Source: Escherichia coli (GTDB lineage: Bacteria > Pseudomonadota > Gammaproteobacteria > Enterobacterales > Enterobacteriaceae). From it: 64,000 nt of DNA. A program made the position numbers and the translations under genes. The stretch lies in assembly GCF_009931435.1 (NCBI RefSeq), contig NZ_CP043414.1, one strand, 5' to 3'. The notes beneath the pieces are model-generated. The model did no database searches. It was not told the origin of the DNA and saw only the letters and a list, made by a program, of their open reading frames with translations. This document shows positions 1 to 64,000 of the stretch, in pieces; positions within the stretch are counted from its first letter, which is position 1, and each line of letters starts with the position of its first letter.

Positions 1-798
<798 letters not shown>

Positions 799-937
799 AA
801 CGTGAGGAAATACCTGGATTTTTCCTGGTTATTTTGCCGCAGGTCAGCGTATCGTGAACATCTTTTCCAGTGTTCAGTATGGTGCCTTGCACGGTAATTA
901 TGTCACTGGTTATTAACCAATTTTTCTTGGGGGATAA

Positions 938-2077
938 ATGAGCGCGGGAAGCCCAAAATTCACCGTTCGCCGCATTGCGGCTTTGTCACTGGTTTCGCTA
1001 TGGCTGGCAGGCTGTTCTGACACTTCAAATCCACCGGCACCGGTCAGCTCCGTTAATGGCAATGCGTCTGCAAACACCAATTCTGGTATGTTGATTACGC
1101 CGCCGCCGAAAATGGGGACGACGTCTACAACGCAGCAACCGCAAATTCAGCCGGTACAGCAGCCACAAATTCAATCTGCACAACAACCGCAAATCCAGCC
1201 GGTGCAGCCAGTTGCTCAGCCGCCGGTACAGATGGAAAACGGACGCATCGTCTACAACCGTCAGTATGGGAACATTCCGAAAGGCAGTTATAGCGGCAGT
1301 ACATACACCGTGAAAAAAGGCGACACACTTTTCTATATCGCCTGGATTACTGGCAATGATTTCCGTGACCTTGCTCAGCGCAACAATATTCAGGCACCAT
1401 ACGCGCTGAATGTAGGTCAGACCTTACAGGTGGGTAATGCTTCCGGTACGCCAATCACTGGTGGAAATGCCATTACCCAGGCCGATGCAGCAGAGCAAGG
1501 AGTTGTGATCAAGCCTGCACAAAATTCCACCGTTGCTGTTGCGTCGCAACCGACAATTACGTATTCTGAGTCTTCGGGTGAACAGAGTGCTAACAAAATG
1601 TTGCCGAACAACAAGCCAACTGGGACCACGGTCACAGCGCCTGTAACGGTACCAACAGCAAGCACAACCGAGCCGACTGTCAGCAGTACATCAACCAGTG
1701 CGCCTATCTCCACCTGGCGCTGGCCGACTGAGGGCAAAGTGATCGAAACCTTTGGTGCTTCTGAGGGGGGTAACAAGGGGATTGATATCGCAGGCAGCAA
1801 AGGACAGGCAATTATCGCGACCGCAGATGGCCGCGTTGTTTATGCCGGTAACGCGCTGCGCGGCTACGGTAATCTGATTATCATCAAACATAATGATGAT
1901 TACCTGAGTGCCTACGCCCATAACGACACAATGCTGGTCCGGGAACAACAAGAAGTGAAGGCGGGGCAAAAAATAGCGACTATGGGTAGCACCGGAACCA
2001 GTTCAACACGCTTGCATTTTGAAATTCGTTACAAGGGGAAATCCGTAAACCCGCTGCGCTATTTGCCGCAGCGATAA
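938..2077 (+). CDS. nlpD: murein hydrolase activator lipoprotein NlpD (LysM + M23/LytM domains)
   Basis: 379-aa ORF with lipoprotein signal (LAGCS), Q/P-rich repeat region, C-terminal M23 peptidase-like domain; lies upstream of rpoS. Confidence 0.95.
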
Positions 2078-2139
2078 ATCGGCGGAACCAGGCTTTTGCT
2101 TGAATGTTCCGTCAAGGGATCACGGGTAGGAGCCACCTT

Positions 2140-3132
2140 ATGAGTCAGAATACGCTGAAAGTTCATGATTTAAATGAAGATGCGGAATTTGATGAGAACG
2201 GAGTTGAGGTTTTTGACGAAAAGGCCTTAGTAGAAGAGGAACCCAGTGATAACGATTTGGCCTAAGAGGAACTGTTATCGCAAGGGGCCACACAGCGTGT
2301 GTTGGACGCGACTCAGCTTTACCTTGGTGAGATTGGTTATTCACCACTGTTAACGGCCGAAGAAGAAGTTTATTTTGCGCGTCGCGCACTGCGAGGAGAT
2401 GTTGCCTCCCGCCGCCGGATGATCGAGAGTAACTTGCGTCTGGTGGTAAAAATTGCCCGCCGTTATGGCAATCGTGGTCTGGCTTTGCTGGATCTTATCG
2501 AAGAGGGCAACCTGGGGCTGATCCGCGCGGTAGAGAAGTTTGACCCGGAACGTGGTTTCCGCTTCTCAACATACGCAACCTGGTGGATTCGCCAGACGAT
2601 CGAACGGGCGATTATGAACCAAACCCGTACTATTCGTTTGCCGATTCACATCGTAAAGGAGCTGAACGTTTACCTGCGAACCGCACGTGAGTTGTCCCAT
2701 AAGCTGGACCACGAACCAAGTGCGGAAGAGATCGCAGAGCAGCTGGATAAGCCAGTTGATGACGTCAGCCGTATGCTTCGTCTTAACGAGCGCATTACCT
2801 CGGTAGACACCCCGCTGGGTGGAGATTCCGAAAAAGCGTTGCTGGACATCCTGGCCGATGAAAAAGAAAACGGCCCGGAAGATACCACGCAAGATGACGA
2901 TATGAAACAAAGCATCGTCAAATGGCTGTTCGAACTGAACGCCAAACAGCGTGAAGTGCTGGCACGTCGATTCGGTTTGCTGGGGTACGAAGCGGCAACA
3001 CTGGAAGATGTAGGTCGTGAAATTGGCCTCACCCGTGAACGTGTTCGCCAGATTCAGGTTGAAGGCCTGCGCCGTTTGCGCGAAATCCTGCAAACGCAGG
3101 GGCTGAATATCGAAGCGCTGTTCCGCGAATAA
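2140..3132 (+). pseudogene. rpoS: RNA polymerase sigma factor RpoS reading frame interrupted by an in-frame ochre codon (TAA at 2263-2265, codon 42); an in-frame GTG at 2299 opens a 277-codon ORF covering sigma regions 1.2-4
   Basis: ATG 2140 translates [41 protein letters not shown] then TAA; the ORF track only opens at 2299 in the same frame; the rest matches RpoS (…[15 protein letters not shown]…). Confidence 0.85.
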
Positions 3133-3148
3133 GTAAGCATCTGTCAGA

Positions 3149-3181
3149 AAGGCCAGTCTCTTATGAGGCTGGCCTTTTTCT
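3149..3181 (+). terminator. rho-independent terminator downstream of rpoS
   Basis: Inverted repeat aaaggccagtctc/ttatgaggctggccttt followed by a T-run. Confidence 0.7.
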
Positions 3182-3252
3182 TTTGTATGGGGAGTTGGTG
3201 TGTTTCGTCGCCTGGATAAGACACGTCAGCGTCCCATCCGGCAATCAACATC

Positions 3253-3660
3253 CTATTTGCTCATCATCTTGCGCACCAGCTGCATAAACAGCTCCTGCTC
3301 TTCTCCACTCAAACGCCCCAAAAATTCCTCATCCACACTGTCGCCAATCGGTATCGCCGCAGCAAGTACCTTTTCTCCTTCGGCAGTCAGCCAGACAAAG
3401 CGTCGCCGCTTATCAGCGGTGTCATGTTCACGTCTGACTAAGCCACGATTTTCCATTCTTGCCAACATTTCTGCCAGCGTTGCTTTGGTGCTGACGGCTG
3501 CTTCCATCAGTGCCACCTGTTCGATACCAGGTTTATCAGCAATGGCGCGCATCACCGCGTACTGTGGTTTGGTCAGGTCAGGTAACTCGTGCTGCCAGCG
3601 GGCCGTATGCTGCTGAAAAAGCTGTCGTAACTGATGGAACGCTTTATTTCGTAACGCCAT
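3253..3660 (-). CDS. hosA: MarR/SlyA-family transcriptional regulator (HosA-like)
   Basis: 135-aa ORF with winged-helix MarR-like sequence; sits divergently upstream of the UbiX/UbiD decarboxylase genes, the arrangement described for hosA in pathogenic E. coli. Confidence 0.65.
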   Translation of the reverse strand: MALRNKAFHQLRQLFQQHTARWQHELPDLTKPQYAVMRAIADKPGIEQVALMEAAVSTKATLAEMLARMENRGLVRREHDTADKRRRFVWLTAEGEKVLAAAIPIGDSVDEEFLGRLSGEEQELFMQLVRKMMSK

Positions 3661-3806
3661 GTAAACTCCGGGCTAATTCTCTGTCGCTATCATAGCGGTT
3701 TTTCAGTGACGAAGAAGATGTTGTTACTTTTCAATCCTTGCCGCTGTGGAAATGAAGGAGTATGTTAATAATAACGTTCGTATACGAACAATTAAGAGAG
3801 TAAGCA

Positions 3807-4400
3807 ATGAAACTGATCGTCGGGATGACAGGGGCTACCGGTGCGCCTCTTGGTGTGGCATTACTGCAAGCGTTGCGCGAAATGCCGGATGTCGAGACTC
3901 ATCTGGTGATGTCGAAGTGGGCGAAAACCACTATTGAACTGGAAACGCCTTACAGCGCTCGCGATGTTGCCGCCCTCGCTGACTTCAGCCATAACCCGGC
4001 GGATCAGGCTGCGACCATCTCTTCCGGCTCCTTTCGTACCGACGGCATGATCGTTATTCCATGCAGTATGAAAACGCTCGCCGGTATCCGCGCTGGTTAC
4101 GCCGATGGTCTCGTAGGGCGCGCGGCGGACGTCGTGCTCAAAGAAGGCCGCAAACTGGTGCTGGTGCCGCGTGAAATGCCGCTTAGCACCATCCATCTCG
4201 AAAATATGCTCGCACTTTCGCGCATGGGCGTGGCGATGGTGCCGCCGATGCCTGCCTTTTATAACCATCCCGAAACGGTAGATGACATTGTCCACCACGT
4301 GGTAGCCCGCGTGCTGGATCAATTTGGCCTCGAACATCCTCACGCCAGGCGCTGGCAAGGGTTGCCGCAGGCCCGGAATTTTTCTCAGGAGAATGAATAA
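3807..4400 (+). CDS. ecdB: UbiX/Pad1-family flavin prenyltransferase (decarboxylase subunit B)
   Basis: 197-aa ORF MKLIVGMTGATGAPLGV..., flavoprotein fold typical of UbiX/Pad1; stop overlaps the next start (ATGA), indicating an operon. Confidence 0.75.
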   Translation: MKLIVGMTGATGAPLGVALLQALREMPDVETHLVMSKWAKTTIELETPYSARDVAALADFSHNPADQAATISSGSFRTDGMIVIPCSMKTLAGIRAGYADGLVGRAADVVLKEGRKLVLVPREMPLSTIHLENMLALSRMGVAMVPPMPAFYNHPETVDDIVHHVVARVLDQFGLEHPHARRWQGLPQARNFSQENE

Positions 4401-5827
4401 TGGCATTTGATGATTTACGCAGCTTCTTACAGGCGCTTGATGACCACGGCCAGTTACTGAAAATCAGCGAAGAGGTGAACGCGGAACCGGATCTGGCAGC
4501 CGCTGCCAACGCCACCGGGCGTATCGGCGACGGCGCGCCCGCGCTGTGGTTTGATAATATTCGCGGCTTTATCGATGCCCGCGTTGCAATGAACACCATC
4601 GGTTCCTGGCAGAACCACGCAATTTCTCTCGGTCTGCCGCCAAACACCCCGGTTAAAAAACAGATTGATGAGTTTATCCGCCGCTGGGATAACTTCCCGA
4701 TAGCCCCGGAGCGCCGTGCGAATCCTGCCTGGGCGCAGAACACCGTCGATGGCGACGAGATCAATTTGTTCAATATCCTGCCGCTGTTTCGTTTAAACGA
4801 TGGCGATGGCGGTTTCTATCTCGACAAAGCGTGCGTGGTTTCCCGCGATCCGCTCGATCCGGATAACTTCGGCAAGCAGAACGTCGGCATCTATCGCATG
4901 GAAGTGAAGGGTAAGCGTAAGCTCGGCCTGCAACCGGTGCCGATGCACGATATCGCCCTGCATCTGCATAAAGCGGAAGAACGTGGTGAAGATTTGCCAA
5001 TTGCCATCACGCTGGGTAACGATCCGATCATCACCCTGATGGGCGCCACCCCGCTGAAATATGATCAATCGGAGTACGAAATGGCGGGCGCGCTACGCGA
5101 AAGCCCGTACCCGATCGCCACCGCCCCGCTGACCGGTTTTGATGTGCCGTGGGGTTCAGAAGTGATCCTCGAAGGGGTTATCGAAAGCCGCAAACGTGAA
5201 ATCGAAGGGCCGTTCGGTGAGTTTACCGGGCACTACTCCGGTGGGCGCAACATGACCGTAGTGCGCATCGATAAAGTCTCTTACCGCACCAAACCGATTT
5301 TTGAATCGCTCTATCTCGGCATGCCGTGGACCGAAATCGACTACCTGATGGGGCCTGCCACCTGCGTGCCGCTTTACCAGCAGTTGAAAGCCGAGTTCCC
5401 GGAAGTGCAGGCGGTGAACGCTATGTACACCCACGGCCTGCTGGCGATTATCTCCACCAAAAAACGCTATGGCGGCTTTGCCCGCGCAGTGGGCCTGCGT
5501 GCGATGACCACGCCGCACGGTCTGGGTTATGTGAAGATGGTGATTATGGTCGATGAAGACGTTGACCCGTTCAACCTGCCGCAGGTGATGTGGGCGCTCT
5601 CTTCGAAAGTGAACCCGGCAGGGGATCTGGTGCAGTTGCCGAATATGTCAGTACTGGAACTCGACCCTGGCTCAAGCCCGGCGGGGATCACCGACAAGCT
5701 GATTATCGACGCCACTACGCCTGTCGCCCCGGACAACCGTGGTCACTACAGCCAGCCGGTGGTGGACTTACCGGAAACCAAAGCCTGGGCTGAAAAACTG
5801 ACCGCTATGCTGGCCGCACGTAAATAA
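4400..5827 (+). CDS. ecdC: UbiD-family reversible hydroxyarylic-acid decarboxylase (subunit C)
   Basis: 475-aa ORF; UbiD-like length and sequence; directly follows the UbiX-like gene. Confidence 0.75.
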   Translation: MAFDDLRSFLQALDDHGQLLKISEEVNAEPDLAAAANATGRIGDGAPALWFDNIRGFIDARVAMNTIGSWQNHAISLGLPPNTPVKKQIDEFIRRWDNFPIAPERRANPAWAQNTVDGDEINLFNILPLFRLNDGDGGFYLDKACVVSRDPLDPDNFGKQNVGIYRMEVKGKRKLGLQPVPMHDIALHLHKAEERGEDLPIAITLGNDPIITLMGATPLKYDQSEYEMAGALRESPYPIATAPLTGFDVPWGSEVILEGVIESRKREIEGPFGEFTGHYSGGRNMTVVRIDKVSYRTKPIFESLYLGMPWTEIDYLMGPATCVPLYQQLKAEFPEVQAVNAMYTHGLLAIISTKKRYGGFARAVGLRAMTTPHGLGYVKMVIMVDEDVDPFNLPQVMWALSSKVNPAGDLVQLPNMSVLELDPGSSPAGITDKLIIDATTPVAPDNRGHYSQPVVDLPETKAWAEKLTAMLAARK

Positions 5828-5837
5828 GGAGAACAAG

Positions 5838-6074
5838 ATGATTTGTCCACGTTGTGCCGATGAACAGATTGAAGTGATGGCGAAATCGCCGGTAAAAGAT
5901 GTCTGGACGGTCTACCAGTGCCAGCATTGCCTTTATACATGGCGCGATACTGAACCGCTACGCCGCACCAGCCGCGAACATTATCCCGAAGCCTTCCGCA
6001 TGACGCAGAAAGATATTGATGACGCGCCGATGGTGCCGAGCATCCCGCCGCTGCTGGCGGAAGGTAAGCGCTAA
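5838..6074 (+). CDS. ecdD: small zinc-ribbon subunit D of hydroxyarylic-acid decarboxylase
   Basis: 78-aa ORF with CxxC…CxHC motif (MICPRCADEQ…YQCQHCLY), typical of KpdD/YclD-type subunits. Confidence 0.65.
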   Translation: MICPRCADEQIEVMAKSPVKDVWTVYQCQHCLYTWRDTEPLRRTSREHYPEAFRMTQKDIDDAPMVPSIPPLLAEGKR

Positions 6075-6075
6075 A

Positions 6076-6105
6076 TAAAAGGTCCGATGCCCATCGGACC
6101 TTTTT
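6076..6105. terminator. bidirectional rho-independent terminator between convergent ecdD and ygbN
   Basis: A-run, perfect hairpin ggtccgatg/catcggacc, T-run. Confidence 0.7.
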
Positions 6106-6112
6106 ATTAAGG

Positions 6113-7477
6113 TCAAATTACCGCCCATACGCACCAGGTAATTAAGAATCCGGTAAAACCGAGAATGGTCGTTAACACTGTCCAGGTTTTCAGACCGTCT
6201 GCTACCGACAACCCCAGATATTTGGTCACAATCCAGAACCCTGAGTCATTAATATGTGACGCGCCAAGCCCACCAAAGCAGGCTGCCAGCGTCACCAATA
6301 CGCACTGAATCGGATTCAATCCCATCACCGCTTCTGAGAGTAACCCGCCGGTTGTCAGGATTGCTACGGTTGCTGACCCCTGCGATGCACGCAGCGCCAG
6401 TGAAATAATAAATGCGGCTGGTAACAGAGGCAGGTCAATCATTTGTAGCATGTTGGCAAGGGCTTTGCCGACGCCCGATTCCACCAGCACTTTGCCAAAT
6501 ACCCCTCCAGCACCAGTAACCAAAATCACTACCGCCGCAGTGGGAAGGGCTGAGCCCATAATGTCGCTGGTGTGTTGTAAGCTCCAGCCGCGACGTAAAG
6601 CCAATAACCAGAATGCCAGCACCAGCGCAATCATTAGAGCTACCATTGGTGAGCCGATCAGCTGTAGCGTACCAAGCAGGGGATGCGAAGGCGGCATCAG
6701 TGTTGCGGAAACCGTACCCGCCATGATAATCGCGATAGGAATAACAATTAGCGAGGTGACCAGCGCGACGCCCGGTGGATTTATTTTATCGCTTAATTTT
6801 GTCGCGCCTTCCTCACTGGCCGGAGCCAGTTGCATCTGTTCCAGTACTTCCACCGACATCGCATATTGGCGCTTATTGATTATTTTCGCTGCAAAGTAGC
6901 CAACAATCCCTACGGGAATAGAAATCGCAATACCGATGATGGTTAGCCAGCCGATGTCTGCGTGGAGTAACCCCGCTGCGGCGACAGGGCCTGGATGCGG
7001 CGGTACCGCCACATGAACAGTTAGCATGATTCCAGCGACAGGCAGGCCAAATTTGAGTGGCGATATTTTGGCAACCTTGGCAAAACCGTAAATGATTGGC
7101 GCAAGAATAATAAAGCCGACATCAAAGAAGACGGGAATACCGAGGAAGAACGCTGCCAGAGTCAGCGCAGCGATAGTTCGTTTGTCACCTAACTTGCGAC
7201 TGAAATAATTAGCCAGTGACTCTGCACCACCAGAGTGTTCGATCATACGCCCCAGCATAGCGCCCAGACCAATAATAATAGTGACGGAACCAAGCACACC
7301 GCCCATCCCGGCGATCATCACTTTACCCACTTCGCCCGCCGGTATACCCGCCGCAAGTGCGACTAACAGGCTGACGAGGAGCAGAGCAACGAATGGTTGT
7401 ACCTTTGCCTTGATGACCAGCAGCAACAGCATGATTACGCCAGTTAACGCAATGCATAACAATGTAATTGTGGACAT
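6113..7477 (-). CDS. ygbN: GntP-family permease (putative L-threonate/D-erythronate transporter)
   Basis: 454-aa polytopic membrane ORF; GntP-like; conserved position next to ygbM. Confidence 0.85.
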   Translation of the reverse strand: MSTITLLCIALTGVIMLLLLVIKAKVQPFVALLLVSLLVALAAGIPAGEVGKVMIAGMGGVLGSVTIIIGLGAMLGRMIEHSGGAESLANYFSRKLGDKRTIAALTLAAFFLGIPVFFDVGFIILAPIIYGFAKVAKISPLKFGLPVAGIMLTVHVAVPPHPGPVAAAGLLHADIGWLTIIGIAISIPVGIVGYFAAKIINKRQYAMSVEVLEQMQLAPASEEGATKLSDKINPPGVALVTSLIVIPIAIIMAGTVSATLMPPSHPLLGTLQLIGSPMVALMIALVLAFWLLALRRGWSLQHTSDIMGSALPTAAVVILVTGAGGVFGKVLVESGVGKALANMLQMIDLPLLPAAFIISLALRASQGSATVAILTTGGLLSEAVMGLNPIQCVLVTLAACFGGLGASHINDSGFWIVTKYLGLSVADGLKTWTVLTTILGFTGFLITWCVWAVI

Positions 7478-7565
7478 GGGAAACCCTGTCTGAAAGTTAT
7501 AGTTAACCTACCCCATCCGTAGATGGGGGGATGTATGGGTACGTTGTAATTAGGGATTTAACGGA

Positions 7566-8342
7566 TTAGCGCCAGGCGTCAAACCAGCCAAGCCCTTCTT
7601 CGGTGAGGCCTCGAGGTTTATATTCACAACCGATCCAGCCCTGATATCCCACCTCATCGAACAGGCGGAACAGCCACGGATAGTTGATTTCTCCATCGTC
7701 CGGTTCATGTCGATCAGGTAGTCCGGCAATTTGTACGTGCGCATATTTCCCGGCGTAGTCGCGGATTAAATGCGTCAGGTTGCCATCTACTTTTTGCGCA
7801 TGGAAAGTATCTAGTTGAATAAACACGTTATCTCGCGCAACCTCTTCAACAATAGCCAGTGCCTGATACTGGCTGGAGAAGAGATAATGAGGCTTAACGC
7901 CGGGGCTGAGTGCTTCAACCAATATTCGCTTGCCGTGTGGCGCAAAGCGGTCGGCAGCGTAGCGGAGATTATCAATAAATACTGCCCGGTACCGTTCAGC
8001 ATCTTCGCCAGCGGGCACGACGCCTGCCATCACATGGACTTGTTCACAATTGAGCGCCAATGCATATTCCAGTGCCAGGTCGATGTCTGCGCGTGCTTCG
8101 TGCTCACGTCCAGGAAGGGCGGATAATCCCCATTCTCCCGCATTAATATCTCCGGGAGCGGTATTGAACAGCGCCAGTGTCAGATGGTTTTGCACCAGTT
8201 GCTTTTGGATTTGCAGGGGGGAGTAGTCATAGGGAAACAGAAATTCCACGGCATCAAACCCGGCTTTTCGCGCTGCGGCGAAGCGTTCAATAAAAGGCAC
8301 TTCGGTGAACATCATGGATAAATTAGCTGCAAAACGAGGCAT
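7566..8342 (-). CDS. ygbM: 2-oxo-tetronate isomerase (hydroxypyruvate-isomerase-like TIM barrel)
   Basis: 258-aa ORF, Hyi-family-like; ygbJKLM cluster. Confidence 0.85.
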
Positions 8343-8346
8343 TGCA

Positions 8347-8985
8347 TTAACTCCTTAATTCCGCAATTTCACCTGCGGTCAGATAACGGATCGGGCGGTC
8401 ACCGAGAATAAAAATCAGCTTTGCCGTTTCCTCCAGCTCTTCCATATTATTGGCGGCTTCTTGCAGGCTTTCACCGCAAACCACTGGGCCATGATTTGCC
8501 AGTAAAAAAGCCTGATTGTCTGCTGCCAGTTCCGCCAGATCCTGTGCGATGCGTTTATCGCCCGGTCGGTAATAAGGCACCAGCGGGATATTTCCCATCC
8601 GCATCACCACGTATGGTGTGAACGGACGAATAACGTTGCTGCTGTCCAGCCCTTGCAGGCAGGAAAGCGCCGTCGACCACGTACTGTGCAAATGCACCAC
8701 CGCTTTACAGCGCGGATTGTTGCGATACAGCGCCAGATGAAAGAGCACCTCTTTCGAGGGTTTGTCACCACTTAACCATTCGCCATCCGCGGTGACTTTG
8801 GAAAGCCGCTGCGGATCGAGATTGCCCAGGCATGAACCTGTCGGTGTCGCCAGTAAATTCCCGTCAGGTAAAAGCAGCGACAGATTGCCAGCCGAACCGG
8901 TTGCATAGCCGCGCTGAAAGAATGAACTGGCAATCCGCGTCATCTCCTCTCGCAAAGACTGCTCTACTTTTGCGAAATCGCTCAT
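8347..8985 (-). CDS. ygbL: class II aldolase/adducin-family 3-oxo-tetronate 4-phosphate decarboxylase
   Basis: 212-aa ORF; class II aldolase-like; cluster context. Confidence 0.85.
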
Positions 8986-10244
8986 GATAAAAACTCTCTT
9001 TGGGCTCGTGAAAAAAAGGCTTCATCACCGAAGTTGCCAGATTTAAGGGCGAGTGAGACAGGCTTATCCAGTGCGTTTACCCACGGCACGCCGGGGGAAA
9101 TGGTTGGGCCAATATGAAACCCTTTTATTCCCAGGCTCTGTGTGACTACGCCGGAGGTCTCACCGCCTGCGACAATAAAGCGTGTCACGCCTTCCGCTGC
9201 TAACCGCGCCGCTAGTTGAGAAAACAGTGTTTCTACTGCCTGACTGGCTTTTTGTGCACCGTATTGCTGTTGAATTGCTGCCAGTGCGTCAGTGCTGGCG
9301 GTGGCAAAAACCAGTGGAGCAAGTACACTTTCCTGGCCCAGAACCCACTCTGCCAGCTCGTGTGCATAAGCGGCCAGAGTTTCGGTTGAGAGGCAGCGTG
9401 CCACATCAACTTCACGGGCTGGTGCAATTTGACGGTAATGTGCTACCTGGCGGTTGGTCATTTGAGAGCATGAACCGGAGAGCACTACGCCGCGCCCAGC
9501 GAGCGGATGCCCTGCTTTGCGAGCCTGGTTACCGTTTTCTTGCGCCCACTGCCGGGCAAGGCCAATCGCCAGACCAGAACCGCCCGTTACCAGTGGGGCA
9601 TCGCGCAAGGCTTCTCCCTGAATTTCCAGATGGTGTTCGGTCAGCGCATCAAGCACCGCGTAGCGGTAGCCCTCTTGCTGTAAGCGAGCCAGCTCTTGAC
9701 GAACGGCATCCACACCTTGTTCGAAAATATGTGCCGAAACGACGCCGCAGCGCCCTGTGGATTGCGCTTCAACCAGACGGGGAAGATAGCTGTCGGTCAT
9801 GGGATTTACCGGGTGATGGCGCATCCCGGATTCGGCCAGCAGTTGATTCATTACGAACAAATACCCCTGATAAACCGTACGTCCGTTGACCGGCAGGGCC
9901 GGAGAGAAGACCGTAAACGGCGTGTCGAGAGCATCCATTAATGCATCGGTAACCGGGCCGATATTACCTTTCGCCGTACTGTCGAAAGTAGAGCAGTATT
10001 TGAAATAGATCTGTTTGCAACCTTGCTGTTGCAACCAGCTCAGAGCCGCCAGCGATTGCTGTGTGGCTTCAACCACCGGACAGGAACGCGTTTTCAGGCT
10101 GATCACCAGTGCGTCGATTGCTTCCGGCATTTTACCTGTTGGAACACCGTTAATTTGTACCGTTGGTAGACCGTTTTCCACCAGAAAACTGGCGATATCC
10201 GTCGCGCCGGTAAAATCATCAGCGATAACGCCAATCTTGATCAT
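8982..10244 (-). CDS. ygbK: four-carbon acid sugar kinase (3-oxo-tetronate kinase)
   Basis: 420-aa ORF; start overlaps ygbL stop; cluster context. Confidence 0.85.
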   Translation of the reverse strand: MIKIGVIADDFTGATDIASFLVENGLPTVQINGVPTGKMPEAIDALVISLKTRSCPVVEATQQSLAALSWLQQQGCKQIYFKYCSTFDSTAKGNIGPVTDALMDALDTPFTVFSPALPVNGRTVYQGYLFVMNQLLAESGMRHHPVNPMTDSYLPRLVEAQSTGRCGVVSAHIFEQGVDAVRQELARLQQEGYRYAVLDALTEHHLEIQGEALRDAPLVTGGSGLAIGLARQWAQENGNQARKAGHPLAGRGVVLSGSCSQMTNRQVAHYRQIAPAREVDVARCLSTETLAAYAHELAEWVLGQESVLAPLVFATASTDALAAIQQQYGAQKASQAVETLFSQLAARLAAEGVTRFIVAGGETSGVVTQSLGIKGFHIGPTISPGVPWVNALDKPVSLALKSGNFGDEAFFSRAQREFLS

Positions 10245-11149
10245 GATTTTGCTCCCGGTAGAGTGATGCCAGAGAAAATCTTGATAACTGCGCTATCGTC
10301 TTCTTTCCCGTAACCCGCGTTACTGGCGCTGGTGAACATATTCAATGCTGTTGAGGCCAATGGCAGCGGGAAGTGCAGGGCTTTGGCTGTATCGGCAACC
10401 AGACCAAGATCCTTAACAAAAATATCGACGGCTGAATGCGGGGTGTAATCGCCATCCACCACATGACGCATCCGGTTTTCGAACATCCAGGAATTTCCGG
10501 CGGCATTGGTCACGACGTCATACATCACATCCAGCGGGATCCCCGCACGGGCTGCAAGTGCCATCGCTTCGGCTCCGGCAGCAATATGTACGCCCGCTAA
10601 CAACTGGTGAATAATTTTTACGGTCGAACCTAGTCCCGGTTCTGCACCTATGCGATAAACTTTTCCGGCAACGGCTTCCAGCACGGGTGCCAGTCGTTCA
10701 AAGGCAATATCGCTACCGGAGGCCATGACAGTCATTTCACCGTTAGCGGCTTTTACTGCACCACCAGAAACTGGCGCATCCAGCATTTCCAGATCGAATC
10801 CAGCCAGAGCGGTAGCAATTTCTTGCGCATCAGCACTAGCGATAGTGGAAGAAACCATTACTGCCGTACCGGGTTTCAGATGTTGTGCAACGCCTGTTTC
10901 ACCAAACAGCACCTGTTTAACCTGGGCCGCATTGACCACCAGCACCAGCAGAGCGTCCAGTTTTTCGGCAAACGTCGCGGCGTTATCAGAAACCCCGCAA
11001 GCACCTGCCTCTTTCAACGTAGCGCAGGCATTGCTGTTTAGGTCTGCGCCCCAGGTAGAAAGACCTGCGCGGACACATGACAGTGCTGCTCCCATTCCCA
11101 TTGACCCTAAGCCAACGATACCGACATGAAACTCAGATCCCGTTTTCAT
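10241..11149 (-). CDS. ygbJ: NAD-dependent L-threonate dehydrogenase (3-hydroxyisobutyrate dehydrogenase family)
   Basis: 302-aa ORF with N-terminal Rossmann motif GIVGLGSMGMGAA. Confidence 0.85.
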   Translation of the reverse strand: MKTGSEFHVGIVGLGSMGMGAALSCVRAGLSTWGADLNSNACATLKEAGACGVSDNAATFAEKLDALLVLVVNAAQVKQVLFGETGVAQHLKPGTAVMVSSTIASADAQEIATALAGFDLEMLDAPVSGGAVKAANGEMTVMASGSDIAFERLAPVLEAVAGKVYRIGAEPGLGSTVKIIHQLLAGVHIAAGAEAMALAARAGIPLDVMYDVVTNAAGNSWMFENRMRHVVDGDYTPHSAVDIFVKDLGLVADTAKALHFPLPLASTALNMFTSASNAGYGKEDDSAVIKIFSGITLPGAKS

Positions 11150-11314
11150 CTGCTCTCCTTGTTAATTTAAGTGATATTTTGTTTGATAATGTGAATATAA
11201 GCGCTGGAAGATAACGATATGGTGAGCTGATTCACAAAAATTAACATTGTGTGTTATTTTATGTGAACTAAGCGTTAGTTGCGCCGCGCACGTTTCGCAG
11301 GCAAATAGCGTAGA

Positions 11315-12112
11315 ATGTCAGCAGGACAAAGGAAGGAGCAAAAGTTGATACCCGTAGAGCGTCGCCAAATCATCCTTGAGATGGTAGCTGAAAAAGGCAT
11401 TGTCAGTATTGCTGAACTAACGGACAGAATGAATGTGTCACATATGACCATTCGTCGGGATTTACAAAAACTGGAGCAGCAGGGAGCCGTTGTGCTGGTG
11501 TCCGGAGGCGTCCAGTCTCCGGGACGCGTGGCGCATGAACCTTCTCATCAGGTAAAAACTGCGCTGGCAATGACGCAAAAAGCGGCTATTGGCAAGCTGG
11601 CGGCAAGTCTTGTTCAGCCGGGAAGTTGTATCTATCTGGATGCGGGAACGACCACGCTAGCGATAGCACAGCATCTGATTCACATGGAGTCACTGACTGT
11701 GGTCACAAACGATTTCGTTATTGCGGACTACTTGCTCGACAACAGTAATTGCACAATTATTCACACTGGCGGTGCAGTGTGTCGGGAAAACCGTTCCTGT
11801 GTCGGGGAAGCCGCTGCGACCATGCTGCGCAGCCTGATGATTGATCAGGCTTTTATTTCTGCATCGTCATGGAGTGTGCGGGGGATTTCTACGCCAGCGG
11901 AAGATAAAGTCACGGTGAAACGGGCGATTGCCAGTGCCAGCCGCCAGCGAGTTTTGGTCTGTGATGCGACGAAATATGGTCAGGTGGCGACATGGCTGGC
12001 GTTACCATTAAGCGAGTTTGATCAGATTATTACAGACGACGGTTTACCGGAGAGTGCCAGTCGCGCGCTGGCGAAGCAGGATCTCTCTTTGCTGGTAGCG
12101 AAAAATGAATAA
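11315..12112 (+). CDS. ygbI: DeoR-family transcriptional regulator (start may be the TTG at 11345)
   Basis: N-terminal HTH (SIAELTDRMNVSHMTIRRDL) and DeoR-type sugar-binding C-terminus; divergent from ygbJ. Confidence 0.85.
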   Translation: MSAGQRKEQKLIPVERRQIILEMVAEKGIVSIAELTDRMNVSHMTIRRDLQKLEQQGAVVLVSGGVQSPGRVAHEPSHQVKTALAMTQKAAIGKLAASLVQPGSCIYLDAGTTTLAIAQHLIHMESLTVVTNDFVIADYLLDNSNCTIIHTGGAVCRENRSCVGEAAATMLRSLMIDQAFISASSWSVRGISTPAEDKVTVKRAIASASRQRVLVCDATKYGQVATWLALPLSEFDQIITDDGLPESASRALAKQDLSLLVAKNE

Positions 12113-12162
12113 TGGCCTGCAATAACACCGGGTTACTCATGCTTCACAGAAGAAGCATGAGA

Positions 12163-12819
12163 CTACTTTATTTTATAAAATGACAGCCGCCCGCTTTTCG
12201 GCGATCCGGTATCAATATAAATCTGGTTTGCGAACGTCTGGATGTTATCAAACATCATATGTCCGAAGATAAAGCAGTCGGCGCCGTTTATTTCCTGTAA
12301 CTCGCCTTTGAGCGATTTCAGTACGCGATCAACAGGCCAGAGTAATTCTCTCTCCGCTATTTCTTTGCCAAACTGATATTCAGCACCAGGATAATCAGCA
12401 TGTGCAATGACATATTTTATAATGTCGTTGGTAATTTCAATAATATGCGGAAGGTGATGGAATTTCAGCAACAGATCTATTGCCTCTTGTTGCTCTGAAT
12501 CATTTAAATCGAAAAACCAGTCACCACCGCTGGCAAGCCACATATTTCCATCGCCAGTTTCGAATGCCTCAAGCGCCATCGCTTCATGGTTGCCTTTAAC
12601 GGAGATAAACCAGGGCTGGTTTAACAGGCGTAGCACGTTAAGACTCTCCGGCCCACGATCAATATTATCGCCGACAGAAATAAGTAAGTCGGTTTCAGGA
12701 CAAAAAGATAATTGGTGCAGGCGGGATTGCAATAATTGATAATCTCCATGAATGTCACCTACCACCCAGATATGGCGATAATGAGTGGTTTCAATTTTAC
12801 GATAACGAATATCTGGCAT
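12163..12819 (-). CDS. pphB: serine/threonine protein phosphatase 2
   Basis: Metallophosphatase motifs GDIHGD, GDNIDRG, GNHE; start taken at MPDIRYRK, not the longer ORF-track start. Confidence 0.85.
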   Translation of the reverse strand: MPDIRYRKIETTHYRHIWVVGDIHGDYQLLQSRLHQLSFCPETDLLISVGDNIDRGPESLNVLRLLNQPWFISVKGNHEAMALEAFETGDGNMWLASGGDWFFDLNDSEQQEAIDLLLKFHHLPHIIEITNDIIKYVIAHADYPGAEYQFGKEIAERELLWPVDRVLKSLKGELQEINGADCFIFGHMMFDNIQTFANQIYIDTGSPKSGRLSFYKIK

Positions 12820-12841
12820 TGATCGCGCTCCGTAAAAAGAA

Positions 12842-13696
12842 TTATTCCGGCTTATGAAACAGAATGGTGTTAATCTCGACATCAGTGATTGCGCCAGCTG
12901 CTTCTGCTTTATGTAACCAGTATAGCGCTTTGTCTTTATCCACACCGTTCTCATCAATGCCCCAGGCGTAAATGCGGCCTAAGGATATTTGGGCATGAGG
13001 TAAATCTTGTGCGGCAGCTTTTTCAAACCAGTATTTAGCCTGTTTAATATCAGCGGGTACACCATCGCCCGTTAAAAAGAGCGTACCATAATTATACTGA
13101 CCAATTTTGTCGCCTTTTTCTGCGGCAAACTTAAGATATGTCGCAGCCTGGAGATAATTCTTTTCCTCGGCTGCGAGGAGCCCTAAATTAGCATGTGCAA
13201 TGGGGTTTCCCTTTTGCGCCGCTTTAACGAGCCAGGATTTTGCTTTATCGATATCATGGAACTTCTCTGGACCAAACTGATAGATATTGGCACAGTTTAT
13301 CTGTGCCTGAAGATTCCCCTGTCTGGCTGATTTCTCATACCAGTGAATGGCATTCTGGTAATCCGGCGGTGTGTCTTCATCTCCCTGATGATATAAAAGC
13401 CCGACATAAAATTGCGCAATGTCATCTCCCTGACTGGCTGCCAGATTAAACCAGTAAAATGCTTTATCGCGGTTTTTAACCCCCGTTACCCCTTCCTGGT
13501 AAACAATTCCCAATCCTTTTTGCGCAGATTTATCGCCGCCTTGTGCCCTTGCGATGATATTTTTCAGGTTTTCCTGTTTGTTTTTAGAATAACGTTGTTC
13601 AGCCTGGATAAGATCATCAAGCGAGGGTTCTTTGGCACAATAACCTGTTAGAGGAAAATGCAAAATTAGTAGAGTAAATAAAATTAACTTTTTCAT
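12842..13696 (-). CDS. secreted Sel1-like repeat (SLR/TPR-like) protein
   Basis: Signal peptide MKKLILFTLLILHFPLTGYCA followed by about seven repeats of the Sel1 pattern (A-x-Y-x-L-G-x-x-Y-x-x-G…D-x-x-K-A-x-x-W…A-A-x-Q-G); no K-12 gene lies between mutS and pphB in my recollection. Confidence 0.75.
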   Translation of the reverse strand: MKKLILFTLLILHFPLTGYCAKEPSLDDLIQAEQRYSKNKQENLKNIIARAQGGDKSAQKGLGIVYQEGVTGVKNRDKAFYWFNLAASQGDDIAQFYVGLLYHQGDEDTPPDYQNAIHWYEKSARQGNLQAQINCANIYQFGPEKFHDIDKAKSWLVKAAQKGNPIAHANLGLLAAEEKNYLQAATYLKFAAEKGDKIGQYNYGTLFLTGDGVPADIKQAKYWFEKAAAQDLPHAQISLGRIYAWGIDENGVDKDKALYWLHKAEAAGAITDVEINTILFHKPE

Positions 13697-13770
13697 ACAT
13701 TCCATGAATTAATTGTTGAGTCCTGATTTTAATTATACTCCATCTGTTATTGAGCCAATAATAATTAATA

Positions 13771-13797
13771 ATCCCCGATGGGAAGGCCATCGGGGAT
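13771..13797 (-). terminator. hairpin downstream of mutS (terminator/attenuator)
   Basis: Perfect 11-bp stem atccccgatgg/ccatcggggat followed on the minus strand by an AT-rich tract. Confidence 0.5.
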
Positions 13798-13804
13798 TAT
13801 GCCA

Positions 13805-16366
13805 TTACAGCAAACTCTTCAAGCGGTAAATCCACTCCAGCGCCTGACGCGGGGTAAGTGAATCCGGGTCGAGATTTTCCAGTGCTTCGACCGCTGGCGA
13901 GGTTTCTTCCGGTACTGACAGCAAAGACATTTGCGTACCATCCACTTGCGTAGCGGCGGCGTTCGGCGAAATGCTTTCCAGTTCACGCAGTTTTTGCCGT
14001 GCGCGCTTAATCACCTCTTTTGGCACGCCCGCCAGAGCAGCAACCGCCAGGCCGTAGCTTTTGCTCGCCGCGCCATCCTGCACACTGTGCATAAAGGCAA
14101 TGGTATCGCCGTGCTCCAGCGCATCAAGATGCACGTTGGCGACGCCTTCCATTTTCTCCGGCAGTTGAGTCAGTTCAAAGTAGTGGGTAGCAAACAACGT
14201 CAACGCTTTAATCTTATTCGCCAGATTTTCAGCGCACGCCCATGCCAGCGACAGACCATCGTAAGTGGACGTTCCGCGCCCAATCTCATCCATCAACACC
14301 AGGCTGTACTCCGTGGCGTTATGCAGAATATTAGCGGTTTCGGTCATCTCCACCATAAAGGTTGAACGCCCGGATGCCAGATCGTCAGCCGCGCCCACAC
14401 GGGTAAAGATACGGTCAATCGGGCCAATCTCGACTTTTTGCGCCGGTACGTAGCTGCCGATATAGGCCATCAGCGCAATCAGTGCAGTCTGGCGCATATA
14501 GGTACTTTTACCGCCCATGTTCGGACCGGTGATGATCAACATGCGACGCTGCGGCGACAGGTTCAGCGGGTTAGCGATAAACGGCTCATTCAGTACCTGT
14601 TCAACCACCGGATGGCGACCTTCGGTAATGCGAATGCCCGGTTTATCAATGAAGGTCGGGCAGGTGTAGTTCAGGGTATAGGCCCGTTCCGCCAGGTTCA
14701 CCAGTACGTCGAGTTCTGCCAGTGCGCTCGCGCTCTGTTGCAACGCCTCCAGATGCGGCAACAGCAGGTCGAACAACTCTTCATAAAGCTGTTTTTCGAG
14801 TGCCAGTGCTTTACCTTTCGAGGTGAGTACTTTGTCTTCATACTCTTTTAGCTCTGGAATAATGTAGCGTTCGGCGTTTTTCAGCGTCTGACGACGCATA
14901 TAGTTGATGGGTGCCAGATGGCTTTGTCCACGGCTGATCTGAATGTAATAACCATGCACCGCGTTAAAGCCGACTTTCAGCGTGTCCAGGCCGGTACGTT
15001 CACGCTCGCGAACTTCCAGACGCTCCAGATAATCTGTCGCGCCGTCAGCCAGCGCTCGCCACTCATCCAGCTCTTCGTTATAGCCTGATGCGATAACACC
15101 ACCGTCGCGTACCAGCACCGGCGGTGTGTCGATGATTGCTCGCTCCAGCAGATCGCGCAGCTCGGCAAACTCGCCCATTTTCTCACGCAGCGCCTGTACC
15201 GGTGCACTATCGACACTTTCTAACTGCGCGCGTAGTTCTGGCAGTTGCTGGAAAGCGTGACGCATACGGGCCAGATCGCGTGGGCGAGCAGTCCGTAAAG
15301 CCAGACGTGCCAGAATACGTTCCAGGTCGCCGACCTGACGCAGTACCGGCTGCAGCTCAGCGGTGAAATCCTGCAATGCGCCAATAGTTTGCTGGCGCTC
15401 AAGCAACACGCGGGTATCGCGCACTGGCATATGCAGCCAGCGTTTCAGCATTCGACTCCCCATCGGCGTTACAGTGCAGTCGAGCACGGAAGCCAGCGTG
15501 TTTTCCGCACCGCCCGCCAGGTTCTGGGTAATTTCCAGGTTACGACGCGTCGCGGCATCCATAATGATGCTGTCCTGCTCACGTTCCATAGTGATAGAAC
15601 GAATATGCGGCAGTGTCGTACGTTGCGTATCTTTCGCATACTGCAACAGACAACCGGCGGCACAAAGTCCGCGCGGCGCGTTCTCGACGCCAAAACCGAC
15701 CAGATCGCGAGTGCCAAATTGTAGATTCAACTGCTGGCGCGCGGTGTCGATTTCAAACTCCCACAGCGGACGACGGCGCAAGCCGCGACGACCTTCAATC
15801 AGCGACATTTCAGCAAAATCTTCTGCATACAGCAGTTCCGCCGGATTAGTGCGTTGCAGTTCTGCCGCCATCGTTTCGCGGTCAGCCGGTTCACTCAGGC
15901 GAAAACGACCAGAACTGATATCCAGCGTCGCATAGCCGAATCCTTTGCTGTCCTGCCAGATAGCAGCCAGCAGGTTGTCCTGACGTTCCTGCAATAGCGC
16001 TTCATCGCTGATGGTGCCCGGCGTAACGATACGCACAACTTTGCGCTCGACCGGCCCTTTGCTGGTCGCCGGATCGCCAATCTGTTCACAAATAGCAACG
16101 GACTCGCCCTGATTCACCAGTTTGGCGAGATAGTTTTCCACCGCATGGTAGGGAATCCCCGCCATCGGGATCGGCTCTCCCGCTGAAGCGCCGCGTTTGG
16201 TCAGTGAAATATCCAGCAGTTGTGACGCACGTTTTGCGTCGTCATAAAACAGTTCGTAAAAGTCACCCATCCGGTAGAACAGCAGGATCTCGGGATGCTG
16301 GGCTTTCAGCTTGAGATACTGCTGCATCATTGGCGTATGGGCGTCAAAATTTTCTATTGCACTCAT
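13805..16366 (-). CDS. mutS: DNA mismatch repair protein MutS
   Basis: 853-aa ORF with Walker [10 protein letters not shown] and full MutS architecture. Confidence 0.97.
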
Positions 16367-16652
16367 GGGGTTATGTCCGGTTCCCTGATATTAAATGGGG
16401 TGTGATGGTTTTTATTTTCGTTGTAATCACATAAGGCGCACATGATACCGGAGTTAATCATTTCAGGGGAAGAAGCGAACGGCGAGTTCTTGATGGTGAT
16501 TCCGGGAAAGATGCTGTTTTGCAGCTTTTGCGTGATGCTTATGAAGCAAGTACGCAAAATTGTATCAGTTGGCGAACCCTTCTTCTTCAGAGCCATAGTC
16601 CCCTTTCAAATTAAGTTGTAATATAAATACATCTTAATGAGGTGGAGGCAGC

Positions 16653-17006
16653 ATGTCCGGCAAGCGTATCTCTCGTGAAAAATTGACGATTAAAAAAATG
16701 ATCGATCTTTATCAAGCGAAATGCCCGCAGGCGTCAGCGGAGCCGGCGCATTACGAGGCATTGTTTGCTTATGCGCAAAAACGGCTGGATAAATGTGTGT
16801 TCGGCGAAGACAAACCCGCCTGTAAGCAGTGTCCGGTGCACTGTTACCAGTCTGCAAAGCGTGAAGAGATGAAACAGATTATGCGTTGGGCCGGGCCGCG
16901 CATGCTGTGGCGTCATCCGATCCTAACCGTACGCCATCTCATTGATGACAAGCGTCCGGTGCCGGAGTTGCCAGAAAAATATCGCCCGAAAAAACCTCGT
17001 GAATAG
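16653..17006 (+). CDS. ygbA: YgbA (nitrosative-stress-induced protein)
   Basis: 117-aa ORF between mutS and fhlA, the conserved position. Confidence 0.8.
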   Translation: MSGKRISREKLTIKKMIDLYQAKCPQASAEPAHYEALFAYAQKRLDKCVFGEDKPACKQCPVHCYQSAKREEMKQIMRWAGPRMLWRHPILTVRHLIDDKRPVPELPEKYRPKKPRE

Positions 17007-17045
17007 TATACCGGACAGGCAGATCTGTCCGGCACCTCAATGCAG

Positions 17046-19124
17046 TTAAACCAATGCCGATTTATCAATCCCCAGTCGTTTCATCCGTGATAGCAGTGTG
17101 GTGCGTTTTAGTCCCAGACGTTGCGCCGCGCCTTTCGGCCCGGCAACCACGCCGTTAGTCTCTTTTAATACACGCACAATTAGCTGATATTCATCTTCGC
17201 CCTCCTGAGCGACGACCGTTGCAGTCGGCGGCGTTTTAGGTTCCGGTAAAGCAATATCAGGCAATGACAGCTGCAGCACGTTGCCACGTGTCAGCAATAC
17301 CGCGCGCTCAATGACGTTTTCCAGCTCGCGTACGTTACCCGGCCACTCCATATTGCTCAACGCGCGCAACGTTTCGGCAGGAATGCTGTCGATATTACGC
17401 CCCAGACGGCGGGCAATTTTAAAAGTAAAGGCTTTTGCCAGCAGCGGAATATCTTCCGGACGCTCGCGTAGTGGCGGCAGGTGGATCGGGAATACGTTCA
17501 GGCGATAATAGAGATCGCTACGGAACTCGCGGTCGGCAACCATTTTTTTCAGATCGCGGTTAGTCGCGGCAATTAAACGCACGTCCGTCTGTATAATTTT
17601 ATTACTGCCGAGACGTTCAAACTCCTGTTCCTGTAATACACGCAGCAACTTCGGTTGTAACTCCAGCGGCATATCACCCACTTCATCGAGGAACAGGGAG
17701 CTTTTATCCGCCAGTTCAAAACGACCGATACGCTGGGCGCTGGCTCCGGTAAACGCACCACGCTCATGACCAAACAGATCGCTTTCCAACAATCCGGCAG
17801 GCATCGCCGCGCAGTTCATTTTTACCATGCGGCGATTATTACGCCCACTGAGATTATGGATCGCGCGGGCAATCAGCTCTTTACCAGTGCCAGTTTCACC
17901 GAGAATCAGCACGGTACTGTCACTTTGTGCCACCATTTCAACTTGTTTAAGCACGCTGTACATGGCTTCACTGCGACCAATAATCTCGCCAAATTCACTA
18001 TCAACATTGTTGAGCTGCTCGGTCAGGGCGAGATTTTCATCAACCAGTCGTTCTTTCAGACGATGAATTTCCTGATAGGCAAGGGCGTTATCGACAGCGA
18101 TTGCCACACGTTCGGCAATCTGGCGCAGTAAATTCAGATTGGTCGTGGTAAACACTTTCTCTTCGCATTGCGCCAGTTTCAGCACGCCCAGCATGGTGTC
18201 GCCAGACATCAGCGGTAACAGGCACAAGGTTTGAATCTGGTTGCCCCAGGTGTCGAACAACATGCGTTCGTAGGGGGCTAAATTATCTCGCTCGTGGAGA
18301 TTAATCAGCAGCATCTCTTTGCTTTTAAACACGCGTTCGGTGAGGGTTCCAGCTTCATCGACTTCGCTCTGTTCGTGAGCGGGATGCTGTTTATCAAGAT
18401 AGTGAGTGGAGTAGATGTTGAGTTTGTTTTTACGGTGGCTGCGTAAGACGATGCTGATATCGTCAATGTCGAAATAGTAATGGATTTCTTTGGCGACTTC
18501 GCTGACCAGTTCGTCCATATCCAGGCGAGAAAGCACCGCGTTGGTGATGGCAACCAGGATGCGGAAGTTATCGCGTTCCCGGCATAACAACTCATAGTCG
18601 ACATTATTGACGACGCGGCTCTGGATTTGTTCGGTGACGACAGAAATGATCTGCGTAAAAGTTTGCAGGCGATTGAACTCTTTTTCACTCCACGGGCGAT
18701 CGTCATAACGAATAAATTCACAGCCACCAAAAATATGCCCTTCCGCCGCCAGTGGCATCAGGCAATAGTGACCAAATTTGGGGTATAGCCCACCAGCGGC
18801 CAGCTGCGGCCAGGTTTCACAAAATTCTTCGTAACTGCAATGTAGTGTATCAGGGCGCGACAAAATGCTGCGCACTGGACCGTGTGCCAGAACAGTTTCG
18901 TCTTCATAATTTATGGGGGTGTCTTTTTCACGCGACGCGTAATAAGACGCACGTTGAGTCTGCGCTTGCCACAACACAATAGCTGCATTGTCGGCGAGCG
19001 CAGAACGCTTTACCAATTGCGAAAGAGCCTCACACAGCGAGGCCAGATCGGGCTGCTGCAATAGTGTCCGAGTGATGTCGAACAACCCTTGTTGTCCGAG
19101 ATCACTCATCGGTGTATATGACAT
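17046..19124 (-). CDS. fhlA: formate hydrogenlyase transcriptional activator FhlA (sigma54-dependent)
   Basis: Start taken at MSYTPMSDLGQQ; central AAA+ sigma54-interaction domain ([14 protein letters not shown]), C-terminal HTH. Confidence 0.95.
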   Translation of the reverse strand: MSYTPMSDLGQQGLFDITRTLLQQPDLASLCEALSQLVKRSALADNAAIVLWQAQTQRASYYASREKDTPINYEDETVLAHGPVRSILSRPDTLHCSYEEFCETWPQLAAGGLYPKFGHYCLMPLAAEGHIFGGCEFIRYDDRPWSEKEFNRLQTFTQIISVVTEQIQSRVVNNVDYELLCRERDNFRILVAITNAVLSRLDMDELVSEVAKEIHYYFDIDDISIVLRSHRKNKLNIYSTHYLDKQHPAHEQSEVDEAGTLTERVFKSKEMLLINLHERDNLAPYERMLFDTWGNQIQTLCLLPLMSGDTMLGVLKLAQCEEKVFTTTNLNLLRQIAERVAIAVDNALAYQEIHRLKERLVDENLALTEQLNNVDSEFGEIIGRSEAMYSVLKQVEMVAQSDSTVLILGETGTGKELIARAIHNLSGRNNRRMVKMNCAAMPAGLLESDLFGHERGAFTGASAQRIGRFELADKSSLFLDEVGDMPLELQPKLLRVLQEQEFERLGSNKIIQTDVRLIAATNRDLKKMVADREFRSDLYYRLNVFPIHLPPLRERPEDIPLLAKAFTFKIARRLGRNIDSIPAETLRALSNMEWPGNVRELENVIERAVLLTRGNVLQLSLPDIALPEPKTPPTATVVAQEGEDEYQLIVRVLKETNGVVAGPKGAAQRLGLKRTTLLSRMKRLGIDKSALV

Positions 19125-19197
19125 TTTGTTCTTCCAGGAAAGCACCGCAAAGCGGTGCAAAAGGTCATTGACTAACTATAGGAGATTTAGAATTTTA

Positions 19198-20208
19198 TTA
19201 GCATATACGCGGAAGCGGTTCGGCGTGTGGTAAATCGAGGGTTCGTTTCACGCCATACAGACCGGCAAGACGAACACCTTTACGTTCCACCACTTCACCA
19301 ATCAGCGCCGCGTCTTTCCCCAGTGGATGGGAATGTAACGCCGCCAGCACTTGCTCTGCTGCGTTGCGTTCAACGGCGATCACCAGTTTGCCTTCGTTGG
19401 CAAAGTTAAGGGCGTCCAGCCCCAGCAGTTCGCAAACGCCGCGCACGGCAGGTTTAACCGGCAGTGCCGCTTCTGAAATTTCAATACCACAACCGCAGGC
19501 TGCCGCGAACTCATGAACTACCGCGTTCACTCCACCACGGGTGGCGTCACGCAGTGCCTTCACACCGGGAATATCACGCAGCGTCTGGATGAGCGGCGTC
19601 AGCACTGCGCAGTCGCTGACCAGTTCGCCATCCAGCCCCAGTTGCTCGCGCAGATTAAGAATAGTTGCTCCGTGGTCGCCGAGAGTTCCACTCACCAGCA
19701 GAACATCGCCTGCGGTTAGCGTCTGTGCGCCCCAGTGAATATTCGCCGGGATCGCGCCCATGCCAGCGGTGTTGATAAACAGTTTATCTGCCGCGCCGCG
19801 TTGCACCACTTTAGTGTCGCCAGTAACGATGGCAATGCCTGCCGCGCGGGCGGTTTCTGCCATGCTGGTCACCACGGCTTTTAGCGTCTCCATCGGCAAT
19901 CCCTCTTCGAGGATAAAGCCACAAGAGAGATAGCGCGGAATAGCGCCACTGACCGCAACGTCATTCGCGGTGCCACAAATCGCCAACTTGCCAATATTGC
20001 CACCAGGAAAGAACAGCGGGTCGATGACGTAGCTGTCGGTGGAGAACGCCAGACGGTCGCCTTCTGCCACCAGCTGCGCCAGCTCAAGGCGCGCCTGGTC
20101 TTCCTGTTCTGCCAGCCACGGATTGGCAAAAGCTTCCATAAACAGGCTGTTGATTAATTGCTGCATCGCCTGGCCGCCGCTGCCGTGGGCGAGTTGGATA
20201 TTATTCAC
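19198..20208 (-). CDS. hypE: hydrogenase maturation carbamoyl dehydratase HypE
   Basis: 336-aa ORF, AIR-synthase-like; hypA-E order. Confidence 0.9.
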   Translation of the reverse strand: MNNIQLAHGSGGQAMQQLINSLFMEAFANPWLAEQEDQARLELAQLVAEGDRLAFSTDSYVIDPLFFPGGNIGKLAICGTANDVAVSGAIPRYLSCGFILEEGLPMETLKAVVTSMAETARAAGIAIVTGDTKVVQRGAADKLFINTAGMGAIPANIHWGAQTLTAGDVLLVSGTLGDHGATILNLREQLGLDGELVSDCAVLTPLIQTLRDIPGVKALRDATRGGVNAVVHEFAAACGCGIEISEAALPVKPAVRGVCELLGLDALNFANEGKLVIAVERNAAEQVLAALHSHPLGKDAALIGEVVERKGVRLAGLYGVKRTLDLPHAEPLPRIC

Positions 20209-21326
20209 GCTTCACTCTCCTGCTGACGATACTGATACCACGCGGCGCATGCTCCCTCGGAGGAAACCATCAGCGCGCCAAACGCGGTTTGAGGATTACA
20301 GGTGTTACCAAACAGCGGGCATTGATGCGGCTTACATTTGCCCGTCAATACTTCGCCACAACGTGCGCGCGGGTCATCGCAAACCTGCTGCGGTGCCGGG
20401 CGGAAATGCGCTTCGGCGTCAAATCGTTGATAGTCTGGCGTCAGGTGTACACCAGAAGATTCAATCACGCCTAAGCCGCGCCATTCGCTGTCGCCGTTGA
20501 CGCAGAAGACATCCGCAATCGCCTGTTGCGCCAGCAGGTTACCGGCATCCGGCACCACGCGCCGATACTGATTTTCTACCTTGCTGTGGGCCGCTATTTT
20601 CTGCTCCACCAGCATGACCACACCTTGTAGTAGATCAAGCGGTTCGAATCCAGCAACCACCAGAGGACGATGAAAATCACTGGCGATAAAATTATAGGCG
20701 TCGGTGCCGATAACCATACTGACGTGGCCCGGCGCGAGGAACGCATCGATACCGTTATCCGGCTGTTCCAGCAAACTGCGTAGCGTTGGGATCAGCGTAA
20801 TATGCTGGCAGAAAAAGTAAAAATTTTGCACATCGCGGGCTTTCGCCTGTTGCAGAGTGATGGCCGTCGTCGGCATGGTGGTTTCAAACCCTAAGCCGAA
20901 GAACACCACTTTACGAGTTGGATTCTCCTGCGCCAGTTTCAACGCATCCATTGGCGAGTAAACGATGCGAACATCGGCACCGCGCGCTTTTGCCTGTAAC
21001 AGCGACCCTTGTTTCCCTGGTACGCGCATGGCGTCGCCAAAGGTACAGAAGATGACTTCCGGATGGCTGGCAATCTCCACGCAGGTGTCGATTCTTCCCA
21101 TCGGCAGTACACATACCGGGCAACCCGGACCGTGGATAAACTCAACGTTTTCCGGCAGTAACTGGTCGAGGCCGAATTTAAAAATGGCGTGGGTATGACC
21201 GCCGCACACTTCCATAATCCGCAGAGGGCGTTCAGCGGTGTAAGAGAGATGTGAAGCACGTTCGCGTAGATGCTCAATTAACTGCATCACCTGTTCCGGC
21301 GCGCGATATTCATCAACAAAACGCAT
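20205..21326 (-). CDS. hypD: hydrogenase maturation factor HypD
   Basis: 373-aa ORF with conserved Cys motifs; overlaps hypE start. Confidence 0.9.
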   Translation of the reverse strand: MRFVDEYRAPEQVMQLIEHLRERASHLSYTAERPLRIMEVCGGHTHAIFKFGLDQLLPENVEFIHGPGCPVCVLPMGRIDTCVEIASHPEVIFCTFGDAMRVPGKQGSLLQAKARGADVRIVYSPMDALKLAQENPTRKVVFFGLGFETTMPTTAITLQQAKARDVQNFYFFCQHITLIPTLRSLLEQPDNGIDAFLAPGHVSMVIGTDAYNFIASDFHRPLVVAGFEPLDLLQGVVMLVEQKIAAHSKVENQYRRVVPDAGNLLAQQAIADVFCVNGDSEWRGLGVIESSGVHLTPDYQRFDAEAHFRPAPQQVCDDPRARCGEVLTGKCKPHQCPLFGNTCNPQTAFGALMVSSEGACAAWYQYRQQESEA

Positions 21327-21598
21327 TATTTTTCCTCGCCATACAACAGCGCGCCGACATCCGGCTCAACGTCAAACATGTTTTGTAAGGCGTCGAGGGT
21401 GTCGCGCGCTTCGGCTTCATTAATTACGCTCATGGCAAAGCCAACGTGAACCAGTACCCACTGGCCCACGCGTGGCTGACCGTTTTCATCGCAGCTGCCG
21501 ACTAACGTTAGGTCGACGTCGCGTTGAATACCGCAGACGTCGACTTTCGCCTGGTTGCCGTCAATGGTGCGGATCTGGCCGGGAACGCCTATGCACAT
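21326..21598 (-). CDS. hypC: hydrogenase maturation chaperone HypC
   Basis: Start taken at MCIGVPGQ, the HypC/HupF N-terminal signature. Confidence 0.9.
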
Positions 21599-22461
21599 CG
21601 CTGTGTCTCCAGCCAGTTCAGCCACTGGTCCATCCCTTCGCCGCTGGTGGCGGAAATAAGGATGATTTCAATTTCTGGATTGACTTCGCGGGCGCAGGCG
21701 ATGCACTTCTCAACGTCGAAATTGAGATACGGCAGCAGGTCAACTTTGTTGAGCAGCATCAGCGAGGCGGCGGCAAACATATGTGGATATTTCAGCGGTT
21801 TGTCTTCACCTTCGGTAACGGAAAGCACCGCCACTTTGTGTTTTTCACCGAGATCGAAGCTCGCCGGACATACGAGGTTGCCAACGTTTTCGATAAACAG
21901 AATACCGTTATCGTCCAGTGGCAGGCGCGGTGCGGCGTCGGCAATCATCTGTGCGTCAAGATGGCAGCCTTTACCGGTATTCACCTGAATCGCTGGTGTG
22001 CCGGTAGCGCGAATGCGTGCGGCATCGTTCACGGTTTGCTGGTCACCTTCAATAACTGCGCACGGAACGCTGTCTTTCAGGCGCATCAAGGTTTCCGTCA
22101 GCAGGGTGGTTTTACCGGAACCAGGGCTGGAAACCAGGTTGAGCACCAGTTGCTTACGGGCAGCAAAGCGCGCGCGGTTGCGTTCAGCCAGACGGTTGTT
22201 TTTGTCCAGCACGTCAATTTCGACTTCCAGCATCCGACGCTGGCTCATGCCCGGCGCGTGAGTGCCCGCTTCGCCATGACCGTAATGCAGGTCGCCTTCT
22301 TCAGTCTGGCTGGGGGTAAATTCAGGCGCTTTAATGCCGGTGATTTTCATCTTCGGGCGTGCCGCCGGGGCAAATGGCGCGCTACGAAACGCGGAATGAG
22401 GGTTATGTTCATCACCCTCGATATACAGGTTGCCTTCACCGCAACCGCATGTTGTACACAT
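21589..22461 (-). CDS. hypB: hydrogenase nickel incorporation GTPase HypB
   Basis: 290-aa ORF with N-terminal CxxCGC metal site, His-rich stretch and GTPase P-loop. Confidence 0.9.
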
Positions 22462-22464
22462 CGC

Positions 22465-22815
22465 TCACTCCTGGTCTATTTCTATCCGCCGAATCTGTAA
22501 ACCGTCGTCTGCCACAATCTGTAGCATGTCACCATGACACTGTGGACAGCGGCGGACGCGCTGGGTCAGTAGCGTCACATATTGTTGGCATGTTTCGCAC
22601 CAGCATTCGGCCTCTTGTTCTTCGAGGTGCAGTTTACAACCTTCCGCTACGCTGCCGCGGCAAACCAGATCAAAACAAAAGGCAAGAGAGCTGGTTTCGA
22701 CACAAGAAAATGCGCCAATTTTGAGCCAGACCCCAGTTACGCGTTTTGCACCGTGTTTTGCGGCCTGCTGTTCGATCAATTCCAGTGCCCGTTGGCAGAG
22801 GGTTATTTCGTGCAT
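22465..22815 (-). CDS. hypA: hydrogenase nickel insertion protein HypA
   Basis: Start at MHEITLCQ; zinc-finger CxxC…CxxC. Confidence 0.9.
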   Translation of the reverse strand: MHEITLCQRALELIEQQAAKHGAKRVTGVWLKIGAFSCVETSSLAFCFDLVCRGSVAEGCKLHLEEQEAECWCETCQQYVTLLTQRVRRCPQCHGDMLQIVADDGLQIRRIEIDQE

Positions 22816-22845
22816 ATCGCCTCCCATTAACTATTGCCAGCTACA

Positions 22846-22861
22846 AGCAATAATTGTGCCA
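22846..22861 (-). promoter_or_regulatory. sigma54 (-24/-12) promoter for hypA
   Basis: Minus strand reads TGGCACAATTATTGCT (GG-N10-GC spacing) just upstream of hypA. Confidence 0.6.
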
Positions 22862-22974
22862 GTGTTGATTATCCCTAAAGTGAATAATGTCGATGATGTC
22901 GAAATGACACGTCGACACGGCGACGAAATTCACCAGAATCCTAAAAATCTCTTTTATAACAATAAATTAAAAGT

Positions 22975-22990
22975 TGGCACAAAAAATGCT
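22975..22990 (+). promoter_or_regulatory. sigma54 (-24/-12) promoter for the hyc operon
   Basis: TGGCACAAAAAATGCT with GG-N10-GC spacing about 40 bp upstream of hycA; FhlA-type TGTCGAAATGACA motifs lie upstream (about 22880-22935). Confidence 0.6.
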
Positions 22991-23026
22991 TAAAGCTGGC
23001 ATCTCTGTTAAACGGGTAACCTGACA

Positions 23027-23488
23027 ATGACTATTTGGGAAATAAGCGAGAAAGCCGATTACATCGCACAGCGGCATCGTCGCCTACAGGACCAGTGGCA
23101 TCTCTACTGCAATTCGCTGGTTCAGGGGATCACGTTATCGAAAGCGCGCCTGCATCACGCCATGAGCTGTGCGCCAGACAAAGAACTCTGTTTCGTCCTT
23201 TTTGAACATTTTCGCATTTACGTCACCCTGGCGGATGGCTTTAACAGCCACACCATCGAGTATTACGTCGAAACGAAAGAGGGTGAAGAAAAACAGCGGA
23301 TTGCGCAGGCACAATTGAGCATTGACGGAATGATAGATGGCAAGGTCAACATCCGCGATCGCGAACAGGTACTGGAACACTATCTCGAAAAAATCGCTGG
23401 CGTTTACGACAGCTTATACACCGCCATTGAAAACAATGTACCGGTGAATTTAAGCCAACTGGTAAAGGGACAAAGCCCGGCGGCATGA
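23027..23488 (+). CDS. hycA: formate hydrogenlyase regulatory protein HycA
   Basis: 153-aa ORF, first gene of hyc operon, divergent from hypA. Confidence 0.9.
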   Translation: MTIWEISEKADYIAQRHRRLQDQWHLYCNSLVQGITLSKARLHHAMSCAPDKELCFVLFEHFRIYVTLADGFNSHTIEYYVETKEGEEKQRIAQAQLSIDGMIDGKVNIRDREQVLEHYLEKIAGVYDSLYTAIENNVPVNLSQLVKGQSPAA

Positions 23489-23612
23489 GCTGAGGCTTTG
23501 CCCGTTTTGCAGGCGTTACGCCTGTTTGGGGATGGGCGTGTCGATGAGTGTCGAAAATGACATTTCATCGGCATGTTTTCGTCAAAAATGACAATCACCT
23601 GAGGAATGCCTG

Positions 23613-24224
23613 GTGAATCGTTTTGTAATTGCTGACTCCACACTCTGTATCGGCTGCCACACCTGTGAGGCCGCCTGTTCAGAGACGCATCGCCAGCACG
23701 GCCTGCAATCAATGCCGCGCCTGCGAGTGATGCTAAATGAAAAAGAATCTGCGCCGCAGCTCTGTCACCACTGTGAAGATGCACCCTGTGCGGTGGTCTG
23801 CCCGGTTAACGCTATCACCCGCGTTGATGGGGCAGTGCAGCTGAATGAAAGCCTGTGCGTAAGCTGCAAACTGTGCGGCATCGCCTGCCCGTTTGGCGCA
23901 ATCGAATTTTCCGGCAGCCGTCCGCTGGATATTCCGGCAAACGCCAATACCCCGAAAGCACCACCGGCACCGCCTGCTCCGGCGCGTGTCAGCACGTTGC
24001 TTGACTGGGTGCCGGGTATTCGCGCGATCGCCGTCAAATGTGACCTCTGTAGCTTTGATGAACAAGGTCCAGCCTGCGTGCGGATGTGCCCAACCAAAGC
24101 CCTGCATCTGGTGGATAACACCGATATCGCCCGCGTCAGCAAGCGTAAGCGTGAGCTGACCTTTAACACGGACTTTGGCGATCTCACCTTGTTTCAGCAG
24201 GCTCAAAGTGGAGAGGCTAAATGA
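23613..24224 (+). CDS. hycB: formate hydrogenlyase 4Fe-4S ferredoxin subunit HycB
   Basis: 203-aa ORF with multiple CxxCxxCxxxCP clusters. Confidence 0.92.
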   Translation: MNRFVIADSTLCIGCHTCEAACSETHRQHGLQSMPRLRVMLNEKESAPQLCHHCEDAPCAVVCPVNAITRVDGAVQLNESLCVSCKLCGIACPFGAIEFSGSRPLDIPANANTPKAPPAPPAPARVSTLLDWVPGIRAIAVKCDLCSFDEQGPACVRMCPTKALHLVDNTDIARVSKRKRELTFNTDFGDLTLFQQAQSGEAK

Positions 24225-26047
24225 GCGCAATTTCCCTGATCAATAGCGGCGTGGCGTGGTTTGTTGCCGCCGCTGTTCTGGCATTTCTCTTTTCTTTTCA
24301 AAAGGCGTTAAGCGGCTGGATTGCCGGAATTGGCGGCGCGGTGGGTAGCCTGTATACGGCAGCCGCAGGCTTCACTGTGCTGACTGGCGCGGTTGGCGTG
24401 AGCGGCGCGTTGTCGCTGGTAAGCTACAATGTGCAAATCTCTCCGCTTAATGCGATTTGGCTGATAACCCTCGGCCTGTGCGGTCTGTTTGTCAGCCTTT
24501 ACAACATTGACTGGCATCGCCATGCGCAGGTGAAATGCAACGGTTTGCAAATCAATATGTTGATGGCTGCTGCCGTCTGTGCCGTCATTGCCAGCAATCT
24601 GGGCATGTTCGTAGTAATGGCAGAAATCATGGCCCTGTGTGCGGTGTTCCTCACCAGCAACAGCAAAGAGGGCAAACTGTGGTTTGCGCTGGGGCGTCTT
24701 GGCACTTTGCTGCTGGCGATTGCTTGCTGGCTGCTGTGGCAACGTTACGGCACGCTGGATCTGCGCCTGCTGGATATGCGCATGCAACAGCTGCCGCTTG
24801 GTTCCGATATCTGGCTGCTCGGTGTGATTGGTTTTGGCCTGCTGGCCGGGATTATCCCGCTGCACGGCTGGGTGCCACAGGCTCATGCTAACGCCTCTGC
24901 GCCAGCTGCCGCGCTGTTTTCCACGGTGGTGATGAAAATTGGCCTGCTGGGTATTTTAACCCTGTCTCTGCTGGGCGGTAATGCGCCGCTGTGGTGGGGA
25001 ATTGCACTTCTGGTACTCGGCATGATCACCGCGTTCGTCGGCGGTTTGTATGCGCTGATGGAGCACAACATTCAGCGTCTGCTGGCTTACCACACTCTGG
25101 AAAATATCGGCATCATCCTGCTGGGGCTGGGCGCTGGCGTAACGGGTATCGCGCTTGAACAACCGGCGCTGATTGCCCTTGGCCTGGTCGGTGGTCTGTA
25201 CCATCTGCTTAACCATAGCCTGTTCAAGAGCGTACTGTTCCTCGGGGCTGGGAGCGTCTGGTTCCGTACCGGTCATCGCGATATCGAAAAACTCGGCGGT
25301 ATTGGCAAAAAAATGCCGGTTATCTCCATCGCCATGTTGGTCGGTCTGATGGCAATGGCTGCGCTGCCACCGCTGAACGGTTTTGCCGGGGAATGGGTTA
25401 TCTATCAATCCTTCTTCAAACTGAGCAATAGTGGCGCGTTTGTTGCCCGTCTTCTCGGGCCGCTGCTCGCCGTGGGGCTGGCAATTACCGGTGCGCTGGC
25501 AGTGATGTGTATGGCGAAAGTTTATGGCGTCACGTTCCTCGGCGCGCCGCGTACCAAAGAAGCCGAAAACGCCACCTGTGCGCCGCTCCTGATGAGCGTA
25601 AGCGTAGTGGCACTGGCGATTTGCTGCGTGATTGGCGGTGTTGCTGCGCCGTGGTTGCTGCCGATGTTGTCTGCTGCCGTACCTCTGCCGCTGGAGCCTG
25701 CTAATACAACCGTTTCTCAACCAATGATCACGTTGCTGCTGATTGCCTGCCCGCTGCTGCCATTCATCATTATGGCGATTTGCAAAGGCGATCGTTTGCC
25801 GTCGCGTTCCCGCGGCGCGGCCTGGGTGTGCGGCTACGACCATGAAAAATCAATGGTGATTACTGCTCACGGTTTTGCCATGCCGGTGAAACAGGCGTTT
25901 GCGCCGGTGCTGAAACTGCGCAAATGGCTGAATCCGGTGTCGCTGGTACCAGGCTGGCAGTGCGAGGGGAGTGCGTTGCTGTTCCGCCGGATGGCGCTGG
26001 TTGAACTGGCGGTGCTGGTGGTGATTATTGTTTCACGAGGAGCCTGA
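24221..26047 (+). CDS. hycC: formate hydrogenlyase membrane subunit HycC
   Basis: 608-aa polytopic membrane ORF, complex I antiporter-like. Confidence 0.92.
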   Translation: MSAISLINSGVAWFVAAAVLAFLFSFQKALSGWIAGIGGAVGSLYTAAAGFTVLTGAVGVSGALSLVSYNVQISPLNAIWLITLGLCGLFVSLYNIDWHRHAQVKCNGLQINMLMAAAVCAVIASNLGMFVVMAEIMALCAVFLTSNSKEGKLWFALGRLGTLLLAIACWLLWQRYGTLDLRLLDMRMQQLPLGSDIWLLGVIGFGLLAGIIPLHGWVPQAHANASAPAAALFSTVVMKIGLLGILTLSLLGGNAPLWWGIALLVLGMITAFVGGLYALMEHNIQRLLAYHTLENIGIILLGLGAGVTGIALEQPALIALGLVGGLYHLLNHSLFKSVLFLGAGSVWFRTGHRDIEKLGGIGKKMPVISIAMLVGLMAMAALPPLNGFAGEWVIYQSFFKLSNSGAFVARLLGPLLAVGLAITGALAVMCMAKVYGVTFLGAPRTKEAENATCAPLLMSVSVVALAICCVIGGVAAPWLLPMLSAAVPLPLEPANTTVSQPMITLLLIACPLLPFIIMAICKGDRLPSRSRGAAWVCGYDHEKSMVITAHGFAMPVKQAFAPVLKLRKWLNPVSLVPGWQCEGSALLFRRMALVELAVLVVIIVSRGA

Positions 26048-26049
26048 GA

Positions 26050-26973
26050 ATGAGTGTTTTATATCCGTTAATTCAGGCGCTGGTGTTATTTGCCGTTGCG
26101 CCGCTGCTCTCCGGTATTACCCGCGTGGCGCGCGCCCGCTTGCATAACCGTCGCGGGCCGGGCGTGTTGCAGGAGTATCGCGACATTATCAAACTGCTGG
26201 GTCGTCAGAGCGTTGGTCCCGATGCCTCCGGCTGGGTGTTCCGCCTGACACCGTACGTAATGGTTGGCGTCATGTTGACTATCGCTACCGCGCTGCCGGT
26301 AGTGACTGTCGGTTCTCCGCTGCCGCAGCTGGGGGATTTGATCACTTTACTGTATCTCTTTGCCATTGCGCGTTTCTTCTTTGCCATTTCTGGTCTGGAT
26401 ACCGGTAGTCCGTTTACTGCTATTGGCGCGAGCCGTGAAGCGATGCTGGGCGTGCTGGTTGAACCGATGCTGCTGCTTGGTCTGTGGGTCGCCGCGCAGG
26501 TGGCTGGTTCCACCAACATCAGCAACATCACCGACACCGTTTATCACTGGCCGCTGAGCCAGAGCATTCCGCTGGTGCTGGCGCTCTGTGCCTGCGCATT
26601 CGCCACCTTTATCGAAATGGGCAAACTGCCGTTCGACCTGGCGGAAGCCGAGCAGGAGCTGCAGGAAGGTCCGCTCTCTGAGTACAGCGGCAGCGGCTTT
26701 GGCGTCATGAAATGGGGTATCAGCCTGAAACAGCTGGTGGTGTTACAGATGTTCGTCGGGGTGTTTATTCCGTGGGGACAAATGGAAACCTTCACTGCCG
26801 GTGGGCTGCTGCTGGCGCTGGTGATTGCCATTGTCAAACTGGTGGTCGGCGTACTGGTTATCGCGCTGTTCGAAAACAGCATGGCCCGTCTGCGTCTTGA
26901 TATTACTCCACGCATTACCTGGGCTGGTTTTGGCTTTGCATTTTTAGCGTTCGTCTCCTTGCTGGCGGCGTGA
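26050..26973 (+). CDS. hycD: formate hydrogenlyase membrane subunit HycD
   Basis: 307-aa membrane ORF, NuoH-like. Confidence 0.92.
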   Translation: MSVLYPLIQALVLFAVAPLLSGITRVARARLHNRRGPGVLQEYRDIIKLLGRQSVGPDASGWVFRLTPYVMVGVMLTIATALPVVTVGSPLPQLGDLITLLYLFAIARFFFAISGLDTGSPFTAIGASREAMLGVLVEPMLLLGLWVAAQVAGSTNISNITDTVYHWPLSQSIPLVLALCACAFATFIEMGKLPFDLAEAEQELQEGPLSEYSGSGFGVMKWGISLKQLVVLQMFVGVFIPWGQMETFTAGGLLLALVIAIVKLVVGVLVIALFENSMARLRLDITPRITWAGFGFAFLAFVSLLAA

Positions 26974-26990
26974 TTAAAGAGAGTTTGAGC

Positions 26991-28700
26991 ATGTCTGAAG
27001 AAAAATTAGGTCAACATTATCTCGCCGCGCTGAATGAGGCATTTCCGGGCGTCGTGCTGGACCACGCCTGGCAGACCAAAGATCAGCTGACTGTCACCGT
27101 GAAGGTGAACTATCTGCCGGAAGTGGTGGAGTTCCTCTACTACAAGCAGGGGGGCTGGCTGTCGGTGCTGTTTGGTAACGATGAACGCAAACTGAATGGT
27201 CATTACGCCGTTTATTACGTGCTGTCGATGGAGAAGGGCACCAAGTGTTGGATTACGGTTCGCGTCGAAGTTGACGCCAACAAACCAGAATATCCGTCCG
27301 TGACGCCGCGCGTTCCGGCGGCGGTGTGGGGCGAGCGTGAAGTGCGCGATATGTACGGTTTGATTCCGGTAGGGCTTCCGGATGAACGCCGTCTGGTGCT
27401 GCCGGATGACTGGCCGGATGAACTCTACCCGCTGCGTAAAGACAGCATGGATTATCGTCAACGTCCGGCACCAACTACTGATGCTGAAACCTACGAGTTC
27501 ATCAACGAACTAGGCGACAAGAAAAACAACGTCGTGCCGATTGGTCCACTGCACGTCACTTCTGACGAACCGGGCCACTTCCGTCTGTTCGTCGATGGCG
27601 AAAACATTATCGACGCCGACTACCGCCTGTTCTATGTCCATCGCGGCATGGAAAAACTGGCGGAAACCCGCATGGGTTACAACGAAGTGACCTTCCTCTC
27701 CGACCGTGTGTGCGGGATCTGCGGCTTCGCCCACAGCACCGCTTACACCACGTCGGTGGAAAACGCGATGGGTATTCAGGTGCCAGAACGTGCGCAGATG
27801 ATTCGCGCCATTTTGCTGGAAGTGGAACGCCTGCACTCGCATCTGCTCAACCTTGGCCTTGCTTGCCACTTCACTGGCTTTGACTCCGGTTTTATGCAGT
27901 TCTTCCGCGTGCGTGAAACCTCCATGAAAATGGCGGAGATCCTTACCGGTGCGCGTAAAACCTACGGCCTGAACCTGATCGGCGGGATTCGTCGCGATCT
28001 GCTGAAAGATGACATGATCCAGACCCGTCAACTGGCGCAGCAGATGCGTCGTGAAGTGCAGGAACTGGTGGATGTGCTGCTGAGCACACCGAACATGGAA
28101 CAGCGCACCGTTGGCATTGGTCGTCTGGACCCGGAAATTGCCCGCGATTTCAGTAACGTTGGCCCGATGGTCCGTGCCAGCGGTCACGCCCGCGATACCC
28201 GTGCCGATCACCCGTTTGTTGGTTATGGCCTGCTGCCAATGGAAGTCCACAGCGAGCAGGGCTGCGACGTGATTTCCCGTCTGAAAGTGCGTATCAACGA
28301 AGTCTATACCGCGCTGAACATGATCGACTACGGTCTGGATAACCTGCCGGGTGGCCCACTGATGGTGGAAGGCTTTACCTACATTCCACACCGTTTTGCG
28401 CTGGGCTTTGCCGAAGCGCCGCGTGGCGATGATATCCACTGGAGCATGACCGGCGACAACCAGAAGCTGTACCGCTGGCGCTGCCGTGCCGCGACCTACG
28501 CGAACTGGCCGACCCTGCGCTACATGCTGCGCGGCAACACCGTTTCTGATGCGCCGCTGATTATTGGTAGCCTGGACCCTTGCTACTCCTGTACCGACCG
28601 CATGACCGTGGTCGATGTGCGTAAGAAGAAGAGCAAAGTGGTGCCGTACAAAGAACTTGAGCGCTACAGCATTGAGCGTAAAAACTCGCCGCTGAAATAA
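26991..28700 (+). CDS. hycE: hydrogenase 3 large subunit HycE
   Basis: Start taken at MSEEKLGQHYL; NiFe large-subunit motifs (RVCGICGFAH… and C-terminal DPCYSCTDR). Confidence 0.93.
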   Translation: MSEEKLGQHYLAALNEAFPGVVLDHAWQTKDQLTVTVKVNYLPEVVEFLYYKQGGWLSVLFGNDERKLNGHYAVYYVLSMEKGTKCWITVRVEVDANKPEYPSVTPRVPAAVWGEREVRDMYGLIPVGLPDERRLVLPDDWPDELYPLRKDSMDYRQRPAPTTDAETYEFINELGDKKNNVVPIGPLHVTSDEPGHFRLFVDGENIIDADYRLFYVHRGMEKLAETRMGYNEVTFLSDRVCGICGFAHSTAYTTSVENAMGIQVPERAQMIRAILLEVERLHSHLLNLGLACHFTGFDSGFMQFFRVRETSMKMAEILTGARKTYGLNLIGGIRRDLLKDDMIQTRQLAQQMRREVQELVDVLLSTPNMEQRTVGIGRLDPEIARDFSNVGPMVRASGHARDTRADHPFVGYGLLPMEVHSEQGCDVISRLKVRINEVYTALNMIDYGLDNLPGGPLMVEGFTYIPHRFALGFAEAPRGDDIHWSMTGDNQKLYRWRCRAATYANWPTLRYMLRGNTVSDAPLIIGSLDPCYSCTDRMTVVDVRKKKSKVVPYKELERYSIERKNSPLK

Positions 28701-28709
28701 GGAATCGCC

Positions 28710-29252
28710 ATGTTTACCTTTATCAAAAAAGTCATCAAAACCGGCACGGCGACCTCGTCTTACCCGCTGGAGCCGATTGCGGTTGATAAAAACTTCCGTG
28801 GTAAGCCAGAGCAGAACCCGCAGCAGTGCATCGGCTGTGCAGCCTGCGTCAATGCCTGCCCGTCAAACGCCTTAACGGTTGAAACTGACCTCGCCACCGG
28901 TGAGCTGGCGTGGGAGTTCAATCTTGGACGCTGCATCTTCTGTGGACGCTGCGAAGAAGTCTGCCCGACGGCGGCGATCAAACTGTCGCAAGAGTACGAA
29001 CTGGCGGTGTGGAAGAAAGAAGATTTCCTGCAACAGTCTCGCTTCGCGCTGTGCAACTGCCGCATCTGTAATCGTCCTTTCGCCGTCCAGAAAGAGATCG
29101 ACTACGCCATTGCGCTGCTTAAGCACAATGGTGACAGCCGTGCGGAAAACCACCGCGAAAGCTTTGAGACTTGCCCGGAATGTAAGCGCCAGAAATGCCT
29201 GGTGCCGTCCGACCGTATTGAACTGACTCGCCATATGAAAGAGGCCATCTGA
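28710..29252 (+). CDS. hycF: formate hydrogenlyase iron-sulfur subunit HycF
   Basis: 180-aa ORF with two CxxCxxCxxxCP motifs. Confidence 0.92.
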
Positions 29253-30019
29253 TGAGCAATTTATTAGGCCCCCGTGACGCCAACGGCATTCCGGTCCCGA
29301 TGACGGTGGATGAATCCATCGCCAGTATGAAGGCGTCGTTACTGAAAAAAATCAAACGTTCTGCCTACGTTTACCGCGTGGACTGCGGCGGCTGCAACGG
29401 CTGCGAAATTGAAATTTTCGCAACCTTATCGCCGCTGTTCGATGCAGAACGCTTCGGCATTAAAGTCGTTCCGTCTCCGCGTCATGCGGATATTTTACTG
29501 TTTACCGGCGCGGTCACCCGTGCAATGCGATCCCCTGCGCTGCGTGCGTGGCAGTCCGCGCCGGACCCGAAAATCTGTATCTCCTACGGTGCCTGCGGTA
29601 ACAGCGGCGGGATCTTCCACGATCTCTACTGCGTGTGGGGGGGTACGGATAAAATCGTCCCGGTGGATGTCTACATTCCGGGGTGCCCGCCAACGCCAGC
29701 CGCCACGCTGTACGGCTTTGCAATGGCGCTCGGCCTGCTGGAGCAGAAAATTCACGCCCGTGGGCCGGGTGAACTGGATGAACAACCGGCAGAGATCCTG
29801 CATGGCGATATGGTGCAGCCGCTGCGTGTAAAAGTAGATCGCGAAGCACGCCGCCTGGCGGGTTATCGTTACGGTCGCCAGATTGCCGATGATTTCCTGA
29901 CGCAGTTAGGGCAGGGTGAAGAGCAGGTTGCACGCTGGCTGGAAGCGGAAAACGATCCGCGTCTGAACGAGATTGTCAGCCATCTGAATCATGTTGTTGA
30001 AGAGGCGCGTATTCGATGA
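29252..30019 (+). CDS. hycG: hydrogenase 3 small subunit HycG
   Basis: 255-aa ORF, NuoB-like ([14 protein letters not shown]). Confidence 0.92.
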
Positions 30020-30426
30020 GTGAAAAGGTGGTGTTCAGTCAACTGAGCCGTAAATTTATTGATGAGAACGATGCTACGCCCGCCGAGGCGCAGCAGGTGG
30101 TCTATTACAGCCTGGCGATTGGTCACCACCTTGGGGTTATCGATTGCCTGGAAGCCGCGCTCACCTGCCCGTGGGATGAATATCTGGCATGGATTGCCAC
30201 TCTGGAGGCGGGCAGCGAAGCCCGCCGCAAAATGGAAGGCGTGCCAAAATATGGTGAGATCGTTATCGACATTAACCATGTGCCGATGCTGGCCAACGCA
30301 TTCGATAAAGCCCGGGCAGCGCAAACTTCGCAGCAGAAGGAATGGAGTACCATGCTGTTAAGTATGCTGCATGATATTTATCAGGAAAATGCCATCTATT
30401 TGATGGTGAGGAGACTGCGTGACTGA
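30016..30426 (+). CDS. hycH: formate hydrogenlyase maturation protein HycH
   Basis: 136-aa ORF at conserved position. Confidence 0.9.
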
Positions 30427-30889
30427 CGTTTTACTCTGTGTTGGCAATAGCATGATGGGCGATGATGGCGCAGGTCCGCTGCTGGCGGAAAAGTGCGCCG
30501 CCGCGCCGAAAGGTAACTGGGTGGTGATTGACGGCGGAAGCGCACCGGAAAACGACATTGTCGCCATCCGCGAACTGCGCCCGACGCGACTGCTGATTGT
30601 CGACGCTACGGATATGGGGCTAAACCCCGGCGAGATCCGCATCATCGACCCGGATGACATCGCTGAGATGTTTATGATGACTACCCATAACATGCCGCTG
30701 AACTACCTTATCGACCAGTTAAAAGAAGACATTGGCGAAGTGATTTTCCTCGGCATCCAGCCGGATATCGTCGGTTTTTACTACCCGATGACCCAGCCGA
30801 TTAAAGATGCGGTAGAAACCGTTTATCAACGACTTGAAGGCTGGGAAGGGAATGGTGGATTTGCGCAGTTAGCGGTGGAAGAAGAGTAG
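30419..30889 (+). CDS. hycI: hydrogenase 3 maturation endopeptidase HycI
   Basis: 156-aa [23 protein letters not shown]…, HybD/HycI protease signature. Confidence 0.92.
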   Translation: MTDVLLCVGNSMMGDDGAGPLLAEKCAAAPKGNWVVIDGGSAPENDIVAIRELRPTRLLIVDATDMGLNPGEIRIIDPDDIAEMFMMTTHNMPLNYLIDQLKEDIGEVIFLGIQPDIVGFYYPMTQPIKDAVETVYQRLEGWEGNGGFAQLAVEEE

Positions 30890-30913
30890 TTTTTCAGTAA
30901 GGAATTCAGGGAA

Positions 30914-31687
30914 TTGAAAATCAGAACAGGGATGTGCGCTTTTTTATTTTGCTTAGTGCTTCCTGCGCAGGCTACCAGCTTTACCGAATATCTGCCAATG
31001 AGTGACAGCGAATACGCGCAAAAGCGGGCGCTGAAACCTCTCCTGACTATGCCTTATTATACCGAGCAAACCTGGCATTTTAGAAAAGTGGGCGTTGCTG
31101 GCGTGACGCTTGAGAAGATGCCAAATGAAGAGGATTACTGGCAATTAACTGCTAAAGACCGCGCCGGTAAATCCTGGAAGGTGCCTGTGGGTATGCTGGC
31201 AAATATGGCGGGCAAAGGGCAACTCTATCGCGCCGATCTGGATCGTAACGGCATTCAGGATCTGGTTATCTGGTTACCAAGTGCTGGTAATGGTCTGGCT
31301 CCTTATGCACATTTAATCCTTATGACGTTCACGCGCGATGGTCGTCCCTGTGTCTTTGAACCCTGGGGATTCTACACCGCAAGCAAAACTGGCGTAGATG
31401 ATTTGCTGGATTTGCAAGGCAATGGCCACACACAATTGCTGGATATGCAGTTTAATTCTGGTTACTGGATAACCAGTCTGTATCAGGTAAAAGACGCCAA
31501 ATGGCAACGTGTTCACGGCTGGTTTGGCAAGTTAAGCTATCCCGCGCTCACGCGTTTTACTTATACCCCCAACCGTAAACTCGTCCTCAAACCCATTGCC
31601 GGGCGTGACCCGCAAACGGAAGATTTAGCGCTGACGCAGCGTTGTTTGAGAACAGGGGATATGCTTGAAGGGGTGAATCAGAACTGA
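30914..31687 (+). CDS. hypothetical secreted protein with two DxDxNG-type motifs
   Basis: 257-aa ORF; N-terminal signal peptide (…CAFLFCLVLPAQATSF); motifs ADLDRNGIQDLV and DDLLDLQGNGHTQLL resemble FG-GAP/calcium-binding loops; no K-12 gene between hycI and ascB. Confidence 0.55.
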   Translation: MKIRTGMCAFLFCLVLPAQATSFTEYLPMSDSEYAQKRALKPLLTMPYYTEQTWHFRKVGVAGVTLEKMPNEEDYWQLTAKDRAGKSWKVPVGMLANMAGKGQLYRADLDRNGIQDLVIWLPSAGNGLAPYAHLILMTFTRDGRPCVFEPWGFYTASKTGVDDLLDLQGNGHTQLLDMQFNSGYWITSLYQVKDAKWQRVHGWFGKLSYPALTRFTYTPNRKLVLKPIAGRDPQTEDLALTQRCLRTGDMLEGVNQN

Positions 31688-31849
31688 CTTTTTGCAGAGT
31701 GGGTATGAGGATTTTGGGGGAGAATTATATCGCGCGCAAGTGTTTACATATTGTGAACTTGGATTTGGTGAGCTATAGTTTCTGAACACATAAGGATAGA
31801 ACTCGCAGATGTGGCTGTTTACTTACTATAAGGAAGTTAAAACTTAAAA

Positions 31850-32161
31850 ATGCACATCATTTCGAAAGCGCCATTTGAAGAGTCTGCGCGCAAATATCCT
31901 AACGACGCTCTGGCTCTACACTCATTGTATCGGGTTATTAAGGAAACGGATTTTTCTACGCCAGAAGAAATGCGAACGGCGTTTCCCAACCTCGACAATT
32001 TTAAATATCGTAACAAATGGTACGTTCTGGATGTAGGCGGGAACAATCTTAGGGTTATTGCCTACATAAACTTTGTTAATAAGCGGTTCTTTGTGAAGCA
32101 CATAACGAATCATGCCGAGTATGACAAACTGACACGTTACTACAGAGAGAACAGAGAATGA
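31850..32161 (+). CDS. higB: type II toxin, HigB-family mRNA interferase (RelE/ParE superfamily)
   Basis: 103-aa ORF; region FPNLDNFKYRNKWYVLDVGGNNLRVIAY aligns with the E. coli HigB segment FPSLDNFKYLDKHYVFNVGGNELRVVAM; toxin-first order with overlapping ATGA junction. Confidence 0.8.
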   Translation: MHIISKAPFEESARKYPNDALALHSLYRVIKETDFSTPEEMRTAFPNLDNFKYRNKWYVLDVGGNNLRVIAYINFVNKRFFVKHITNHAEYDKLTRYYRENRE

Positions 32162-32577
32162 CTGCTAATGCTGCACGCGCTGTTAAAGCAACAAGAGAAC
32201 TGGTCAATGCAGTCCCCTTTCTGGGAGGCAGTGACTCAGAAGATGATTATCGTGAAGCACTGGAACTGGTCGAATATTTGATTGAAGAAGATGACACCAA
32301 TCCACTTATCGACTTTCTGGCGAGCCGCATTGCAGAGTATGAAAACAACCACGAAAAGTTTGCAGAGTTCGACAAAGCCGTTGCTGCAATGCCGGTTGGC
32401 GTGGCGTTACTTCGCACGTTGATTGATCAACATAATCTGACCTATGCGGATTTGAAGAACGAAATCGGCTCTAAATCCCTGGTCAGTCAGATTTTGTCTG
32501 GACAAAGATCCCTGACGATATCCCACATTAAGGCACTTTCAGCCCGATTTGGCGTTAAGCCGGAATGGTTTCTTTGA
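32158..32577 (+). CDS. higA: type II antitoxin HigA (XRE-family HTH)
   Basis: 139-aa ORF; C-terminal HTH (…IGSKSLVSQILSGQRSLTISHIKALSARFGV…) closely resembles K-12 HigA; start overlaps higB stop. Confidence 0.8.
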   Translation: MTANAARAVKATRELVNAVPFLGGSDSEDDYREALELVEYLIEEDDTNPLIDFLASRIAEYENNHEKFAEFDKAVAAMPVGVALLRTLIDQHNLTYADLKNEIGSKSLVSQILSGQRSLTISHIKALSARFGVKPEWFL

Positions 32578-32602
32578 TTTTGACTGATGCCAAACGCCAG
32601 AT

Positions 32603-32684
32603 TGCCCGATGCGCTGCGCTTATCGGGCCTACATGTCGCACGAACTATGTAGGCCGGATAAGGCGTTCACGCCGCATCCGGCAC
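32603..32684. repeat. REP/BIME palindromic unit cluster
   Basis: Two inverted REP-like units (gcccgatgcgctgcgcttatcgggcctaca and gtaggccggataaggcgttcacgccgcatccggca) between higA and ascB. Confidence 0.8.
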
Positions 32685-32690
32685 GTTTGC

Positions 32691-35581
<2,891 letters not shown>

Positions 35582-35840
35582 CGGATTTTATCCTGTTATC
35601 AGTAGGGTAGAGGTAGTTGTTATCAGTCGACGTGACGGGAAATTGCCGATGCTGAAACGGAATTAAGAAACCGGTTTCACAAAATCATGAATAGTTGATA
35701 CTGATTAAGCAAGAGAGTTAATTGCTCATTTTTTATATTTGTGAAACCGGTCACCTGAATATTTTTCCCGCTGCTTGCGCAAGGACAATCAGCCAACGGT
35801 GCAGTACACTGCGTTGATTGCGTGTAAAGGGATGAAAATG

Positions 35841-36851
35841 ATGACGACGATGCTGGAAGTGGCGAAGCGCGCCGGGGTTTCAAAAGCGACCGTTTCCCGC
35901 GTGCTTTCAGGTAATGGCTACGTCAGCCAGGAAACTAAAGATCGCGTGTTTCAGGCGGTGGAAGAGAGCGGCTACCGCCCAAATTTGCTGGCGCGCAATC
36001 TGTCAGCGAAGAGTACCCAGACGCTGGGGCTGGTAGTGACCAACACGCTTTACCACGGCATTTATTTTAGTGAATTACTGTTTCATACCGCGAGAATGGC
36101 GGAAGAGAAAGGGCGTCAGCTGCTATTGGCAGATGGCAAACATAGCGCCGAAGAAGAACGCCAGGCGATTCAGTATCTACTGGATCTGCGCTGCGACGCC
36201 ATTATGATTTACCCGCGCTTTTTAAGCGTGGATGAGATTGATGACATCATTGATGCACACAATCAGCCGATAATGGTGCTCAATCGCCGCCTGCGCAAAA
36301 ACAGTAGCCATAGCGTCTGGTGCGATCATAAACAGACCAGCTTTAACGCCGTGGCAGAGTTGATAAACGCCGGACATCAGGAGATTGCTTTCCTTACCGG
36401 TTCGATGGATTCCCCCACCAGCATTGAACGCCTTGCCGGATATAAAGACGCGCTGGCGCAGCATGGTATTGCACTCAATGAAAAACTTATCGCTAACGGT
36501 AAATGGACGCCTGCCAGCGGGGCCGAAGGGGTAGAAACGTTGCTCGAACGTGGGGCTAAATTTAGCGCGTTAGTTGCCAGTAACGACGATATGGCGATAG
36601 GTGCGATGAAAGCGTTGCATGACCGTGGTGTAGCGGTGCCGGAGCAAGTATCGGTTATTGGATTTGATGATATCGCAATTGCCCCCTACACCGTTCCGGC
36701 GCTCTCCAGCGTAAAAATTCCGGTGACTGAGATGATTCAGGAAATAATTGGGCGGCTGATATTTATGCTCGATGGTGGTGCTTACACACCGCCGAAAACC
36801 TTCAGCGGAAAACTAATCCGCCGCGACTCACTCATTGCTCTTTCGCGATAA
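35841..36851 (+). CDS. ascG: LacI-family repressor of the asc operon
   Basis: Start at MTTMLEVAKRAGVSKATVSRV (HTH); divergent from ascF. Confidence 0.92.
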   Translation: MTTMLEVAKRAGVSKATVSRVLSGNGYVSQETKDRVFQAVEESGYRPNLLARNLSAKSTQTLGLVVTNTLYHGIYFSELLFHTARMAEEKGRQLLLADGKHSAEEERQAIQYLLDLRCDAIMIYPRFLSVDEIDDIIDAHNQPIMVLNRRLRKNSSHSVWCDHKQTSFNAVAELINAGHQEIAFLTGSMDSPTSIERLAGYKDALAQHGIALNEKLIANGKWTPASGAEGVETLLERGAKFSALVASNDDMAIGAMKALHDRGVAVPEQVSVIGFDDIAIAPYTVPALSSVKIPVTEMIQEIIGRLIFMLDGGAYTPPKTFSGKLIRRDSLIALSR

Positions 36852-36999
36852 ACATTGTCATCACATGTCATCGTCACTAGTGTCGATGACATCGTTTTTT
36901 CTGCACTGCAGAATTTAATTTCTTTAAATAACAATCAATTAAAAGTTGGCATGATTTGTGAATGTATCGGCGCATTAACTGTCATTGCTGGAGAATTTG

Positions 37000-37527
37000 A
37001 TGAACCGTTTCATCATTGCTGACGCAAGTAAATGTATTGGTTGTCGTACCTGTGAAGTGGCGTGCGTGGTTTCTCATCAGGAGAATCAGGACTGTGCATC
37101 GCTGACCCCGGAAACTTTTTTACCGCGAATCCATGTCATTAAAGGTGTGAACATTTCCACGGCGACAGTCTGCCGTCAGTGTGAAGATGCACCGTGCGCT
37201 AATGTCTGCCCGAATGGTGCTATCAGCCGTGATAAAGGGTTTGTTCATGTCATGCAGGAACGTTGCATTGGTTGCAAAACCTGCGTTGTGGCTTGCCCGT
37301 ATGGTGCGATGGAAGTGGTAGTGCGTCCGGTGATTCGCAACAGCGGCGCAGGGCTTAACGTACGCGCTGACAAAGCCGAAGCTAATAAATGCGACCTCTG
37401 TAACCATCGTGAAGACGGCCCGGCCTGTATGGCTGCTTGCCCGACCCATGCGCTGATTTGTGTCGATCGTAATAAACTTGAACAACTGAGCGCAGAAAAA
37501 CGCCGCCGCACGGCGCTGATGTTCTAA
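37000..37527 (+). CDS. hydN: 4Fe-4S ferredoxin-type electron transport protein HydN
   Basis: Start at [22 protein letters not shown]; several Cys4 cluster motifs; upstream repeats of TGTCAT/GTCGATGACA resemble FhlA UAS elements. Confidence 0.9.
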
Positions 37528-37679
37528 AAATCTTACAGAACTGTTCTGGCATCAAAGGAATTCCCGGAAATATTCGTAGAATACGGAGCAGGCGGTATCG
37601 CCAACCTGTGACTACCGGATGCGACGCGGTCGTGTCCGGCTGGGCGGGTTACGCAATTCATGATGGCGGGAATAACTCA

Positions 37680-39932
37680 ATGGCAAAAAACACATCTTGC
37701 GGTGTCCAACTGCGTATTCGTGGCAAAGTGCAGGGCGTCGGTTTTCGTCCCTTTGTCTGGCAACTGGCACAGCAATTAAATCTTCACGGCGATGTCTGTA
37801 ATGACGGCGATGGCGTAGAAGTCCGGCTGCTGGAAGACCCGGAAACGTTTCTTGTTCAATTGCATCAGGATTGTCCGCCGCTGGCGCGTATTGATAGCGT
37901 CGAATGTGAGCCGTTTATCTGGATGCAGCCGCCCACTGAGTTCATCATCCGCCAGAGTGCGGGCGGCGTCATGAATACGCAAATTGTTCCCGATGCCGCT
38001 ACTTGTCCTGCCTGTCTTGCCGAAATGAATACCCCAGGCGAACGGCGTTATCGTTATCCGTTTATCAACTGTACCCATTGCGGCCCGCGTTTCACCATTA
38101 TTCGCGCGATGCCTTACGACCGTCCATTTACCGTGATGGCGGCGTTTCCGCTATGTCCGGCCTGCGATAAAGAATATCGCGACCCGCTCGATCGTCGCTT
38201 CCACGCCCAGCCGGTGGCCTGCCCGGAGTGTGGCCCACATCTTGAATGGCTAAGTCATGGTGAACATGCGAAACAAGAGGCGGCATTACAGGCGGCTATC
38301 GCTCAGTTAAAAATGGGCAACATTGTCGCTATCAAAGGGATTGGCGGATTTCATCTCGCCTGCGATGCGCTTAACAGTAACGCGGTGGCGACACTACGGG
38401 CGCGCAAACATCGCCCGGCGAAACCGCTGGCGGTTATGTTGCCAACGGCAGAAGGTTTGCCCGACGCTGCCCGACAGTTGCTCACCACGCCCGCCGCGCC
38501 GATTGTACTGGTGGATAAAATATATGTTCCGGAACTTTGTGACGATATCGCCCCTGGCCTTAACGAAGTCGGGGTGATGTTGCCTGCGAATCCGCTCCAG
38601 CATTTGCTGTTACAGGAACTGCAATGCCCGCTGGTGATGACCTCCGGCAACCTGAGCGGTAAACCACCGGCTATCAGCAACGAACAGGCGCTGGAGGACT
38701 TGCAGGACATTGCCGACGGATTCTTGATTCATAACCGCGACATCGTGCAGCGGATGGATGATTCAGTGGTGCGCGAAAGTGGCGAAATGTTGCGCCGCTC
38801 GCGGGGGTATGTACCGGATGCGCTGGCTTTGCCTCCGGGCTTTAAAAATATTCCTCCTGTGCTGTGTCTCGGTGCGGATCTGAAAAATACCTTCTGTCTG
38901 GTGCGTGGTGAACAGGCGGTGTTGAGTCAACATTTGGGCGATTTAAGTGACGATGGCATTCAGATGCAGTGGCGCGAAGCGTTGCGTCTGATGCAAAACA
39001 TCTACGATTTTACCCCGCAATACGTTGTGCATGACGCGCATCCGGGCTATGTCTCCAGCCAGTGGGCGCGCGAAATGAATCTGCCGACGCAAACGGTGCT
39101 GCATCATCATGCTCATGCGGCGGCGTGTCTGGCAGAACATCACTGGCCGCTGGATGGCAGTGATGTCATTGCTTTGACGCTCGACGGTATTGGTATGGGC
39201 GAAAACGGCGCTTTATGGGGCGGCGAGTGCTTGCGGGTGAACTATCGCGAATGCCAGCACCTGGGTGGCTTGCCTGCGGTGGCGCTTCCGGGGGGCGATC
39301 TTGCGGCAAAGCAGCCGTGGCGAAACCTGCTGGCGCAGTGCCTGCGCTTTGTGCCGGAGTGGCAGAATTACCCTGAAGCGGCAAGTGTGCAACAGCAAAA
39401 CTGGAGCGTGCTGGCGCGGGCCATTGAGCGTGGAATTAACGCGCCGCTGGCGTCATCGTGCGGGCGTTTGTTCGATGCTGTGGCGGCGGCACTGGGCTGT
39501 GCGCCAGCCACGTTAAGTTATGAAGGTGAAGCGGCTTGCGCCCTCGAGGCGCTGGCGGCTTCATGCCAGGGAGTGACGCATCCGGTGACGATGCCGCTGG
39601 TGGACAATCAGCTGGATCTCGCCACTTTCTGGCAGCAGTGGCTGAACTGGCAGGCACCGGTTAATCAACGCGCGTGGGCATTTCATGATGCGCTGGCGCA
39701 GGGTTTTGCCGCGTTGATGCGTGAGCAGGCCACGATGCGTGGTATCACTACGCTGGTATTTAGCGGCGGGGTTATTCATAACCGTTTGCTGCGTGCACGT
39801 CTGGCGCATTATCTTGCTGATTTTACGTTGCTCTTCCCGCAGAGTTTACCTGCGGGGGATGGCGGGTTGTCTCTGGGGCAGGGGGTTATTGCTGCGGCCC
39901 GTTGGGTGGCGGGTGAAGCCCAGAACGGATAA
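37680..39932 (+). CDS. hypF: carbamoyltransferase HypF (hydrogenase maturation)
   Basis: Start at [25 protein letters not shown] (acylphosphatase domain), then zinc-finger CxxC pairs, YrdC-like and Kae1-like domains. Confidence 0.92.
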
Positions 39933-39953
39933 ACGTGTTGCATTTGGGCGCAG

Positions 39954-40038
39954 TGCCGGATGCGGCGTGAACGCCTTATCCGGCCTACACATGCGCTCCC
40001 CGTAGGTCGGATAAGACGCGCCAGCGTCGCATCCGACA
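39954..40038. repeat. REP/BIME palindromic unit cluster
   Basis: Inverted REP units tgccggatgcggcgtgaacgccttatccggcctaca and gtaggtcggataagacgcgccagcgtcgcatccgaca between hypF and norW. Confidence 0.8.
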
Positions 40039-40058
40039 TTTTGGGCACACTAGCCTGC

Positions 40059-41192
40059 CTACATCGGCAAGGTTTTCAACAATCCAAACGCCTCTTTCAT
40101 CCGATCCTCACTGACCACAAAAGCGCGAAGCTGGTCAGCATCGTCAACGCCGCGCGCCACCATTCCCTGGCTTTCGGTACAAATCTGCCAGCGCAAATCC
40201 CGACGCTGGGTTTCCCCTGCCAGATGCAGCGGTAATTCCGGCGTTTTGATTTTTACCAGCATGGCGGGAAGTTTCAGCGGTGCGTTTCCACCGAGCAAGT
40301 TCTTCGCCAGCACCATCGCGCTAAGTTGAATCGGCTGCAGGAACGGCAATACCTGACCGTTAATTTCTGCGCAATCGCCCAGCGCGTAAATATCGGCATT
40401 ACTGGTTTGCAGATAACTATCGACGCAAACGCCGCGATTAATCGTCAGCCCTGTACGTCGTGCCAGGGCGGTTTCCGGGCGCAGTCCGGTGGCGGCAATT
40501 ACCGCATCCACTTCGATGCTGCGCTGGCGGTCCAGCGTTGCCAGAATACCAGAATTCGTTTTTTCCAGCCCCTGCAACTGAGATTTCAACAGCAGATGAA
40601 CGCCCATCTCCGTCAACCGATGCTGCAAGCGGCTGCTTACTTCCGGTGGCATTAACGACGCCAGAATACTGGCAGCGTTGTCGATTAGCGTGACCGCTTT
40701 GCCTGCCCGACAAAAATCCATCGCCAGCTCGCTACCAATCAAGCCACCGCCAACAATCAACACGCGTCGGGCATCCCGCAGTTGCGTTTCACAGGCGCGA
40801 TACTCTTGCTGACTATTTAACGTCAGCATTAACTCACGCCCAGACACTGGCGGGACAAAGGCACTGGCACCAGTTGCCAGCACCAGCTTGTCGTATTGCC
40901 ACTGATTATTCTGGCTTTTCACCACATGGGCTTCGGCATCGATATCCGTCACCCAGGTGTGCGGAAACAGGTGCAGATTAAACTGCTCGGCAAATTCACC
41001 CGCCGTCTGGCGGGTGAGGTCATCGGCACGTTGCCCCTGGCTGATAACATGGCTAAGATCAGGTTTGTTGTACTCATCCATGCTGTCGGCGGCAATCAGG
41101 GTTAATGGAATACTGGCGTCCTGTTTGCGAATATTTTTCACCAGTTGGCGGGCGGCGAAGCCCGAACCAATGATCACAATGCCGTTGCTCAT
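40059..41192 (-). CDS. norW: NADH:flavorubredoxin reductase
   Basis: 377-aa ORF with FAD/NAD Rossmann motifs ([16 protein letters not shown]). Confidence 0.93.
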
Positions 41193-42628
41193 TTTGCCTC
41201 CGATGCCAGTTCGTCAAAGACGTCTTTGCCAAGGGAGCATTCCGGGCACAGGAAGTTATCCGGGACTTCACTCCACGGCGTTCCTGGCGCAACGTCCTGC
41301 ATTGGCTCGCCTTTTGCCGGATCGTAAATCCACTGGCAGACGCTGCACTGCATCCGTGGGCCGAGGTCAGCCGTCGTGGTGGCACAGGTTTCTTCTTTAA
41401 CCACCGTATTCACCGTGCTCTGCGGCAGCGGCGAAAGCGCCCACTGACGGGCAATTTCACGACCGTGTTCACGGCATAACTCCAGCGCATCCTGGTCCGG
41501 TCGCCATTTGGCTTTCAGGCTAAGCGACATTTCGAAACCTGCATCCTGCAGGCGTGTGGAAAGACGATCCACCGCACCGCCGCTCCAGCCGTGAGAGCCG
41601 AAAGCACTGGCGCGTTTGTTACGGAAGCGTAATCCGGTCATCTCCTCCACCAGCCCGGCGATTTTAGGCATCATCACGTTATTCATCGTCGAAGTGCCGA
41701 CCAGCACGCCTTTTGAGCGGAAGACATTGGTCAGGATTTCGTTTTTATCGCTTCGGGCGACGTTGAAAATTTTCACCGCTACGCGCGGGTCGGTTTCCGC
41801 AATCCCCTGGGCGATAGCGTCAGCCATCATGCGGGTGTTATTCGACATGGTGTCGTAGAAAATGGTGATTCTGTCTTCCTGATAATCCGCCGCCCATTTC
41901 AGGTACAGCTCGACAATTTGCGTCGGGTTATCGCGCCACACTACACCGTGAGAGGTGGCAATCATATCGACCGGCAAGTTAAAGCCCAGGATCTCGGTGA
42001 TTTTCGGCGTTACCAGGCGGCTGAACGGTGTCAGGATATTGGCGTAGTAACGCTGACACTGCTCGAAAAGCTCGGTCTGATCCACTTCATCGTTGAAGAG
42101 ATGCTCGTCGCAGTAGTGCTGACCGAAAGCATCGTTACTGAACAGCACCGCGTCGCCCGTCAGGTAAGTCATCATGCTGTCCGGCCAGTGCAGCATTGGC
42201 GTTTCGACAAAAATGAGCTGTTTGCCGTTGCCGATATCCAGCGTGTCGCCGGTTTTCACCACGTTGAAATTCCACTCTGGATGATGGTGATGACCATTTA
42301 TTGAGTCGATAGCGTTGGCAGTACAATAGATCGGCGTATCGGGAATTTGCGCCATCAGTTCGGTCAGCGCCCCGGCGTGGTCCTCTTCAGCATGGTTAAT
42401 CACGATGTAATCGATATCCGCCAGATCGATTTCATTACGCAGGTTCTGCACAAATTCGCGGCTGAATTTATGGTCGACGGTGTCGATCAGCACGTTTTTT
42501 TCTTCGCGAATGAGGTAGCTGTTGTAGCTGCTGCCGCGCAGCGTTTTATATTCTGTACCGTGAAAATCACGCACTTCCCAGTCACGTTGACCAACCCAAT
42601 GAATGTTATTTTTCACCACAATAGACAT
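41189..42628 (-). CDS. norV: anaerobic nitric oxide reductase flavorubredoxin
   Basis: 479-aa ORF: metallo-beta-lactamase-like plus flavodoxin domains and C-terminal rubredoxin CxxC…CxxC. Confidence 0.93.
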
Positions 42629-42674
42629 AGCAACCTCAATTTATTCAGTGTGTTCTAAAAAGATGTCTTGCTAA

Positions 42675-42692
42675 TTGCAGATTGCGTGCCAG
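42675..42692 (-). promoter_or_regulatory. sigma54 (-24/-12) promoter of norVW
   Basis: Minus strand reads CTGGCACGCAATCTGCAA (GG-N10-GC). Confidence 0.7.
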
Positions 42693-42746
42693 TTTTTTAT
42701 CTGATTGTTTTTACTATATAAATAAAATTATGCTCATTAATGAGTA

Positions 42747-42802
42747 GTCAAAATGACTATCAATAAAATGGTCGATATGACAATATCTATAGTCAAATTG
42801 AC
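42747..42802. promoter_or_regulatory. three NorR enhancer sites (GT-N7-AC inverted repeats)
   Basis: gtcaaaatgac (42747-42757), gtcgatatgac (42771-42781), gtcaaattgac (42792-42802) in the norR-norV divergent region. Confidence 0.8.
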
Positions 42803-42814
42803 AGTGAGGCAAAG

Positions 42815-44329
42815 ATGAGTTTTTCCGTTGATGTGCTGGCGAATATCGCCATCGAATTGCAGCGTGGGATTGGTCATCAGGATCGTTTTCAGCGCCTGAT
42901 CACCACGCTGCGTCAGGTGCTGGAGTGCGATGCGTCTGCGTTGCTACGTTACGACTCGCGGCAGTTTATTCCGCTTGCCATCGACGGACTGGCAAAGGAT
43001 GTACTCGGTAGACGCTTTGCCCTGGAAGGTCATCCACGGCTGGAAGCGATTGCCCGCGCCGGGGACGTGGTGCGCTTTCCCGCAGACAGCGAATTGCCCG
43101 ATCCCTATGACGGTTTGATTCCCGGGCAGGAGAGTCTGAAGGTTCACGCCTGCGTTGGTCTACCGCTGTTTGCTGGACAAAACCTGATTGGCGCATTGAC
43201 GCTCGACGGGATGCAGCCCGATCAGTTCGATGTTTTCAGCGACGAGGAGTTACGGCTGATTGCCGCTCTGGCGGCGGGGGCGTTAAGCAATGCGCTGCTG
43301 ATTGAACAACTGGAAAGTCAGAATATGCTGCCGGGCGATGCCGCGCCATTTGAAGCGGTGAAAGAGACGCAGATGATCGGTCTGTCGCCAGGCATGACGC
43401 AATTGAAAAAAGAGATTGAGATTGTGGCGGCGTCCGATCTCAACGTCCTAATCAGTGGTGAGACGGGAACCGGTAAGGAATTGGTGGCGAAAGCGATTCA
43501 TGAAGCCTCGCCACGGGCGGTGAATCCGTTAGTCTATCTCAACTGTGCCGCACTGCCGGAAAGTGTGGCGGAAAGTGAGTTGTTCGGGCACGTGAAAGGG
43601 GCGTTTACTGGCGCTATCAGTAACCGCAGTGGAAAGTTTGAAATGGCGGATAACGGCACGCTGTTTCTGGATGAGATCGGCGAGTTGTCGTTGGCATTGC
43701 AGGCCAAGCTGCTGCGGGTGTTGCAGTATGGCGATATTCAGCGCGTTGGCGATGACCGCAGTTTGCGGGTCGATGTGCGCGTGCTGGCGGCGACTAACCG
43801 CGACTTGCGCGAAGAGGTGCTGGCAGGGCGATTTCGTGCTGACTTGTTTCATCGCCTGAGTGTGTTTCCGCTTTCGGTGCCGCCGCTGCGTGAGCGGGGT
43901 GATGACGTCATTCTGCTGGCGGGGTATTACTGCGAACAGTGCCGCCTGCGGTTGGGGCTTTCCCGCGTGGTGTTAAGTTCCGGGGCGCGGAATTTATTGC
44001 AACATTATAGTTTCCCGGGGAACGTGCGCGAACTGGAACATGCTATTCATCGGGCGGTGGTGCTGGCGAGAGCGACCCGCAGCGGCGATGAAGTGATTCT
44101 CGAGGCGCAACATTTTGCTTTTTCTGAGGTGACGTTGCCGACGGCAGAAGTGCCGATGGTGCCCGTTGTTAAGCAAAACCTGCGTGAAGCGACAGAAGCG
44201 TTCCAGCGTGAAACTATTCGCCAGGCGCTGGCACAAAATCATCACAACTGGGCTGCCAGCGCACGGATGCTGGAAACCGACGTCGCCAACCTGCATCGGC
44301 TGGCGAAACGTCTGGGGCTGAAGGATTAA
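42815..44329 (+). CDS. norR: NO-responsive sigma54-dependent activator NorR
   Basis: 504-aa ORF: GAF domain, AAA+ ([14 protein letters not shown]), C-terminal HTH. Confidence 0.93.
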
Positions 44330-45291
44330 ATAATCCCGGCCTGATAGAAATCCTGCAGGTTAATTGCGCCGGTAAGTTTGCCGTTTTCATCCACCACTGG
44401 TGCGGCGGTGATTTTGCGTTTCATCAGAACTTCTTTGGCGTCGATGGCGCGGCTTTGCGCCTGTAATGTGGTGCCGCCTGTCGTCATCGCTTCATTAACT
44501 GGCGTGGTGAGTGCGCCGCCGCCAACCAGCCAGCGACGTAAATCCCCGTCGGTAAAGACGCCTTGGACCTGTTGTTGAACGTCGCACACGGCTACCAGTC
44601 CCAGACCGGTGCGACTGAGTTCCAGCATCGCATCCATCACGCTGGCGGTTAACGCCACCTGCGGGATGGCGTCATCACGGCGCATCAGATGATGCACTTT
44701 GTTCAGCAAGCGAGCGCCCAGTGCCCCAGCTGGGTGGGATCGGGCAAAATCTTCTTCATTAAATCCGCGCGCCTGCATGACCGCCATCGCCAGCGCGTCG
44801 CCCATCATCAGGGTATTCACAGTGCTGGAGGTCGGTGCAAGATGCATCGGGCAGGCTTCGCGTTCTACAGAGATATCCAGCACCGCTTTCGCCGCCAGGC
44901 CCAGCGGTGATGTCGGTTTACCGGTCATCGCCAGCAGCGCGATAGATTTGTCTTCCAGACGCGGAATAATCAGATCCAGTTCCTTTGCGCCACCGGAGTA
45001 AGAGATAAACAGCATCACATCGCGGCTTTCAATCATCCCCAGATCGCCGTGCAGTGCTTCTGCCGGATGGACAAAAAAAGCAGGCGTGCCGGTACTGGCA
45101 AGCGTTGCGGCGATTTTCTTACCAATGTGGCCCGATTTGCCAATTCCCGAAACCACCACTTTGCCTTCGCAGTGCAGGATGATATTGGCGGCGCGAACAA
45201 AATCATCGCCCAGACGTTCTGGTAAACGGCTTGCTTCCTGCAACTCCAGCATTAACGTCTGACGTCCCGCGTTCAGTAGTGCTTCACTCAT
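44326..45291 (-). CDS. gutQ: D-arabinose 5-phosphate isomerase GutQ (SIS + CBS domains)
   Basis: 321-aa ORF; last gene of the gut/srl operon. Confidence 0.9.
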
Positions 45292-46057
45292 TGCTCTCTC
45301 CGGTTATGATCACATCGATCCCTTTCTCTTCCAGCGCCTGACGAAACGCCGGATCGATACCTGCGTCGGTAATTAGCTTATCGACGCTTTCAAGACTGCA
45401 AACTACGTTGGGGCTTTTACGGCCAAACTTTGATGAGTCCGCCATCAAAATCACTTCGCGCGCGGCATTACACATCGCTTTACTGACGGTATAGACCTCG
45501 TTGAAGGTAGTTACGCCTGCATTGAGATCGATGCCATCGGTGCCCATAAACAATTTATCGAAGCTGAAATGTTCGAAGGCGTTCTCTGCCAGCTGCCCGT
45601 GAAATGAGGCCGATTTTTTACGAAACGTTCCGCCTGGCATCAGGATAGTTTGTTCGTTATCCAGTTCGGATAGCGCATTGACGATATGCAGGCTGTTGGT
45701 CATTACTGTGATGTTATTAAAGCGCGAGAGCAGGGGGACCATCTGCAAAACTGTACTGCCAGCATCAAGAATGATCGAATCGCCATCATGGATAAAACTA
45801 ACGGCAGCTTCTGCAATCAGCTCTTTCTTGTGGGTGTTGATGAGTGTTTTATGATCGATAGGCGGATCGGATTCCTCTTTATTCAACACCACTCCGCCAT
45901 AAGTACGAATGACGGTTCCTGCATGTTCCAGAATGACCAGATCTTTGCGAATGGTTGTGCCTGTGGTGTCAAAGTATTGCGCCAATTCTTCAACCGAGCA
46001 TTTACCCTGCTTTTGCAGATACTCCAGAATGGCGGCCTGACGCTGACGAGGTTTCAT
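45284..46057 (-). CDS. srlR: DeoR-family glucitol operon repressor
   Basis: 257-aa ORF with DeoR HTH and sugar-binding domain. Confidence 0.9.
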
Positions 46058-46123
46058 GGGCGTGATTACCTGATTTAGGTTTCAAAATGATAACTTCGCA
46101 AGCAAGTAACATTCACAACGAAA

Positions 46124-46483
46124 TTATCCACGTTTCAGTTTAAGCGCCAATGATAGAGCATTCTGTGATAGTGGATCATGGGGAAAGATCACATCGGGCC
46201 GTAAATCACCAGGATACATACCCGTAATTGCGGGAATTTTTTGCGGTTTAGCGAAAACGGTCAGTCCTTTCATAAACAAGGTATCGACGATGCGCTGCTG
46301 ATCGTCCAGGGCGATGGCGACCACGACCCGCGGTTTAAAGCGTCCGCTGGAACGGCCCACGCCAACCCGCCCTTGCTGGCATAGTGTGTCGAAGGCACGG
46401 TTAAAACGAGAAATTTGCCAGCCGCCTAAGGCCAGTTGCGCACACCAGGCGATAACGGCGACGGTGATGAGTGCGGATACCAT
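46124..46483 (-). CDS. srlM: glucitol operon activator GutM
   Basis: 119-aa ORF in conserved position between srlD and srlR. Confidence 0.85.
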   Translation of the reverse strand: MVSALITVAVIAWCAQLALGGWQISRFNRAFDTLCQQGRVGVGRSSGRFKPRVVVAIALDDQQRIVDTLFMKGLTVFAKPQKIPAITGMYPGDLRPDVIFPHDPLSQNALSLALKLKRG

Positions 46484-46518
46484 AACTTTTCCTTAATGTA
46501 GTGGCGGAAGTCCTGTAT

Positions 46519-46581
46519 GCCTGATGCGCGTAGCGCATCAGGCATTCTATTAGTCTCGCGGAGATCCTTAACGGATCTCCG
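46519..46581. repeat. REP-like palindrome plus second hairpin in the srlD-gutM intergenic region
   Basis: gcctgatgcgcgtagcgcatcaggc (perfect palindrome) and cggagatcc/ttaa/cggatctccg. Confidence 0.7.
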
Positions 46582-46588
46582 CTGTTGA

Positions 46589-47743
<1,155 letters not shown>

Positions 47744-47753
47744 GTTTCAGCCT

Positions 47754-49291
<1,538 letters not shown>

Positions 49292-49528
49292 TTATTGTTT
49301 TATTACCAAACGGCAACCTAATCTAATCAGATTGAAAGATTTAAAAGTGTTATTTTGATCGCAAAATGAAAGATAAATATTTTAATTTGAAAGTTTATAT
49401 AAAAGGATAGTGAGGCGGATGAGTTGAGTTATGTAAAGTCCGTATCGGGCAGTGACTACCGCTTCCTTGTGCGGGGCGTGATGCTTTACCATACTTGCCC
49501 CTGGTTGAATCTGTTAAATGGACCCCTC

Positions 49529-50614
49529 ATGTTCAAGCGTCGTTATGTAACATTGCTTCCCCTTTTTGTGTTGCTTGCCGCCTGTAGCAGCAAGCCAAAA
49601 CCTACTGAGACTGAAACGACCACCGGAACGCCGTCTGGCGGCTTCCTGCTTGAGCCGCAGCACAATGTGATGCAGATGGGCGGCGATTTCGCTAACAACC
49701 CGAATGCCCAGCAGTTCATCGACAAAATGGTGAACAAACACGGTTTCAATCGTCAGCAGTTGCAGGAAATTCTCTCCCAGGCGAAACGTCTGGATTCGGT
49801 ATTGCGGCTGATGGATAACCAGGCACCAACCACATCGGTGAAGCCGCCATCAGGTCCGAACGGCGCATGGCTGCGTTATCGCAAAAAATTTATTACGCCG
49901 GACAACGTGCAAAACGGCGTGGTTTTCTGGAATCAGTATGAAGATGCGCTGAATCGCGCATGGCAAGTGTATGGCGTACCGCCAGAAATCATCGTCGGGA
50001 TTATCGGCGTCGAAACTCGCTGGGGACGCGTGATGGGGAAAACTCGTATCCTCGATGCGCTGGCAACGTTGTCATTTAACTACCCACGCCGCGCGGAGTA
50101 TTTCTCTGGTGAGCTGGAAACCTTCTTGCTGATGGCGCGCGATGAGCAGGACGATCCGCTCAATCTGAAAGGTTCCTTTGCCGGGGCGATGGGCTACGGA
50201 CAGTTTATGCCATCGTCTTATAAACAATATGCGGTAGATTTCAGCGGCGACGGGCATATCAACCTGTGGGATCCGGTTGATGCCATCGGTAGCGTGGCGA
50301 ACTATTTCAAAGCGCACGGCTGGGTGAAAGGTGATCAGGTTGCGGTAATGGCAAACGGTCAGGCTCCAGGCTTGCCAAATGGCTTCAAAACCAAGTACAG
50401 CATTTCGCAGCTTGCCGCGGCAGGTTTAACGCCACAGCAGCCGCTGGGCAACCATCAGCAGGCCAGCTTACTGCGCCTGGATGTTGGCACCGGTTACCAG
50501 TACTGGTACGGTTTGCCGAACTTCTACACTATCACCCGTTACAATCACAGCACCCATTACGCAATGGCCGTCTGGCAGTTAGGACAAGCCGTGGCACTGG
50601 CGCGCGTGCAGTAA
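49529..50614 (+). CDS. mltB: membrane-bound lytic murein transglycosylase B (lipoprotein)
   Basis: Start taken at MFKRRYVTLLPLFVLLAACSS (lipobox LAAC); catalytic region follows. Confidence 0.9.
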   Translation: MFKRRYVTLLPLFVLLAACSSKPKPTETETTTGTPSGGFLLEPQHNVMQMGGDFANNPNAQQFIDKMVNKHGFNRQQLQEILSQAKRLDSVLRLMDNQAPTTSVKPPSGPNGAWLRYRKKFITPDNVQNGVVFWNQYEDALNRAWQVYGVPPEIIVGIIGVETRWGRVMGKTRILDALATLSFNYPRRAEYFSGELETFLLMARDEQDDPLNLKGSFAGAMGYGQFMPSSYKQYAVDFSGDGHINLWDPVDAIGSVANYFKAHGWVKGDQVAVMANGQAPGLPNGFKTKYSISQLAAAGLTPQQPLGNHQQASLLRLDVGTGYQYWYGLPNFYTITRYNHSTHYAMAVWQLGQAVALARVQ

Positions 50615-50617
50615 CTC

Positions 50618-50650
50618 TTTGCAAGAGGGAGGTTAAACTTCCCTCTGTTT
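50618..50650. terminator. hairpin terminator between convergent mltB and the small ORF
   Basis: agaggga…tccctct stem followed by gttttctt. Confidence 0.55.
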
Positions 50651-50652
50651 TC

Positions 50653-50892
50653 TTACTGTTTATTCGAATGACGTAATTGCTTGATTTTTTTCGACAGCGA
50701 TATCGCATATCCCAGGCAGACAACGCCTAACGCAGCCTGACCGAAGTCGAAAGGTTCAAGGTAGCCAGAAGATAAAATTTTACATATCACTGAAACCAGT
50801 GCGCCGATGCCACCAATGATGACCCAAATACGCATTTGCGTGGTTTGTTTAAGCACGTTTTGTGGCGTGTTATCCGTTTTCTTTGTTGCCAT
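50653..50892 (-). CDS. hypothetical small two-helix membrane protein (79 aa)
   Basis: In-frame ATG at 50890-50892 preceded by GGGAGAG; translation MATKKTDNTPQNVLKQTTQMRIWVIIGGIGALVSVICKIL…ALGVVCLGYAISLSKKIKQLRHSNKQ has two hydrophobic helices and a basic tail. No K-12 gene is annotated here in my recollection. Confidence 0.4.
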   Translation of the reverse strand: MATKKTDNTPQNVLKQTTQMRIWVIIGGIGALVSVICKILSSGYLEPFDFGQAALGVVCLGYAISLSKKIKQLRHSNKQ

Positions 50893-51071
50893 TGCTATTC
50901 TCTCCCTGTGAATACATATCAATGTGAACGCGGCATGGTAGCGCTTTTTCTTTACCGACTGGTCGCAACAGTCTTTTTCCGGAACGCAACTCGTAAAATG
51001 AATCGCTCGTCCCCATCTTCTGCGGGAAAGTGCTATCTTGTCCGGCATATATTTTTTGACTGACTGAGGTT

Positions 51072-51572
51072 GTGATGATTGACAGTGAACTGATGCAGTT
51101 AAGCGAACAGGTAGGGCAGGCGCTGAAAGCCCGTGGCGCAACCGTAACAACTGCCGAGTCTTGTACCGGCGGTTGGGTAGCGAAAGTGATTACCGATATT
51201 GCCGGTAGTTCCGCCTGGTTTGAACGCGGATTTGTCACCTACAGTAACGAAGCCAAAGCGCAGATGATCGGCGTACGCGAAGAGACGCTGGCGCAGCACG
51301 GCGCGGTGAGCGAACCCGTCGTGGTGGAAATGGCGATAGGCGCACTGAAAGCGGCTCGTGCTGATTATGCCGTGTCTATTAGTGGTATCGCCGGGCCGGA
51401 TGGCGGCAGTGAAGAGAAGCCTGTTGGCACCGTCTGGTTTGCTTTTGCCACTGCCCGTGGAGAAGGCATTACCCGGCGGGAATGCTTCAGCGGTGACCGT
51501 GATGCGGTGCGTCGTCAGGCTACTGCGTATGCATTGCAGACCTTGTGGCAACAATTTCTACAAAACACTTGA
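51072..51572 (+). CDS. pncC: NMN amidohydrolase PncC (CinA-like)
   Basis: 166-aa ORF …ATVTTAESCTGGWVAKVITDIAGSS…; immediately upstream of recA. Confidence 0.92.
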   Translation: MMIDSELMQLSEQVGQALKARGATVTTAESCTGGWVAKVITDIAGSSAWFERGFVTYSNEAKAQMIGVREETLAQHGAVSEPVVVEMAIGALKAARADYAVSISGIAGPDGGSEEKPVGTVWFAFATARGEGITRRECFSGDRDAVRRQATAYALQTLWQQFLQNT

Positions 51573-52713
<1,141 letters not shown>

Positions 52714-52781
52714 TCGTCTTGTTTGATACACAAGGGTCGCATCTGCGGCCCTTTTGCTTTTTTAAGTTGTAAGGATATGCC

Positions 52782-53282
52782 ATGACAGAATCAACGTCCC
52801 GTCGCCCGGCATATGCTCGCCTGTTGGATCGTGCGGTACGCATTCTGGCGGTGCGCGATCACAGTGAGCAAGAACTGCGACGTAAACTCGCGGCACCGAT
52901 TATGGGCAAAAATGGCCCGGAAGAGATTGATGCCACGGCAGAAGATTACGAGCGCGTTATCGCCTGGTGCCATGAACATGGCTATCTCGATGACAGCCGA
53001 TTTGTGGCGCGCTTTATCGCCAGCCGGAGCCGCAAAGGTTACGGTCCGGCGCGTATCCGTCAGGAACTGAATCAGAAAGGTCTTTCCCGCGAGGCGACAG
53101 AAAAAGCGATGCGTGAATGTGACATCGACTGGTGTGCACTGGCGCGCGATCAGGCGACGCGAAAATATGGCGAACCTTTGCCAACTGTCTTTTCAGAAAA
53201 AGTTAAGATCCAGCGTTTTCTGCTCTATCGCGGCTATCTGATGGAGGATATCCAGGATATTTGGCGAAATTTTGCCGACTGA
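52782..53282 (+). CDS. recX: RecA regulator RecX
   Basis: 166-aa ORF downstream of recA. Confidence 0.93.
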
Positions 53283-53409
53283 ACGCATACGGTATTTTAC
53301 TTCCCAGTCAAGAAAACTTATCTTATTCCCACTTTTCAGTTACCAGCCCGGCGGTTAAGACACGCTGTCGCTGGTGGCGATATTTCGTTAGCTTGATTTC
53401 AGGATAATT

Positions 53410-56040
53410 ATGAGCAAGAGCACCGCTGAGATCCGTCAGGCGTTTCTCGACTTTTTCCATAGTAAGGGACATCAGGTAGTTGCCAGCAGCTCCCTGGTAC
53501 CCCATAACGACCCAACTTTGTTGTTTACCAACGCCGGGATGAACCAGTTCAAGGATGTGTTCCTTGGGCTCGACAAGCGTAATTATTCCCGCGCTACCAC
53601 TTCCCAACGCTGCGTGCGTGCGGGTGGTAAACACAACGACCTGGAAAACGTCGGTTACACCGCGCGTCACCATACCTTCTTCGAAATGCTGGGCAACTTC
53701 AGCTTCGGCGACTATTTCAAACACGATGCTATTCAGTTTGCATGGGAACTGCTGACCAGCGAAAAATGGTTTGCCCTGCCGAAAGAGCGTCTGTGGGTTA
53801 CCGTCTATGAAAGCGACGACGAAGCCTACGAAATCTGGGAAAAAGAAGTAGGGATCCCGCGCGAACGTATTATTCGCATCGGCGATAACAAAGGTGCGCC
53901 ATACGCATCTGACAACTTCTGGCAGATGGGTGACACTGGTCCGTGTGGCCCGTGCACCGAAATCTTCTACGATCACGGCGACCACATTTGGGGTGGCCCT
54001 CCGGGAAGTCCGGAAGAAGACGGCGATCGCTACATTGAGATCTGGAACATCGTCTTCATGCAGTTCAACCGCCAGGCAGATGGTACGATGGAACCGCTGC
54101 CGAAGCCGTCTGTGGATACCGGTATGGGGCTGGAACGTATTGCTGCGGTGCTGCAACACGTTAACTCTAACTATGACATCGACCTGTTCCGCACGCTGAT
54201 CCAGGAGGTAGCGAAAGTCACTGGCGCGACCGATCTGAGCAATAAATCGCTGCGCGTAATCGCTGACCACATTCGTTCTTGTGCGTTCCTGATCGCGGAT
54301 GGCGTAATGCCGTCCAACGAAAACCGTGGTTATGTACTGCGTCGTATCATTCGTCGCGCAGTGCGTCACGGCAATATGCTGGGCGCGAAAGAAACTTTCT
54401 TCTACAAACTGGTTGGTCCGCTGATCGACGTTATGGGCTCTGCGGGTGAAGACCTGAAACGCCAGCAGGCACAGGTTGAGCAGGTGCTGAAGACTGAAGA
54501 AGAACAGTTTGCCCGCACTCTGGAGCGCGGTCTGGCGCTGCTGGACGAAGAGCTGGCGAAACTTTCTGGCGATACGCTGGATGGCGAAACTGCTTTCCGT
54601 CTGTACGACACCTACGGTTTCCCAGTTGACCTGACGGCTGATGTTTGTCGTGAACGCAACATCAAAGTTGACGAAGCTGGTTTTGAAGCAGCAATGGAAG
54701 AGCAGCGTCGTCGTGCGCGCGAAGCCAGCGGCTTTGGTGCCGATTACAACGCAATGATCCGTGTTGACAGTGCATCTGAATTTAAAGGCTATGACCATCT
54801 GGAAGTGAACGGCAAAGTGACTGCGCTGTTTGTTGATGGTAAAGCGGTTGATGCCATCAATGCAGGCCAGGAAGCGGTAGTCGTGCTGGATCAAACGCCA
54901 TTCTATGCGGAATCTGGCGGTCAGGTTGGCGATAAAGGCGAACTGAAAGGCGTTAACTTCTCCTTTGCGGTGGAAGATACGCAGAAATACGGCCAGGCGA
55001 TTGGTCACATCGGTAAACTTGCTGCGGGTTCTCTGAAAGTGGGCGACGCGGTGCAGGCTGATGTTGATGAGGCTCGTCGCGCTCGTATTCGTCTGAATCA
55101 CTCCGCAACGCACCTGATGCACGCTGCGCTGCGCCAGGTTTTGGGTACTCATGTATCGCAGAAAGGTTCACTGGTTAACGACAAAGTGCTGCGCTTCGAC
55201 TTCTCACACAACGAAGCGATGAAACCAGAAGAGATTCGTGCGGTTGAAGACCTGGTGAACGCGCAGATTCGCCGTAACTTGCCGATCGAAACCAACATCA
55301 TGGATCTCGAAGCGGCGAAAGCGAAAGGTGCGATGGCTCTGTTTGGCGAGAAGTATGATGAGCGCGTACGCGTGCTGAGCATGGGCGATTTCTCCACCGA
55401 GCTGTGTGGCGGTACTCACGCCAGCCGCACCGGTGATATTGGTCTGTTCCGCATCATCTCTGAATCGGGTACTGCTGCAGGTGTTCGTCGTATCGAAGCG
55501 GTAACCGGAGAAGGCGCTATCGCCACCGTTCATGCAGACAGCGATCGCTTAAGCGAAGTCGCACATCTGCTGAAAGGCGATAGCAATAATGTGGCTGATA
55601 AAGTGCGTTCAGTACTGGAACGTACGCGTCAGCTGGAAAAAGAGTTACAACAGCTTAAAGAACAAGCAGCCGCACAGGAGAGCGCAAATCTTTCCATTAA
55701 GGCAATTGATGTTAATGGTGTTAAGCTGTTGGTTAGCGAGCTTAGCGGTGTTGAGCCGAAAATGTTGCGTACCATGGTTGACGATTTAAAAAATCAGCTG
55801 GGGTCGACAATTATCGTGCTGGCAACGGTAGCCGAAGGTAAGGTTTCTCTGATTGCAGGCGTATCTAAGGACGTCACAGATCGTGTGAAAGCAGGGGAAC
55901 TGATTGGTATGGTCGCTCAGCAGGTGGGCGGCAAGGGTGGTGGACGTCCTGACATGGCGCAAGCCGGTGGTACGGATGCTGCGGCCTTACCTGCAGCGTT
56001 AGCCAGTGTGAAAGGCTGGGTCAGCGCGAAATTGCAATAA
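53410..56040 (+). CDS. alaS: alanine--tRNA ligase
   Basis: 876-aa [27 protein letters not shown]…; class II aaRS. Confidence 0.98.
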
Positions 56041-56274
56041 TATAAGCGCCAGGCAATGCCGTGGACTCGCTTCACGGCATTCGCATTAACGCTATCGACA
56101 ACGATAAAGTCAGGTTGAAGTTGTGTATATCGGCTAAACTTAGGTTTAACAGAATGTAATGCCATGACTGCTTACATGTAATGTGTTTGTCATTGCTTAC
56201 TTTTTGGCGTTATATGATGGATAATGCCGGGATACAGAGAGACCCGACTCTTTTAATCTTTCAAGGAGCAAAGA

Positions 56275-56460
56275 ATGCTGATTCTGACTCGTCGAGTTGG
56301 TGAGACCCTCATGATTGGGGATGAGGTCACCGTGACAGTTTTAGGGGTAAAGGGCAACCAGGTACGTATTGGCGTAAATGCCCCGAAGGAAGTTTCTGTT
56401 CACCGTGAAGAGATCTACCAGCGTATCCAGGCTGAAAAATCCCAGCAGTCCAGTTACTAA
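56275..56460 (+). CDS. csrA: carbon storage regulator CsrA
   Basis: 61-aa [51 protein letters not shown]…. Confidence 0.98.
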
Positions 56461-56684
56461 TCTTTCCGCGTCTCATCTTTATCGGTGAGACGCACCCTCA
56501 AAATTCCTCCTTCACTCCATTGTTTTTTCGCTTTACTCCCGTTCATTCAACTTTAGTCTCCATTTTTTGCATTACTGCTATCTGTCAGACCTCCGTTTTT
56601 CTGTTGATAAAACACTCTTTTTGACGTTTTTACAGACTAATTGAGTGTGAATTGTGCAAACGATAAAAGTGTGGGAAAAATTGT

Positions 56685-56712
56685 TTGACTTATAAGTCTC
56701 AGAAAGTAATAT
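56685..56712 (+). promoter_or_regulatory. sigma70 promoter of the serV-arg tRNA operon
   Basis: TTGACT-N16-TAATAT followed by GC-rich discriminator gcgcc, about 60 bp upstream of tRNA-Ser. Confidence 0.6.
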
Positions 56713-56774
56713 GTGCGCCACGCAGCGACGATGAGCGATAAACAAGTTCTTCGAAGCACTCGTAAGAGGCGTGT

Positions 56775-56867
56775 GGTGAGGTGGCCGAGAGGCTGAAGGC
56801 GCTCCCCTGCTAAGGGAGTATGCGGTCAAAAGCTGCATCCGGGGTTCGAATCCCCGCCTCACCGCCA
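56775..56867 (+). tRNA. serV: tRNA-Ser (anticodon GCU)
   Basis: 93-nt sequence ggtgaggtggccgagaggctgaaggcgctcccctgctaagggag…cgcctcaccgcca with long variable arm, anticodon loop cuGCUaa, encoded CCA. Confidence 0.95.
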
Positions 56868-56870
56868 TTT

Positions 56871-56947
56871 GCATCCGTAGCTCAGCTGGATAGAGTACTC
56901 GGCTACGAACCGAGCGGTCGGAGGTTCGAATCCTCCCGGATGCACCA
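56871..56947 (+). tRNA. argV: tRNA-Arg (anticodon ACG), copy 1
   Basis: 77-nt gcatccgtagctcagctggatagagtactcggctACGaaccgagcggtcggaggttcgaatcctcccggatgcacca. Confidence 0.95.
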
Positions 56948-57146
56948 TATTCTACGAAATCTTCAGCAATGAAGGTGTCGAAGAGGTGGCGGTACTAACC
57001 GCAAGCACCAGGGAGGATAACGTTGCTTTAGCAACGGCCCGAAGGGCGAGCCGTAAGGCGAGTAATCCTCCCGGATGCACCATCTCTTACTTGATACGGC
57101 TTTAGTAGCGGTATCAAAAAATCTGCAGTAAAGTAAGTTTCCCGAT

Positions 57147-57223
57147 GCATCCGTAGCTCAGCTGGATAGAGTACTCGGCTACGAACCGAGCGGTCGGAGG
57201 TTCGAATCCTCCCGGATGCACCA
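57147..57223 (+). tRNA. argY: tRNA-Arg (ACG), copy 2
   Basis: Identical 77-nt sequence. Confidence 0.95.
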
Positions 57224-57286
57224 TCTCTTACTTGATATGGCTTTAGTAGCGATATCAATATCAGCAGTAAAGTAAGTTCTCCCGAT

Positions 57287-57363
57287 GCATCCGTAGCTCA
57301 GCTGGATAGAGTACTCGGCTACGAACCGAGCGGTCGGAGGTTCGAATCCTCCCGGATGCACCA
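57287..57363 (+). tRNA. argZ: tRNA-Arg (ACG), copy 3
   Basis: Identical 77-nt sequence. Confidence 0.95.
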
Positions 57364-57561
57364 TATTCTCCGAAATCTTCAGCAATGAAGATATCGAAGA
57401 GGTAGCGGAATTAACCGCAGGCACCAGGAAGGATAACGTTGCTTTAGCAACGGCCCGAAGGGCGAGCCGCAAGGCGAGTAATCCTCCCGGATGCACCATC
57501 TCTTATTTGATATGGCTTTAGTAGCGGTATCAATATCAGCAGTAAAGTAATTTCTCCCGAT

Positions 57562-57638
57562 GCATCCGTAGCTCAGCTGGATAGAGTACTCGGCTACGAA
57601 CCGAGCGGTCGGAGGTTCGAATCCTCCCGGATGCACCA
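57562..57638 (+). tRNA. argQ: tRNA-Arg (ACG), copy 4
   Basis: Identical 77-nt sequence. Confidence 0.95.
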
Positions 57639-57918
57639 TATTCTCCGTAATCTTCAGCGATGATGGTATGGAAGAGGCGATGGTAATCACCGTCTGCTCC
57701 AGGGAGGATAACGTTGCGGCAGCAACGGCCCGAAGGGCGAACGCCAGTGAGTCATCCTCCCGGATGCACCATCTTCTGCAAAAAATCCCCTTCAAAAATA
57801 TTTCATTTCTAAATAACTATTTTATCCATTTCCTGAATATTCTTCTCCTTCGCCATCAGCGACAAAATCAAGCAATTACGCTAAAGTAGCGTCATATTTT
57901 TCGACTTGCGAGAAGACC

Positions 57919-58485
57919 ATGTACGAGCGTTATGCAGGTTTAATTTTTGATATGGATGGCACAATCCTGGATACGGAGCCTACGCACCGTAAAGCGTGGC
58001 GCGAAGTATTAGGGCACTACGGTCTTCAGTACGATGTTCAGGCGATGATTGCGCTTAATGGCTCGCCCACGTGGCGCATTGCTCAGGCGATTATTGAACT
58101 GAATCAGGCCGATCTCGACCCGCATGCGCTGGCGCGTGAAAAAACAGAAGCAGTCAGAAGCATGTTACTCGATAGCGTCGAACCACTCCCCCTTGTTGAA
58201 GTGGTGAAAAGCTGGCACGGACGTCGACCAATGGCTGTAGGAACGGGGAGTGAAAGCGCCATCGCTGAGGCACTGCTAACGCACCTGGGATTACGCCGTT
58301 ATTTTGACGCCGTCGTTGCTGCCGATCACGTCAAACATCATAAACCTGCGCCAGACACATTTTTATTGTGCGCGCAGCGTATGGGCGTGCAACCAACGCA
58401 GTGTGTGGTCTTTGAAGATGCCGATTTCGGTATTCAGGCGGCCCGTGCTGCAGGCATGGACGCTGTGGATGTTCGCTTGCTGTGA
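57919..58485 (+). CDS. yqaB: HAD-family sugar phosphatase (fructose-1-phosphate phosphatase)
   Basis: 188-aa ORF with HAD motif I FDMDGTILDT. Confidence 0.9.
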   Translation: MYERYAGLIFDMDGTILDTEPTHRKAWREVLGHYGLQYDVQAMIALNGSPTWRIAQAIIELNQADLDPHALAREKTEAVRSMLLDSVEPLPLVEVVKSWHGRRPMAVGTGSESAIAEALLTHLGLRRYFDAVVAADHVKHHKPAPDTFLLCAQRMGVQPTQCVVFEDADFGIQAARAAGMDAVDVRLL

Positions 58486-58910
58486 GTGAAGCTTTATCGC
58501 TTTTCTCGTTGTTTGCCAGTAGTTTCCTCAGCGCTACACTATTACCCGGTAATTCCGAAGTCGTGCTGGTTGCAATGTTGCTTTCCGGGGTAAGTCATCC
58601 CTGGGTTTTAGTTTTAACAGCAACAATGGGTAATAGCCTTGGAGGGTTAACTAACGTTATCCTTGGGCGTTTCTTTCCATTGCGTAAAACATCGCGCTGG
58701 CAAGAGAAAGCTACCGGCTGGCTGAAACGCTATGGTGCAGTCACGCTATTATTAAGCTGGATGCCCGTGGTTGGCGATTTACTGTGTCTGTTAGCGGGAT
58801 GGATGCGCATCTCCTGGGGGCCAGTAATCTTTTTTTTGTGCCTTGGTAAAGCGTTACGCTATGTTGCAGTTGCAGCAGCGACCGTTCAGGGCATGATGTG
58901 GTGGCACTAA
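58482..58910 (+). CDS. yqaA: DedA/SNARE-associated-family inner membrane protein
   Basis: 142-aa membrane ORF overlapping the yqaB stop. Confidence 0.88.
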   Translation: MSEALSLFSLFASSFLSATLLPGNSEVVLVAMLLSGVSHPWVLVLTATMGNSLGGLTNVILGRFFPLRKTSRWQEKATGWLKRYGAVTLLLSWMPVVGDLLCLLAGWMRISWGPVIFFLCLGKALRYVAVAAATVQGMMWWH

Positions 58911-58955
58911 TTGTAGGCCTGCACACATGGTCACCATTACAGTTATGCTAATTAA

Positions 58956-60539
<1,584 letters not shown>

Positions 60540-60547
60540 CAGAAAAG

Positions 60548-60620
60548 AAAAAGGCCACTCGTGAGTGGCCAAAATTTCATCTCTGAATTCAGGGATGATG
60601 ATAACAAATGCGCGTCTTTC
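60548..60620 (-). ncRNA. micA: MicA (SraD) sRNA
   Basis: Minus strand reads GAAAGACGCGCATTTGTTATCATCATCCCTGAATTCAGAGATGAAATTTTGGCCACTCACGAGTGGCCTTTTT, matching MicA including its terminator hairpin; lies between gshA and luxS. Confidence 0.9.
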
Positions 60621-60626
60621 ATATAC

Positions 60627-60654
60627 TCAGACTCGCCTGGGAAGAAAGAGTTCA
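60627..60654 (-). promoter_or_regulatory. sigmaE-type promoter of micA
   Basis: Minus strand: TGAACTC (-35) then 16 bp then TCTGA (-10), ending 7 nt before the MicA 5' end. Confidence 0.65.
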
Positions 60655-60688
60655 GAAAATTTTTAAAAAAATTACCGGAGGTGGCTAA

Positions 60689-61204
60689 ATGCCGTTGTTA
60701 GATAGCTTCACAGTCGATCATACCCGGATGGAAGCGCCTGCAGTTCGGGTGGCGAAAACAATGAACACCCCGCATGGCGACGCAATCACCGTGTTCGATC
60801 TGCGCTTCTGCGTGCCGAACAAAGAAGTGATGCCAGAAAGAGGGATCCATACCCTGGAGCACCTGTTTGCTGGTTTTATGCGTAACCATCTTAACGGTAA
60901 TGGCGTTGAGATTATCGATATCTCGCCAATGGGCTGCCGCACCGGTTTTTATATGAGTCTGATTGGTACGCCAGATGAGCAGCGTGTTGCTGATGCCTGG
61001 AAAGCGGCAATGGAAGACGTGCTGAAAGTGCAGGATCAGAATCAGATCCCGGAACTGAACGTCTACCAGTGTGGTACTTATCAGATGCATTCGTTGCAGG
61101 AAGCGCAGGATATTGCGCGTAATATCCTGGAACGTGACGTACGCATCAACAGCAACGAAGAGTTGGCGCTGCCGAAAGAAAAGTTGCAGGAATTGCACAT
61201 CTAG
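60689..61204 (+). CDS. luxS: S-ribosylhomocysteine lyase (AI-2 synthase)
   Basis: 171-aa ORF with the HxxEH metal motif (HTLEHLFAG). Confidence 0.97.
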
Positions 61205-61216
61205 TCAATTGAAGAG

Positions 61217-61247
61217 GCCGGGCAGGTGATATCACCGCCCGGTTTTT
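61217..61247. terminator. hairpin terminator between convergent luxS and the HD-Pnk gene
   Basis: gccgggcaggtga/tatcaccgcccgg followed by ttttta. Confidence 0.6.
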
Positions 61248-61248
61248 A

Positions 61249-62361
61249 TTACCTGTCAGTCACCCGATATTCCACGCTATGTGCTTCATCAGGTTGAGGA
61301 ACTTCCAGCCTTGAGGCCATCCGCATCACGACCGCTTCAGGAACGGCATACTCGCGCCTGGCATTTTGCTGCTTCCATTGCGCCCACGGTACTTCCAGAT
61401 AAACGATTTTTACTCGTGCACCGTAAGCCGTAAACAGACTGATGAGCTGGCTACGCAACTGGCGGGTAATGTTCGTTGCATTCCAGATGAACGGCTTCTT
61501 CTGGCGTAAAAAAACGCGCGCTTCTTCTTTTGCCTGTTGCACAATACGCCCGGTGGCGGTTTTGTCGTCCGGACTGGCATTGATTCGCCGCCGCATATCA
61601 TCAAGGCTGATAACGTTCACTCTCTGGCACTGTTCACTGATAAAGCGATCTTTGCCCATACCCGGTAAACCACACAGCAAAATAACCTCAAAAGATTCAG
61701 CCTCCCAGGGAACAAAATCAGGAGAACTTTGTTCATGGGTCAGGTAATGCCAGCGTGCGGAATCCGAAGCGAATGAACGCACTTTTCCCCAGCATTGTTG
61801 CTCCTGGCAAAATAGCTTGAACAGATCGATGCGTTCCAGCATTGATTGCTGATCATGACAATGGCGACCAAGCAGATCGGCACGAGCAAGCAAAGCGAGC
61901 AGACGCGTGTCGATACGCATTGCAGCCGTGAGCAGCAAACGCTCCGGTTCCGGACGTTCCAGTAACCATAGCGGTAACCCATGCAGACGCACCAGTGCAA
62001 CAATTTGCTCGCGTAGCACGAACGGTGTCGGGATATCGCGCCATAAAATTTGTCGGGCCGTCAATTCACCCCGACGAGCATGACCAGGGGACTGAATACG
62101 TCCGTTTTCCTGCACGGTAGTACTGCGCTTTTCAACGTCATGCAATAACGCCGCCGCCCATAAAATTTCCTGCTGCTGAGCGGGGAGTTGCTGAAACTCA
62201 GCCATCGCAACGAGTGCGTTCAGCACCATTTCAGTATGCACACCAACGTCGCCTTCACCATGATGCTCCGGGTCTTGCGGCGTGTTATGCATATCCTCAA
62301 CCCAGCTAAAACGCTGGCGTAGCGTCGACCAGCGTTTGTCGTCGGTAAGTTGCCAAATCAT
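61249..62361 (-). CDS. HD-domain phosphoesterase fused to a P-loop polynucleotide-kinase-like domain (HD-Pnk-type end-healing enzyme)
   Basis: 370-aa ORF; N-terminal HD signature (…[12 protein letters not shown]… and …AALLHDVEK…); C-terminal P-loop …[15 protein letters not shown]… followed by …[10 protein letters not shown]…; start overlaps the ligase stop (ATGA). Absent from the K-12 luxS-emrB junction. Confidence 0.7.
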
Positions 62362-63065
62362 GACTGTTCTCCATAAGCGAACTCATGGGCCATCCGCGCC
62401 CGTCGCCAGTGGCGTTTCCAGTGCTCGGTGGTTTTGACATGATTTTTGCGTACATACTTGAAGACGTTATGCGAAAAGTCAGCGACGGAAAACGCATCAC
62501 TATTCCGGCTGACAATGCCTTCCAGCGTACAGGGTTGCCCGGTTTGCGTATCCCAGGGATCGAACGCGCCGCGCGCATTGGTCAGCGCCAGAAAATCACG
62601 TTGCCAGCTTTTTTCATCATTCCCCGGCTGCGGGCCGGAGATTTCGGGAACGCAGGGGAAATCAAACAGAGCGGCGTAAAACTGCACCTCTTCCCAGCTC
62701 AGCCACATATCCTGGCAGCGAACGGCAAACAGATAAAAATCCTGCTCCAGGGCGCGATATTCAATCGAATGAACGGCATAAAGATTTTCACCAAACAACT
62801 CCAGATCGCCGAGATCGTTTTTCAGCGATTGCCAGCGTTGGCGAATTTTATAGGTCCATGCCGATTCCGTTGGCGCGGCATGGGAACGGGCAAACACGCC
62901 GAAGCGATTAAGACAGTTATTTTCGCCGTCGAGTTTTTCAGTATGTACCAACTGCGAAATTGCCTGCATATCTTGCCAGTAACTGGCGTTAATGCGGTCA
63001 TCGCTGGTGGTGCCAGGGGAGAAGGGATAATGCCAGGTTCTCCCGTATTTACGTTGGATAATCAT
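62358..63065 (-). CDS. minimal ATP-dependent polynucleotide (RNA/DNA) ligase, nucleotidyltransferase domain only
   Basis: 235-aa ORF with covalent nucleotidyltransferase motifs: motif [10 protein letters not shown] (KxDG lysine), motif [12 protein letters not shown], motif [10 protein letters not shown], motif V FKYVRK. Confidence 0.7.
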
Positions 63066-63287
63066 AATAATCCATTATTTTGTGTGTAATAAATGTACGC
63101 CCGCGTGGGTGCGAGTTATGGGGTTAAAAGAAAAATGTGAGTATCACCCGCGAAAGCGAGGGCGAAGAAAAAAGAGAGTTAACAACCTGAGCGAATGCTC
63201 AGAACCGATTAATGGTGAATGGAAGAGTTTGGGGCGGCGAAAAGATACACCGTTTGAGATGATAAAACAACCGTTTACAGAATGAGC

Positions 63288-63316
63288 AAATAAAAAGGGA
63301 GCCGCAGCTCCCTTTG
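63288..63316 (-). terminator. rho-independent terminator downstream of emrB
   Basis: Minus strand: aaagggagctgcggctcccttt followed by TTATTTG. Confidence 0.65.
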
Positions 63317-63322
63317 ACAACC

Positions 63323-64000
63323 TTAGTGCGCACCGCCTCCGCCGCCACCTGCGCCAAATGGCGGTTTAGCAAACCACACCAGCCCCAGCAGGACGAGGAA
63401 TATCCCGGCTGACATCCAGAAGATCTCATTGGCGGAAATAATCAGCCCCTGATTAGTGATCTGCTGGGCAATCCAGCCTGATGCCTGTTGTTGCGTCATC
63501 CCCAGCCCTTCCAGTTGGCTGTACATCGCCTGAGCGTTCGGGTTAAACGGGTTTACCGACTCGGTTAACTGTGCGTGGTGCATCGACTCGCGGTTGGTCC
63601 ACATAGTCGTCGTAATGGACGTGCCGATAGATCCCGCCAGCGTTCGCGTAAAGTTGGAGAGACTCGATGCCGCCGCCAGTCGTTCCGGTGGCAAACCGGA
63701 CAGCGTAATGGTGGTCAGCGGCATAAAGAAGCAGGCCACCGCGAAGCCCTGGATAAACTGCGGCCAGGCCGACGCACCAAAATCCATACCCGGTTCAAAG
63801 GTATAGGCACGCCAGTAGAAGCAGACGGCATACATAATAAAGCTGAAGGTTACCAGCCGCCGCATATCCAGTTTATGCGCGAAGCGGCCGATAATCGGCG
63901 ACAGGATCACCGGAATAATCCCTACCGGCGCAGAGGCAAGCCCCGCCCAGGTTGCTGTATAGCCGTAGACTTCTTGCAATAACTGCGGCAGCAGAACAAT
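63323..64000 (-). CDS. emrB: multidrug efflux MFS transporter EmrB, C-terminal part (5' end beyond window)
   Basis: Frame continues to the window edge; membrane protein ending …FAKPPFGAGGGGGGAH; convergent with luxS. Confidence 0.85.
   Translation of the reverse strand: MVLLPQLLQEVYGYTATWAGLASAPVGIIPVILSPIIGRFAHKLDMRRLVTFSFIMYAVCFYWRAYTFEPGMDFGASAWPQFIQGFAVACFFMPLTTITLSGLPPERLAAASSLSNFTRTLAGSIGTSITTTMWTNRESMHHAQLTESVNPFNPNAQAMYSQLEGLGMTQQQASGWIAQQITNQGLIISANEIFWMSAGIFLVLLGLVWFAKPPFGAGGGGGGAH

Follow-up and report, generated by a model that had tools for sequence, protein, structure and literature searches.

The pcm-nlpD-rpoS locus

The window analysed here is a stretch of 64,000 nucleotides from Escherichia coli (contig NZ_CP043414.1, assembly GCF_009931435.1), and the features described lie on its plus strand unless stated otherwise. 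Its list of open reading frames places pcm at 172-798 and nlpD at 938-2077, the latter in agreement with the annotation of homologues, and these are followed by rpoS, whose ATG at 2140 was read from the same list and from the sequence. RefSeq records annotate the identical order pcm-nlpD-rpoS, and the matching DNA is labelled nlpD in 5,420 of 5,426 complete E. coli genomes. Translation from ATG 938 gives a product of 379 aa, as long as the UniProt proteins of the NLPD_ECOLI type in our collection, whereas the RefSeq/PGAP nlpD records start at the in-frame TTG 983, located 45 nt further 3', and give a product of 364 aa. NlpD lengths in databases are therefore 15 aa apart for one and the same allele.

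The translated product has a signal peptide with a lipobox, L-A-G-C at residues 23-26 (1004-1015; ...SLWLAGC at residues 20-26), in which Cys26 is the lipidated residue. Pfam recognizes a LysM domain at residues 123-165 (1304-1432, E 2.6e-12) and a degenerate LytM domain of the Peptidase_M23 family at residues 279-372 (1772-2053, E 4.6e-33). Active M23 enzymes carry the motifs HxxxD and HxH, with the catalytic His of both; in the NlpD translation these are replaced by NKGIDI and RLHFE, so the active site is degenerate. [quoted passage not shown]

Two further elements were observed around the repeat region of nlpD. A (CCG)3 run encoding Pro55-57 (1100-1108), just 5' of the repeat array, is a separate 3-bp slippage site, and comparison of strains showed that one CCG is gone in strain A30, isolated from a baboon. 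On the minus strand, an open reading frame of 67 aa with a GTG start (1125-1328) overlaps the repeat; it lies wholly within conserved nlpD and is unsupported as a gene.

The octapeptide repeat of NlpD

The original prediction of three in-frame 24-bp units inside nlpD, including the gene assignment and the translations, agrees with both the sequence and the list of open reading frames; the units were exact, except that the array starts at 1133 (codon 66), one base before the proposed 1134. Inspection of the sequence and a tandem-repeat search define repeat unit 1 (U1) as CAGCAACCGCAAATTCAGCCGGTA (1133-1156), encoding QQPQIQPV, and repeat unit 3 (U3) as CAACAACCGCAAATCCAGCCGGTG (1181-1204), also encoding QQPQIQPV. 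Between them lies the diverged middle unit, U2, CAGCAGCCACAAATTCAATCTGCA (1157-1180), which encodes QQPQIQSA here and QQPQIQAT in K-12. The array is followed by a degenerate tail, QPVAQPPVQ (1205-1231), and a nested 9-bp mini-repeat, CAGCCGGTG/CAGCCAGTT (1196-1213, QPV QPV), is found in one, two or three copies across strains. Repeat and tail together make up residues 66-98, between Cys26 and the LysM domain that begins at residue 123.

At the DNA level U1 and U3 are identical at 21/24 positions and share an 11-nt block, CAACCGCAAAT, while U1/U2 match at 18/24 and U2/U3 at 15/24. Tandem Repeats Finder reported positions 1133-1208 with period 24, 3.2 copies, 69% matches and a score of 89, the sole array in 1-4000, and a second repeat search returned the same three copies with 24/24 spacing. 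The self-match at a lag of 24 nt (33/48) is the highest in nlpD; none of 300 whole-gene codon shuffles reached it (their maximum was 30), as against 2 of 300 when only the Q/P-rich codons 60-100 were shuffled.

An imperfect 24-nt direct repeat (1108-1131 and 1235-1258) flanks the array, with 75% identity between its copies, a 9-nt exact match (GTCTACAAC) and a spacing of 127 bp. We do not consider this pair meaningful: it is probably due to chance, a deletion from one copy to the other would be out of frame, and no such deletion was seen.

The NlpD octapeptide repeat is an already known feature. A Gln/Pro "unusual amino acid repeat" was described in 1994 (Ichikawa et al., J Bacteriol 176:1630), going by the title of that report and by a later paper that cites it (PMC2736372); the citing paper gives the Pro/Gln-rich region as present in NlpD of E. 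coli and Salmonella and entirely absent in Yersinia. The window allele shares with the K-12 repeat (Ichikawa et al. 1994; Lange & Hengge-Aronis 1994) the gene, the position, the three QQPQIQxx units, the QPV tail and the pcm-nlpD-rpoS context. It differs by Thr65 in place of Ala, by SA in place of AT at the end of unit 2, and by QPPVQ in place of QQPVQ, and over the entire nlpD gene 29 of 1,140 nt differ from K-12.

Unit number in complete E. coli genomes

Unit number could be scored in 5,418 of the 5,426 complete E. coli genomes surveyed, and about 5,356 of these (~98.8%) have three units. A 94-nt query spanning the junction of a one-unit allele detected 61 genomes at E<=1e-28, a limit that keeps out the partial matches of three-unit genomes; a separate one-unit query aligned end to end with real genomes. 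As a cross-check, queries spanning the array left 63 records with less than 80% coverage, which correspond to the 61 genomes plus two partial records that recur in every search. Identity bands were unusable for counting alleles with one or five units, given that three-unit genomes align as two joined pieces at 99%. The corresponding junction query for five units found a single genome, that of strain PapRG-04-4, with 48 additional bp. Synthetic alleles with two or four units on the K-12 background had no counterpart among the 5,426 genomes, a search in which any such allele at >=93% identity would outrank the gapped three-unit matches.

The prevalence of the three-unit form is also seen in an even-step sample of 60 of the 5,420 genomes, where 59/59 full-coverage rows are of equal length within 3 bp. 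In RM9387, a divergent strain with only a partial alignment, there are also three units, with one extra codon just 5' of the array. At the nested 9-bp repeat, one QPV is lost in seven genomes (-9 bp) and four genomes have gained 9 bp. Every length change seen, of 48, 9 or 3 bp, keeps the reading frame, so no on/off switching by frameshift takes place. The expectation that copy number may vary between strains by misalignment is thus borne out by the 61 genomes with one unit and the one with five, and the number is not uniform across the complete genomes.

The same alleles can be recognized in a protein collection. Two protein forms of 363 aa with one unit are each found on at least 1,000 contigs, a form of 360 aa with one unit and a single QPV on 7, the -9 bp form of 376 aa on 633, the +9 bp form of 382 aa on 234, and the five-unit form of 395 aa on 6 contigs; the five-unit allele is therefore not an artefact of a single assembly. 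The exact NlpD protein of the window is found on 307 contigs.

Lineages that carry the 48-bp deletion

The 48-bp deletion is characteristic of a small number of lineages, one of them the O157:H7 subgroup SG 8_30 of the spinach outbreak. All 12 closed genomes of this clade-8 subgroup (Table 2 of PMC9997748) are among the one-unit genomes: TW14359, EC4115, SS17, SS52, JEONG-1266, 147, 2009C-3378, 2009C-4687, 2010C-3142, CEC96047, 8_140198 and 26_141088. The 23 genomes of SG 8_31A/B, 8_32 and 8_33 are all absent from this set, a contrast checked directly in one three-unit clade-8 genome, CEC08123 (SG 8_32), whose nlpD of 1,095 bp encodes the same protein as the three-unit form of Z1825, and taken from the list of one-unit genomes for the other subgroups. 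The sources of the one-unit protein of 363 aa also include Shigella flexneri, S. dysenteriae and S. boydii; in Shigella-labelled loci the same chimeric single unit is found on a further haplotype.

An incomplete literature search found no prior report of a 48-bp deletion in nlpD, which is weak evidence of novelty. What is added to the known feature is small: a U1/U3 deletion that recurs and has become fixed in O157:H7 SG 8_30.

The haplotype of the window itself is uncommon in this region: only 8 of the 5,420 genomes are at least 99% identical to it over 1034-1330. Over positions 1-2830, 42-49 SNPs in 2.6 kb separate it from K-12, O157 and the rest of the haplotypes sampled, and strain 2020CK-00188 is 6 SNPs away in 2.83 kb.

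A flexible tether or a binding motif

The repeat is the C-terminal third of a low-complexity tether (residues 27 to ~115) that connects Cys26 to the LysM domain. P, Q, S, T, N, G and A make up 79% of residues 27-98, which have no aromatics, a composition that fits disorder, and the N-terminal linker of NlpD has been predicted as disordered by DISOPRED (PMC5533458). An AlphaFold model built on an alignment of 38 sequences shows the linker without secondary structure, but it is poor everywhere except in LysM (mean pLDDT 38, M23 below 40) and lends the DISOPRED prediction no independent support. The repeat is part of a linker like those described for the outer-membrane lipoproteins RcsF, Pal and NlpD (El Rayes et al., bioRxiv 10.1101/2021.01.05.425367), low in complexity and rich in Pro and Gln; most disordered linkers of such lipoproteins, unlike that of NlpD, are not tandem repeats. 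In that work, about 60% of an NlpD variant without residues 29-64 was kept in the inner membrane, and the variant did not rescue the chaining of an envC nlpD strain. The published deletion ends just before the repeat (66-98).

According to these data, it is likely that the known repeat of the NlpD tether is a near-neutral spacer, stable at three units, which now and again undergoes a two-unit change between U1 and U3. The repeat would act mainly as a flexible spacer that gives LysM and dLytM their reach from the outer membrane, it may also aid Lol-dependent sorting, and changes of 16 aa in its length would be close to neutral.

Comparison of 80 Enterobacteriaceae species indicates how far the repeat is conserved. 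The exact triplet of QQPQIQ units is found only in Escherichia, with three copies in E. whittamii and two further Escherichia species and four copies in E. albertii, the latter on 40 contigs. Other genera have a degenerate version, such as QQTPQIQPVQRPxTQPTQIQPV, and some have small expansions of their own: Kosakonia cowanii, for instance, has (QPV)4, and a Citrobacter has (PVQTA)3. The distance from the lipidated Cys to the conserved NGRIVYNR motif varies from 59 to 85 aa across the 80 species, so a change of 16 aa is within the natural range. The peptide is better conserved than the DNA that encodes it: in the 72-bp array, the window and E. whittamii have seven differences in synonymous codon pairs and none that changes an amino acid, and the window and RM9387 have eight synonymous differences and one that changes an amino acid. 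A motif PQIQ[PSA][VIAM] is present in 61/80 species. This strong synonymous bias, together with the wide distribution of the motif, points to more constraint than a pure spacer needs, and counts against the spacer reading.

The octapeptide, with PQIQPV as its core, could instead be a short linear binding motif for a partner in midcell recruitment, sorting or regulation, with unit number tuning avidity and not just length. Besides the invariance of QQPQIQ across Escherichia lineages and the motif found in most of the species compared, this proposal is favoured by the weak midcell enrichment of a fusion containing only the N-terminal linker (PMC5533458). However, the motif is without a known partner, the region is missing from Yersinia NlpD, and alleles with a single unit have become fixed in successful lineages, as in O157:H7 SG 8_30 and Shigella-labelled genomes. 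We regard a binding motif as unlikely, although it has a better standing than the other alternatives considered below.

Origin of the two-unit changes

The array is an old in-frame triplication whose DNA copies drifted at synonymous sites while the QQPQIQ peptide stayed invariant across Escherichia. Misalignment between U1 and U3 removes or adds exactly two units (48 bp, 16 aa), and U2 is too diverged to pair with the neighbouring units. Only two-unit steps are seen because U1 and U3 are still 21/24 identical and U2 has diverged. The single unit of the one-unit alleles begins as U1 and continues as U3, with the switch (CAGCAACCGCAAAT|CCAGCCAGTG) falling inside their shared 11-nt block, and the five-unit allele holds the reciprocal chimera, CAACAACCGCAAAT|TCAGCCGGTG. 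The misalignment probably occurs by replication slippage or unequal exchange. The nested 9-bp QPV repeat gains or loses one copy.

The one-unit alleles occur on several backgrounds, with at least six haplotypes among the 12 loci sampled. TW14359, an O157:H7 strain with one unit, shows no difference in 2,613 shared columns from Z1825, an O157:H7 strain with three, and differs from the other one-unit haplotypes by 13-19 SNPs. Similarly, PEC145 (one unit) is only 4 SNPs from K-12 (three units). Upstream of the unit, the nearest SNP between the one-unit alleles of TW14359 and ECCWS199 is 55 bp away, and downstream it is 123 bp away; a shared origin would thus require an import of less than ~200 bp. 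Recurrent deletion is a simpler reading of these sequences than a single origin.

It could be argued that the one-unit allele arose once and was then spread among backgrounds by homologous recombination. All 61 genomes share one junction with each other and with the Shigella-labelled loci, and the neighbouring mutS-rpoS region has been described as mosaic (PMC4209514). On the other hand, the 11-nt block is the sole identity block and forces the junction, so independent events would also be expected to give the same one. Considering also the identity of TW14359 over 2.6 kb to a three-unit O157:H7 strain and the very short tract that import would need, we find a single origin improbable, somewhat more so than the binding motif.

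The repeat as a typing marker

The array resembles the in-frame coding VNTRs used in MLVA in having a tandem in-frame unit whose copy number shifts by misalignment. It differs from them in that its copies are degenerate (62-88% identical), variation is rare (~1%) and steps are of two units. In our literature search we found no listing of nlpD as an E. coli VNTR locus.

That copy number varies among strains, that the deletion is recurrent and that the 9-bp sub-repeat varies too could be taken as signs of a hypervariable VNTR, or contingency-type locus, useful for general strain typing. Such a role is already largely refuted, and we hold it to be quite unlikely. Unit number has only the states 1, 3 and 5, with a Simpson D of ~0.02, neighbouring units are just 15-18/24 identical, and the in-frame changes preclude phase switching. 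Inheritance also appears to be clonal and not a product of rapid change: four one-unit strains, from four hosts that include chicken, human and frog and from China, Cambodia and Indonesia, are 1-2 SNPs apart over 10.3 kb and 25 SNPs from K-12, forming a clone-like group, and the 12 SG 8_30 genomes, collected between 1996 and 2014, share one allele. The suggestion that the repeat might serve as a typing marker thus holds for particular lineages, such as SG 8_30, and not in general, where nearly all genomes have the same number of units.

Possible selection on tether length

The 16-residue loss is fixed in O157:H7 clade-8 SG 8_30 and common in Shigella-labelled genomes. One possible reading is that tether length is under selection, with the recurrent loss being adaptive, and not neutral, in host-associated pathogens, the PQIQPV core functional and its copy number of consequence. 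If so, the reach of NlpD to septal peptidoglycan and AmiC, or its sorting or regulation, would be altered. We give this proposal very little credence, and near-neutral change in spacer length remains the preferred reading.

A comparable small change is known from S. Typhimurium UK-1, in which nlpD has a 12-bp in-frame deletion (PMC3391293). Like the 48-bp deletion in E. coli it is small, strain-specific, in frame and outside the rpoS promoter; it belongs to another species and is of another length, and the Salmonella repeat is only a degenerate version.

The repeat and the rpoS leader

Transcription of rpoS starts mainly from a promoter within nlpD, with the -35 element at -601 to -596, the -10 element at -578 to -573 and the transcription start at -568 to -566 relative to the rpoS ATG (PMC1852560), and the rpoS 5' UTR is 567 nt long (PMC10948607). 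Mapped to ATG 2140, the published positions place the promoter at 1539-1574 of the window, with the -35 TTGCGT at 1539-1544, the -10 TATTCT at 1562-1567 and the start at about 1572-1574. This mapping is confirmed by primer RpoS 8 (-657 to -636, PMC1852560), which aligns at window positions 1483-1504. A scan of 800-2200 for the sigma-70 consensus returned no promoter, the published rpoSp included, whose -35 TTGCGT has 3/6 consensus matches. With its last base at 1231, the repeat lies ~340 nt upstream of this start, and the original prediction that it forms part of the long rpoS leader consequently fails. The nlpD-rpoS bicistronic transcript is present at a low level (PMC10948607), and only by this route does the repeat reach rpoS mRNA.

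Even though the repeat is cotranscribed with rpoS on this bicistronic mRNA, a role at the RNA level within the rpoS 5' leader is extremely improbable, as the regulated 567-nt leader begins downstream of the repeat, Rfam has no match to 800-2400 at E<=1, positions 1090-1260 hold no inverted repeat, and the 12-bp nlpD deletion of UK-1, outside the promoter, was judged unlikely to affect rpoS by the authors of that genome (PMC3391293).

The rpoS allele of the window and its downstream region

The rpoS gene of the window has an in-frame TAA at codon 42 (2263-2265) in place of the GAA (Glu42) of K-12 and of the near-identical strain 2020CK-00188, which makes the window strain an rpoS nonsense mutant. 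What is left of the open reading frame begins with GTG at 2299, codon 54, and encodes 277 aa; GTG54 is the secondary start known from rpoS amber mutants. An identical split of rpoS into 29 aa and 277 aa is called in a genome labelled Shigella dysenteriae. In CEC08123 (NZ_AP026110.1), the gene at the rpoS position (8277-8996 of the extracted locus, L104) is annotated as 'sigma-70 family RNA polymerase sigma factor' and measures 720 bp instead of the usual 993 bp, which suggests another truncated rpoS allele.

Downstream of rpoS, the window has a gene for a MarR-family regulator on the minus strand (3253-3660) and two genes for a non-oxidative hydroxyarylic acid decarboxylase, subunit B at 3807-4400 and subunit C at 4400-5827. 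The segment 3253-5827 corresponds to the rpoS-mutS variable region of the O157:H7 type, as annotated in CEC08123, and not to the K-12 type, in which ygbN is beside rpoS.

Implications

The presence of the repeat in itself changes nothing in the understanding of NlpD, of which it has been a textbook detail since 1994, and the idea that it is a segment inside the regulated rpoS leader is corrected here. The exclusive occurrence of two-unit steps offers a clean natural case in which the divergence of repeat copies dictates which rearrangements take place. In practice, the 48-bp deletion is a simple marker, of a size suited to PCR, that separates SG 8_30 from the three-unit clade-8 genome CEC08123 and, going by the list of one-unit genomes, from the other subgroups. 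Moreover, the natural variants of NlpD with one, three and five units could be used to ask whether the length or the sequence of the tether matters for the sorting of this lipoprotein and for amidase activation.

Follow-up and report, generated by a model that had tools for sequence, protein, structure and literature searches.

Mutations of rpoS that abolish the stationary phase sigma factor σS have been described from chemostats, from stab cultures and from strain collections (PMC3240573, PMC3484664, PMC3074542). For the K-12 amber-33 allele rpoSAm, PMC2763269, citing Subbarayan & Sarkar 2004, describes restart of translation at GUG54 and a partly active Δ1-53 σS, and the region responsible is presented there as a secondary translation initiation region that depends on a stop codon (Subbarayan & Sarkar 2004; Rajkumari & Gowrishankar 2002; Gowrishankar et al. 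2003; all as given in PMC2763269). Further alleles come from the ECOR collection. We reconstructed these published alleles on the sequence and compared them with the immunoblot notes in Table 1 of PMC3074542. Truncated RpoS was seen in ECOR54, in which a frameshift ends at a TGA that by our reconstruction lies 49 nt before GUG54 (PMC3074542), and K-12 amber-33 likewise gives a truncated protein, the stop being reconstructed at 60 nt before GUG54 (PMC2763269). No detectable protein was recorded for ECOR51 and ECOR20 (L11*), with reconstructed distances of 82 and 126 nt, respectively, nor for ECOR70, in which ribosomes pass over the restart site in a shifted frame (PMC3074542). The entry closest to the present case is ECOR59, listed as 'G124T … E42 amber' and devoid of RpoS on immunoblots (Ferenci et al. 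2011; PMC3074542, Table 1); this strain also carries a frameshift after S186 (PMC3074542).

The stretch of DNA analyzed here, hereafter the window, spans 64 kb and carries surE/pcm, rpoS, MarR-family and hydroxyarylic-acid decarboxylase genes, the ygb/otn operon, mutS, hyp/hyc genes, asc, nor, srl, recA, alaS, csrA, gshA and luxS. Positions 2140-3132 are rpoS, whose product σS belongs to group 2 of the sigma-70 family, by synteny, protein identity and Pfam regions. The gene order pcm-nlpD-rpoS is annotated likewise in relatives; the translated frame is 99.7% identical over 330 aa to WP_000081550.1, the RpoS of strain N96 and the common E. coli RpoS with Glu33, agreeing at 329 of 330 codons with a single stop in the alignment; and the product matches PF00140, PF04542, PF04539 and PF04545 (regions 1.2, 2, 3 and 4), all with E ≤ 1e-11. 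The features on which the argument turns are the following.

172-795: pcm, upstream of nlpD.
938/983-2077: nlpD, directly before rpoS.
2127-2132, + strand: native rpoS Shine-Dalgarno sequence TAGGAG, unchanged; predicted anti-SD pairing of -6.5 kcal/mol, spacing of about 8.
2140-3132, + strand: rpoS frame of 330 codons plus stop, from the translation, interrupted at codon 42.
2140-2265, + strand: N-terminal stub of 41 codons ending in TAA, from the translation.
2263-2265, + strand: ochre TAA at codon 42, resulting from G to T at 2263 (rpoS nt 124, GAA to TAA, E42*).
2282-2287, + strand: SD-like AAGGGG of the internal restart site (STIR), a predicted anti-SD duplex with a putative role here.
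2299-3132, + strand: 277-codon ORF from GTG (codon 54), taken from the ORF list; predicted Δ1-53 σS.
2302, + strand: TTG55, the neighboring alternative start beside GTG54.
3146-3179, + strand: intrinsic terminator past rpoS, a 15-pair stem followed by a T-run.
3256-3660, opposite strand to rpoS: MarR-family gene, the next gene after rpoS.

Read from the ATG at 2140, the frame is open to the TAA at 3130-3132 except at codon 42, where TAA (2263-2265) breaks the uninterrupted 330 codons that mark an intact rpoS; judged from its sequence, the locus is functionally a pseudogene for full-length σS. The 640 bases 5' of the ATG (1501-2139) differ from those of relatives by only one to four substitutions. 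Since rpoS is followed by a terminator and the next gene lies on the other strand, the premature stop cannot exert polarity on downstream genes.

In a base-by-base comparison, codon 42 is GAA in the three closest relatives (MFDS1022581, 2013C-4282 and WL297) and in two more distant E. coli strains, and the GTDB species representatives E. albertii and Escherichia sp. MOD1-EC7003 have G at the site. The original prediction, that an ochre had replaced a GAA codon for Glu, thus holds in the translation and in the relatives examined. When positions 2040-3200 were searched by megablast against 5,426 complete E. coli genomes, rpoS was found in 5,415 of these, 18 of them at ≥99% identity. The G to T change at 2263 is the sole non-synonymous difference from the relatives in rpoS, the remaining differences (1-16 per strain) all being synonymous. 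A single transversion without secondary decay in the gene argues for a recent mutation. A pseudogene fixed in the lineage would share its lesion with relatives and show secondary decay; here, by contrast, the nearest relatives, which are 98.4-99.1% identical over 12-14 kb, all carry G124 and an intact rpoS. On the rpoS haplotype of the window, the stop was found in only one other assembly, which is identical in sequence. Clone-mates were also sought through the MutS and YgbM proteins of the window, each of which occurs in hundreds of assembly blocks; the loci obtained in this way (97.6-99.1% identical) all had an intact rpoS, and no clone-mate with the stop was among them. Because the observation is one defined base change in a known gene rather than a pattern in statistics, the question of chance does not arise.

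Taken together, we regard it as highly probable that the window carries a real and recent E42* mutation, that the strain makes no full-length σS and probably a low level of Δ1-53 σS, and that its general stress response is attenuated to near-null. In the proposed course of events, the G to T change at nt 124 (2263) converted the GAA codon of Glu42 into an ochre and rendered synthesis of full-length σS impossible. Ribosomes would stop at UAA42, leaving an acidic peptide of 41 residues, and some of them would probably re-initiate at AAGGGG and GUG54, 33 nt further on, to yield a low amount of a 277-residue σS that lacks residues 1-53 and keeps regions 1.2-4. The expected phenotype would be a strongly attenuated to near-null general stress response, with low catalase HPII, low glycogen and sensitivity to acid and oxidative stress, accompanied by better nutrient scavenging. 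We infer the occurrence of the restart, the amount of product, the phenotype and the timing of the mutation. The earlier expectation of a strain that is RpoS-null or attenuated lies in the right range.

The sequence of the internal restart site is intact in the window. The first in-frame start past the stop is the GTG at 2299 (codon 54), which TTG55 adjoins and which lies 33 nt from the stop. That this GTG opens a 277-codon ORF retaining regions 1.2-4, as had been proposed, is borne out by the ORF list and by Pfam, in which Sigma70_r1_2, r2, r3 and r4 are all kept. The computed mass of the 277-residue product is 32.0 kDa, vs 38.0 kDa for the full-length protein. The next in-frame ATG, at codon 94, has no SD, and its product would be without region 1.2. 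GTG54 is preceded at about 10-11 nt by AAGGGG, with a predicted anti-SD pairing of -6.8 kcal/mol. This motif carries a lineage-specific peculiarity: rpoS A144 and G147 (window positions 2283 and 2286) replace the G and A of K-12-like haplotypes, both changes being synonymous and located inside the restart SD. They turn AGGGAG into AAGGGG and shift the predicted pairing only from the -7.4 kcal/mol of the K-12 haplotype to -6.8 kcal/mol. RNA accessibility predictions, the result of which depends on the context chosen, were similar for the SD and GUG54 in the window and K-12 haplotypes, with GUG54 mostly paired in both; a paired GUG54, as modeled, would fit a site that requires a nearby terminating ribosome.

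In its sequence, the locus has the makeup of an rpoSAm-type allele: an in-frame stop before codon 54, an SD-preceded GTG54 ORF that runs to the natural stop, and a permissive stop distance. Compared with the published alleles, the 33 nt in the window would fall on the permissive side, a pattern that fits termination-reinitiation and is drawn from five alleles in different backgrounds. Restart past an early stop with a partly active truncated RpoS as its result, to which the original prediction had also appealed, agrees with what PMC2763269 reports for amber-33 and with the truncated RpoS of ECOR54 (PMC3074542).

The alternative that survives best accepts the mutation as real and holds that no useful truncated σS is made, so that the strain behaves like an rpoS deletion. 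We consider such a complete null possible, at odds clearly below even. It draws on ECOR59, the one published strain with the same stop, which has no RpoS on immunoblots (PMC3074542), a case confounded by the second lesion: the frameshift after S186 would itself destroy the restart product, which makes the RpoS-negative immunoblot uninformative on restart. The early stops of ECOR20 (L11*) and ECOR51, which leave no detectable protein (PMC3074542), point in the same direction, as does the sequence around the start itself. In the predicted fold most of GUG54 is paired, and its SD is shared, at better spacing, by a competing out-of-frame GTG at 2297, which may lower the restart yield; on these predictions the yield could be very low. 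Moreover, stops that could be rescued by restart are no commoner in public assemblies (see below), which leaves the restart product without visible advantage. Against a complete null, stops located 49 and 60 nt before GUG54 give truncated protein in ECOR54 (PMC3074542) and in amber-33 (PMC2763269), and the stop of the window is closer still, at 33 nt, with both the SD and GTG54 intact. A mutation with probable low-level restart is the preferred reading.

E42* (G124T) is not new: it has already been published, and it arises repeatedly. Exactly one complete RefSeq genome, that of AR_0019 (NZ_CP024889.1), matches the 41-mer centered on the T. Its rpoS is annotated as a pseudogene with an 'internal stop' and carries G124T as well, in a haplotype separated from that of the window by 17 synonymous differences. 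Because gene callers had called N-terminal stubs of disrupted rpoS genes, the exact 41-residue stub could be looked up as well, and 128 indexed blocks of public assemblies contain it. All ten stub-bearing contigs examined have TAA through G124T; they divide among no fewer than six clearly distinct rpoS haplotypes and show three arrangements of the genes downstream. With intact RpoS (E33) in 102,853 blocks, the frequency of E42* is on the order of 0.1%. In AR_0019, the gene for hydroxyarylic-acid decarboxylase subunit C just 3' of rpoS is frameshifted, and in a contig with the rpoS haplotype of AR_0019 the subunit C gene is split into calls of 131 and 330 aa; these sequences suggest a small clone carrying both lesions.

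Early rpoS nonsense alleles had been called a classic polymorphism, and both the literature and the assemblies agree. An exact match to the 277-aa product occurs in 5,106 indexed blocks of public assemblies, and the ten such loci examined showed ten different early lesions, among them L11*, L30*, E32*, amber 33, E43*, Q48*, duplications of 7 and 8 bp, and deletions. Within codons 2-53, 22 codons are one substitution away from a stop, by 25 single-base paths, 12 of which are G>T changes at the many Glu and Gly codons of the acidic N-terminus; the whole of rpoS offers 117 single-base nonsense paths. Codon 42 is not a special site.

We also considered whether stops just 5' of GUG54, such as E42*, are recurrently selected 'dimmer' alleles, in which a low level of Δ1-53 σS replaces the full-length protein. 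If true, the product of such alleles would differ from full-length σS in promoter preference and possibly in proteolytic control, and the alleles would provide an intermediate setting between stress resistance and nutrition that outlasts true nulls in nature. Rescuable stops should then outnumber equivalent G>T Glu-to-stop alleles just 3' of GUG54. The exact stubs of rescuable stops were found in 270 (E34*), 128 (E42*), 195 (E43*) and 96 (E44*) blocks, those of non-rescuable stops in 191 (E64*), 106 (E74*) and 114 (E76*). These block counts from public assemblies, a crude unit in which short stubs are possibly under-called, reveal no enrichment of rescuable over non-rescuable early stops. The counts lend the dimmer idea no support, and we hold it to be very improbable.

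A sequencing or assembly error, with G as the true base at 2263 and an intact rpoS, is less probable again. A single-base call at 2263 needs reads for its verification, and the original prediction had named a sequencing error as a possibility. That caveat now appears unlikely to apply, as a separate assembly of raw reads has the same T. The Logan contig from run ERR3469340 has the same rpoS as the window and is 100% identical to it over all 6,265 overlapping bases, the T included. With sizes of 40.7 kb for this contig and 64 kb for the window, the two are different assemblies, and the shared T makes an assembly error very unlikely; the two may share reads, so that the comparison excludes an assembly error and not an artefact at the level of reads or culture. 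In an alignment to the 64-kb window of 63 translated genes annotated in N96 and 2020CK-00188, the nearest relatives, all 62 genes other than rpoS, mutS included, proved full-length, without gap or stop; rpoS alone has a stop. The 62 intact genes argue against a poor assembly, a decaying genome and a mutS mutator. A general problem of assembly quality and a Shigella-like decay were both rejected on this basis, the compared regions also being free of IS elements. An error at 2263 is further disfavored by the occurrence of the same change in many unrelated assemblies and by the fact that rpoS is known for genuine mutations of this kind.

Bypass of the stop by an ochre suppressor tRNA or by read-through, with full-length σS still made, can be set aside as the least credible of the readings. 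Suppressors exist in some laboratory strains, but nothing in the window speaks for one: the plausible tRNA genes found in a tRNA scan of the 64 kb are one Ser(gct) and four Arg(acg), with no ochre-reading anticodon and no ochre suppressor among them. In E. coli, moreover, UAA leaks less than the other stops and is not known to be recoded, and natural isolates seldom carry ochre suppressors, which come at a cost. The tRNA genes form a Ser-Arg-Arg-Arg-Arg cluster 3' of csrA; an antisense tRNA-Arg(tcg) called by ARAGORN at 56891-56962 (- strand) overlaps the genuine tRNA-Arg(acg) at 56871-56947 and is probably spurious.

The window also shows some further features. Its identity is about 96.3-96.8% with mainstream E. 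coli and about 98.6-99.1% with a handful of strains (best complete-genome matches 98.6-98.9% over 25 kb), which points to a rarely sequenced, deep-branching Escherichia coli-like lineage. Between pphB and mutS, a 1,015-bp segment (12789-13803) that is absent from N96, the nearest complete genome, encodes a 287-aa Sel1/TPR-repeat protein (12842-13705, - strand) with a signal-like N-terminus. Beside it, pphB is only 90.8% identical to that of N96, with its neighbors at 99-100%, and from the sequence the segment has the look of a patch that arose by recombination within the mutS-rpoS region, which is polymorphic. Past hycI, a 955-bp segment (30892-31846) takes the place of 161 bp in N96; it holds a 257-aa ORF (30914-31687, + strand) that has a signal-like N-terminus, is matched by neither NCBIfam nor PADLOC, and lies just 5' of a higB/higA toxin-antitoxin pair (31850-32574). 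Finally, a two-gene insert lies 3' of luxS (61252-63065, - strand), and the same pair is found between luxS and emrB in 2020CK-00188. One gene encodes a 370-aa protein with similarity to HD-domain and Pnkp-like kinase proteins, below NCBIfam cut-offs, and the other a protein of 235 aa whose counterpart in 2020CK-00188 carries the RefSeq name 'RNA ligase family'. The insert gave no match to a PADLOC defense system and, by these similarities, looks like an RNA-repair pair.

As to the origin of the mutation, the usual source of such an allele would be selection against σS under nutrient limitation, most often during laboratory storage. Within 7 days, stab cultures are overtaken by rpoS mutants (PMC3240573); among the 96 strains of a collection handled with care, only 2 were without RpoS, both having been mutated in the laboratory (PMC3484664); and the authors of a study covering 60,472 genomes expected rpoS to show many deleterious variants at low frequency for reasons of laboratory storage (PMC10401003). 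Selection on poor carbon sources also gives rpoS nulls (PMC2700278). From this literature, laboratory storage is the default suspect; the sequence of the window does not decide between host, environment, and freezer or stab. A possible rpoS lesion of a different kind was encountered in the type strain of Escherichia albertii, NBRC 107761 = DSM 17582 (NZ_BBMY01000068.1, reverse-complement coordinates 5110-5733), where an exact in-frame tandem duplication of 312 bp repeats codons 61-164 (regions 1.2-2) and predicts a product of 434 residues; it is either a further rpoS lesion in a culture-collection strain or an artefact of assembly or storage.

For those who use the strain in work on stress, virulence, biofilm, persistence or carbon use, an RpoS-deficient or strongly attenuated phenotype is to be expected, and users should ask if the stock that was sequenced is still true to the original isolate. 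Annotators should enter the locus as rpoS carrying an internal stop, and should not split it into a 277-aa sigma factor and a 41-aa hypothetical protein. The relevance is at the level of the strain: one independent occurrence of a published G124T is added to the well-documented instability of rpoS.

Set beside the described systems, the allele most resembles K-12 rpoSAm in its architecture, sharing an early nonsense codon upstream of GUG54, the same 277-residue ORF (the protein is identical from residue 54) and a purine-rich SD at the same position. The two differ in that the window has an ochre at codon 42, 33 nt from GUG54, whereas rpoSAm has an amber at codon 33, 60 nt away. Likewise, the restart SD is AAGGGG in the window and AGGGAG in K-12, and the in-frame TTG40 is usable in the amber-33 allele but lies upstream of the stop in the window. 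Moreover, amber suppressors such as supE cannot rescue the ochre. In terms of the lesion itself, the closest counterparts are the alleles of ECOR59 and AR_0019, with the same nucleotide change (GAA to TAA) at codon 42 in an E33 background. ECOR59, however, has T163C, T339C and other changes that set its haplotype apart from that of the window, as well as the frameshift after S186, which the window does not have. As the haplotypes of AR_0019 and ECOR59 differ from that of the window, the origins are independent. In the nature of the change, finally, the allele resembles those selected in stationary phase, chemostats and stabs (GASP and the SPANC trade-off; PMC3240573, PMC3484664, PMC2700278), with which it has in common a simple mutation that reduces σS in an otherwise intact genome region, and the large mutational target provided by the 117 nonsense paths of rpoS.

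Follow-up and report, generated by a model that had tools for sequence, protein, structure and literature searches.

A predicted HosA-controlled hydroxyarylic-acid decarboxylase operon between rpoS and ygbN in an Escherichia coli genome

The non-oxidative hydroxyarylic-acid decarboxylase (HAD) operon is called ecdBCD, kpdBCD or vdcBCD depending on the paper, and pad1-yclC-yclD in older usage. Recombinant EcdCD from O157:H7 decarboxylates 4-hydroxybenzoate and vanillate (PMC6644310, Table 2). The small VdcD subunit is a strictly required allosteric activator, and a Glu-Arg-Glu (ERE) motif is important in VdcC (PMC8379154). The regulator HosA senses 4-hydroxybenzoate (4-HBA), represses both the HAD operon and its own gene, and is dissociated from DNA by 4-HBA with a KD of ~4.7 uM; induction of the operon by 4-HBA has been described for E. 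coli UMN026 (PMC6261655; bioRxiv 10.1101/2024.04.24.590444). In the polymorphic mutS-rpoS region, the arrangement known as pattern IV has slyA/hosA and kpdBCD between rpoS and o454 (ygbN), with ygbN present (Ewers et al. 2014, PMC4209514). The EPEC-type region is attributed to Herbelin et al. 2000, as cited by Ewers et al. The likeness of the cassette to that of Klebsiella is taken here from the literature (PMC4209514, PMC6644310). The cassette, its regulator, ligand, operator and structures, and its polymorphic placement beside rpoS are all already published.

Here, we analyzed a 64,000-nucleotide stretch of E. coli DNA, hereafter the window, that carries these genes next to rpoS. We put at about 95% the probability that the four-gene unit is a HosA-controlled HAD operon, with decarboxylation and 4-HBA induction ascribed to it from near-identical orthologues. 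Nothing in our analysis contradicts the assignment.

Boundaries and gene content of the 2.9-kb segment

The gene order in the window is rpoS, hosA, vdcBCD and then ygbN-ygbI. The features are as follows.

3146-3179, plus strand: rpoS intrinsic terminator hairpin, with a 15-bp stem and a T-run after it; the 2.9-kb indel has its left edge here
~3180-6073, no strand: 2.9-kb segment, replaced in K-12 by 8 bp (CTGTGCAC)
3253-3660, minus strand: hosA, 135 aa, intact; MarR-family repressor predicted, from near-identity, to sense 4-hydroxybenzoate
3661-3806, no strand: divergent hosA-vdcB control region, a 146-bp spacer between start codons
3738-3766, plus strand: candidate vdcB promoter, TTGCCG, 17-nt spacer, TATGTT; a weak match picked by eye
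3776-3789, no strand: HosA operator, GTTCGTATACGAAC, a perfect 14-bp palindrome that matches the published site
3807-4400, plus strand: vdcB/ecdB (pad1), 197 aa, intact; UbiX-type flavin prenyltransferase predicted to make prFMN
4400-5827, plus strand: vdcC/ecdC (yclC), 475 aa, intact; UbiD-type prFMN-dependent catalytic subunit, as predicted
5838-6074, plus strand: vdcD/ecdD, 78 aa, intact; small 4-Cys zinc-ribbon subunit, predicted activator
6077-6105, no strand: bidirectional terminator hairpin common to vdcD and the convergent ygbN
6113-7477, convergent to vdcD: ygbN, the right flank

When the rpoS-ygbN spacer of K-12 was aligned with the window, a clean 2.9-kb indel appeared, and the similarity of K-12-type genomes to the query is confined to its two ends. 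The rpoS terminator (-25.1 kcal/mol, z -5.0) is kept in K-12 up to GGCCTTTT, and the hairpin at 6077-6105, which folds on both strands (-17.7 kcal/mol, z -5.5 on the plus strand; -17.3 kcal/mol, z -4.6 on the minus strand), is identical there. An earlier reading of the sequence alone had set the cassette between the rpoS terminator and ygbN and had described it as absent from K-12, and these comparisons agree on both counts. It had also delimited the unit as 3200-6110; the genes lie as it said, but what starts at position 3200 is a spurious open reading frame antisense to hosA. An Rfam scan of positions 1-17000 of the window returned no RNA family.

The neighboring rpoS gene has a nonsense codon, TAA, at E42; this probably makes the strain a nonsense mutant of rpoS, a point of relevance to anyone phenotyping it. 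More speculatively, the nonsense codon could alter stationary-phase expression of neighboring genes.

The decarboxylase genes and the reaction they are predicted to support

The sequence-only reading had proposed a three-gene operon of a UbiX-like enzyme, a UbiD-like enzyme and a zinc-ribbon subunit with an overlapping B/C junction. Profile searches yielded clear family matches far beyond chance, with Pfam domains and NCBIfam scores above curated cut-offs, and the junction is a TAATG in which the vdcB stop codon and the vdcC ATG share the A at 4400. VdcB scored 312.6 bits with NCBIfam NF041206 (cut-off 290) and 245.8 bits with TIGR00421 (cut-off 108.9), matched the Pfam Flavoprotein domain (PF02441, 3e-44), and aligned with O157:H7 Pad1 (PDB 1SBZ) at an E-value of 8e-129. 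VdcC scored 788.4 bits with NF041204 (cut-off 650), matched all three of the UbiD_N, UbiD and UbiD_C domains (PF20695, PF01977, PF20696), and aligned end to end with Sedimentibacter hydroxybenzoicus VdcC (ShVdcC, 7AE4; E 6.5e-160). Its motifs N161-VGIY-R166 (N161-x4-R166) and E269-GPFG-E274 (E269-x4-E274) are aligned with those of ShVdcC, and both the ERE motif and the metal/cofactor-binding Asn are present; we take these residues to correspond to those of Fdc1. VdcD scored 121.2 bits with NF041205 (cut-off 30) and matched the VdcD chain of 7AE4 (7AE4_a) at 3e-11. Its two CXXC knuckles place Cys 3, 6, 28 and 31 at the zinc-ligand positions of ShVdcD (PMC8379154).

Since B and C belong to the same superfamilies as UbiX and UbiD, they could be read as a spare pair serving ubiquinone biosynthesis on 3-polyprenyl-4-hydroxybenzoate, and not as a decarboxylase of free phenolic acids. 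VdcC also hits two structures of E. coli UbiD, 2IDB and 5M1C (E ~4e-47), and the cofactor of VdcB is presumably that of UbiX. However, VdcC reached 174 bits with the UbiD equivalog model NF008175, far short of its cut-off of 788, as against 788 bits with the VdcC model, whose cut-off is 650. In addition, true UbiD does not use the VdcD subunit that is present here (PMC8379154), HosA answers to free 4-HBA according to the literature, and the cassette is missing from K-12 and from 56% of E. coli genomes overall. We consider the ubiquinone reading very improbable.

The substrate could also be a different one. The enzyme might act on protocatechuate, as AroY does, or on gallate, as LpdBCD does: these too are UbiD-family aromatic acid decarboxylases, and AroY-type structures match VdcC at E-values of 1e-27 to 7e-25. 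By contrast, VdcC of 7AE4 is far closer (E 6.5e-160), the score with the VdcC model exceeds the cut-off, and LpdD shares no sequence similarity with VdcD (PMC8379154). For the O157:H7 orthologue, which is 99.4% identical, 4-HBA and vanillate are the substrates listed as accepted (PMC6644310). A preference for protocatechuate or gallate over these two compounds would surprise us greatly.

HosA and its operator

The divergent MarR/SlyA-family regulator anticipated from the sequence is HosA. The protein matches Pfam MarR (PF01047, 1e-12) and is identical at 130 of 134 residues (E 2e-82) to the EPEC crystal-structure sequence deposited as 'Transcriptional regulator HosA' (PDB 8AGA), the four substitutions being M52I, T81A, G119A and S134N, with the window residue first. 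Compared to the O157:H7 protein, 8 of 135 residues differ (94.1% identical). Older annotations name the gene slyA; we rejected that identity after the protein scored 27.3 bits with the SlyA equivalog model NF002926, which has a cut-off of 120.

The operator GTTCGTATACGAAC precedes vdcB by 17 bp, and together with its flanks it is the same as the HosA binding-site oligonucleotides of PMC6261655. It was found by pattern search, with one exact match in the window where 0.08 would be expected by chance; an inverted-repeat search gave only an offset palindrome. A sigma-70 consensus scan of positions 3100-6200 detected no strong promoter, and the position of the vdcB promoter is therefore only a proposed one. 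With the candidate listed above, transcription would start immediately ahead of the operator, in agreement with the published site, which is downstream of the start.

Repression, ligand response, substrates and subunit roles would carry over from the near-identical orthologues studied experimentally, and they suggest the following scheme. A HosA dimer bound to the 14-bp palindrome close in front of vdcB would block transcription of the operon and, as the literature has it, of hosA as well, and binding of 4-hydroxybenzoate would take HosA off the DNA. VdcB would then prenylate reduced FMN to give prFMN, and the zinc-ribbon subunit VdcD would hold VdcC in an active state. With prFMN, VdcC is predicted to carry out a reversible decarboxylation that yields phenol from 4-hydroxybenzoate and guaiacol from vanillate.

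Ancestry, distribution and comparison with known systems

The window backbone is ~95-97% identical to mainstream E. coli and is, by this measure, that of a divergent Escherichia lineage. We considered whether the cassette, whose DNA is ~5% diverged from the common allele, was imported from another genus, and rejected this because the backbone is equally diverged from mainstream E. coli. Between the window and O157:H7, the enzyme genes have dS values of 0.15-0.27 and dN/dS ratios of 0.00-0.03 (0.014 for vdcC), and the cassette is under strong purifying selection. That the operon has been kept in this way in a divergent lineage suggests that phenolic-acid handling is useful well beyond pathogens. 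Consistent with long residence in the lineage, mutS has a similar dS of 0.28. The ygbN-ygbI block, on the other hand, is almost K-12-like, with a dS of 0.01-0.05 against K-12 and roughly ten times as much divergence in its flanks, which makes the locus a mosaic of ancestries, one more clear case in the mutS-rpoS recombination hot spot.

These values bear on how the locus took its present form. A recent insertion of hosA-vdcBCD into a K-12-type region, as opposed to deletions and recombination acting on an old arrangement, would fit the clean indel relative to K-12 and the GC content of 55-58% in the cassette against ~51-53% in its flanks, and horizontal acquisition has been argued in a preprint. 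But the indel junctions show neither an IS element or integrase nor a tRNA or direct repeat, the cassette is about as diverged as mutS at synonymous sites, the block that looks recently imported is ygb, and the nearest backbone relative has the cassette and lacks ygb, an O157-type arrangement. We judge a recent insertion of the cassette unlikely. The odds seem about even that the locus is instead a fresh recombinant, in which a deep-branching Escherichia lineage, whose closest sequenced relatives show the O157-type arrangement, acquired a K-12-like ygbN-ygbI block from mainstream E. coli by introgression. Between pphB and mutS, the window has a rare Sel1-repeat gene of low GC content. The combination of a rare cassette allele, K-12-like ygb, divergent pphB, the Sel1-repeat gene and divergent mutS occurred in none of 5426 complete E. 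coli genomes, and in none of them did the rare allele and the Sel1-repeat gene occur together.

We next considered how widely the cassette occurs. The same four genes are present, by RefSeq annotation, in 2380 of the 5426 genomes, and the carriers include isolates from water, food and healthy animals. The cassette had been introduced as one reported in pathogenic E. coli; its match to O157:H7 stands, but it is not restricted to pathogens. Likewise, its co-occurrence with ygbI-N, initially described as a composite type, is real yet common: the cassette-ygbN junction is found in 1604 of the genomes (~30%), and the arrangement is the published pattern IV, whose definition the gene order in the window matches. 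The allele itself is rare, with at least 99% identity in at most 38 of the genomes. Because the unit is well studied and its arrangement is common and previously described, the finding is correct but ordinary, and its importance beyond correct annotation is small.

Among known systems, the VdcCD/BsdBCD enzymes of Sedimentibacter hydroxybenzoicus and Bacillus subtilis (7AE4, 7AE5, 7AE7) are more distant Firmicutes homologues that are regulated differently; their C subunit nevertheless aligns end to end with VdcC from the window, and the four zinc cysteines of VdcD (C3, C6, C28, C31) recur in their D subunit. The HosA systems of E. coli UMN026 and EPEC (PDB 8AGA and others) agree with the window in the palindromic operator and in the divergent placement beside the HAD operon, and their HosA is near-identical; the crystallized EPEC protein differs from HosA of the window at the four residues given above. 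The '2.9-kb' mutS-rpoS segment of O157:H7 has the same four genes in the same order, with the same spacing, B/C overlap and left junction after the rpoS terminator. As the sequence-only reading had expected, the match is close: EcdB is 99.0%, EcdC 99.4%, EcdD 100% and HosA 94.1% identical, although the cassette DNA is only ~94-95% identical. In O157:H7, however, the cassette directly abuts pphB and ygbI-N is missing, whereas in the window the cassette is followed by ygbN-ygbI. The 'pattern IV' o454-nlpD region of the EPEC E2348/69 type has the same cassette placement, retains the ygb cluster and encodes a HosA identical at 130 of 134 residues; relative to it, the window has a rarer cassette allele and the extra Sel1-repeat gene between pphB and mutS.

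Identity of the genes between rpoS and ygbN

We took the gene order from a six-frame ORF list of the window, which reads:

172-798: pcm
938-2077: nlpD
2140-3132: rpoS
3253-3660, minus strand: hosA (135 aa)
3807-4400, plus strand: vdcB (197 aa)
4400-5827, plus strand: vdcC (475 aa)
5838-6074, plus strand: vdcD (78 aa)
6113-7477: ygbN, convergent to vdcBCD
after ygbN, in this order: ygbM, ygbL, ygbK, ygbJ, ygbI
after ygbI, in this order: pphB, a Sel1-repeat ORF (287 aa), mutS

The sequence-only reading placed the cassette accurately overall, except that its start at 3200 is that of a spurious ORF antisense to hosA. The overlapping vdcB/vdcC junction that it described is present: in GAATAATGG, the A that ends the vdcB stop codon also begins the vdcC ATG at 4400. 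Upstream of vdcD lies a GGAG Shine-Dalgarno motif. In rpoS, codon 42 (window 2263-2265) is an in-frame TAA and is GAA (E42) in K-12 and all close relatives; the stop cuts the ORF into a stub of 41 codons and a remaining 277. In most of the nearest complete genomes (99.4-99.8% identical) rpoS is intact, indicating that the nonsense codon is probably strain-specific; 2020CK-00188 carries a frameshifted copy. The TAA looks like a typical loss or attenuation allele.

The proposal that the three plus-strand genes form a UbiX/UbiD-type operon was borne out by clear similarity in profile searches. VdcB has a Pfam Flavoprotein domain and VdcC has UbiD_N, UbiD and UbiD_C domains, and all three proteins exceed the curated NCBIfam cut-offs of their families (VdcB, 312.6 against 290; VdcC, 788.4 against 650; VdcD, 121.2 against 30). 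As a genuine UbiD, VdcC scored 174 bits, far under the NCBIfam equivalog cut-off of 788. VdcB matched the O157:H7 Pad1 structure 1SBZ (E 8e-129), VdcC matched the Sedimentibacter phenolic acid decarboxylase VdcC over its full length (7AE4, E 6.5e-160) and VdcD matched the partner chain of 7AE4. The VdcC motifs N161-x4-R166 and E269-GPFG-E274 align with the same motifs of the Sedimentibacter subunit, and the VdcD cysteines at positions 3, 6, 28 and 31 coincide exactly with the zinc ligands described for its Sedimentibacter counterpart (PMC8379154). In that work, VdcC was essentially inactive without VdcD, a tightly bound allosteric activator that props the ERE loops (PMC8379154). By profile score VdcB is a UbiX-family flavin prenyltransferase, the family named in paper abstracts as the source of prenylated FMN.

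As had been suggested, the cassette matches that of O157:H7, with protein identities of 99.0% (VdcB), 99.4% (VdcC), 100% (VdcD) and 94.1% (HosA) and a DNA difference of 5-6%. Despite this difference, dN/dS is low (vdcB, 0.029; vdcC, 0.014; vdcD, 0; hosA, 0.18), indicating that the genes have been kept by purifying selection. Table 2 of PMC6644310 lists recombinant O157:H7 EcdCD as a 4-hydroxybenzoate and vanillate decarboxylase, with reverse carboxylation also demonstrated; by homology, the enzymes encoded here would have these activities.

The regulator and its operator

The divergently transcribed regulator, assigned to the MarR/SlyA family by the sequence-only reading, has a Pfam MarR domain and can be named HosA: it matched "Transcriptional regulator HosA" 8AGA and six more entries (E 2e-82, 130/134 residues identical). 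Scored as SlyA, it reached 27 bits, far under the NCBIfam equivalog cut-off of 120. Within the 146-bp hosA-vdcB spacer lies one perfect 14-bp palindrome, GTTCGTATACGAAC (3776-3789), separated by 17 bp from the vdcB ATG downstream of it; this is its single match in the window, against 0.08 expected by chance. In the supplement of Cao et al. 2018 (PMC6261655), the oligonucleotides that carry the HosA binding site have the same palindrome and the same flanks, TAATAATAAC...AATTAAGAGA, and 4-hydroxybenzoate frees HosA from this DNA (KD ~4.7 uM; PMC6261655). Earlier work on UMN026, as summarised in a 2024 preprint (bioRxiv 10.1101/2024.04.24.590444), had HosA repressing both itself and the operon, 4-hydroxybenzoate inducing the operon, and transcription starting upstream of the palindrome. 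A sigma-70 consensus scan of 3100-6200 found no promoter; a weak candidate at 3738-3766 (TTGCCG, 17-nt spacer, TATGTT) would suit that start position.

The indel and its mosaic surroundings

The claim that the cassette is absent from K-12 holds: there, the rpoS terminator is followed by the 8 bp CTGTGCAC and then the ygbN terminator, and window 3180-6073 stands in place of these 8 bp. This is the classical 2.9-kb segment mentioned by Ewers et al. 2014 (PMC4209514). We found no IS element, tRNA or flanking direct repeat at its junctions. A hairpin with good folding on either strand (6077-6105) is placed to terminate vdcD and ygbN alike.

Backbone identity to typical E. coli is low (~95.3% at 13.8-38 kb and 96-96.7% at 40-64 kb), arguing that the window belongs to an Escherichia lineage that branches deeply and may be a cryptic clade. 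Among complete E. coli genomes, 11 matched at >=99% over 13.8-38 kb and none over 40-64 kb, where no complete genome exceeded 98.5%. At most 38 carried the cassette at >=99% identity, including strain 2013C-4282, which has the same cassette and ygb layout. Between luxS and emrB is a two-gene insert (61249-63065, minus strand), in a part of the query that most E. coli genomes leave unmatched. It encodes a 370-aa protein with an AAA_33 P-loop kinase domain and a weak HD-domain match under the Pfam cut-off, and a 235-aa RNA ligase family protein. The two look like an RNA-repair pair; neither matched PADLOC defence models.

Divergence from K-12 is uneven. Synonymous divergence (dS) is 0.011-0.046 for ygbN, ygbM, ygbL, ygbJ and ygbI, 0.076-0.084 for rpoS and nlpD, 0.29 for mutS and 0.46 for pphB (88.6% nucleotide identity); for the cassette against O157:H7, it is 0.15-0.27. 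Ancestry changes near 12.1 kb, from nearly K-12-like (6113-12112, ygbN-ygbI) to strongly diverged (12163-16366, pphB and mutS), and so sharp a break points to recombination there. In 2020CK-00188, the genome closest to the window in its backbone, the order is cassette-pphB-Sel1-mutS without the ygb genes that the window carries, and none of 5426 complete genomes has the window's contiguous ygbI-pphB-Sel1-mutS. These data are most simply read as a mosaic that arose by homologous recombination and in which divergent flanks enclose a ygb block of mainstream E. coli. Compared with 2020CK-00188, hosA is 100% identical, DNA identity falls to 93.5% over 4001-5200 and the last ~20 residues of VdcB (window 4330-4400) have 9 differences (e.g. 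E176K, H177Y, P178D, H179K; window residue first), so there is a second recombination break within the cassette.

The Sel1/TPR-repeat gene (12842-13705, minus strand; 40-44% GC) encodes ~285-287 aa with an apparent N-terminal signal peptide, judged by eye. It is missing from K-12, O157:H7 and 2013C-4282. Eleven complete E. coli genomes have it at 96.8% identity, and up to ~180 more have a 79%-identical allele, as estimated from identity bands rather than counted directly. The 9.3-kb contig RKCM01000024.1, which bears the label "MAG: Oscillospiraceae bacterium UBG124", carries ygbJ/ygbI-pphB-mutS and matches the window at 96.5% identity over 2 kb; evidently this is E. coli DNA mis-binned into a public MAG.

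Frequency and comparison with known layouts

With presence defined as coverage of >=80% of its length, the cassette occurs in 2380 of 5426 complete E. coli genomes and is absent from the rest. The vdcC/D-ygbN junction, marking cassette plus ygb cluster, was found in 1604, leaving ~776 of the O157 type, in which the cassette adjoins pphB. The composite mutS-rpoS type proposed by the sequence-only reading is therefore real and not special: exactly this layout is "pattern IV" of Ewers et al. 2014 (PMC4209514), that of EPEC E2348/69. In their clinical and faecal isolates alike it was scattered over non-B2 phylogroups, so the cassette is not confined to pathogens. The observation and interpretation of the sequence-only reading were correct. 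The mosaicism is no new phenomenon and is in keeping with how this region has long been known to behave (Ewers et al. 2014, PMC4209514, for background). The cassette is one already characterised genetically, biochemically and structurally, in a published and frequent arrangement.

Follow-up and report, generated by a model that had tools for sequence, protein, structure and literature searches.

Between mutS and pphB, E. coli K-12 has a spacer of 105 bp, whereas 985 bp separate the two genes in the E. coli genome analysed here, of which one stretch of 64,000 nucleotides (hereafter, the window) was studied. This locus raises the questions of what occupies the gap, whether it was inserted there or has long been resident, and what its product might do. 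The original prediction held that the K-12 spacer is short, which is correct, and that in the window it is replaced by a gap filled with an 855-bp gene for a signal-peptide protein that consists almost wholly of Sel1 repeats, inserted into an AT-rich segment of the mutS-rpoS interval. The roles in host interaction or scaffolding that it mentioned are possibilities at the level of the family. The site indeed lies within the known mutS-rpoS variable region, and the gene and its family were confirmed; the insertion has become doubtful. Our literature searches (mutS-rpoS, Sel1-like repeats, pphB and the protein accessions) found no publication on the gene.

The gene and its neighbours

The gap (12820-13804, 985 bp) extends exactly from the pphB start codon (12819) to the mutS stop codon (13805) and contains only one open reading frame, the Sel1-like repeat (SLR) gene, at 12842-13696 (855 bp, 284 aa). 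mutS, the SLR gene and pphB are all on the minus strand. The longest mechanical reading frame, 12842-13705, would start with MECMKK; this start was rejected and the conserved ATG at 13696 adopted, because the upstream in-frame ATG reads AAG in Citrobacter and every SLR orthologue has MK or MR as its N-terminus. RefSeq annotates a matching 855-bp coding sequence in related genomes, under the product name 'tetratricopeptide repeat protein', and the gene is intact in the window and in the four complete genomes inspected. The assignment is based on the Pfam match, the PDB match and the AlphaFold model described below, together with a dN/dS of 0.08-0.2 against orthologues from three genera. Because it is conserved in three genera with such ratios, the gene is real and not a chance reading frame, and it is under purifying selection.

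On the 5' side, mutS (13805-16366, minus strand; 853 aa), an open reading frame for which RefSeq has mutS at the same place in relatives, is the conserved anchor of the locus; all genera examined have it next to the SLR gene on the 5' side. On the 3' side, pphB (12163-12819, minus strand; 218 aa) encodes a Ser/Thr phosphatase 2 (Pfam Metallophos, E=6.5e-17), annotated as pphB by RefSeq in relatives. A 264-aa pphB frame with a TTG start, overlapping the SLR gene, was discarded as a mechanical extension, the annotated and conserved start being the ATG at 12819. The next gene after pphB, ygbI, is on the plus strand.

mutS is followed by a hairpin resembling an intrinsic terminator (13768-13800, minus strand), which has a 14-bp stem, a 5-nt loop and then a T-rich tail and was detected by the terminator scan and as inverted repeat I3. 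Hairpins with different stem sequences are kept 3' of mutS in K-12, 042, Citrobacter and Pseudocitrobacter. On the minus strand, the AT-rich 108-nt spacer upstream of the SLR gene contains TATAAT (13732-13737), a -10-like hexamer located 35 nt 5' of the start codon, and a possible -35 element, TTATTG (13756-13761), at a spacing of 18 nt. The hexamer belongs to a block, G-GTA(T/A)AAT-AA, that does not vary among the six orthologous intergenic regions compared, which come from three genera. From this conservation, we infer that a sigma-70-type promoter for the SLR gene may lie just after the mutS terminator. The consensus promoter scan reported no promoter at TATAAT 13732-13737, and it missed this site because the -35 element is poor.

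The stop codon of the SLR gene and the start codon of pphB are separated by 22 nt (12820-12841, minus strand), with GGAG 8 nt before the ATG. The terminator scan detected no terminator between the two genes, and 042 and Pseudocitrobacter have a similar spacing of 22-24 nt. Thus spaced, the two are probably carried on one transcript where pphB sits 22 nt downstream, and the SLR gene would be transcribed with pphB from its own promoter after the mutS terminator. This link is not obligatory, because Citrobacter and an isolate labelled E. fergusonii keep the SLR gene without pphB; most E. coli, conversely, have pphB without the SLR gene. In Citrobacter, a convergent gene follows in place of pphB, and it gave no significant match in Pfam. 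A search of positions 11000-17000 against Rfam gave no match.

The AT-rich segment of the original prediction stands for the SLR gene (43.0% GC) and its upstream spacer (36.1%), compared with mutS (55.3%) and the window (52.7%); in every host, the gene has 37-43% GC versus 55-58% for mutS. However, low GC also extends over pphB, both in the window (42.6%) and in K-12 (42.3%). Since pphB, which K-12 also carries, is equally AT-rich, composition does not single out an insert.

Distribution, age and recombination

The window allele was present in 11 of 5,426 complete E. coli genomes, at 99.4-99.6% identity. A second allele at the same site, 68% identical to that of the window in nucleotides and 54% in amino acids, was present in 182 of the 5,426. 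This 042-type allele (WP_001223109.1) is carried by strain 042 and 181 other complete genomes, ST69 included, and no two of its 182 copies fall below 99% identity. The gene is rare and, as predicted, absent from K-12-like genomes. In comparisons of 24 kb and of 6 kb of neighbouring genes, the window is about 95.4% identical to ordinary E. coli, and it is 98.4-99.2% identical to only 18 genomes, with a sharp gap below; this agrees with a deep divergent lineage under the E. coli label, probably cryptic clade I. All 11 carriers of the window allele fall among these 18 genomes, of which the remaining seven are without the gene; N96 and 2013C-4282, the two of the seven that were inspected, have a K-12-like short spacer. 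One member of the protein cluster comes from 'Escherichia sp. MOD1-EC5189'. A -1 frameshift in an A4 run at codons 152-153 splits the protein into fragments of 170 and 87 aa, and the 170-aa fragment occurs on 54 contigs, so that some strains, at least, can do without the gene.

Outside E. coli, an SLR orthologue is located directly 3' of mutS in several Citrobacter genomes, in Pseudocitrobacter and in the E. fergusonii-labelled isolate, although a scan of species representatives (about 100,000 species) matched only C. werkmanii and a Pseudocitrobacter MAG. Amino acid identity to the window protein is 64-68% in Citrobacter and 54-57% in Pseudocitrobacter. The E. fergusonii isolate is 95.3% identical to the window in mutS, 96.3% in the spacer and 95.3% in the SLR gene, after which it retains a degenerate remnant of about 100 nt of the pphB 5' end; the order mutS-SLR-pphB therefore predates the rearrangement in this isolate. 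Between the window allele and Citrobacter, dS is 1.7-3.4 for the SLR gene and 1.0-1.3 for mutS, i.e., the gene has diverged from its Citrobacter orthologues at least as deeply as mutS. The two E. coli SLR alleles are saturated at synonymous sites (pS 0.775).

These data bear on the proposed insertion. A recent insertion would mean that the SLR gene entered a K-12-like 105-bp spacer in the ancestor of the window lineage. The short spacer of K-12, of most E. coli and of the inspected non-carriers of that lineage agrees with this, as do the AT-richness of the gene and the small number of species representatives that carry it. However, the marks expected of a mobile-element insertion or genomic island were not found at mutS-pphB: there is no integrase, IS or transposase among the reading frames between the two genes and no target-site duplication or flanking direct or terminal repeat beyond chance around the SLR gene, and no relative exceeded 60% identity in the phage and plasmid collections, where phages and true plasmids gave at most 38%. 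Furthermore, the position after mutS is maintained in three genera, the divergence is deep, and, compared with the E. fergusonii isolate, mutS, spacer and gene show a uniform level of about 95%. Within the window lineage, haplotypes with the gene and those lacking it differ by 14-22% in roughly the first 150 nt of pphB, far more than the genome background of about 5%, and both haplotypes must thus be old. For these reasons, we regard a recent insertion as unlikely.

The junction itself was compared by global and local alignments with shuffle controls, in which the 105-nt spacer of K-12 and N96 was set against the window, 042 and Citrobacter flanks. Significance was reached by the mutS terminator hairpin alone (z=3.4), and the K-12 spacer contains no significant remnant of the SLR gene or its flanks beyond the terminator. 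A segment with TATAAT and a ribosome-binding site, seemingly shared by the K-12 spacer when judged by eye, failed the shuffle-controlled alignment and was rejected. As the hairpin is the only part of the K-12 spacer with recognisable homology, the junction does not discriminate between insertion and deletion, and the direction of gain or loss is inferred from synteny and divergence alone. On this basis, the gene is probably an old resident that was lost many times and re-imported by homologous recombination, a history that fits better than insertion. Spread of a foreign gene by recombination, instead of vertical descent, would also agree with the low GC and the patchy occurrence.

Recombination at this site could be followed in the 042-type allele. 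Between 042 and Pseudocitrobacter, dS is 0.92 in mutS codons 1-780 but 0.26 in the 70-odd codons after them; the SLR gene has 0.22 and pphB 0.35. At the mutS 3' end, nucleotide identity climbs from 80-88% to 95-99%. From these sequence comparisons, an exchange of the 042-type allele between genera, with Pseudocitrobacter as the other party and a breakpoint inside mutS, is demonstrable, and the pattern points to a separate, more recent import. The breakpoint agrees with the mosaicism of mutS already reported in a 2014 survey of the mutS-rpoS region (PMC4209514), which does not mention pphB/prpB.

The pphB gene of the window is likewise mosaic, with a 5' part of RMDEC465 type (100%), a K-12-like middle (91-98% to K-12, 78-86% to RMDEC465) and then RMDEC465-type sequence again. 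In addition, the window joins the SLR gene with ygbI-N and kpdBCD-marR, a combination present in no complete genome; of the six contig contexts listed for the identical protein, none had it, and all were arranged mutS-SLR-pphB-kpdDCB. Judged by this mosaic structure, the window itself is a recombinant. The locus provides a concrete case in which mutS-anchored recombination carried a neighbouring gene between genera. It also adds the mutS-pphB junction to the mapped part of the mutS-rpoS hotspot, and the SLR alleles are clean lineage markers, the window type for the clade-I-like lineage and the 042 type for its 182 genomes.

Fold, export and possible function of the protein

The SLR protein matched the Pfam Sel1 profile (PF08238) in five stretches (E=9.7e-43; 143.5 bits, where the cutoff is 30.7), i.e., its tandem Sel1 repeats score above the gathering threshold. 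With this match and the absence of the gene from K-12-like genomes, neither of the two findings that would have spoken against the original prediction was obtained. Six helix pairs (about aa 56-269; 12890-13531, minus strand) were recognized by inspection and in the AlphaFold model, whose helix boundaries delimit them, and the DNA repeat family D1 coincides with the repeats. The model (pLDDT 88.8, pTM 0.80) is all-helical, with 15 helices arranged as two N-terminal helices, the six pairs and a C-terminal cap, and this predicted structure is a right-handed alpha/alpha superhelix with SLR packing. When it was compared with the PDB by Foldseek, the top 14 matches were all solved SLR proteins. The best was EsiB (4bwr; TM 0.75, rmsd 2.4 over 242 columns); further matches were LceB, five Oxalobacter formigenes SLR proteins, LpnE and HcpC, and PA5086-5088 were far lower (TM about 0.5). 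A sequence search of the PDB also gave EsiB/c5321 (4bwr) as the best match (E=1.5e-53).

NCBIfam equivalogs all remained below their cutoffs, namely MerG (76.7 vs 350), MotX (52.4 vs 330), AlgK (33.6 vs 700) and ExoR (28.8 vs 450). PADLOC assigned the protein to no defence system; it gave a 21.5-bit match to the repeat region of PtuA, in which no stretch passed alone. A profile search of 1.84 billion representatives yielded 199,301 matches to the SLR profile at E of 0.001 or less, mostly giant multi-repeat proteins. Because the Citrobacter protein P0007 was the sole full-length collinear family member among the best 150 of these matches, no wider family was found there. Within the very large known SLR family, the protein represents a subfamily that is small and narrowly distributed.

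The N-terminus consists of MKK, a hydrophobic core of 11 residues (LILFTLLILHF) and PLTGYC, followed by AKEPS after the presumed cleavage site. The predicted Sec signal peptide, MKKLILFTLLILHFPLTGYC, cleaved before AKEPS, corresponds to codons 1-20 (13637-13696, minus strand). Despite sequence divergence, 11 of 11 orthologues have a basic n-region, a hydrophobic core (10-12 residues; mean Kyte-Doolittle value over 10 residues 2.5-3.2 in each) and a cleavage motif of small residues. In the model, residues 1-18 are unstructured, with pLDDT below 50. This pattern, which agrees with the signal peptide of the original prediction, strongly suggests Sec export. A lipoprotein was considered and rejected; there is no lipobox, Tyr is at position -1, and the orthologues do not all keep the N-terminal Cys. 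C135 is the only cysteine of the mature protein.

Residues that are invariant and lie outside the general SLR consensus are concentrated in the first helices of repeats 3-6, where 7-10 of 13 positions are invariant, compared with 2-3 in repeats 1-2 and 4-6 in the second helices. They form the motifs Q130-A-Q-x-N-C-A-x-I-Y-Q-F-G-P in repeat 3, P165-I-A-H-A-N-L-G in repeat 4, Q200-Y-N-Y-x-T-L-F in repeat 5 and A235-Q-I-x-L-G-x-x-Y-A in repeat 6, and include N134, Y139, H168, N170, Y201 and Y203. In SLR solenoids, the first helices make up the concave, ligand-facing side (PMC3851747). Because the invariant residues cluster in these concave-face helices, the concave groove of the C-terminal two-thirds is the likely binding site, where repeats 3-6 may bind a ligand.

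The protein is very probably an exported, non-enzymatic SLR solenoid and, as such, a protein-binding module. We propose that the product is exported by Sec to the periplasm as a soluble protein of about 264 aa, that its six-repeat Sel1-like alpha-solenoid, which has no enzymatic motif, would act as a protein-binding adaptor, and that the partner would be held in the conserved groove of repeats 3-6. The gene, AT-rich and common to Escherichia, Citrobacter and Pseudocitrobacter, would have resided 3' of mutS for a long time and have been lost in most E. coli, and it would move by homologous recombination anchored in mutS and pphB. We lean towards this explanation as a whole, in which an exported adaptor, co-transcription with pphB and an old resident are combined. 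For its functional part, a periplasmic adaptor with a bacterial partner, the chances seem about even.

Three other functions were considered. The protein may be a host-interaction factor of the EsiB type, released or surface-exposed, that binds a host protein and aids gut colonisation in those lineages that have kept it; EsiB itself binds secretory IgA and dampens neutrophil activation, and PMC3735183 describes its function. EsiB is the best match by both sequence and fold, the Pseudocitrobacter orthologue was automatically named 'Secretory immunoglobulin A-binding protein EsiB' by one source, and most carriers were isolated from the gut of humans or animals. However, identity to EsiB of about 32% is the level given by the shared repeat consensus, the Oxalobacter and Legionella SLR proteins match about equally well, the six repeats in 284 aa stand against 11 in about 470 aa, and there is no sign of passage past the periplasm, so that we consider such a role improbable. 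Still less can be said for a periplasmic regulator that would bind the periplasmic domain of an envelope sensor, with PphB acting on the same pathway, by analogy with the rhizobia, in which ExoR acts on ExoS. Missiakas and Raina reportedly found in 1997 that PphB affects Cpx/htrA signalling. The two genes share a strand and, in three haplotypes from two genera, are separated by 22-24 nt that contain no terminator; both are equally low in GC, and there is a weak NCBIfam match to ExoR (E=7e-7). This match scores far under its cutoff, however, and each gene occurs without the other, as in Citrobacter, the E. fergusonii isolate and most E. coli; we therefore hold a function with PphB to be very unlikely.

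[quoted passage not shown] The SLR protein resembles PA5086/5087/5088 in size, export signal and SLR fold, and immunity genes typically show such a pattern of presence or absence with highly divergent alleles. SLR immunity proteins are also reported in Enterobacteriaceae, namely Klebsiella Sel1E (PMC7108748). However, the structural similarity is weak (17-18% identity at the above TM), and the dN/dS of 0.1-0.2 gives no diversifying signal. The neighbours of the SLR gene are mutS, pphB and ygbI rather than an effector or vgrG cluster, and no adjoining effector, VgrG or T6SS gene is present in the window, 042, Pseudocitrobacter and most Citrobacter loci. T6SS genes were seen about 5 kb from the SLR gene in one Citrobacter locus only. 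Apart from these functions, the remaining probability falls to a gene that is dispensable or decaying, for which the -1 frameshift speaks to some extent.

Returning to the proposed old resident, a broader and distinctly unlikely extension of it is that an ancient polymorphism with three states (two saturated SLR alleles and a null) exists in the mutS 3' flank, with the gene as a passenger of the known horizontal replacements of mutS, including a transfer between phylogroup-D E. coli and Pseudocitrobacter with its breakpoint in mutS. A further step would be that the exported SLR protein works with PphB, which is cytoplasmic, as an envelope-signalling pair spanning two compartments, and that this pair has been dismantled in most E. 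coli. The practical value of the locus is modest, and it would matter more if binding of a host factor, as in EsiB, or envelope signalling with PphB proved true. In itself, the protein is an ordinary additional exported member of a huge known SLR family, encoded in a known recombination hotspot.

Comparison with known systems

Among exported SLR proteins, PA5086/PA5087/PA5088 are similar in length (about 260-270 aa), at a TM of about 0.5 and 17-18% identity; unlike these immunity proteins, the SLR protein of the window has no adjacent effector or T6SS gene. Helicobacter HcpB and HcpC are likewise exported SLR solenoids of similar size (HcpC, 1ouv, TM 0.67). The Hcp repeats are cross-linked by paired cysteines (PMC3851747), and a cysteine pair per repeat is lacking here. 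Because it has a single mature cysteine, the window protein is not an Hcp-type disulfide SLR protein. EsiB/c5321 of uropathogenic E. coli CFT073 (4bwr) shares the Sel1-like alpha/alpha solenoid, the absence of Hcp disulfide pairs and the accessory status in E. coli. However, it has 11 repeats, about 470 aa and another chromosomal locus, and the invariant groove motifs belong to the SLR protein and are not EsiB features. The SLR protein, at 32% identity, aligns to several parts of EsiB rather than collinearly over 11 units; thus it is not an EsiB orthologue.

The closest counterparts are the orthologues at the same locus. Those of Citrobacter (e.g., C. werkmanii and C. enshiensis; 'MULTISPECIES: tetratricopeptide repeat protein [Citrobacter]') also have 284 aa, follow mutS and are preceded by the TATAAT block, but have the convergent gene downstream instead of pphB. 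The 042-type allele encodes 287 aa and, as noted, is only 54% identical to the window protein; nevertheless, it and the Pseudocitrobacter allele share with the window the position between mutS and pphB, the six repeats, the invariant motifs and the export signal.

Integrity and genomic context of the Sel1-like-repeat gene

At 3200-16400 of the window, the Sel1-like-repeat (SLR) gene located between mutS and pphB, the ygbI-ygbN genes and the kpdBCD/marR block are found together in this strain. Among the complete genomes searched, none was found in which the pphB-ygbI junction of the window co-occurs with the SLR gene. For the identical SLR protein, all six of the contig contexts shown have the order mutS-SLR-pphB-kpdDCB without the ygb genes, and the SLR gene is absent from the members of the window's lineage that have the ygb genes.

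The SLR gene is intact in the inspected complete genomes. A -1 frameshift variant of the window allele, with its site at the A4 run in the region of 13237-13240 (codons 152-153), yields fragments of 170 aa (54 contigs) and 87 aa (30 contigs). The frameshift may reflect either an assembly error or a lineage in which the gene is truly a pseudogene.

pphB and rpoS of the window

Judged by its identity pattern, pphB of the window (12163-12819) is a mosaic. The 5' part of about 150 nt is completely identical to the type of the relative RMDEC465, whereas the middle part of about 240 nt shows 91-98% identity to K-12 and 78-86% to the RMDEC465 type, and the 3' end is again of the lineage type. In the ORF list, pphB was extended through 12820-12957 to a TTG at 12957, producing a 116-nt overlap with the end of the SLR gene; this start was rejected as a mechanical artefact of the list in favor of the conserved ATG start at 12819.

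In rpoS (2140-3132, plus strand), codon 42 is a premature TAA (2263-2265). The codon is GAA in the related strain N96, and this is the sole mismatch between the two rpoS sequences in the 71 nt compared. Because of this stop codon, rpoS was listed only as a remainder of 277 aa, and thus the strain is probably RpoS-null or attenuated.

Island genes at mutS and exchange between genera

In the isolate labelled E. fergusonii (L017) and in one Pseudocitrobacter locus (L008), a divergent gene for a tyrosine integrase (485 aa) lies immediately upstream of mutS. The two integrases share about 80% nucleotide identity; in L017 (region 1570-5178) the integrase gene is adjoined by the Thoeris-like genes ThsA_Macro and ThsB_TIR, and in L008 (region 739-3169) by an HNH gene. 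From this gene content, the mutS flank opposite the SLR gene is an island site in both genomes. Downstream of the intact SLR gene of L017, pphB is reduced to some 100 nt of its 5' end (8856-8960 of L017), with ATA in place of the start codon and an in-frame stop codon, and beyond this remnant are unrelated sugar-kinase and Lar genes.

Between E. coli 042 and Pseudocitrobacter (L008 and L011), the terminal part of mutS, together with the SLR gene, pphB and kpdD, shows 87-99% nucleotide identity (dS 0.22-0.35), whereas the body of mutS shows only 80-88% (dS 0.92). This far greater similarity from the end of mutS onward indicates an exchange between the two genera with a breakpoint within mutS.

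Follow-up and report, generated by a model that had tools for sequence, protein, structure and literature searches.

Since the 1990s, the hyp and hyc promoters of Escherichia coli have belonged to textbook knowledge, as have their activator and their enhancer, and papers from the Boeck laboratory, cited second hand, are said to report an FhlA footprint and formate-dependent activation in K-12. Two further K-12 loci, fdhF (CGTCAAAACTGACG) and hyfA (GCGACACGGGTGTCGAA; also served by HyfR), use the same half-site vocabulary, each upstream of a sigma-54 promoter, but differ from hyp and hyc in being separate, unidirectional loci. Back-to-back sigma-54 sites within one spacer, as at hyp/hyc, also occur at zraP/zraSR of K-12 (OS38/OS39), which differs in activator (ZraR), signal and genes and is not known to have a remote second enhancer. 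The motif centers of that pair lie 154 bp apart (PMC4591121, Table 1). For the hyp/hyc region of K-12, the hypA site OS28 returned a sigma-54 ChIP-seq score of 201, tied with glmY (200) as the highest intergenic site, as well as the top PSSM score, and the hycA site OS27 reached 91 in ChIP-seq; the same table (Bonocora et al. 2015, PMC4591121, Table 1) marks the two promoters as “experimentally confirmed in EcoCyc”. The hycA/hypA spacer was also recovered as a target of the sigma-54 holoenzyme by genomic SELEX (gSELEX). In Salmonella Typhimurium, the hycA and hypA sites, 114 bp apart, were bound in sigma-54 ChIP-chip and both operons were listed as sigma-54- and FhlA-dependent, their up-regulation through sigma-54 being assigned to FhlA (Samuels et al. 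2013, PMC3844500). Both hyc and hyp have IHF among their listed activators (PMC2636881).

Here we analyzed a stretch of 64,000 nucleotides (“the window”) from an E. coli chromosome; the 1.1 kb around the region of interest matched 5425 of 5426 complete E. coli genomes, most closely that of strain RMDEC465 (99.5% identity). The sequence bears out a control region that is already known, the divergent sigma-54 region of hyp and hyc in the formate regulon, and shows it to be strongly conserved. Compared with K-12, the window has the same 17-mers at both promoters (CTGGCACAATTATTGCT and TTGGCACAAAAAATGCT, letter-identical to OS28 and OS27, respectively), the same 114-bp spacing, predicted leaders of 26 nt (hyc) and 20 nt (hyp), 54-bp enhancer block and flanking genes, and differs by 10 substitutions across the 211-bp spacer (95.3% identity). 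The divergent pair 114 bp apart is shared with Salmonella Typhimurium (PMC3844500), where the promoter spacers (TGGCATGGAAAATGCT and TGGCATAAATATTGCT) and the right part of the enhancer differ from the window.

The divergent sigma-54 promoters and their conservation

According to the annotation of matching genomes, gene order in the region is mutS, ygbA, fhlA, hypEDCBA, hycABCDEFGHI, ascBFG, hydN-hypF and norWV. Positions 22816 to 23026 are exactly the 211-bp spacer between hypA (ATG at 22815, minus strand) and hycA (ATG at 23027, plus strand), and the gene of FhlA is present in the same genome as the FhlA-type enhancers. Genes and promoter elements are as follows:

17046-19124, minus strand: fhlA, the cognate sigma-54 enhancer-binding activator and last gene of the hyp operon, stop included (NCBIfam NF011958 over its full length, 1542.8 bits against a cut-off of 830; annotation)
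22465-22815, minus strand: hypA coding sequence, 116 amino acids, stop included, first in hypABCDE-fhlA (open reading frame; NCBIfam NF002979 over its full length, 241.8 bits; RefSeq annotation concordant)
22819-22825, minus strand: hypA ribosome-binding site GGAGGC (GCCTCC invariant in 81 species)
22835, minus strand: predicted hyp transcription start from promoter geometry, 12 nt past the C of the −12 element and 20 nt before the hypA ATG
22846-22862, minus strand: hyp sigma-54 promoter CTGGCACAATTATTGCT, with GG at 22860-22859 and GC at 22848-22847 (top sigma-54 matrix match; K-12 OS28)
22861-22846, minus strand: hyp −24/−12 string as quoted in the earlier note, TGGCACAATTATTGCT
22974-22990, plus strand: hyc sigma-54 promoter TTGGCACAAAAAATGCT, with GG at 22976-22977 and GC at 22988-22989 (third-best sigma-54 match; K-12 OS27)
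22975-22990, plus strand: hyc −24/−12 string as quoted in the earlier note, TGGCACAAAAAATGCT
23001, plus strand: predicted hyc transcription start from promoter geometry, 26 nt before the hycA ATG
23027-23488, plus strand: hycA, formate hydrogenlyase regulator (FhlA anti-activator) and first hyc gene (NCBIfam NF007567, 298.9 bits; homologues found)

An earlier note on this DNA had read divergent sigma-54 promoters for hyp and hyc, with FhlA-type inverted repeats, in this spacer, and the four strings it quoted all lie between 22816 and 23026 at the places that it named. Measured against the consensus TGGCAC-N5-TTGCW, in which GG and GC are exactly 10 nt apart, the hyp site (TGGCAC-AATTA-TTGCT) is perfect and the hyc site (TGGCAC-AAAAA-ATGCT) has a single mismatch at a non-critical T; the pattern TGGCACN5WTGCW occurs in the 64 kb only at these two sites (0.29 expected). 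With a published sigma-54 matrix of 186 promoters (PMC7658346, Table 2), the hyp site scored 18.8 bits, the top of the 64 kb (per-position P = 1 × 10−7), and the hyc site 15.2 bits, rank 3 (per-position P = 3 × 10−6). A second, independent matrix derived from ChIP-seq data on 38 other E. coli sites (hycA, hypA, norV and hydN excluded) gave the hyp site 21.1 bits, exceeding the maximum from 200 random 64-kb sequences, and both matrices agreed on rank, placing hyp first, the known norV promoter second and hyc third. The norV promoter (CTGGCACGCAATCTGCA, 42676-42692, minus strand), being the second-best sigma-54 match of the window, provided an internal positive control. A spacer of 211 bp would hold such a site on the required strand by chance with a probability of 1.9 × 10−5 for hyp and 6.2 × 10−4 for hyc, and the joint chance of the divergent pair, as the product of the two, is ∼10−8. 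Matrix ranks of 1 and 3 and identity to OS28 and OS27 thus bear out the reading of two divergent sigma-54 promoters.

In the window, the motif ends 30 nt (hyp) and 36 nt (hyc) before the start codon, and 114 bp separate TGGCA from TGGCA in the divergent pair. Both transcription starts were predicted by the rule of PMC4591121 (19 nt downstream of the motif center), and the resulting leaders of 20 nt (hyp) and 26 nt (hyc) equal the K-12 values in Table 1 of that paper.

To follow the region across species, 14 diverse HycA proteins were aligned and the locus was taken from 80 species-representative genomes of at least 15 Enterobacteriaceae genera (81 with the window). The divergent sigma-54 pair was found in all 81 hypA-hycA spacers (188 to 223 bp), the hyc motif ending 34 to 37 nt before the hycA ATG and the hyp motif 27 to 34 nt (42 in one species) before the hypA ATG. 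Invariant across the 81 species were the GG and GC of both promoters and, at hyc, also TGGCA and TGC. In the spacer alignment, freely varying sequence is interrupted by islands of conservation: the ribosome-binding site of hypA, both elements (−12 and −24) of the hyp promoter, the core of the intergenic enhancer (UAS-1), an A/T-rich site of the form AATCAAnnnnTTAAAA that abuts the hyc −24 element, both elements (−24 and −12) of the hyc promoter and the hyc leader.

Two further motifs in and around the promoters were rejected as functional elements. A 27-nt inverted repeat spans both promoters and a downstream AGCTGGCA; it is incidental, its sequence beyond the −12 elements being only 20 to 60% conserved outside Escherichia. 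Within hycA, a sigma-54-like motif (TGGCATCTCTACTGCA, 23096-23111, plus strand) scored ∼12 to 14 bits, and at least 10 bits in 57 of the 81 species; coding constraint at the invariant codons W24, Y27 and C28 accounts for this conservation. The text of PMC4591121 does not contain this motif and names hycA once, in the row of the intergenic site.

Two FhlA-type enhancers and an IHF-like site

Upstream elements were located as follows, UAS denoting the FhlA-type enhancers:

22880-22933, no strand: UAS-1, an FhlA-type enhancer block with overall dyad symmetry (invariant in E. coli haplotypes; bracketing repeat; half-site density)
22888-22901, plus strand: TGTCGATGATGTCG, the best FhlA-matrix match of the spacer
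22897-22909, no strand: TGTCGAAATGACA, a conserved palindromic core, quoted in the earlier note as its first repeat tgtcgaaatgaca (11 of 13 positions at least 80% conserved in 81 species)
22911-22924, no strand: GTCGACACGGCGAC, quoted in the earlier note as its second repeat gtcgacacggcgac (present; invariant within E. coli)
22957-22969, plus strand: IHF-like site TAACAATAAATTA, ending 5 nt before the hyc −24 element (12 of 13 matches to WATCAANNNNTTR)
23538-23593, no strand: UAS-2, a second FhlA-type enhancer in the hycA-hycB spacer, made up of GTGTCGATGAGTGTCGAAAATGACA (23538-23562) and TTTTCGTCAAAAATGACA (23576-23593) (FhlA matrix; conservation)

The 54 bp of UAS-1 are identical in seven E. 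coli haplotypes in which both flanks vary, and a 13-nt inverted repeat (22880-22892 and 22921-22933) brackets the block. Nowhere in the window are YGTCR/YGACR half-sites packed more densely than here between the promoters (six in 50 bp; the region upstream of hydN ties for second), although half-site density alone is only moderately significant, as 3 of 100 random 64-kb sequences reach six per 50 bp. The published FhlA matrix (13 characterized sites, consensus TGWC-RAWRAT-GWCA; PMC7658346) places its two best matches of the 64 kb in UAS-2 (TGTCGAAAATGACA, 23549-23562; 16.36 bits, the maximum possible score) and UAS-1 (TGTCGATGATGTCG; 15.4 bits), against a null maximum that averages 13.1 bits, in a test that is partly circular given that the 13 sites probably include the K-12 versions of both. 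Across the alignment of 81 spacers, the conserved core of UAS-1 is ATGTCGATGATGTCGAAATGACACGTC (22887-22913). The two inverted repeats read earlier as FhlA-type fared differently: the first (tgtcgaaatgaca) is a deeply conserved core, with a spacer of 5 nt compared to 6 nt in the published consensus, whereas the second (gtcgacacggcgac) is poorly conserved past its first GTC, the remainder being 30 to 70% conserved across genera. The second repeat resembles the sequence GCGACACGGGTGTCGAA upstream of hyfA. Clusters of the form TGTCR/CGTCA...TGACR are also found upstream of the sigma-54 promoters of hydN (in the window) and of fdhF and hyfA (in K-12). A 16-mer FhlA consensus, CATTTCGTACGAAATG, quoted second hand, is attributed to Leonhartsberger et al. 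2000. Compared by eye with the 16-mer as quoted, the spacer holds only half-sites (CGAAATG at 22900-22906 and ACGAAATT at 22923-22930), and the best match found by hand (11 of 16 positions) falls within UAS-2.

Both sub-elements of UAS-2 are near-invariant in the 81 species, the conservation of its core motifs equals or exceeds that of UAS-1, and its left half equals UAS-1 plus one extra base per spacer. Relative to the predicted starts, it lies at about +555 (hyc) and −720 (hyp). A matrix scan of the hycA-hycB spacer found no sigma-54 motif (best score, 8.3 bits), and UAS-2 must therefore act at a distance. The idea that one enhancer serves both promoters retains UAS-1, which does lie between them, but is probably too simple in view of UAS-2, which lies outside the hypA-hycA spacer.

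No exact match to the IHF consensus WATCAANNNNTTR was found in the spacer of the window, the best being the 12 of 13 positions of TAACAATAAATTA. An IHF-like site with at most one mismatch, 4 to 6 nt before the hyc TGGCA, was present in 56 of 81 species and an exact one in 24 of 81. This position-fixed IHF-like site beside the hyc promoter went without mention in the earlier note. A search of hypA and the spacer for FNR boxes (TTGATN4ATCAA, at most two mismatches) yielded no credible site, the lone spacer match being AT-rich and overlapping the IHF-like site.

Elsewhere in the window, the promoter region of hydN-hypF (36850-36962) resembles the hyc side. Its sigma-54 promoter TTGGCATGATTTGTGAA follows a ATAACAATnAATTAAAAGTTGGCA module, hyc and hydN having in common the module ATAACAAT[A/C]AATTAAAAGTTGGCA, and a cluster of TGTCA/TGTCG half-sites lies ∼70 bp upstream, as at hyc. 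In contrast to hyp/hyc, there is a single promoter with a weaker −12 element (GTGAA) and another arrangement of half-sites. On these sequence likenesses, the promoter regions of hydN and hyc resemble two versions of a single layout.

Distances within the spacer varied between genera in discrete steps. TGGCA-to-TGGCA distances were 114 to 116 bp in most genera, 102 to 103 bp in the Citrobacter freundii group, Kosakonia and one Enterobacter, and 92 bp in the Pseudescherichia group. The UAS-1 core lay 44 to 46 or 55 to 57 bp from the T of the hyp −24 element (46 bp in the window) and 46, 57 to 60 or 68 to 69 bp from the T of the hyc −24 element (68 bp in the window). Core-to-promoter distances thus shift by ∼10 to 11 bp, near whole helical turns, on both sides, a result that comprises only about five independent indel events and to which alignment register could contribute, since the enhancer repeats are themselves ∼9 to 10 bp apart. 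The pattern is no more than suggestive of a face-of-helix constraint between UAS-1 and both promoters. It is conceivable, albeit rather unlikely, that UAS-1 keeps helical phase with the two promoters simultaneously, in which case the classical scheme, with one enhancer for each promoter, would be incomplete: one FhlA assembly could contact either polymerase from the same DNA face and UAS-2 could cooperate via a larger loop.

Strain variation and neighboring features

The exact spacer haplotype of the window is rare, with only four genomes (∼4 of 5426) at least 99% identical. None of the 10 differences from K-12 touches a promoter element, the enhancer block or the core of the IHF-like site; they form two clusters (22877-22879 and 22933-22941) plus a single position (22955). 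The patches read AAA for GCG and CCAGAATCC for TCTTTAGCT, plus the one lone base. Because the differences are clustered, recombination patches are suggested rather than independent point mutations. The second patch creates a CAGAAT that is also present at the equivalent spot upstream of hydN.

Several other observations concern the neighborhood of the promoters. In E. coli FDAARGOS_1288, an IS5 element sits between the predicted hyp start and the hypA ribosome-binding site (equivalent to ∼22826/22827) and splits hypA from its sigma-54 promoter. The closest relative of the window, RMDEC465, carries hycB as an annotated frameshifted pseudogene (21214-21736 in the coordinates of that locus); the hycB open reading frame is intact in the window (23613-24224, 203 amino acids). 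Just past the hycA stop codon, a perfect hairpin (CAGGCG-TTA-CGCCTG, followed by TTTGGGG; 23510-23524) lies within an insert of which Escherichia, Salmonella and Citrobacter have differing versions and which other genera lack; this hairpin could be a weak hycA-hycB attenuator. The hyc 5′ leader TCTCTGTTAAACGGGTAACCTGAC (22996-23025) is 60 to 100% conserved across genera and has no obvious strong Shine-Dalgarno sequence. No Rfam family was found between 22600 and 23700, hyc leader included (scan at E ≤ 1). A terminator-like match (22925-22910) coincides with the second inverted repeat of the earlier note and was rejected as a chance match (1 found versus 1.2 expected).

Mechanism and enhancer wiring

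Taken as a whole, the region is, with high confidence, the shared control region of the divergent operons hypABCDE-fhlA and hycABCDEFGHI, with two sigma-54 promoters, FhlA-type enhancers and probable IHF-assisted looping. Underpinning this model are the promoter motifs, with their statistics and conservation, the clustered half-sites and the IHF-like site, together with the assigned genes and the exact agreement with K-12 sequences that sigma-54 occupies in vivo; the start sites, occupancy by FhlA and IHF in this strain and the pairing of enhancers with promoters are its predicted parts. Sigma-54 RNA polymerase would wait in closed complexes on the two back-to-back −24/−12 promoters, whose TGGCA elements are 114 bp apart, while formate-bound FhlA would occupy the clusters of TGTCG/TGACA half-sites, namely UAS-1 (22880-22933) between the promoters and UAS-2 (23538-23593) ∼550 bp downstream of the hyc start. 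DNA looping would then put the FhlA ATPase domain on the polymerase and ATP hydrolysis would open the promoter, the loop on the hyc side presumably being aided by an IHF bend immediately upstream of the −24 element. Because fhlA ends the hyp operon and the anti-activator gene hycA opens the hyc operon, the region is wired for both positive and negative feedback. No contradictions to this core model were found. The proposal that both operons are under FhlA-dependent control is likewise supported, by the Salmonella data (PMC3844500), by the attribution of hypA expression to FhlA (PMC4591121) and by the place of fhlA at the end of the hyp operon.

The wiring of enhancers to promoters allows two main readings. 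We lean slightly towards a division of labor in which UAS-1 and the IHF bend act on hyc only and UAS-2, ∼720 bp upstream of the predicted hyp start, acts on hyp; the single shared enhancer of the earlier note would then be wrong for hyp. Such an assignment is reportedly the one made by the Boeck laboratory (Lutz 1990, Schlensog 1994 and Hopper 1994), where UAS-1 is said to serve hyc with IHF and UAS-2 to be the hyp enhancer. It is consistent with the maximum FhlA-matrix score of UAS-2, its two near-invariant cores and the lack of a nearby sigma-54 promoter, and with the geometry of UAS-1, whose core is only 46 bp from the T of the hyp −24 element, short for looping without a bend, compared to 68 bp on the hyc side, where the IHF-like site lies between. 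However, the UAS-1 core is phased to hyp too (44 to 46 or 55 to 57 bp), which would be unexpected if hyp ignored UAS-1, and the center of UAS-1 at about −70 from the predicted hyp start is not unusual; at many sigma-54 promoters, the UAS lies ∼70 to 150 bp upstream of the promoter (PMC3844500).

Alternatively, UAS-1 alone may act as a shared bidirectional enhancer of hyp and hyc, with UAS-2 otherwise employed (e.g., in raising the local concentration of FhlA, in cooperative looping with UAS-1 or in boosting hyc from downstream), which we regard as possible but less than probable. Against this, UAS-2 hardly varies and holds a fixed position ahead of hycB, which points to a strong role in its own right, and the Boeck laboratory work reportedly gives hyp to UAS-2. 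Nonetheless, UAS-1 sits between the two promoters, with its phase to each kept across genera, and the attribution of hypA expression to FhlA in PMC4591121 names no remote site. On sequence grounds, the 46-bp distance to hyp and the very existence of UAS-2 would favor the division of labor, and phasing to both promoters would favor some role for UAS-1 at hyp. That the motifs arose by chance in an AT-rich spacer, with ordinary sigma-70 promoters driving the operons, is hardly credible and is refuted by the matrix statistics (joint chance of the pair as above), by GG and GC at fixed, invariant positions in 81 species and by in vivo occupancy of the identical K-12 sequences by sigma-54; two sigma-70-like hexamer pairs do occur between 22600 and 23700, but at chance level (1.3 ± 1.3 expected) and both aimed at hycA.

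Only two items go further than the textbook picture, namely the rule of spacing in whole turns and how very highly UAS-2 is conserved, and newness is claimed for neither. The cross-species footprint condenses the functional elements into a short map that can be checked (a pair of promoters, a pair of enhancers, one IHF-like site and whole-turn spacing), and the locus serves as a positive control in that a tool-free reading of raw sequence located a real regulatory region to the base. This region sets the output of formate hydrogenlyase and of hydrogenase maturation in enteric bacteria during fermentation, and control of hyp and hyc is relevant to acid stress, gut colonization and biohydrogen engineering.

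Follow-up and report, generated by a model that had tools for sequence, protein, structure and literature searches.

A HigBA-family toxin–antitoxin pair between hycI and ascB in Escherichia coli: a probable inserted cassette behind a resident gene

Closest described systems and the hycI–ascB pair

HigB of Escherichia coli K-12 (YgjN) acts as an mRNA interferase on mRNA that is being translated, and HigA neutralises it (PMC2814082). SehA/SehB of Salmonella Typhimurium (STM4031/STM4030) belongs to the same toxin Pfam family and is likewise encoded toxin-first. Autorepression involves binding of SehB to two palindromes, which lie at the −35 and −10 boxes, and a layout of N-terminal dimerisation/toxin-binding domain and C-terminal helix-turn-helix (HTH) has been described (PMC7160566). 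SehA is reported to be without endoribonuclease activity and to inhibit RNase III (PMC12817084); it was tried alone on total RNA in vitro and the mechanism rests on that one study, an earlier sehAB paper (PMC3868539) having been retracted. PD-Lambda-2, as catalogued in PADLOC, has a HigB-like component (A) and a HigA-like component (B).

We analysed a 64,000-nucleotide stretch of an E. coli chromosome (NCBI RefSeq assembly GCF_009931435.1, contig NZ_CP043414.1), referred to below as the window. Here hycI is followed by an open reading frame encoding a 257-residue protein with a signal peptide (hyp), then by higB, higA, two REP units and ascB (Table 1). In K-12 hycI and ascB are adjacent, with a spacer of 158 bp, and about 1.7 kb is thus extra in the window, as a sequence-only reading had pointed out. 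That reading took the extra DNA to be one acquired island. Our comparisons indicate that the 1.7 kb is instead the outcome of two events of opposite direction, the loss of hyp in K-12 and the insertion of higBA here.

Table 1 Features of the hycI–ascB interval, in window coordinates
Feature	Coordinates	Strand	Basis
hycI, left flank, final gene of the hyc (formate hydrogenlyase) operon	30419..30889	+	ORF list; PGAP on identical record
hyp, ancestral 257-aa predicted periplasmic/exported protein with putative FG-GAP/VCBS-like repeats, outside the inserted cassette	30914..31687	+	ORF, synteny, AF2 model
ACTGA direct repeat, left copy, includes hyp stop TGA	31683..31687	+	empty-site comparison
higBA cassette, 900 bp (promoter, higB, higA), precisely after hyp stop codon	31688..32587	+	junctions versus empty sites; GC 0.38–0.46 versus flanks 0.52–0.56
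putative HigA operator palindrome GTTTACAtatTGTGAAC, overlaps −35 element	31742..31758	+	conserved in relatives
sigma-70-like higBA promoter TTGTGA-17-TATAGT	31751..31779	+	consensus scan, pattern match only
higB, 103-aa toxin, PF09907 HigB family (SehA-like subfamily)	31850..32161	+	Pfam, PDB, identity
higA, 139-aa antitoxin: N-terminal toxin-binding/dimerisation domain and C-terminal HTH_3	32158..32577	+	Pfam, PDB
ACTGA direct repeat, right copy	32583..32587	+	empty-site comparison
BIME, two inverted REP units, downstream of convergent higA/ascB, older than the cassette	32603..32683	.	units 32603–32632, 32653–32683
ascB, right flank	32691..34115	-	ORF list; PGAP

The two small genes lie on the same strand, toxin first and overlapping, as had been described; the overlap is 4 bp long (ATGA). 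Profile searches assigned HigB to HigB_toxin (PF09907, of the RelE/ParE superfamily; E 4.6e-23, model positions 4–73 of 74) and HigA to HTH_3 (E 7.9e-9, residues 85–138); an NCBIfam search gave nothing useful for HigB, HigA or hyp. The best PDB matches are K-12 HigB (5IFG_A, E 7.6e-22, residues 1–100) and K-12 HigA (5IFG_B, E 2.3e-35, residues 9–138). All invariant residues of PF09907 (F35, P38, L48-D49-N50-F51, K56, L67-R68 and Y91) are kept in HigB, as are the nearly invariant H88 and D92 (30-sequence alignment including K-12 HigB). In HigA an N-terminal helical domain precedes the C-terminal HTH, the reverse of the order in P. vulgaris HigA. The ratio dN/dS is 0.03–0.58 for higB, mostly <0.25, and 0–0.18 for higA, orphan copies included, except in two very close pairs; six alleles show no variation in the C-terminal half of HigB. 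Conservation in >1000 genomes with dN/dS well below 1 shows that the genes are not chance open reading frames, and the pair is predicted to be an autonomous type II toxin–antitoxin operon of the HigB(PF09907)/HigA family.

The K-12 pair (YgjN/YgjM; 5IFG, 6KML; 104 and 138 aa) has the same PF09907 and HTH_3 domains, gene order and 4-bp overlap. Global identity to it is 38% for the toxin, 46% for the antitoxin and 56% for the DNA, which bears out the proposed divergence, and the operator region of K-12 higBA also differs from that in the window. The canonical higBA is present between fadH and rlmG in E. coli 2020CK-00188, whose record is identical to the window, so that the pair described here is indeed a second HigBA module. 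The closest studied relative is SehA, whose 103 residues are 56% identical to HigB. SehB has the same two-domain layout as the window HigA and is 42% identical to it, with a longer N-terminus (142–148 aa). The sehAB genes sit between yiiD and fdhE, unlike the hycI–ascB pair, and their upstream region lacks the GTTTACA-N3-TGTGAAC palindrome; their operator therefore differs from that in the window.

These relationships bear on what the toxin does. The residues required for SehA toxicity (Y53, D61, H88, Y91, K93, T95, Y97 and Y98; PMC12817084) are identical in the window HigB at all eight positions, whereas K-12 HigB differs at four (61, 93, 97 and 98). Across the subfamily these residues are invariant or nearly so, position 97 being the one that varies. 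The identity of 56% to SehA, versus 38% to K-12 HigB, points the same way, and a SehA-like mechanism, with a toxin that lacks nuclease activity, is a serious contender that we rate at slightly below an even chance. An identity of 56% does not guarantee the same target, however, and R68, H88, Y91, K56 and the DNF motif are common to K-12 HigB and would fit a ribosome-dependent RNase too; the reported SehA activity carries the reservations given above. The earlier description of the toxin as an extra endoribonuclease is accordingly not secure, since its nearest characterised homologue is reported to be a non-nuclease.

Control region and relatives on mobile elements

The leader of higB contains a candidate promoter matching the sigma-70 consensus at 9 of 12 positions, although shuffled sequence yields matches of this quality at least as often; the site is placed relative to a conserved palindrome as it is in relatives. 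This palindrome, GTT(T/C)ACA-N3-TGT(G/A/C)AAC, is found upstream of higB in six relatives, and its carriers include form C E. coli, Kosakonia, a K. aerogenes IncFII plasmid and two Salmonella prophages. In plasmid and prophage relatives the putative operator is usually found intact twice, at about −70 and −30, whereas the leader of the chromosomal copy is longer and contains one intact palindrome; it is the second operator (about −30) that is not intact in the window.

In the mechanism that we propose, a sigma-70 promoter overlapping the palindromic operator would drive higB and higA as one translationally coupled transcript. Dimers of HigA would bind the operator via the C-terminal HTH and repress transcription, while the N-terminal domain would bind and neutralise HigB. 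On depletion of HigA, free HigB would block translation and arrest growth, either through ribosome-dependent mRNA cleavage, in the manner of K-12 HigB, or through inhibition of RNase III and rRNA maturation, in the manner of SehA.

Related toxins that are 68–78% identical occur on plasmids and prophages and have the operator palindrome in common; homologues were found in 1043 plasmid records, and the search for a donor gave none >78% identical. The settings of these relatives include an IncFII plasmid, P22-like prophages and a site near an integrase. The HigBA pairs of the K. aerogenes IncFII plasmid, Leclercia and Enterobacter plasmids, Salmonella P22-like prophages and Cronobacter phage JK004 consist of 103 and 138–139 residues with a 4-bp overlap, like the pair in the window, and the HTH domain of their HigA is 81–90% identical to that of the window protein. 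Because the subfamily resides mainly on plasmids and prophages, the cassette is probably of mobile-element origin.

On another reading, the cassette would at present serve mainly to defend the cell against phage through abortive infection. HigB and HigA match PADLOC PD-Lambda-2_A (E 1.9e-15) and PD-Lambda-2_B (E 2.1e-14), relatives lie in prophage immunity regions, and HigBAC systems defend against lambda (bioRxiv 10.1101/2024.02.24.581848). The match to PD-Lambda-2_B, however, is confined to the initial ~115 positions of a 402-position profile: the 139-residue HigA ends at the HTH and has no ChAD-like tail. There is no third gene or chaperone, and no further gene between higA and the REP units to make a complete PD-Lambda-2 system. 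The locus also lies outside any defence island and its toxin has been lost repeatedly. We regard defence as an unlikely main role.

Distribution and decay in E. coli

The survey covered 5426 complete E. coli genomes from RefSeq. The pair is already named by automatic annotation in >1000 genomes, and annotated carriers include E2348/69, a Nissle-derived strain, and O26 and O111 strains. We found higB in 1091 genomes and higA in 2508, always single-copy and chromosomal. The difference implies some 1400 genomes in which higA is an orphan; the count is about 1417, around a quarter of those surveyed. Two distinct deletions, of 31711–32122 and of 31096–32128 in window coordinates, remove higB and leave higA intact; at least two independent deletions have left higA as an orphan. 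The deletions take several forms, each of those seen sparing higA, and higB without higA was seen in none of the sampled rows of the survey; loss of a toxin that was still active would be expected to spare the antitoxin gene in this way. Orphan copies of higA show 15–16 synonymous and 0 non-synonymous differences, by which measure the orphan gene is still under purifying selection. The cassette would on this account be decaying in E. coli, with promoter and higB removed independently and higA retained.

A retained antitoxin could have a role of its own. Orphan HigA could provide chromosomal immunity against the plasmid and prophage relatives of HigB, given their 68–78% identity and shared operator; alternatively it could be a regulator, expressed by read-through from the hyc operon, which is induced under anaerobic conditions. 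The combined proposal, that orphan HigA serves in one of these ways (anti-addiction immunity or a regulator under hyc read-through) and that the intact toxin is a SehA-type RNase III inhibitor, is speculative, and we think it improbable.

The loss of higB in more genomes than retain it, by several deletion forms, also invites the view that the pair is a functionless remnant whose toxin is inactive and whose genes persist by inertia. That view sits poorly with intact higB and higA genes under dN/dS mostly <0.25, with the invariant C-terminal half of HigB, with the absence of amino-acid changes in orphan HigA and with the sparing of higA by every deletion. We consider it very unlikely.

The resident gene and the inserted cassette

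The 257-residue open reading frame noted in the sequence-only reading is present, with a TTG start, and the PGAP version has 251 residues from an ATG at 30932. The upstream start codon is TTG or ATG in all alleles examined, and it is from this start that the K/R n-region of the signal peptide is encoded (MKIRTGMCAFLFCLVLPAQA/TS). Profile and sequence searches with the window protein gave no Pfam, NCBIfam or PDB match. Among 64 members of the family, FG-GAP_3 matches at E<=0.1 occur in 22 and at E<=0.001 in 4, the window protein having none. An earlier model from a 13-sequence alignment had a pLDDT of 54, and its PDB Foldseek matches were meaningless (all E >0.3). The AF2 model from a 64-sequence alignment has a pLDDT of 92, and its structural neighbours in AFDB are named ‘periplasmic or exported protein’, VCBS or FG-GAP repeat. 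The family comprises 330 representative clusters, and dN/dS for hyp is 0.12–0.31.

Synteny was shown in six other taxa: after hycI the gene is found in Salmonella, K. spallanzanii, Phytobacter, E. albertii, E. whittamii and other Escherichia. The higBA cassette is absent after hyp in Salmonella, Klebsiella, Phytobacter, E. albertii, E. whittamii and E. coli E69. What is left of hyp in the K-12 spacer is its start region and 29 of its last 32 nucleotides, stop codon included; this K-12-type scar was matched in 1930 of the 5426 genomes, and the hyp deletion in O157:H7 has the same breakpoints as K-12. Synteny in the outgroups and the scar in K-12 together identify hyp as ancestral. It would have been resident after hycI since before the Escherichia/Salmonella split, and K-12-type strains would have lost it through deletion between short direct repeats.

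The inserted DNA can accordingly be confined to the 900 bp that follow the hyp stop codon, bounded by the ACTGA repeats. Uninterrupted empty sites, reading AACTGA/TGGCAAAC, occur in E. coli E69 and in the E. albertii type strain; E. whittamii, Salmonella and K-12 have closely similar versions. An intact hyp with an empty higBA site was found in 0 of the 5426 RefSeq complete genomes, and the arrangement exists in E69, a strain from GenBank, and elsewhere in the genus Escherichia. The clean K-12 junction fits a K-12 lineage either with or without higBA in its past. Neither terminal inverted repeats, with the cassette ends read by eye, nor a transposase in the ORF list was seen. As had been suggested, higB (GC 0.42), higA (0.46) and the higB leader (0.38) are more AT-rich than the flanks (hyc 0.56, ascB 0.52; window 0.53), and hyp is near-normal at 0.49.

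Some observations weigh against this account. In form C strains the higBA coding sequence is nearly identical but the leader before it is very different, and one simple insertion does not suffice to explain this. For the same strain pairs, higBA shows about half the synonymous divergence of hycI, so that either the cassette postdates the deepest splits within E. coli or recombination has carried it from one lineage to another. A hyp–higBA carrier recorded as E. albertii, L008, was considered as a sign of antiquity and rejected: its sequences are nearly identical to those of B2-type E. coli, at 100% identity for the DUF4259 protein, and the cassette is missing from the type strain of E. albertii.

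On the asc side the two REP units are imperfect palindromes of about 30 nucleotides, repeated in the genome and arranged as an inverted pair, and thus constitute a BIME. Their predicted hairpin has a free energy of −47 kcal/mol (z −3.8). A further REP of identical sequence is found in the window at 39954–39984, the median number of matching places per genome is 31, and the REP-derived Rfam family naRNA4 gives a match below threshold. O157:H7 and form C have one REP only. The cluster is thus where it had been reported to be; its interpretation as an island boundary and sign of acquisition fails, for REP is also present at the empty sites of E69, the E. albertii type strain and K-12, and is silent on how the cassette arrived. 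A single 1.7-kb accessory island, acquired by recombination, bounded by REP/BIME and adding a RelE-type endoribonuclease, would account for all 1.7 kb being extra relative to K-12, for the AT-rich higBA and for the REP units, but is highly improbable given hyp without the cassette in the outgroups and E69, hyp remnants in K-12, REP at empty sites and the GC content of hyp.

We therefore favour, as probable on the sequence comparisons, an old resident hyp beside an inserted 900-bp cassette of mobile origin that is predicted to be a HigBA toxin–antitoxin operon and is decaying in E. coli. Literature searches by the HigB and hycI gene pair and by WP accession returned no report of a hycI–ascB higBA locus, nor was it identified among the predicted higBA loci in a review of toxin–antitoxin systems in AIEC.

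As another chromosomal HigBA of a known family, the locus is of modest value in itself. It corrects a reading centred on K-12, for the reference strain is the deleted state with respect to hyp and the accessory part amounts to only 900 bp. With a reported RNase III inhibitor as nearest studied homologue, the label of mRNA interferase may be wrong for this HigB. The locus also offers a natural series of toxin–antitoxin decay, in which the toxin goes first and the antitoxin is conserved, and which may be used to examine ideas of anti-addiction and co-option.

The hycI–ascB interval and its genes

The stop codon of hycI (30889) is separated from the convergent stop codon of ascB (32691) by 1801 bp; the corresponding spacing in K-12 is 158 bp. 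The ORF listing of the window places three ORFs in this interval, here termed hyp, higB and higA. The region is 100% identical to that of E. coli 2020CK-00188, where PGAP names the hyp product a “hypothetical protein” (251 aa, from an ATG at 30932) and the 103- and 139-residue products a “type II toxin-antitoxin system HigB family toxin” and a “helix-turn-helix domain-containing protein”.

Features of the hycI–ascB interval
Feature	Position	Strand	Remarks
hyp	30914-31687	+	257 aa; TTG start
higBA cassette	31688-32587		900 bp
Palindrome GTT(T/C)ACA-N3-TGT(G/A/C)AAC	31742-31758		overlaps -35 of promoter-like site TTGTGA-17-TATAGT
higB	31850-32161	+	103 aa
higA	32158-32577	+	139 aa; overlap with higB, ATGA
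REP unit	32603-32632		BIME
REP unit	32653-32683		BIME, ascB side

The smaller protein matches Pfam HigB_toxin (PF09907, E 4.6e-23) and the C-terminus of the larger matches HTH_3 (E 7.9e-9). The top solved-structure matches are K-12 HigB and HigA (5IFG), with global identities of only 38% and 46%; a canonical higBA pair between fadH and rlmG is also present in 2020CK-00188. GC contents are low in higB (0.42), higA (0.46) and the higB leader (0.38); hyc has 0.56, ascB 0.52 and the window as a whole 0.53. The sequence-only reading had described these ORFs, their family, the K-12 spacing, the low GC, the REP cluster and an additional, diverged HigBA, and its observation is borne out in every particular. 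This pair, itself uncharacterised, belongs to a known family of toxin-antitoxin systems and is already annotated in public genomes. It also matches the PADLOC profiles PD-Lambda-2_A and PD-Lambda-2_B; membership was rejected because the remainder of that system is absent beside it.

The hyp protein has no match in Pfam, NCBIfam or PDB sequences. Its family comprises 330 representative clusters, and modelling from a 64-sequence alignment gave a confident all-beta structure (pLDDT 92), whose AFDB neighbours are named “periplasmic or exported protein” or “VCBS/FG-GAP repeat”; at a cut-off of E≤0.1, FG-GAP_3 matches 22 of the 64 aligned sequences. No terminator was detected in the 24 bp that separate hycI from hyp, so hyp may be transcribed with the hyc operon, as its final gene. 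E. coli hyp falls into two deeply diverged allele classes (window 30932-31687 versus L012/L013; 85-87% DNA identity, dS 0.4-0.5) that differ by replacement of a block near residues 120-150; the strains concerned show less divergence in the adjacent hycI or higA.

Origin of the interval

The extra 1.7 kb, previously read as one acquired island bounded by REP sequences, is the outcome of two events of opposite polarity. Insertion holds for higBA; hyp and the REP boundary must be removed from that account. Homologues of hyp lie directly 3′ of hycI in Salmonella enterica (~70% amino acid identity; order hycI-hyp-hydN), Klebsiella spallanzanii, Phytobacter diazotrophicus, E. whittamii, Escherichia sp. 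MOD1-EC7003, E. coli E69 and, frameshifted, the E. albertii type strain, and hyp is thus ancestral at this site. The higBA cassette is absent from the post-hyp site in each of these. In K-12, the first 21 nt of the spacer match the hyp upstream region and are followed by the hyp ATG region, and nt 24-55 agree with the terminal 32 nt of hyp, including the stop codon, at 29 of 32 positions (form B allele, hyp with orphan higA, as reference). These matches show the spacer to be a hyp deletion scar rather than a virgin junction, the product of deletion between two CAGGGATGTGC copies at the ends of hyp. O157:H7 has the same breakpoints and one REP only; the scar is matched in 1930 genomes.

REP-proximal sequence directly follows the stop codon of hyp in E69 and in the type strain of E. 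albertii (AACTGA followed by TGGCAAAC), with close variants of this junction in E. whittamii, Salmonella and K-12. The cassette interrupts this junction in the window, with ACTGA at both ends, and the insertion is confined to higBA. The hyp stop is followed in MOD1-EC7003 (L015 5770-5815) by two copies of ACTGA that enclose a 25-nt filler, CTTTTCACGACGAAGAATCAGTCAG; the filler starts like the left end of the cassette and may be the scar of a lost one. In K. spallanzanii the stretch between hyp and ascB (L010 4422-6814) is occupied, in place of higBA, by genes for two SymE toxins and a ParD-ParE pair, and toxin-antitoxin genes may have landed repeatedly at the hyp-asc junction in different genera.

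The two REP units are also found at sites empty of higBA. They are therefore no cassette boundary and uninformative on how the cassette arrived. The ascB-side unit (32652-32696) gives a sub-threshold Rfam naRNA4 match (39.6 bits; gathering score 59.5) and recurs exactly, 7.3 kb further on, at 39954-39984. REP sequences are a known target of IS621, and an insertion of this IS110-family element is seen at the hycI–ascB junction in some genomes (records of hits H6 and H18).

Relatives and toxin mechanism

Beyond E. coli, HigB has its closest homologues at 67-78% identity; they are located on a K. aerogenes IncFII plasmid adjoining repA, in early regions of Salmonella P22-like prophages and near an integrase in Kosakonia. 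Homologues also occur in 1043 plasmid records and in Cronobacter phage JK004. All of the mobile-element and Kosakonia relatives share the 103 + 138-139 aa architecture, and 5′ of higB every relative has the palindrome, mostly as two copies near positions -70 and -30; the control region of K-12 higBA has an unrelated sequence. Compared with the mobile-element versions, the HTH domain of HigA is 81-90% identical and the N-terminal toxin-binding domain 62-68%.

K-12 HigB acts as an mRNA interferase that depends on translation (PMC2814082). Among characterised proteins, however, the window toxin is closest to Salmonella SehA (STM4031), with which it shares 56% identity as against 38% with K-12 HigB. 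SehA loses its toxicity on substitution of any of eight residues (Y53, D61, H88, Y91, K93, T95, Y97 and Y98). The window HigB has the identical residue at each of these positions, whereas K-12 HigB differs at positions 61, 93, 97 and 98. SehA reportedly has no endoribonuclease activity and inhibits RNase III-dependent rRNA maturation (PMC12817084). Our prediction accordingly stops at growth arrest caused by blocked translation. K-12-type mRNA cleavage and SehA-type RNase III inhibition seem roughly equally likely, and the endoribonuclease activity assumed in the sequence-only reading is unproven.

Junction forms and selection in E. coli

Among 5426 complete E. coli genomes, higB is accessory (1091 genomes) and higA is found in 2508; both are single-copy and chromosomal in every carrier. 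Full-length hyp is present in 1462 and a 164-nt stub in a further 836, while none of the 5426 combines intact hyp with an empty higBA site.

Forms of the hycI–ascB junction (approximate counts, by subtraction, categories assumed exclusive)
Form	Content	Genomes	Examples
A	hyp-higB-higA	~881	window, L013
B	hyp + orphan higA	~581	L003
C	higBA without hyp	~210	L004; E2348/69 (L027)
D/E	hyp stub + orphan higA	~836	L005; L006 (wastewater strain AVS0713)
K-12-type	hyp scar only	~1930	K-12, O157:H7

The deletions in form B (31711-32122) and forms D and E (31096-32128) are independent, as their junction sequences differ. Both remove the promoter and almost all of higB and end 30-39 nt upstream of the higA start codon. 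In a few E. coli, ORFs of ~200 aa (P0040, P0044, P0045) fuse the hyp signal-peptide stub to HigA, one being named “HTH-type transcriptional regulator ygjM”; these probably arise from form D deletions via frame changes or gene-calling differences. The form C leader (161-166 bp; L004 1993-2153, L027 2335-2500) is almost unalignable to window 31688-31849 outside the operator palindrome and Shine-Dalgarno region, despite coding sequences 97% identical to those of the window.

Across six alleles, higB dN/dS is 0.03-0.58, mostly below 0.25, and HigB residues 53-101 are invariant. For higA dN/dS is 0-0.18, save two very close pairs (0.30 and 0.62), and pairs that include an orphan copy have 15-16 synonymous differences and not one that is non-synonymous. 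Loss of higA alone was never found among the forms examined. The toxin gene has been lost repeatedly with the antitoxin conserved, the pattern expected from an active toxin and one suggesting that the orphan antitoxin still has some function. In the same strain pairs, higBA shows roughly half the synonymous divergence of hycI; the cassette is therefore younger than the deepest E. coli splits or has recombined between lineages. As a natural series of decay in which the orphan antitoxin stays conserved, the locus holds modest interest.

Follow-up and report, generated by a model that had tools for sequence, protein, structure and literature searches.

An unaltered NorR enhancer and norV sigma-54 promoter in the norR–norVW intergenic region of an Escherichia coli genome

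Does the DNA between the divergent norR and norV genes of this Escherichia coli strain hold the elements of a nitric oxide (NO) switch, and are these elements in their usual state? The original prediction, made for positions 42675-42802 of the window (the whole 64-kb stretch of DNA that was analysed), had described an intact set of three GT-N7-AC inverted repeats upstream of a sigma-54 promoter and had read them as a functional switch for NO detoxification. Our preferred reading, to which we give a probability of about 96%, is that the region is the native E. coli norR–norVW divergent control region and is expected to act as it does in K-12.

The setting of the region was established from the open reading frame map and from the RefSeq annotation of matching loci, which give the gene order hypF(+), norW(-), norV(-), a 186-bp gap, norR(+), and gutQ/srlR/gutM/srlD(-). 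The gap between the divergent norV and norR covers 42629-42814 and has 30% G+C. The three nor genes are as follows:

41189..42628, minus strand: norV, flavorubredoxin NO reductase, 479 aa, full length
40059..41192, minus strand: norW, NADH:flavorubredoxin reductase, 377 aa, with a 4-bp overlap with the end of norV
42815..44329, plus strand: norR, NO-sensing GAF-AAA+-HTH enhancer-binding protein, 504 aa

These identities were assigned because the proteins score well over the cut-offs of their NCBIfam equivalog models (NorV, NF003954, 1046.7 bits against 711; NorW, NF003437, 679.3 bits against 392; NorR, NF003451, 820.6 bits against 476, with residues 2-503 covered), and because identical or near-identical E. 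coli loci carry the corresponding RefSeq annotation. Pfam places a GAF domain at residues 22-154 of NorR and Sigma54_activat at 187-353; for its short HTH domain there was no Pfam match at E <= 0.001. The intergenic region is thus flanked, as a NorR enhancer should be, by a divergent norR gene for a GAF-AAA+-HTH protein on one side and by an NO-detoxifying target, norVW, downstream. Within the 64-kb window, rpoN and ihfA/ihfB were not identified.

A 341-bp query spanning 42560-42900 was matched in 5425 of 5426 complete E. coli genomes, with 100% identity to the complete genome of R32_14_1F and 98.5% identity to K-12. The same genome search returned one match of the norR–norV region on a plasmid record and one genome with three copies. 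It is worth adding that in E. coli A1.S1.18 (NZ_CP146595.1, our locus L005, 761-1340) norR is annotated as a pseudogene with its N-terminus missing, and that the alignment has a base change at the gene start relative to other strains.

The three inverted repeats (gtcaaaatgac, gtcgatatgac, gtcaaattgac) were found on the plus strand exactly within the span that had been predicted. They form a tandem array with the following members, whose positions relative to norV are counted from the start proposed below:

42747..42757, no strand (GTCAAAATGAC; on the norV strand GTCATTTTGAC): NorR site 1, nearest the promoter, at about -82 to -92
42771..42781, no strand (GTCGATATGAC; on the norV strand GTCATATCGAC): NorR site 2, at about -106 to -116
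42792..42802, no strand (GTCAAATTGAC; on the norV strand GTCAATTTGAC): NorR site 3, nearest norR, at about -127 to -137

From centre to centre, the sites are spaced by 24 and 21 bp, the array stands about 60 bp upstream of the TGGCAC-N5-CTGCA element, and site 3 ends 12 bp ahead of the norR ATG. The loose GT-N7-AC pattern is weak evidence by itself because the window contains 200 copies of it, with about 0.6 expected per 186 bp. The stricter palindrome GTC-N5-GAC has 21 copies in 64 kb, and three of them within 60 bp arose in only one of 2000 dinucleotide-preserving shuffles of the window, and never when the AT-rich intergenic segment was shuffled 200,000 times. The three-site cluster is far beyond chance. 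We also scanned the window with a 19-nt NorR weight matrix built from 122 sites at 41 non-Escherichia loci. Site 1 (23.5 bits), site 3 (21.1 bits) and site 2 (18.0 bits) took the first three ranks in the 64 kb, and the next match scored 13.6 bits; the scan proposed with the original prediction therefore recovers the same three sites at the top of the list, rather than placing them elsewhere or losing them.

The sites can be matched directly to experiments in K-12. Tucker et al. 2010 replaced GT-N7-AC by GG-N7-CC in one site at a time and also carried out footprinting (PMC2831303). With any one site altered, norV-lacZ was no longer induced in vivo, and in vitro the stimulation of ATPase activity by DNA and the formation of open complexes were lost or cut; methylation protection extended between -137 and -84 (PMC2831303). 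The 21-bp site-1 oligonucleotide of that study, GATAGTCATTTTGACTACTCA, has an exact match in the window; its Site1, Site2 and Site3 primers correspond to 42747-42757, 42771-42781 and 42792-42802, respectively, with site 3 in the wild-type form of the primers. The correspondence to an architecture in which all three sites are needed, which the original prediction had drawn, is thus borne out at the level of the letters, as the site sequences are those mutated in K-12. From this identity (PMC2831303) we predict binding of NorR at each site and NO activation that depends on all three.

A fourth GTC-N5-GAC palindrome, at 42581-42591 within norV codons 13-16 (G-Q-R-D), was considered as an additional NorR site and rejected, because it is present in only 4 of 17 orthologues (the glycine wobble position varies and the protein motif is invariant) and because the fusion fragment used by Tucker 2010, which is fully inducible, has one end within it (PMC2831303). 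It looks like a by-product of coding.

Downstream of the array, on the norV strand, we found the predicted sigma-54 element, with TGGCAC at 42691..42686 and CTGCA at 42680..42676, followed by a short leader:

42676..42692, minus strand: norVW sigma-54 promoter, CTGGCACGCAATCTGCA, with GG at 42690-42689 (-25/-24) and GC at 42678-42677 (-13/-12)
42629..42665, minus strand: norV leader as inferred, about 37 nt long, in which the Shine-Dalgarno sequence GAGG precedes the ATG at 42628

GG at -24 and GC at -12 are 10 bp apart within the TGGCAC-N5-TTGCW framework that characterizes sigma-54 promoters. The element TGGCACGCAATCTGCA has one mismatch to this consensus, a C in the -12 element where the consensus has T. 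With up to one mismatch allowed, the pattern has three matches in the window against 3.7 expected. The pattern alone is therefore not statistically unusual, and its significance comes from its position and from its exact identity to the mapped norV motif: the 17-mer is the motif under the K-12 sigma-54 ChIP-seq peak OS25, which Bonocora et al. 2015 assigned to norV (PMC4591121). Given a 17-mer identical to that of OS25 (PMC4591121), sigma-54 holoenzyme would be expected to occupy the norV promoter in this strain as well.

The geometry of the -12 GC, with C at 42677 taken as -12, suggests a norV transcription start near 42665. The resulting 37-nt leader agrees with the figure of 37 given for norV (PMC4591121). 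With a start near 42665, the sites lie between -82 and -137, in agreement with the published protection from -137 to -84 (PMC2831303) and within the range of roughly -80 to -140 upstream of a sigma-54 promoter on the target strand where a NorR enhancer is expected.

The other two sigma-54 pattern matches in the window are the hypA and hycA promoters. They lie divergently in the hypA–hycA intergenic region (22828-23026), at 22861..22846 on the minus strand for hypA and at 22975-22990 on the plus strand for hycA, and are identical to the ChIP-seq motifs OS28 and OS27, respectively (PMC4591121). The same region holds the fourth-best NorR-matrix match of the window (13.6 bits), the palindrome GTCGAAATGAC at 22898-22908, which is embedded in a run of TGTCG/CGACA repeats and presumably represents the FhlA enhancer. 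Elsewhere, the sequence TTGGCATGATTTGTGAA at 36946-36962 on the plus strand has one mismatch to the ChIP-seq motif OS26, which is assigned to hydN in K-12 (PMC4591121).

The AT-rich spacer from site 1 to the -24 element contains a candidate for the IHF site, as IHF binds between the enhancer and the norV start in K-12 (PMC2831303):

42698..42710, minus strand: candidate IHF core, AAACAATCAGATA, with 2 mismatches to WATCAANNNNTTR

Matches of this quality are expected 5.3 times in shuffles, so that the core is weak and not significant alone; it aligns with consensus-grade cores, e.g., TATCAACAAGTTA, in other Enterobacterales, and 42710..42698 is a putative position for IHF. Directly promoter-side of site 1, at 42733-42744, there is a perfect 12-bp palindrome, CTCATTAATGAG, which in K-12 is the imperfect CCCATTAATGAG and which is not conserved in Citrobacter or Enterobacter. 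Simple scans of the region for a norR sigma-70 promoter gave no convincing candidate, the sole consensus-scan match being on the wrong strand; relaxed scans returned weak candidates, e.g., TAAAAT at 42764-42769. An Rfam scan of the intergenic region found zero RNA families. Elsewhere in the window, Rfam identified the MicA sRNA at 60549-60620 on the minus strand (83.9 bits) and, at 56775-57635 on the plus strand, five clustered tRNA genes.

These elements fit the hexamer-scaffold mechanism described in the literature (PMC2831303). In this strain, three NorR dimers would bind the three GT-N7-AC palindromes, and on this DNA scaffold they would be driven to assemble into a hexamer, held ready upstream of the promoter. 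On TGGCAC-N5-CTGCA, sigma-54 RNA polymerase would wait in a closed complex, with the AT-rich spacer, bent by IHF, joining hexamer and polymerase. Once NO is bound by the ferrous iron in the GAF domain of NorR, the repression of the AAA+ ATPase would be relieved, ATP hydrolysis would open the promoter, and norVW would be transcribed, its products reducing NO to N2O. The bound complex probably also limits norR transcription, since site 3 ends so close to the norR start codon.

Whether the switch can be called intact depends on how the region varies. We compared the gap with that of K-12 and found four single-base differences, at 42649 in the leader, at 42716 and 42734 in the spacer from site 1 to -24, and at 42765 between sites 1 and 2. 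None falls in a NorR site or in the -24/-12 elements. The proteins are similarly close to those of K-12: full-length NorV has 99% identity with 4 substitutions, and NorR is identical at 493 of 504 residues (98%), its 11 substitutions including C482S near or in the C-terminal DNA-binding region. There are zero substitutions in residues 1-176 (the GAF region), and the Walker A and GAFTGA motifs are unaltered. The description of the locus as intact thus holds for both the regulatory elements and the genes, and it suggests a functional NO-detoxification switch in this strain, as far as the sequence can indicate this.

In divergent E. coli strains whose enhancer is complete (K-12, CFT073, O157:H7 and O158:H23) and in E. 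albertii, the three sites and the -24/-12 elements are invariant, and variation is concentrated in the spacers. A 47-mer over sites 2 and 3 occurs exactly in 5040 E. coli records and is matched in 5415 of 5426 genomes; at least 28 of 30 bases of the site-1 block are exact in 4791 genomes, and a promoter 50-mer is matched in 5385. The 71-mer 42720-42790 occurs exactly in 7 records only. Position 42765 is a rare allele, A in the window and C or another base in almost all E. coli; on the norR strand, the A turns TCAAAT into TAAAAT, a better -10-like hexamer.

One natural exception to the triad was found in E. coli AF3, a human blood isolate (NZ_OZ547117.1, our locus L003, 3070-3210), where a 45-bp deletion corresponding to window positions 42750-42795 fuses site 3 to site 1. 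It leaves one hybrid site, CTCACTGTCATTTTGACTAC, in a 141-bp gap, and the junction is present in 1 of 5426 genomes. As all three sites are needed according to the published work, AF3 should be unable to induce norVW.

The same architecture was sought outside E. coli with the pattern GTCA-N3-TGAC, 8-20, GTC-N5-GAC, 6-18, GTCA-N3-TGAC, using one genome per species and allowing spans of 47-71 bp. At least 120 loci match. In 42 of the matches listed, the triad directly adjoins the start of a NorR homologue whose N-terminal part matches GAF; unrelated tandem repeats account for 44 and other loci for 34. The triads that abut norR include those of Citrobacter, Enterobacter, Kluyvera, Pseudescherichia, Morganella, Shewanella, many Pseudomonas, Stenotrophomonas, Diaphorobacter and Steroidobacter. 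Among the matches listed, a 56-bp span is found in 34 of 43 triads when the window is counted, the wider gap of norR-adjacent triads always lies away from norR, and the gaps are 13+10 in Enterobacterales and mostly 15+8 in Pseudomonas. Some Pseudomonas triads have no adjoining norR and lie upstream of flavohaemoglobin (hmp) or nnrS genes. In an alignment of 19 norR–norV gaps, the conserved parts are the three sites, an IHF-like block AATCAA-N4-TTA, TGGCAC and the Shine-Dalgarno sequence. Rodionov et al. 2005 have already published the comparative conservation of NorR sites (PMC1274295), which is also covered by the papers that Tucker 2010 cites as references 13 and 40 (PMC2831303).

Within the Pseudomonas fluorescens group, three NorR-type triads without adjoining norR (L095, 2868-3373; L107, 699-1204; L116, 2781-3287) were found upstream of a gene for a secreted protein of 116-117 aa that matches Gly-zipper weakly. 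An enterobacterial-style norR–norV locus is present as well in two of the genomes (L094 and L106). The secreted protein may belong to the NorR regulon as a member not yet described.

Could the cluster be a product of chance in an AT-rich intergenic region? The abundance of GT-N7-AC in the window and a sigma-54 pattern count equal to its chance expectation would allow it, but the absence of three palindromes from all 200,000 composition-matched shuffles, the top three matrix ranks of the sites, the conservation of the architecture across genera and the identity to experimentally tested sequences leave no room for this explanation. A less simple alternative is that all elements are present and that the switch has been weakened or retuned in this lineage, through the A at 42765, the changes at 42716 and 42734 in the IHF-bending spacer, and the NorR substitutions, C482S among them. 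DNA outside the sites can matter, as sequences flanking the 66-bp triad are needed for full ATPase stimulation (PMC2831303), and the rarity of the 71-mer, together with a NorR that is 98% identical to that of K-12, is in line with such a change. However, all core positions are unaltered, spacers vary freely across E. coli lineages and genera with the architecture persisting, the GAF region, Walker A and GAFTGA are free of substitutions, and the identical 341 bp is found in the complete genome of R32_14_1F; we consider a retuned switch very unlikely.

The position of site 3 just before norR could also suggest that the palindromes are mainly autorepression operators of norR, or sites of another regulator, with norV activation being secondary, and one NorR-type site upstream of Vibrio norR2 has indeed been proposed to be autoregulatory (PMC1274295). 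An exclusive role of this kind is contradicted by the loss of norV activation, in vivo and in vitro, upon mutation of single sites (PMC2831303), and the triads upstream of hmp and nnrS lack an adjoining norR. Autorepression, moreover, goes together with the main explanation and does not compete with it, and we regard a primarily operator role as scarcely credible. The native control region acting as in K-12 therefore remains our reading, and we saw no feature of the sequence that speaks against it.

The spacing of the triads allows a more general, tentative proposal. Among the matches listed, the middle site is offset by 24+21 bp in Enterobacterales and by 26+19 bp in Pseudomonas. The outer sites at a fixed distance of about 45 bp centre to centre, the wider gap facing the target promoter and a lineage-specific middle site might together reflect a structural rule for closure of a three-dimer hexamer on DNA, although we think such a rule rather unlikely. 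The pattern is partly implicit in published site tables, e.g., for P. stutzeri, with sites at -192, -173 and -148 (PMC1274295). If the rule were true, one would expect the NO response to be tuned or abolished through the A at 42765 or the natural one-site deletion of AF3.

The NorR enhancer and norV sigma-54 promoter are a textbook E. coli feature in its usual state and are already known. A complete NorR/NorVW nitric oxide defence locus with unaltered enhancer and promoter is the E. coli default, and the finding has little import beyond annotation. It validates a call made from sequence only, and the coordinates can be used as a positive control for NorR and sigma-54 scans.

The closest known system is the norR–norVW intergenic region of K-12, which was studied by Tucker et al. 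2010 (PMC2831303) and was reportedly also described by Tucker et al. 2004, Justino et al. 2005 and Gardner et al. 2003. The window shares with it the locus, the gene order, the 186-bp gap, the three sites, the -24/-12 elements, the spacing and the promoter distance, and differs from it in four gap bases, 11 NorR substitutions and 4 NorV substitutions. The norR–norVW loci of Citrobacter, Enterobacter, Kluyvera, Pseudescherichia, Morganella and Shewanella likewise have divergent norR and norV, three palindromes over 54-56 bp (in most with gaps of 13+10), an IHF-like block and TGGCAC at -24, whereas their spacer sequences have diverged. TTGAT stands in place of CTGCA at the -12 element in the Enterobacter group, Pseudescherichia and Morganella; in this set of loci (L046, L076, L029, L098, L028 and L055, from Pseudescherichia, Enterobacter, Morganella and related genera), GA replaces the usual GC at -12 and TGGCAC is kept.

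More distant are the Pseudomonas NorR (FhpR)-type systems and norR–norAB of Ralstonia eutropha, which also have three tandem GT-N7-AC repeats over a 56-bp span beside a norR homologue (45-53% identity). For R. eutropha, sigma-54 dependence and the requirement for three sites have been reported (PMC2831303, PMC1274295). Here, in contrast to E. coli, the target is a flavohaemoglobin or NorB rather than NorVW, and the middle site is shifted, with gaps of 15+8 instead of 13+10. Within the window itself, the FhlA-controlled hypA and hycA promoters belong to another GAF-AAA+-HTH system, in which the sigma-54 promoters are divergent and a GTC-N5-GAC-like palindrome lies upstream (22898-22908), while their activator is FhlA, which responds to formate and acts on other targets.
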